This document shows, in pieces, positions 1-20,000 of a stretch of DNA of 20,000 bases. Made by a program: the position numbers and the translations under genes. How positions within the stretch are numbered: position 1 is the stretch's first letter; every line of letters begins with the position of its first letter. The notes beneath the pieces were generated by a model. The model was not told the origin of the DNA. It searched no databases and worked only from the letters and a program-made list of their open reading frames with translations. The stretch is from Seison nebaliae (Eukaryota). The stretch spans positions 177,879 through 197,878 of the forward strand of contig JALJEE010002316.1 of the NCBI GenBank assembly GCA_023231475.1, read 5' to 3'.

Positions 1-1
1 A

Positions 2-109
2 TGTCGAAATCATCGTACACTGGTTGCTTTAAGAAGAAATGCAGAATTAATTCCCCGTCATCTCTTCCAGGAAATTATAGTTAATTTTACTTGGCGCAGG
101 ATAGAATAA
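2..109 (+). CDS. Possible 3' end of an upstream gene (CRNHRTLVALRRNAELIPRHLFQEIIVNFTWRRIE*), product unknown
   Basis: Frame 2 is open from the window edge to TAA at 107-109, with exon-like composition. I recognise no family. Confidence 0.3.
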   Translation, partial: CRNHRTLVALRRNAELIPRHLFQEIIVNFTWRRIE

Positions 110-739
110 ATTTCGACAATTCACTTCACATGCTTCGAGCCTTGAACGAATAGAGAGTTGATTTCTTGTGTAATTCGTCCTTTCTCATATACCAGTCCAT
201 TTCACTGCCCTTTAACTCGTTACAACTTCATGCACTTCATCTTGTCCTTTCCATATTCGCGAATAAATGTCGATTCCATTCCTTCTCAATTCCCATTTTT
301 CAAAATTTTAATAGATTTACATTATTAATTGAATATGAATAAAATATAATAGGTTTTCATTAATTTCCTATTAAGTCAAAATTTTTCTTGTTTATCACTC
401 TCGTGTTTTTATCGGGGAAAATTTTAAAAATTCCGACGCTAAGGAATATCATTCCAGTATTGTCCAATTCCAATAAAGGAAAGTTCTAATTTGTTAAAGA
501 AAGAAAATTATCGTCCGTATCTCGCAATAGTTCGCTCAGTTGATTGGTGTTGAAATGTGCAGAGTAGTGAAAGAACGTCAAATAAGTCGTTTATCGTACT
601 GGATAAAAGGAAAACATGTATCGAACAGTTTTAACATGAATTAGTCAGTGTAATGGAGCAGATCTAATAAGGAGATTACGTATCGAGCCCGAAAAAAGGA
701 GACGAAATAAATTGATGTTATGTTTTTCAAGTTTAGCGA

Positions 740-3700
740 ATGAAGAGTATCCGGAGACATACAGTTTCTACCGGTTTCTATGGTAAATTTGTGATGAACA
801 ATCTATTCTACGACGATTCTCATTCATCTCGTATCCGTTTGCTTATTAATAATCGCAAGCTGAAAAAAAATATCTGTCGAAGTAATCTACCTATATGTGA
901 GAAGCGAATGGATAAGTTTCATAATATGAACTGCATCTTTAATCATAATAATGACGATGAAGATGATGTATCGGAATCACGGATGATAGAAACGTCGAAC
1001 AACCATCTGAATGTTGAAGAGGAGAATCATTGTCGAACCAAAATGTCTTCTTCTCCATTAGTTTCACGTAAACGTAAAACAACCGCGAAATATGACGAAC
1101 GAAAATCGGAAGAGATTCATCGAAACAAACCGAAGGAAACGTCGATGGAAATAAAGTTTGATGCGAAGGATCAATTGACGAGAAAAGAATTATCGGGGAA
1201 ATACCTTGAATTATATTTCACAACTCTTTTCTTTCCCTCAGATAATAAGTTAACAATGAAATTATTCGGTAATAGGAATGCACTTTTGAAGGAGAAGATG
1301 CGGCAAGAGAATGTTGGTCATTGGATCATCCATCCTTGTAGTAATTTCCGGTTTTACAATCTCTTCCACCATTCAACTCTAATCAACTTTTCAGTTTCTA
1401 TTGGGATTTGTTAATGCTAGGATTATTAATGGCAAATCTAATTATATTACCGGTGGCAATCTCATTTTTTAATGACCGACATTATCCTACCAAATGGTTA
1501 ACATTCAACATATTCTCCGATTCCTTCTTCATTCTCGATGTGGTCGTTAATTTTCGTACAGGTTCTCATTCATATATTAAATTATTTCTTTTAAATAATT
1601 TATCATATATTCATATTGATTTATTTATTTATTAAATTTCCCATTCATTCACTCCCATTCATTCACTCCCAACATTAACGAAGGTATTTTAACTAATGAT
1701 TATGCCGAAGAAATAATATTGGAACCGAAAGCAATCGCCAATCATTATTTACGAACTTGGTTCGTTATCGACATGTTGAGTTCGTTACCGTTGGACTACA
1801 TCTTCATCATATTCGAAGATACTGATACCAATTCGAGTTATGTGAAAACGGGTCGTGCATTCAAAGTTCTCCGATTGACCAAATTGATCAGTTTATTGAA
1901 GTTGTTGAGAGTGTCACGTCTCATTCGATATGTTCGTCAATGGGAAGAGGTATTGTATTTATCATTATTAAGAGATTTATATGGTTTTTAATTTTCTTAA
2001 GTTTTTAAGTGTCGCTGGAATGGTTATGAGAATATTAAATTTAGTTTGTTTAATTTTACTATTGGGTCATTGGAATGGTTGTCTACAATTTCTCGTTCCA
2101 ATGTTACAAGATTATCCAGAAGACTCTTGGGTAATTCTCGATAATATAAAAGTAGAATTGAATTAAAAGATTATGTTAATAATAATGTTTTTAGGATGAG
2201 ACTTGGTTCATCCAATATACTCATTCGTTGTTCAAAGCATTGTCACATATGTTATCGATTGGTTATGGGAAGAATGCTCCTCGTACCAATTCCGATATGT
2301 GGATGACAGTGTTAAGTATGATGCTCGGTGCGACATGTTATGCGATAATGATTGGTCATGTTTCCGCTCTAATTCATAGTTTCGATGCTTCGAAAAGAAT
2401 GTATAACGAGAAAGTTTATTTCTTTCTATTCCATCAAACCGTTTAACCATTTCTAGTATAAACAAGTGGAGGAATATATGGCTTGGAGGAAATTACCGAG
2501 AGCGATGCGGAAACGTATTCGTGATTATTATGAACATCGATATCAAGGGAAAATGTTCGACGAGGAGAATATTCTCAACGAGATATCGGAAAGATTAAGA
2601 GAAGTTAAAATTTAAATTTAAATTTCTCCATTTTCCATTGTTAGGATGTCTTGAATTATAATTGTCGCTCTTTGGTGGCGAATGTTCCGTTTTTCGCTAA
2701 CGCCGATCCGAATTTCGTATCTGATGTTGTCAACAAACTCAGATATGAAGTTTATCAGCCATGTGACATTATCGTGAAAGAAGGAACGATAGGAACGAAA
2801 ATGTATTTCATACAAGAAGGAGTGGTCGACGTTTTAAAATCGGATGGAGAAGTGTTCACTTCCTTAAGTGATGGTTCTTATTTCGGAGGTTATTCTTTTA
2901 TTTTTTAAATTTATTTAATTTAGATTTTTTTTAGAAATTTGTTTATTAACAAGAGCTAGAAGGACGGCTAGTGTTCAAGCGGTGACATATTGTCATTTGT
3001 TTTCTTTGTCCATCGAAAATTTCAATATCGTTCTCGATCAATATCCATTAATGCGACGTACGATTGAATGTGTTGCGGCGGAGAGATTGACGAAATTAGG
3101 GAAGAATCCGAACGTGATTAATTCCAGTGAAGATTTGAGGAAAGATCAAGAATTGATGAATGAAATAATTGAGCAGAATAGTGATGAAGCGAGAAATCTC
3201 ATTTCGAACTATTTGGATGTAATGCCAATGAAAAGTTTAAATTTTTTTCATCTTTCAAAATAATTTTAATTAATTTTAATTTAATTAAATTTAAATATAT
3301 TTTTTAGGAATGTTTGTTGATGAGAATTTAGAGGATTATTTAAATGGCGCCGTCAATGCCGATTCGACCAGTACTCAATTTAGTCGTCATCCACCCAAAA
3401 TGCAGACATCATTTGCGCTAACATCTCCTGACAGTTCATCCATTCGCGCCTTTAAACGACCGACAGTCGACTCGAAGATTATAAATAGAACGGGATCATT
3501 TCTTCGATCGAAGAAGTTGTTCATTCCGAAACAAACACACGCATTCAGTGAAGATGATCTCTCCATACCTTATATCGACAGTGATGCCTCATCATTTGAA
3601 GGATCGTGTCGCAATTCGTTAGCACCAAACCGTCTGTCCAGTTCGCTGTCAGTCGATTTTCTACATCGATTATCGGAGAAGAAACGTCAAAATAATTCAA

Positions 3701-5562
3701 AAAAAAATAAATCATTGAAAACTTGTCGATATCATGAACAGACGAAGATTCAAGAATTGAGAAATAGTTTGAAAATTAGTCGTCAAAGTCTCTTCAATCA
3801 TTTCCGTACCATCAGCGAATCGTACAAAATCCGGAAAACTCTGGTGCAAACTAATTCGGAAAAGAATTTATTAAAACCGGCCGTTCAAGATGAAATTACT
3901 TCTCATTTATCACCATTCCAAAATAGTGGAATTGCCAATGTTTTCCGCTCGTCAGTTTTCCATAAAATTGGTGATGTCATTACTGCACCGAGATATGCGC
4001 TAAAAAAAAGTAAACCATATTCGAAACCGGTTTTGCTTAGAAATGAAACGAAACAATTAACATCGATGGACAAGATTTCTGTGTATAAGAATTGTCTGAA
4101 TCCGTATGATAAATTTGTTTCCGATTCACATAAATCCAATTTGAGGCGTGATGATAATTCGATGATATCGATGGCGAAAGATGACGTTCTATCAATCAGG
4201 AATTGTTATCGACGTTCAACCGAATATACGATGCCTAGTCAACGATCAAGTGGATTGTCGAATACATCTGATTTGATTGATAATCAATCAATCTTCCAAA
4301 CTAAATCATCACTTTCCGATCAAACACTCAATGATGATGATATCGAAATGAATCCGAAAGATTCAGTTGGTAGTAAACATTCGGAGAAGAAGAATTTATT
4401 TCGAAAAACCATGAGTAAAATTCTCCCGATGATTAAACATAAGAAATTATTGAAAGAAAATGATTCATCGTCAAAAAAATCATCAATCGCCTCACTCACT
4501 AGACAAAATTCGATCATCATCAAACAATCAAGTCAAAGTACGATATCGTCACATCATCGAAATGAGAAATGTCCAAATCCAATTATTACGATTGAGAATG
4601 AAGAAGTCGATTTGAATAAAGACGATCATCAACTAAATGGTAAATGTCGACAATCGATGATTGGTCCATTGAATAAATTTAGAAATATCGTTCGATCTGT
4701 TGGAAGTAACAGTGCAATTTTGGAGGAGCATAAAACGGATGTTGTGGAATTGGATTTAGAGAATAATCAATCCTTATTTTCCGGTGATGTTGGACGTCGT
4801 TTAACGATTAGTGAGAAATTGAAAAGTCGAAAAATTGGATCGACACTTTTTAAAACTCCGAAAAATCAACCACTTCAAGCCACCGTCGATGCTCAAGGTG
4901 TCTATCAGAGAAAGTTACGTTCCACCGAAGATCCCGCCATGTTATTCCATATGTTATTGACACCGGATGAAATATCAGCAGAAAGTGAAATGCAACAAAG
5001 ACAACAATTATTACAATGTAATCTTCCTTTTTTACAATTGGCGAGAAATACTTCATTCAATTCTTCGAATAATCTCAATGAATTGAATGAGAATTCCTCC
5101 GTCAAATTGGAGGATGGTACGTTGTCTCCAAAATTCCAAAGTTTTCGACAATCAAAATTCAATGTGAATGATGAGAACGAATCTATGATACAACAACCAC
5201 TCATTCATACGTCGAATAATGAACTGTCCAATTTTCAAAATTTTACAGATAAATTTGATGAAAGTGATTCGAATTATAACAAATTAACACAAACTAATTT
5301 AAATCGATGTTTCCGAGTACCATCCGTTCGCATTCAAACCAACTCCACTACTCAACATTACGACAACTTATTTCAAAATCCTTCATCCAAACGACCAGCT
5401 GCGGAGAATATTCTAACAACCGCATTACAAAACCGTCTCAAAGACGCCATTGATATAGTGGAACCGAAAAGTTTAGGCGAAAAGAAACAATTTGCAACTA
5501 TTGCTAGAAATATTTTGAGGAAACAGAAAACTAATTATTTGGGAGTGCAAGAAACCGAGTAA
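740..5562 (+). CDS. HCN: Hyperpolarization-activated cyclic nucleotide-gated channel (HCN/Ih), 9 exons, ~1452 aa
   Basis: Exons 740-1350, 1395-1561, 1684-1949, 2002-2151, 2195-2413, 2457-2603, 2645-2888, 2935-3234 and 3308-5562 join into one 4359-nt frame. Motifs: [16 protein letters not shown]4 [44 protein letters not shown], pore [14 protein letters not shown]-linker [39 protein letters not shown]. The start codon is uncertain (later ATGs exist). Confidence 0.97.
1639..1671 (+). repeat. 14-nt tandem duplication (cccattcattcact x2) in HCN intron 2
   Basis: Exact copies at 1640-1653 and 1654-1667, plus a partial third copy. Confidence 0.85.
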
Positions 5563-6051
5563 GAATGAACTTAAATTATTTATATCATTTTTAAATAAAT
5601 CTACAATAAAGTTTATTGAATAAACTGAATAAATTACAAATGATTTTATCCAACCTAATTTCCTTTCTAATCTTCTTAACATCAATTATTAACAATTATT
5701 CTACACATTTTATGTTCCTACTAGAAAGAGTAAATCAATTTTCTACGATTCAAAAAATTTTTTTTTAAATTTGCATAACTTTATTATCGGTGAAATATAA
5801 TTTGGTGAAAATAGTTATCTTCACCATTTTCATCTTTAGTTTATTTTCATAATTTTGTGACATTATTTAAGAATTCTTGTTGTTTGTTAATGTTTTGCTT
5901 GATGTGATTTAGTGAGAGATGTTATCATTGTTGATAATATTAGCTTATAATAGAATTGTTGAATTAGAAATAATTTAGACAGATTCTTATTCGAAATTGT
6001 TATTTTTGAATTCGAATTGAATAATTAGCGTCTAAATAAATTATATGGGAA

Positions 6052-6225
6052 ATGGCAAAGCGGTTATTGAAAGCGAATTCTGCCAAGAAAATTTGGGCAT
6101 CATATGCAATCATCATAACCTTGGGAATTTACGGATTTACATGGGTGCGAAAAGACGTCGAACATCAACGATTTCTATCGATGAAGGAAAGACAAAAGCA
6201 AAAAGAATTGATGAAAGAATCTTAA
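6052..6225 (+). CDS. 57-aa single-pass membrane microprotein, possibly mitochondrial
   Basis: MAKRLLKANSAKKIWASYAIIITLGIYGFTWVRKDVEHQRFLSMKERQKQKELMKES*: basic N-terminus, one hydrophobic helix, charged helical tail. It is shorter than any ORF in the track, which lists the overlapping wrong frame (6045-6242) instead. Confidence 0.7.
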   Translation: MAKRLLKANSAKKIWASYAIIITLGIYGFTWVRKDVEHQRFLSMKERQKQKELMKES

Positions 6226-6384
6226 ATTATGGGAATATTTAGAAGTAATTTCTTTCCAACATTTTTCTTTGAGATTTCATTTTAATAATATTCAAAAAGA
6301 AACAAATTTTATTTATTTTACATTATTTCTCAATATATTTCGTTCCACAAAAGATTTAAAATTTTATCGCTTCATTCCACCAAA

Positions 6385-7214
6385 ATGAAGTCGATGTGGA
6401 CACAATCGATTCGGAATTATGCGAAACGAATGAGAAGTCCAAAATTTGTCGATTATAAATCGGGAGACAAAGTTGGACTGCCGATTGTGGAGAGTGAAAC
6501 GATTATGAAAATTTCTCAAAATTCTCAGCCGAACATGTTCCATCATTTTGTTTTTCTCAATAATTTTATTTTAAATGAAAGATTTGAAGAGAAATTAAAG
6601 AAATTATTTTCCTTAGAATATCATCGGAAAGTTCTCCTTTTTTCTCTTTTCATTGAATTCAAACGAATCTTTTCTTAAGAATGAATTGTATAATTGGCAA
6701 GAAAATATGCTCGTCTCTTTAGTCTCGCCCAATTTGAACGACGAAAACGACGTTGGTGTACAAATAGCGAAATTAACAGGACGAATTCGTAAAGAGATTG
6801 TCCATCATCAGGAATTGAATGAAGTTCATAAAGGTCTTAATGAAATTATCTTTTAAATGAATTTAGGATGGTTGGGCGTCAGCTGTTTGTCGAAATAATG
6901 TAATGAGACGGAATGATTTATTGTCAGAATTACGACGCCTGGATAAGGACCGTTATGAATACATTAAATCGATATTAAAAATTGATCATTATATTCCTGG
7001 GGAATACTCACGATTCAAGATGACAGTACATGGACGTCGACGATGGGAATTGAAGCAATTAGCTCATAATTATCGGATGTACAAATTAGAGAGATTGAAA
7101 GAGGAATCGAAAGGGAAACAAGAAGAATTTGAAAAATATAAAAAGAAGAAATTGAAAGAGATTAATAATCGACTGAAATTAATTGGATTGGAATGTTTGC
7201 CTGAAAATAAATAA
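6385..7214 (+). CDS. MRPS15: Mitochondrial small-subunit ribosomal protein S15 (uS15m), 4 exons, ~230 aa
   Basis: Exons 6385-6536, 6582-6630, 6680-6823 and 6867-7214 total 693 nt. S15 signature: VGVQIAKLTGRIRK..HH..D...RRNDLLSELRRLDKDRYEYIKSILKI. The basic N-terminus looks like a targeting peptide (SIRNYAKR). Confidence 0.88.
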
Positions 7215-7242
7215 ATTTCTTTATTCTTCTTCTTATCATACT

Positions 7243-7317
7243 CACACCGATGGATGGATTGTGTGTTTGTACAAACGAAAATTTCTACATCCACACAATC
7301 CTCCAGTTAACGATGTG
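7243..7317. other. Long imperfect stem-loop between MRPS15 and TRPA1
   Basis: Perfect 10-bp inverted repeat ggattgtgtg (7256-7265) / cacacaatcc (7292-7301), extended inward (tgta/taca, aaa/ttt) and outward (tgga/tcca, cacaccg/cgatgtg). Confidence 0.55.
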
Positions 7318-7508
7318 TTGAAGCGAAATAATTATTCACATTCCATACTTCCATACGAGTAACTATTTCTATCAACTAATTAAAAAAGATGACTGATAAT
7401 CATCAAAATGATACTTTGGTTTGAGTAAATCGAAAAAATCTAAAAATCTTCTTTATATTTTTCCAACATTGAAACGAATCGAATAAATTGAATAGTTTTT
7501 AAAAAATA

Positions 7509-10500
7509 ATGGACGGGAAAATTTGTGTGATGTCGGAAAGTCCTCTTTGGATCATAAAAGTTCATTTGAAATTTAATAATAATTAATTTTAATTAAATAA
7601 TTTTTAATTTTAATGTTAATTGTGGAATAAAGTTAGCATCGACTAATGCAAAAAAACGATTTGAGAAAGAAATCAAGAAATGTCCAGAAAAACTTTATGT
7701 CCATGATTCCCAATATCGAACATGTGCACATGTTGCTGCTAATAAGGGATCGATTGACGTATTGGAAGTCATTACAAAATTGGATGGAAGTTGAAAATTT
7801 TAAGATTTTCATAATTATTATTCACATTATATAATTATAGAGATGTTGAATATGTTGGATAATAACGGAAACACACCATTATTTTCAGCGGTGGAAAACG
7901 ACGAAGTTGAAATTGTTCAATTTCTTTTAGGACAACATGTGATAGAATTAAGACATCTGAATAATGATGGTCTGCGCATCGTGACATATGCCGTGGTCAA
8001 TCATAAGATGAATTCATTAGAAGTTATTTTGGAATTTAATACCAAATTAGAATTTGAATTTTTCAAGTGTTTATTAAAATCGTCAAGAATTAGAGTTGAC
8101 GAAGTAGATAAATGGGGAGATTCGGCTCTACATTATGCTGCTAGAAATAATTGGAGGACATCTGCTAATATTTTGGTTTGAGAATTTGTGGAATATTTCA
8201 AAAGAATCAACATCTTTTCCTTCAGTTAGAATCTGGTGCTGATATGTTTCTGTTAAGTAAACATGGTAAAACTCCGTTTCATTTAGCCGCTATGTATGTG
8301 TCGAATGATGTACTAGAAGAGTTTTTCCGTGTTGCTGAACTTAAAGGATTTTCTCGAGATGAAGTGATGGAATTCACTTGCAACGAATCTAGTCAACCAT
8401 TACATTCGGCTGTCAATAGTGGTTCGATTGAAGCGGTCAATCTTTGCTTGTCACACAATAGTCGAATTACCAACACATTAGTTCTACTTTTGGAATAATT
8501 TGAATAAATGATTAATTAATTTGAATTTGAATATGGTTTTGTAGGATGATAAATGTACACCCGTCCATCTGGCCTCCATGTTGGGCTCATATGACATTTT
8601 AGATCTTTTATTAAGGAATTCCACTGAAGACACTTCGACAGTTATGGAAATGGTGGATCTTCAAGAACAAACGCCACTTCATAAAGCCGCAATGTTCGGT
8701 CATTTGAATGTCTGTCAATTACTTCTTCTTAATGTTAGATCAGAATTATGATGAAAGGATTATTATTATTACTACTCTAGAACGCAGCGATAGATGCGAA
8801 AGATATTAAAGGTAGGACGCCGTTGTTATTAGCTGCGAGGAAAGGCGCTTATTCCGTTGTCCAACATTTGCTCGACCATCCCGACGGAAAATTGAATGGC
8901 TTCGACTACTTAGGCCGAAATATTCTTCATTTACTTATTCAAAATAATGCCCAAGATTTCGAAAGAATTCAATCATTAATTAATTCTGTTGCTTTCTCAC
9001 TCATTCAACAAATTTATTATTCTTTTCGTTCTAGAGACCATCATTATTGAAATTATTAAAACTAACAGATAATAACGGAAATACACCGTTACATTATGCT
9101 TGTGAAATCGGCTGTGTTGGTATGGTCGATGTTCTCATTAAATTGGACGACGATATTTCCCCAAAGAATAAAGTTCTGCTTTTTTTTTCATTTCTCATCG
9201 ATATTCATTTCTGATTTTACGAAAGAATTTGAAAAGTCCGTTACATTTGGCGGCGGAATTCGGCAAATATAATGTCTGCGAATTATTGTTAAAGAATAGT
9301 GGTGGGAAGAGAAATATGGTGAATGAGATCGATAAGAATGGATTTACACCGTTGCTCTACGCTTGCAAGAATGGAAAGAATAAGTTAATCGATCTCCTCT
9401 TAGAAATGGGAGGAATTCTATTAAAGTTTTTTTTTCTTGTTTGAATTTTCCATAATTTTTTTGAAGAGATTTCGAAGGTAATACTGCCATACATCATGCT
9501 GCGAGTGGTGGCCATTATACGACAATCACAAAATTATTAAAAACACACATTCATCTGATCAATTCGGAAAATGTGGTGAAAGTTTTGTTACATTTTTTCA
9601 TTCATAAATTGTTTTCAATTGTTTTCAAATACAATTTGTCCATTTTATTCTCAAATATAATTAGTCCATTTTATTCTAAAATACAATTTGTCCGTTATGT
9701 TTCCAAATACATTTTATCCGTTTTATATTATATTATTGTCAAATATAATTTGTTCATCCTTTCCATTTCTTTTTAGAATACGGCCTTACATTTAGCAACG
9801 CTCAACAATAAACCGAATATTATTATTTGTTTAATGAGTTATAAAGAGATTCGATATAGCAGGAATGCGAATAATCAATTATTTATCGATCTCGCTATCG
9901 AATTGTCATTGGAAGATTGTTGTAATGTGGTAATTAAACATAATTCGTGGAAAACGATTCTTACAATGGATTCCTTGAAATATCGAACGCCCTTTATTGG
10001 CATGATCGAACGATTACCCAAATGTGCTCTAGTTATTATTTTGCCTTAATTTGAAAAGAACAAATTTTCATTCATAGAATGCTTTGGATCGATGTTATCA
10101 ATCATCAAATCAATTACCTTATCATCCAGATTTTAAGGTTTTACTTCACAAAATTTTTTTCTCACCGAAAACAATTTTTAGTTAACTGTCAATTTCTGTT
10201 TGTTAAGATGGACAGCTGATCAAGCTGAATCATTGAAGAGAATGATAAAAGAAATAGAAGAAAAACGGAAAAATGAGAAATTGGAGAAATCGGATAAAGA
10301 GAAACGACTTAGGAAAAGTTCATCATTTAGCGGAATGATACCAAATAAATTAACTCACAAATCATATTCCATCCTACAAATTCCCACATTCATGAATTTG
10401 GCTGAGAATAGTTCCCGTTTATCTCCCTCATCGATGGTGAATAAAAAATCGGTAATTGACGGTCTATTAGAAAAAACTGAGAATAATTTATATAGTTTCG

Positions 10501-12366
10501 ATATGTCATTTATGGATGTTGTTTATAATCCTTTCGTTCCAATATCTGTTAGTTATGCTCAGTATCAATCTGTTCATTAAGTTTCTTTTCAGACGATGGT
10601 GAAATATGAAAGAATCGAATTATTGTCACATCCAGTGACAACTCTCTTTCTCGACTACAAATGGAGGAGACATTGTGGAATTGTCCAATTTTTGAATTTG
10701 GCATTTTTCGCCTTTTTCCTTTTTCTTTTTACTCTCTTCATTTGGCAATATGATATCTGTTATCATGAAGACGTCAATTTCCTGGACGAACTAGTTAAAA
10801 AAATTCGTGGCGAAGAAATTATGATTTATAACGAGACTGCTCAAAGTTATTTTGAGAGAAAGAATTTTTCCATATTTTCAAATACCTCCCAAAAGAATCG
10901 TTGTACCGATTTACATATGCATCCCCAAGAAGTTCAAATTTATTCTTTCCTTCAAATCTCCATTATCTGATGACTTTAGGTGATATCTTATGAAATTCGT
11001 TTGTTCATCTCAAAAGATAGTTCGTTGAAATTTAAAGCGATTTGTTTATTCGTATATTCGTTATTGAGAGTTTTTGAATTGATATTTTTGTTGATATTGG
11101 AAGTTCAATTTTTTTTCTATCTATATCTTCCATTCTTTCCTTATCCGTATTTGCTGTTAGAAATATCGATATTTTCAAATCGATCGAATCATGCAATGGT
11201 TCGTCTATCTTCCATGTCTCTTATTTTCGTTACCATTCTGTTATGACATCTCTTCACACACTCAATGGGTTATGGGAACTATTTCCATATTTTTCGCTTG
11301 GTTCAACTTATTACTCTTTGTTCAACGGTTTTCAATTCCATTCAAATTTTCAAAAATAAAATTAAAAATAAAAAAAAATTTTACATTTTTCAGATTAGAT
11401 ATCGGAGGTATTTATGTGGTGATGTATTTCGAGATTTTAAAAACGTTATTAAAAGTGGCGATCATTTTTAGTATCCTCATGATTGGATTCGCTTTCTCAT
11501 TTATCATCATATACTCATACCAAATCGACAGTCCATTCCATCAACCGTTAAATGGAATCATAGAAATCTTATTCATGATGATGGGAGATACGAGAAATTT
11601 TGAACTTTTCTCTGCGTCACACGATCATGATAATTCCAATGATCTCCATTTTCCCAGTATCTCCCACATATTCATCGTCACTTTCCTTCTGTTAATGTGT
11701 CTCTTATTAATGAATTTACTCATCGGTTTGGCAGTCGGTGACATTGGAAGTGTGAGACAGAATGCCGAATTGAAACGATTGACTTTAAGAGTGTTGCTTC
11801 ATTGCGAATTGGAAAGAAAAATTCCGAAACATTATCATCATCATTTGGAAGTTCCAGCTATCCGAATTTTTGTTAATCGAGAACATTCGTTATTTCGAAC
11901 AGTTAATATATTTAATTCTATTATTTATTTAATTATTTTATTTTCTTATTATCCATTTCTAGTTGAAAGAATTCGTTAGACAAAGTACAGATTATAAAGA
12001 TGGTAGAATCAGTTCACTTTGGAATGTGGAGAACTTTTACATTACGAAAACTTATCGTGATCGACTTATGCAATCGTTCTTCAAACAACATAATCGTGAT
12101 ATCCATGAGAAAGCGGTTGATGTTCTTTCTCCAAATAAATTGTTGACACATTTCTCATCAATTGAAGACAATATCGATAAAAACACAAACAAGTTACACA
12201 TCTCTCAAATTTTTCAAATAATCTTTTTGTGTTTAGTATTTGTCAAATTAATCAAAAATTAGACAGTTTAATGGATATCATTCAAAATCGATTAATGAGA
12301 GAATGTTCTATTGATTATGCTTCTTATACATCATCAACCGAGAAATCGAACAAGACAAAACTTTAA
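7509..12366 (+). CDS. TRPA1: TRPA1-type ankyrin-repeat cation channel, 19 exons, ~1259 aa
   Basis: Introns: 7560-7632, 7790-7840, 8023-8067, 8176-8225, 8481-8544, 8734-8780, 8988-9034, 9173-9225, 9426-9466, 9582-9776, 10032-10077, 10138-10181, 10548-10592, 10932-10979, 11103-11160, 11328-11393, 11902-11962, 12193-12236. Removing them leaves one 3780-nt frame with many ankyrin repeats (GNTPL, TPLHKAA, SPLHLAA), MVKYERIELLSHPV, GIYVVMYFEILKT, pore MMMGD and S6/TRP-like LMNLLIGLAVGDI..VRQNAELKRL. Confidence 0.96.
9625..9764 (+). repeat. Degenerate 26-nt minisatellite (about 5 copies) in TRPA1 intron 10
   Basis: Units: tcaaatacaatttgtccattttattc (9625), tcaaatataattagtccattttattc (9651), taaaatacaatttgtccgttatgttt (9677), ccaaatacattttatccgttttatat (9703), tcaaatataatttgttcatcctttcc (9739). 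Confidence 0.85.
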
Positions 12367-13157
12367 CAATTTTAGATTATCGTCAAGTAACATTAAATGG
12401 AAAATTTTTAAACATTATTTTTTCCAGTAGTTTCAAATCGAAATAATTTAAATTTCCTTCACATTTAAATCATTATCATCAGACGGTGAATAATAATTCA
12501 AAAGAATAATATCGGTTACGATATCGATGAAACGATATATTCCTTTCCCACAAGATTTTTACTGATTGTAAAACGGTGCTGGTATGTAAAAAAATCTATA
12601 GAAATCAGTGAGTTGATCGGAAGTTTGATTAAATGTTACTGTAAACATAATATCAACTCAACACATAAACGAATATTCAAGTTTTCTTCAATATTATTTT
12701 TCCACAGTTGAGAAATGATTACAGGAAAAGAAAAAAATTTTTGAATTTAAAAACCTAGTCTCCATATATGGTAGTCTTTTCATACCGATATTATAAAGCA
12801 TTCTATATAGATTCTATATATCTAACCTATATAAACATTCTAAACTAACAAATTTCAAGAAACGGGAAAAAATAGACAGAGTTTATTTAATGATAAAATT
12901 GATATTCAGTTGAATTTTGAGTTGCTTTAACGTTTGTTTCTTATTAATATCAACGTTGGATGCAGATTAACTTTCAACCGTTTCAAATTTTGTACGCTAG
13001 GGGTTTCAGACCTCGATTATTTCAGAGTAATGCAAACAGCAAAAGTGAAGTTGATTTTAAAAAAAATCATAAATAAAAATTGGATTGTTAATTATTTTTA
13101 ACTTAATTCATTTCAGTTTATTACTGCATTTAAGTAGTTTAAGTTCTTTCGAAAAAT

Positions 13158-15126
13158 ATGGCAAACTTATTAGAAAAGATTTTCATAATAATTAACACTC
13201 ACATAATTATATGTTTATCCAAACGGAGATATTATGATATCTATCAAAGAAATTGTGATGGTCTTACTGTTTTAGGTCTACGTTTCAATTTCACACATCT
13301 TTGTAACAATAATCATCATGTGTCTATGGCGTTCGAAGGTTAATTTTACTATTGTGAAATGGAGAGAAAGATGTTTGTTTTTTGTTTATTTTAGACAAAG
13401 AGAAGTTTCTTGTTGTGGCCGACGCACTTGGTAAAAACATTACATCACTGGGATGGAAAAAGACAGTTGAAATATATAATTTGACTTGACTATATTTTCA
13501 TAGAAATAGATTCCCGAATTGTTGAAGACTAATATGAAAATTCGCGGGGACTTTTTTGAATTGGGTCACGAGTTCTAAGATTTTAGTTGCGAAGAATTAA
13601 CATAGTTTATCATCTTTTTCATACATCTAGATTTACGGGTCATAGCCATTCTCTATGTGTGGTTAATTTTTTCATTTCAACATTTGTTCAATATTATTTT
13701 CTTAAAGAAATTAAATTTCAATGAGACTGGAGCATTTATATTTAACGCCACTAACTATTTTCAATCAGCTTCTACTCTTTTAGTGGATATTCTTCCTACT
13801 CATATAAAATGCAAGGATGAAAACGGTTATCTCGTATTTATGTTACAGAAGAATGTCGGTACGGAAATATTTTTAACTCAAAACGTAATTGCGTTAGTTT
13901 CTCATGAACTCGCATGATTATTGAAATATCTTACAAGTTGTTTGGGACGAATAATTTAAGGAAATTTCAAAAAATTCTTTTAAATAGAAATATCTGTTTT
14001 GAACGTTATTATTATATTATTATGTTTCGTTTTTTTTAGGACCGTTACGCCGAAGCCTGAAGAAGGTTAATATATTTCTTTTTTTTGTAAATTAGTAAAC
14101 AAAGTACAATAAAAAATAATCATGAAATGAGGAAAAGAATCGATGATATGGAAGTGTCTGGAATTTGAATTTTCATCTAAAAAAATTCTAGTCATAATTA
14201 ATTAAATAACCAAATTTTCAATACTTGTTCTGCTGAAATGAATAATGTCTGCTTCTTTCGTAGAAAACTTCTTACGAAAAAACAAAGAAAATTATAAAAC
14301 AGTCCGTAAAGAAATAACATTCACTGCTCGAAAGCATGGTGTGTCTGATGTAGAAAGCATCATTCTAACAGACGATACTATCATAAATAGTATGAAAGAG
14401 AGTGTTTGTAGTAATTATATAAAATTTAAGGTTCCTCTTTTTTCAAGACGTCATATCTAACATTCATAGGAACTTAAAGATCAATTTGGCATTGGATGGA
14501 AAGTTTATTCGATGAAGTTCAAGAAAATTTACAAAGAAAAAAACAAGATTATGTGTGATACTATCCTTAATGTCATAGCCAATGTTAAAGAACTTTAATT
14601 ACCATTGAATTTATTATGTCGTGACGAATACATTAGGTAACGAAACGGCAATACGAAAAATTGAATAAAACTCGTTCAACATTTAAGTTCAATACCATAG
14701 ATGCTACACATGAGAAACTTAAATACAAAATAAACGTAGCCCACATAGAACAAAGTAGTTTTTTAATAAGTACACCATTTTATTCTATCAATTTCCAATT
14801 GTAGGGATTATAGCGGAAGAAAGTTCATCAATTAACTTGAACACCAACAGTCATCTCAAATATACGATTATCTCTACAATTGTGATAGTGGTCATTTTTG
14901 GTTTAATTGTTACAGTAATAATTTTAATCAAATGTCGCCGGAAGAAGAAAAAATTCGTATAGTTCGATTTTAAATTACAAATACAAAAAACGATATTAAT
15001 AGTTCAACTAGATCCAAAGAAACTAATGTGGATGTGGCGAATTATATTACCGATAACTACTATTATCAAGCTGATTCTAAAACTTTTTGGTCGTCGACTG
15101 TTATGGGTGGTTTACATCGCACTTGA
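13158..15126 (+). CDS. Unrecognised type I single-pass membrane glycoprotein, paralogue A, 11 exons, ~403 aa
   Basis: Exons 13158-13338, 13395-13465, 13510-13571, 13631-13661, 13708-13892, 14040-14065, 14264-14403, 14470-14583, 14637-14757, 14805-14961 and 15003-15126 total 1212 nt, all with GTT..AG introns. It has a hydrophobic N-terminus, several N-x-S/T sequons, a TM segment (TIISTIVIVVIFGLIVTVIILI) followed by KCRRKKKK, and a Tyr-rich tail. Exon-by-exon similarity to paralogue B supports the model. Confidence 0.78.
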
Positions 15127-16151
15127 CTCAAGTATATACGTAACATAGATATATTCTCGCATAATCATTTTTATATCAACGACGTACTTATTATGTACAA
15201 AGTAATCATAGATAGTGATAATAATATTAAACAAAGTTTGGAAAATTGTAGAATGAACCTTATTTTTTGAGATTTTATAAATAATTTATGAATAATGTTA
15301 TCTGCTAGGTCGATTAAAATAGTCTTGCGTTTAATTAACTAATTTCGTTTTAAATTTGGTTAATATGGAAAAATTGTTCTTTAATGAAGTGAAATAAAGT
15401 AGTGAGTACAGAATTAGTTGACGTTATTATTTATCAACTATTCTTAATAATAATAAATAAATAATAACGTAAAATATTTACGCCGCTTGTTTATAGAGAT
15501 GCTAAGGGATATTTTCTTAACCAATCTAATTAGAATTCTTCAAAATTTACTCTACAGAAATATTTTCCCCTTACTTATGTTCATTTATTTGCTTTCTCTC
15601 CCTGTAACGCCAAATCAATTTTTGTCAAAAAAAACTTCGTTGTGTATTTTTTCACCTAATACCTATCGTACAACAATTCTTATCCAATATAAATATATTT
15701 ATAGTTAACAAAGGGTTAGAGAACCTTCCTATCAATGTAAACCATTCTACCATGGGAAAATGGTGTAGAATCTAGTAGTCCTTAAATGAATTTCTTGGAC
15801 GAAAGCAAAAACCGTGAAGATATAGTAGATGTACAATATTTTAAAAACAGTCAATTCACCTACAGTATGACTTACCGGGCATAAATTTTTTTTCAGTATT
15901 TTTCAACCAACCTCCTCGGTTGTTCTAAAAAAGCTGAATAACTTACATTATTATTCGTTATTGTTAGAGGTATTCTTTTTCTAACGAAAATAATGAATGA
16001 AGGAAAAATGATTACAAAATAGAATATATTGAATTGAAATGTAATTACTTTACCTTTTTCCAAATAATTTAATAGATTTCCCATTATAATTTACCTTATT
16101 TTTTTTAATTTTCTGAAAAACAGAAAAACGGTTTTACATGTCTCGAGACAT

Positions 16152-18520
16152 ATGGATTATTACTGTAATATAAATTATTCTACAATAATTACAATAATCA
16201 TTATACTGTTTTCGAACTGCACTATTGTACTTCCTACTGGAAGTAAAACTGGGTTTTACCAGCTGAATAATAACGCGCGTTATTGTAGAAATAAGAAATA
16301 TGTTAATAACATATCATCATATTGCCCTAAAGTTCTCCTACACTATTTACAAGTTCCACGTTTAACTTTTTTACAATCGATAATTTAAATTTGTTGTATG
16401 TTGAAAAAAAAATTAAGTCCAAGGAAAAAGTAACAATGTGCCTAGCGGTCCTGGTGGAAAGGCACGACCTGAAGTTAGCGGTTTATACTATTCAATTTGT
16501 AATTATCAATCAAAATAGCTGGAAGCCAAATCCTCGCCATTAAAAGGATCATTTTATATCTTACGACAAATGTTATTAGATTAAAGTTGAAATTTCTTTC
16601 ATAATCTTGTTTAAAGAACTCAAGACGTACCATCTGCACAAAATTGTATAGTTTGTATATCATGTAAAGAATAGAATTGACTTTTTTCCTCAAGCAATTA
16701 TTAGAAAACAAGATGGCGATTTATCAATTAACTGAAACGGAGTTCAATATTCGTGTACCTAATAAACATACATTTCCTTTTGTACGTTGCAAATTGAAAA
16801 ACGGTAAGAACAGGTACATACTGGAAAGAAAAATGGGTGAAAAATATTCTTTAACAAATAAAATTATTTGGTTAGTAAAAATTTTATGCATTATTATGAA
16901 ATCATTACTTCGTGGAGATGAGGTTCGTTGTTCTTCCCAATTTCTTTCTAAATGGAAGGTTCTTTCCCCCATTTAATTATATAAGTAATTAAGCATTATA
17001 GACGATTAGATTAAACCTATAATTATAATATGAATATATGAAAACTATATAATAATAATAATAATAATTTTATTTATTTCATTTGTAATAATTCATTTTA
17101 AGTGATACTATTTTTTTGATAGGATAACAACAATCACTACAACTACAACAACCACTACAACTACAACAACCACCGCTACAAGTGCAATATTTAGGTTAAA
17201 TTTCATATTAATTTAACGATGAATAACATTATTGATTAATTGTATATTTTTCCATAATTAATTAATTAATAATTATTCATTACCCCAATTTTAGGGAATA
17301 ATTAACCATGCAGAGTATAAAATCAAATCCCCTAGGAGCAAATTAAAAAGAAGATAAGATTATTGTTATTTATTTTTAAAATTCCCATCAGAATAATTTG
17401 GAAAAAACGGAAAAATTAAATAATTAAATAATGTAGTAAATAATTATTTATTACAATAATATAAATTTTATTTTATTATCCAACATTATAGTACTACTGC
17501 ATTGGATTCGGGAAAGAATCTACCCAAAAACGGTAAGTCACTTTAATCATACTTCTCTACTTAAAATCATTTTTTTTCATTTTATTCTTATTATCATTAA
17601 TTATTATTACTATTAACAAGTTGTCAAAACTAATGGAAATTTCAAAACTGTGTAATAATAAACTTAATATGAAAATTATTGTATTGAAATAGCTTCCAAT
17701 GGACTTAAAAAAGTGGAAAATGTCCTAAACTTTGTTGTAAAAACTACAAACGTCACACAACAAGATCTGCACGATATGGCAAGGAGCGATATATCTTTGC
17801 AAAATAGAATAGAAATTTGTGAAAGAACTACAAAAATGCCTAATGTTTAATAATTTAAAACTTTAAAGACTTTATAATCGAACTTGATAGACTCTTCACG
17901 ATCCACATAATATTACTTGGGATTTAAATAAATTTATTTTTACAAACGGTACTCGTGAAGGAGAGGGAATTTATTGTGAAACTGAGGTTCACGTACAATC
18001 AATGGTTCCTGATTTTCGTCTCGACCCGATTTCCACAATTTGTGTTTAATATTCAATAAATTTATTAGTTAAGTGAAAGTCAATATAAAACTCTAGTAAA
18101 AGACCCTTCACCAAGATATGAAGGATTTGGTAAAGATATGGAAATTTTCAATTTAACCCGAAGTTAATTCCTCTTTTATTGAACTTGGATGAATTAATAT
18201 GACAGTTAAACAGTAATTGTAACTAAAAACCCGTTTAAGAAACCCGTTAATGTTAAGTTCTGGCTGAAAATCGGAATTGCAGCTGTTGTCTTTTTAATTT
18301 CGGTTGTGCTATGTATTGTGTCGGCTCGTATTGCGAGTAAGAGAGCTCCTAAAGAACGTCGAAAGTTATTTATTATTTAATTCTATAATAGACAATACAA
18401 ATCACTTCAATTTATAGATCACTTTCCAAACATCATAATGTCAGACCTGGTTATGGAGGACAAGATTATACATATATATCTTATTATGTGACTAATCCTG
18501 AAAAAGTCTCACAAGTGTAA
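16152..18520 (+). CDS. Unrecognised type I single-pass membrane glycoprotein, paralogue B, 12 exons, ~417 aa, with Thr-rich stalk
   Basis: Exons 16152-16359, 16418-16473, 16519-16571, 16617-16650, 16695-16870, 17123-17194, 17492-17532, 17693-17844, 17891-18004, 18069-18162, 18214-18364 and 18418-18520 total 1254 nt. Features: signal-like IITIIIILFS, TM IGIAAVVFLISVVLCIVSA, C-terminus EKVSQV*. The exon 2 frame and the 17533-17692 junction are the least certain parts. Confidence 0.75.
17124..17180 (+). repeat. Coding (ACN)n repeat giving a poly-Thr, mucin-like run
   Basis: Translates as ITTI(T)13AT and contains actacaactacaacaacc x2. It is bounded by an acceptor ending at 17122 and a GTTAAA donor at 17195. 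Confidence 0.75.
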
Positions 18521-18776
18521 ATGTTTTTTTTGAAGAGTTATATCTGAAGTTATAAAAATTACGAAAAATTAAACTTTTTCTTAAATATAACAGGCAAATA
18601 GAGCTTGAAACAGATTTGATAAAAATATAATTAACAAACTAATTTACCAACATTATTTTAACAAGTTCGTATATGTAGGTTAGGTTGCTTCCCAAATAGA
18701 TGAGATTAATAGATCCTACAATGTATTCCTGTCATATAAAACTTACACTGTAAATATCGATTTTTTTAAAATAAAA

Positions 18777-19169
18777 TTAAAGTCCCGGTGCTTTAATCAC
18801 TTCTGATAATCCGATAATTCGAGCTAAGCACTTGTAGTGGTCACAATAACAACGAAGTGTTTCCATCAGATGAACTCCATTAATGGAGTTGCCAGAACTA
18901 TCAAATATTCCTATCGTTTCATTACTTATTAGTTCCTTTCGTTCTATTTTTATCCTATCTTTCCTGTTTTTTTTTTTAAACGTGTGATTATGATGAATTC
19001 AATCTAAATTTCCAATCTAAATTTCCATTTCCAATGAAACCTATAGGTTTCAAATAATCAATTAATTAACAAACTTAATTTTTCTCTCTTTCATATCATC
19101 GAACATCATATTTTGAGTCGAGAAATTTAAAAAATAACTAATTGTAAGTAAAATATTCGGTTTGAACAT
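18777..19169 (-). CDS. Candidate small protein, 2 exons, ~93 aa, unknown
   Basis: Exon 19169-19075, a GTTTGT..CAG intron at 19074-18964 and exon 18963-18777 give MFKPNILLTISYFLNFSTQNMMFDDMKERKIKKDRIKIERKELISNETIGIFDSSGNSINGVHLMETLRCYCDHYKCLARIIGLSEVIKAPGL*. I recognise no homology. Confidence 0.4.
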
Positions 19170-19723
19170 GAAAAAGTGATGCAGAATATAAAATTTTTTT
19201 TTAGATGTCCAATAATTACGTAATTATCGAAAAGGGTTTTTTGCATTATCTAAGAAATTTTAATTCGTTGAAAAATTCTAATTATCCTATCTTCTTCAGC
19301 ATCATCAATTGTTATTAAAATTGGTAACAGAAAATTATATTTTTTTTGCATTTTCTGTGCACATATTTCAGCACTCACATAAAATAGATCTCAAATTGAT
19401 CCTCCAGTTTTTCTTAATTTATGATTAAAAATTCATGTCAATAGAGTGAATATTCTTTATTTTATGGATAAAAGTATAAGAAACATTTTTTAAGTTTTTC
19501 GCTAATTTTTTACTAAATCGAATTTTGGATTGCATTGCTAATCGGTCCTTTGTCTCCTATGAAGAAAGTTATGAGCATTTTTTAAAAAAAATTTGTCCGA
19601 TTACTTTTAAATCAAAATTATTTTTTTTTTTTTTTTTTTTTTTAATATTTTTTCTAATTTATCTCGATGTGAATTGGAAAAACTTAAGAGATATTTTTTT
19701 GAAAAAACGAGAAAAGAGAGAAA

Positions 19724-20000
19724 ATGATCAATAGTGGTACATGTACCGAAAATCACGACGCTAACTCGTCTATTATTTCCGATATACCGGTATCGATCAC
19801 ACCTTTGGTTCCTGGTGTCCCAACGCAACTTACAAGAGTTAACCAGTTACTCAAGTCAGGGAGCATTCGGGAATTGCTCGAGAAATCTTCATCCAAAAGC
19901 GGAAGGAAGAGGAAGAATGGTGAGACCGATGGTGTTCCTTCAAATTGTGAAACACCTTTCGTTGGCATGAAAGTCCCAAAACCAGGTTCGAACCAAAGTG
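19724..20000 (+). CDS. 5' part of a gene running off the window; low-complexity N-terminus with NLS-like GRKRK
   Basis: ATG at 19724 (aaaATG) opens 92 codons to the window end: MINSGTCTENHDANSSIISDIPVSITPLVPGVPTQLTRVNQLLKSGSIRELLEKSSSKSGRKRKNGETDGVPSNC... GC content rises sharply at the ATG. Confidence 0.72.
   Translation, partial: MINSGTCTENHDANSSIISDIPVSITPLVPGVPTQLTRVNQLLKSGSIRELLEKSSSKSGRKRKNGETDGVPSNCETPFVGMKVPKPGSNQS

What the first reader, a model, noticed from the sequence alone, without database searches (positions are those of the whole stretch)
1351..12236. Rewired 5' splice-site code: donors are A|GTT, not G|GTRAGT
Seen: 27 of the 29 introns placed by protein conservation and frame in HCN, MRPS15 and TRPA1 start GTT (TRPA1 18/18, MRPS15 3/3, HCN 6/8). 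Only 3 have G at +5, there is no consensus at +4 to +6, and exon -1 is A in 18, G in 7 and T in 4. At HCN intron 8 a more canonical-looking GTAATG (3219) is out of phase and GTTTAA (3235) is required. The same rule then decodes two more genes (20/21 introns, but those picks are not independent). Established: metazoan donors are AG|GTRAGT, read by U1 nt 3-11 (U1 U6 pairs with +3, C4 with +5, C9 with -1) and by the U6 ACAGA box; +3T is normally a minority, with Entamoeba GTTTGT a non-animal precedent. Inference: this animal has a divergent spliceosome, e.g. an altered U1 5' end or U6, heavier reliance on U5 loop I pairing to the A-rich exon end, or protein-based donor recognition.
Basis: partly seen in the sequence, partly recalled or inferred. 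Interest (0 to 1): 0.88.

Follow-up and report, generated by a model that had tools for sequence, protein, structure and literature searches.

The report
Rotifer introns that start with GTT
In this DNA of the tiny marine rotifer relative Seison nebaliae, 27 of 29 introns start GTT and lack the other start-signal letters that animals normally use, which likely means that its splicing machinery has changed how it reads the start of an intron.

Summary
Confirmed. The window is Seison nebaliae. 27 of 29 introns in HCN, MRPS15 and TRPA1 begin GTT, with +5G in 3. Donor-blind homology tests and the NCBI models (28 of 29 introns) agree. All 7 HCN core intron positions are shared with other animals, so old introns were rewritten. 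Controls from HCN genes: +3T in 12 of 104 donors of other animals and 24 of 49 of bdelloid rotifers; the class 'no -1G, +3T, no +5G' is 19/29 here, 0/49 and 0/104 there. Correction: A at -1 follows codon usage; the code is loss of -1G, not a shown A preference. Best reading: short G-poor introns defined by length, relaxed U1/U6 pairing, and a changed +3 reader, likely U1 nt 6 as in Entamoeba; METTL16 is listed missing in Seison alone of 25 syndermatans. No RNA reads or snRNA genes could be examined. I found no description in print. This scan noted the same pattern earlier on four other pieces of this genome (unreviewed notes).

The parts
740..5562 (+). HCN channel gene, 8 introns (NCBI SNEBB_008734 starts at 926)
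6385..7214 (+). MRPS15 gene, 3 introns
   Evidence: Pfam Ribosomal_S15 E 2.7e-5, below cut-off
7509..12366 (+). TRPA1 gene, 18 introns (3' part of NCBI SNEBB_008735)
1351..1394 (+). HCN intron 1, G|GTTTTA, 44 nt
1562..1683 (+). HCN intron 2, G|GTTCTC, 122 nt
1950..2001 (+). HCN intron 3, G|GTATTG, 52 nt (exception, +3 A)
   Evidence: second copy differs at +3
2152..2194 (+). HCN intron 4, A|GTAGAA, 43 nt (exception, +3 A)
2414..2456 (+). HCN intron 5, A|GTTTAT, 43 nt; bdelloids have GTA here in 9 of 9
2604..2644 (+). HCN intron 6, A|GTTAAA, 41 nt
2889..2934 (+). HCN intron 7, G|GTTATT, 46 nt
3235..3307 (+). HCN intron 8, A|GTTTAA, 73 nt (rival donor GTAATG at 3219)
   Evidence: profile test favours the rival by 1.5 bits
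6537..6581 (+). MRPS15 intron 1, T|GTTCCA, 45 nt, in frame without stop (weakest)
6631..6679 (+). MRPS15 intron 2, A|GTTCTC, 49 nt
6824..6866 (+). MRPS15 intron 3, A|GTTCAT, 43 nt
7560..7632 (+). TRPA1 intron 1, A|GTTCAT, 73 nt (not in the NCBI model)
7790..7840 (+). TRPA1 intron 2, A|GTTGAA
8023..8067 (+). TRPA1 intron 3, A|GTTATT
8176..8225 (+). TRPA1 intron 4, G|GTTTGA
8481..8544 (+). TRPA1 intron 5, A|GTTCTA
8734..8780 (+). TRPA1 intron 6, T|GTTAGA
8988..9034 (+). TRPA1 intron 7, T|GTTGCT
9173..9225 (+). TRPA1 intron 8, A|GTTCTG
9426..9466 (+). TRPA1 intron 9, A|GTTTTT
9582..9776 (+). TRPA1 intron 10, A|GTTTTG, 195 nt
10032..10077 (+). TRPA1 intron 11, A|GTTATT
10138..10181 (+). TRPA1 intron 12, G|GTTTTA
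   Evidence: donor only
10548..10592 (+). TRPA1 intron 13, T|GTTAGT
   Evidence: close rivals are also GTT; not recovered
10932..10979 (+). TRPA1 intron 14, A|GTTCAA
   Evidence: profile tests prefer other donors in this unconserved stretch
11103..11160 (+). TRPA1 intron 15, A|GTTCAA
11328..11393 (+). TRPA1 intron 16, G|GTTTTC
11902..11962 (+). TRPA1 intron 17, A|GTTAAT
   Evidence: profile test prefers another GTT by 2.6 bits
12193..12236 (+). TRPA1 intron 18, A|GTTACA
   Evidence: margin 0.4 bits

Best explanation
Seison nebaliae introns start with a reduced signal, GTT, at old intron positions, and the likely cause is a changed reader of the third intron base, most likely U1 snRNA nucleotide 6 turned from U to A, working on short G-poor introns that are likely delimited mainly by length. 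Shown on DNA: +3 T is nearly fixed; +4 to +6 and the -1 G carry almost no information (0.11 bits at +4..+6, against 1.08 in bdelloids); 21 of 29 introns are 41-53 nt; intron bodies hold 5% G; the nearest GT at least 40 nt upstream of the AG is the donor in 26 of 29.
For: Donor matrix and chance. Donor-blind tests with profiles built from 45 non-Seison homologues each: best donor has +3 T in 23 of 26, A in 3; spliced alignment gives 24 donors, 21 GTT, 2 GTA, 1 GTC, and 21 of them are my model's. NCBI models share 28 of 29 introns. All 7 HCN core positions occur in other animals. Controls 12/104 and 24/49; short introns of other animals 5/40. Second, diverged copy: alignments end at +3 of GTT donors 2889 and 3235, and at +2 of the two GTA donors. 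Precedent: the one other +3U system I found, Entamoeba, has U1 ACAAAC (10.1101/2022.06.08.495308). METTL16 Missing only in Seison of 25 species; U6 A43 faces +4 (PMC11732430); +4 A 8/29 vs 30/49 and 57/104.
Against: No U1, U5 or U6 gene and no RNA junction was seen. U1 is usually invariant when donors shift: ACUUACC in all 227 yeasts with a U1 found (PMC10581693) and standard in several other shifted lineages. In Entamoeba the whole hexamer is fixed (GUUUGU 88-90%), whereas here +4..+6 are free, so even a changed U1 would make only a very short helix. METTL16 loss predicts +4 U preference, which is absent (T 9 of 29); about 35% of metazoan BUSCO genes are 'missing' in this genome, so the call may be divergence or assembly. 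Control donors come from one gene; the 49 bdelloid donors cover only 8 intron positions and some loci are near-duplicates, so their p values are too small. The downstream genes gave no independent support (17 of 30).
Confidence: 0.5

Rival explanations
1. U1 is unchanged and largely bypassed; +3 U is selected at hand-over to U6, where G44 faces +3 and a G-U wobble would make up for the lost m6A43 cap after loss of METTL16, while U5 loop 1 holds the A-rich exon end.
For: U6 G44 faces +3 and binds A or G only weakly (PMC11732430 passage); METTL16 listed Missing only in Seison; snRNA pairing sequences stayed invariant in yeasts whose donors shifted; exon ends A-rich; true donors do not pair with canonical U1 better than decoys.
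Against: METTL16 loss is tied to +4 U, not +3 U, and +4 U is not enriched; a G44 partner should accept +3 C, seen in 0 of 29; -1 A is not above codon usage.
Confidence: 0.22
2. A protein reads the third base or the U-rich intron start (diverged U1C, LUC7, PRP8 or a TIA1-type factor) with standard snRNAs.
For: Animal precedent for a re-tuned spliceosome through proteins and modifications with the core preserved: Fritillaria borealis (PMC13326754 abstract). SNRNP40, SPF45 and LSm2 are also listed Missing in Seison.
Against: 29 of the 36 splicing-related BUSCO rows I read are Complete in Seison, including PRP8, PRP6, PRP31, SNRNP27, ZMAT2; U1 proteins were not among the rows found, so nothing points to a particular protein. 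The signal is one base wide, which suits base pairing.
Confidence: 0.13
3. No new reader: constraint is simply lost beyond GT, and T at +3 comes from T-rich introns and mutation bias.
For: Intron bodies are 48% T; 18 of 28 intron-internal GTs are GTT; bdelloid G|GT donors show 24 T of 40, near composition.
Against: 27 of 29 exceeds every background tried (p 7e-4 even at 0.66), while +4, +5 and +6 sit at or below the T background (9, 13, 10 of 29). Conservation in the second copy appears to reach +3.
Confidence: 0.1
4. Artefact of intron picking or a burst of new transposon-derived introns with a fixed GTT end.
For: No RNA check; the NCBI models come from a predictor that may have learnt the same rule; 3 of 26 junctions are ambiguous by homology.
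Against: Donor-blind tests return the same donors; HCN positions are shared with other animals; the 29 introns resemble each other no more than shuffles (top score 42, shuffled maxima mean 37, up to 50).
Confidence: 0.05

Closest known systems
Entamoeba GUUUGU(U) donors with co-evolved U1 ACAAAC (Roy and Bowser, bioRxiv 10.1101/2022.06.08.495308)
   Same: U fixed at +3 of GT-AG introns; short A/U-rich introns.
   Different: Entamoeba is intron-poor and has a strict full hexamer (88-90% GUUUGU, also +7 U) and, in E. invadens, a fixed branch point. Seison has up to 18 introns a gene, no signal at +4 to +6, and no branch motif enrichment in my test. U1 change shown there, untested here.
Saccharomycotina +4 A-to-U switch tied to loss of METTL16 and SNRNP27K (Parker et al. 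2023, PMC10581693)
   Same: Loss of the +4 A preference with METTL16 listed missing.
   Different: There +4 becomes U with U1 and U6 sequences unchanged and +3 is not the shifting base; here +3 is fixed to T, +4 is free, SNRNP27 is listed Complete.
The two animal and plant donor classes AG//GU (U5 loop 1) and //GURAG (U6 ACAGA) (Parker et al. 2025, PMC11732430)
   Same: GT core; A at -2 in 21 of 29.
   Different: 19 of 29 Seison donors lack both -1 G and +5 G and have +3 T, so they fit neither class; 0 of 153 control donors are of that form.
Fritillaria borealis non-canonical introns (Soo et al. 2026, PMC13326754)
   Same: An animal with a re-tuned major spliceosome and reduced U6 m6A.
   Different: There 95% of introns escape GT/AG and METTL16 is kept; here GT-AG is kept and old introns were rewritten next to the GT.
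Bdelloid rotifer donors (measured here)
   Same: Short (mostly 45-60 nt) A/T-rich introns, frequent GTT (24 of 49), weak +5 G (16 of 49).
   Different: Keep -1 G (40 of 49) and +4 A (30 of 49); all 9 donors without -1 G are GTA (8 of them one intron position).

Membership tests
U2-type (major) spliceosomal introns | GT...AG ends | tested here: met
   29 of 29; only GT donors were allowed, GT or GC
U2-type (major) spliceosomal introns | 5' site complementary to canonical U1 beyond GT (GTRAGT, -1 G) | tested here: not met
   5.03 pairs vs 4.70 for 462 decoy GTs, p 0.12
U2-type (major) spliceosomal introns | T-rich 3' end with YAG | tested here: met
   -5 T 23 of 29; -3 T17 C4 A8, so AAG is common too
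U2-type (major) spliceosomal introns | Removal shown by spliced RNA | not testable with these tools
   no RNA holder listed
U12-type (minor) introns | RTATCCTT donor (motif recalled) | tested here: not met
   none of the 29 donors
Entamoeba-type transformed donor system | U at +3 | tested here: met
   27 of 29
Entamoeba-type transformed donor system | Fixed +4 to +6 (UGU) | tested here: not met
   +4 T 9, +5 G 3, +6 T 10 of 29
Entamoeba-type transformed donor system | Compensatory change in the U1 5' end | not testable with these tools
Entamoeba-type transformed donor system | Massive intron loss | tested here: not met
   29 introns in 3 genes; 7 of 7 HCN core positions shared with other animals
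METTL16-loss donor shift | METTL16 absent | tested here: inconclusive
   BUSCO 'Missing' in Seison only, of 25 species, read from a published table; high background of missing calls
METTL16-loss donor shift | +4 U preferred | tested here: not met
   +4 A8 C9 G3 T9
Introner (transposon-derived) introns | New positions and shared intron sequence | tested here: not met
   positions tested for HCN only

The most novel reading that the evidence does not exclude
Seison nebaliae is an intron-rich animal that has recoded 5' splice-site recognition: a U1 snRNA with A at nucleotide 6 (or a spliceosome that no longer depends on U1 pairing) reads a bare GTT, U6 lacks m6A because METTL16 is gone, and intron length supplies the rest. 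It would be the first animal with a compensatory change in the U1 pairing sequence.
Probability: 0.42. Interest if true: 0.86.

Novelty: new variant of a known kind. Interest (0 to 1): 0.72.

Why it matters
The U1 5' end and the GURAG donor are among the most conserved signals in animals, and donor theory rests on a see-saw between -1 G and +5 G. An intron-rich animal that drops both and fixes U at +3 tests how little a spliceosome needs to find an intron start, and whether snRNA or protein changes come first. The rotifer series (other animals 12%, bdelloids 49%, Seison 93% GTT in this sample) gives intermediate states, and the deciding test, reading U1, U6 and METTL16 in a public 44 Mb genome, is cheap. 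It also affects gene prediction and BUSCO-based gene-loss counts in this lineage.

Tried and rejected
RNA check: no RNA holder listed; X1 and X2 behave as DNA, X6 and X7 laid nothing; no evidence either way on expression. U1C and LUC7 could not be searched: no query sequence was on hand, LUC7 has 0 hits in the BUSCO supplement and no U1 protein was among the 8 'small nuclear' rows. Downstream genes 12.9-18.8 kb: no Pfam match at cut-off; a donor-blind ab initio parser (15 of 18 TRPA1 introns exact in validation) gave 17 of 30 GTT with implausible micro-exons, inconclusive. Branch-point words (TAA, TGA, CTAA, TTAA, CTGA, TCA) not clearly enriched over shuffles; TTCA 12 vs 6.5, untested for significance. 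'A preferred at -1' not shown. Introner origin rejected. In one search the letter-by-letter table was cut (213 rows hidden), so the second copy's donors are inferred from alignment ends only; the four runs are one sample and the contigs are under 6x. Of 79 metagenome loci, 21 near-duplicates were dropped, 58 aligned, 44 gave at least one well-flanked intron. The genome-annotation paper on syndermatans (doi 10.1007/s10750-023-05268-6) is not held and might show splice-site data; the Entamoeba preprint's supplements were not seen.
Full report
Source. An HCN exon (2645-2887) is 100% identical to NCBI protein SNEBB_008734 of Seison nebaliae, next best 83%; a TRPA1 exon is 100% identical to SNEBB_008735, next best 48%. 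S. nebaliae is a seisonid rotifer with a genome of about 46 Mb and 32% GC (PMC8351084, abstract and passages). Contigs from runs X1 and X2 match window 1-17164 without a difference.

Observation. From three-frame translations I built models of HCN (8 introns), MRPS15 (3) and TRPA1 (18); after correcting two coordinate slips they translate without internal stops. Donors, n = 29: -2 A21; -1 A18 G7 T4; +3 T27 A2; +4 A8 C9 G3 T9; +5 A10 C3 G3 T13; +6 A13 C3 G3 T10. Retaining the intron shifts the frame in 22 cases, brings a stop in 4 and leaves an open frame in 3. Chance is excluded against every background tried.

Is it picking bias? Three checks. (a) Threading the two NCBI proteins on the DNA gives one solution each and 28 of my 29 introns; the difference is a 7195-7636 intron that fuses MRPS15 to TRPA1 and also starts GTT. 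These models may come from a trained predictor, so they are not independent RNA evidence. (b) With profiles from 45 non-Seison homologues per gene I scored every in-frame GT-AG alternative within 45 nt of 26 introns: my donor was best in 23, and the best donor had +3 T in 23 and A in 3; of 14 GTT introns with a feasible non-T rival, the GTT donor won 12 and lost 2 (3235, 10932). (c) A spliced aligner that sees only GT and AG placed 24 introns, 21 GTT, 2 GTA, 1 GTC; 21 donors are my model's and 3 differ in unconserved parts of TRPA1.

Controls. A scan of metagenome contigs gave 79 HCN loci; 58 were aligned after dropping 21 near-duplicates, 44 gave well-flanked introns. An exon of L034 is 98-99% identical to Rotaria and Adineta HCN, and 12 loci class as bdelloid. 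Bdelloids, 49 donors: +3 T24 A22 G3, -1 G40, +4 A30, +5 G16. Other, unnamed animals, 104 donors in 33 loci: +3 T12, -1 G90, +5 G55; their introns of 100 nt or less: +3 T 5 of 40. Donors with no -1 G, +3 T and no +5 G: 19 of 29 here, 0 of 49, 0 of 104. The bdelloid set covers only 8 positions and related species, so it shows a tendency, not a rate. All 7 HCN core intron positions of Seison occur in other animals; at 2414 bdelloids have GTA in 9 of 9. So ancestral introns were rewritten, and the 29 introns share no sequence beyond shuffles.

Second copy. At 80% likeness runs X2-X5 (one sample) hold a diverged HCN copy at depth 2-5, which fits the published report of two lineages in this species. 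Its alignments stop at +3 of donor 2889, at +3 of 3235 (two contigs), +4 of 2414 and +9 of 1562, but at +2 of the GTA donors 1950 and 2152, and one contig lacks the +3 A at 1952. This suggests that conservation reaches the T and that the two exceptions are not shared; it is read from alignment ends at low depth, introns 1 and 6 gave nothing, and the letter table was cut.

What the signal is. True donors match the canonical U1 complement (motif recalled) no better than 462 decoy GTs (5.03 vs 4.70, p 0.12); information at +4..+6 is 0.11 bits. Exon ends are A-rich against composition, but at 19 phase-0 junctions with a synonymous G option A occurs 14 times against 12.2 expected, and homologues also favour Lys, Glu or Gln there: -1 G was lost; an A preference is not shown. 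Introns are 41-195 nt, 21 of 29 at 41-53 nt, 5% G, and the nearest GT at least 40 nt upstream of the AG is the donor in 26 of 29.

Machinery. U1 and U6 could not be read. In the BUSCO table of PMC12256650 (supplement rows) 29 of 36 splicing-related rows are Complete for Seison, 1 Fragmented, 6 Missing. METTL16, SPF45 and LSm2 are Missing in Seison alone of 25 species; SNRNP27, PRP8 and ZMAT2 are Complete. About 35% of all metazoan BUSCO genes are missing in this genome, so each call is weak. METTL16 loss goes with loss of +4 A and gain of +4 U (PMC10581693, passages and sections 5 and 12); here +4 A is lost but U is not gained. U6 G44 faces +3 (PMC11732430, passages).

Mechanism. I commit to intron definition on short G-poor introns, relaxed pairing at +4..+6, and a changed +3 reader, most likely U1 nt 6 = A (0.5). 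It explains why only T is accepted, and the one other +3 U system I found has that change (10.1101/2022.06.08.495308: abstract, passages, section 12). Against it, U1 stayed standard in most lineages with shifted donors. Rivals: U6/METTL16 route 0.22, protein reader 0.13, drift 0.10, artefact 0.05.

Novelty. Searches listed no paper on Seison donor sites. Passages of PMC8351084, PMC10125929, PMC3464624, PMC12256650 (0 hits for 'splic' or 'intron' in its main text) and PMC10639083 (0 for Seison) do not describe it; the supplements of PMC8351084 gave 0 hits. The syndermatan annotation paper (doi 10.1007/s10750-023-05268-6) is not held and I saw nothing of it but its citation; subscription journals were not searched. 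Closest animal case is Fritillaria (PMC13326754, abstract and passages). Four earlier unreviewed notes of this scan report the same GTT pattern on other pieces of this genome; I did not check their counts. Verdict: real, a new variant of a known kind (transformed donor code), interest 0.72.

Noticed in passing
window 6385-12366: NCBI model SNEBB_008735 fuses MRPS15 to TRPA1 through a 7195-7636 intron that skips the MRPS15 stop (7212-7214) and the TRPA1 start (7509); likely an annotation error.
   Followed up: partly
window 6052-6225: Single-exon 57-aa open frame similar to DUF4748 (E 8e-6, just under cut-off), between HCN and MRPS15.
   Followed up: partly
window 3308-5562: HCN ends in one 2.25 kb exon coding a long Ser/Asn/Lys-rich tail.
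   Followed up: no
window 17533: A fully canonical G|GTAAGT lies at a plausible exon end in the last, unidentified gene; if used, canonical donors still work.
   Followed up: no
window 13100-15300 and 15800-18700: Two multi-exon genes without Pfam match, each with a late hydrophobic, membrane-anchor-like stretch (about 14870-14930 and 18270-18330); the second has a Thr run at 17120-17180.
   Followed up: partly
window 1431-3237: Low-depth diverged second HCN copy in X2-X5, with a shorter intron 2 (about 60 vs 122 nt).
   Followed up: partly
acceptors of the 29 introns: AAG acceptors are common (8 of 29; bdelloids 8 of 49), and SPF45 is listed Missing in Seison alone.
   Followed up: no
PMC12256650 supplement: ZMAT5 (a minor-spliceosome protein, recalled) is Missing in Seison and both acanthocephalans only, hinting at loss of the minor spliceosome in that clade.
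   Followed up: no
L002, L009: Bdelloid-like HCN genes (90% identity) in which few introns were found over the core, unlike other bdelloid loci with 5-7.
   Followed up: no
window 9590-9740 and 19700-20000: Short imperfect repeats inside TRPA1 intron 10; a multi-copy element with an open frame at the window's end (depth 200-400).
   Followed up: no
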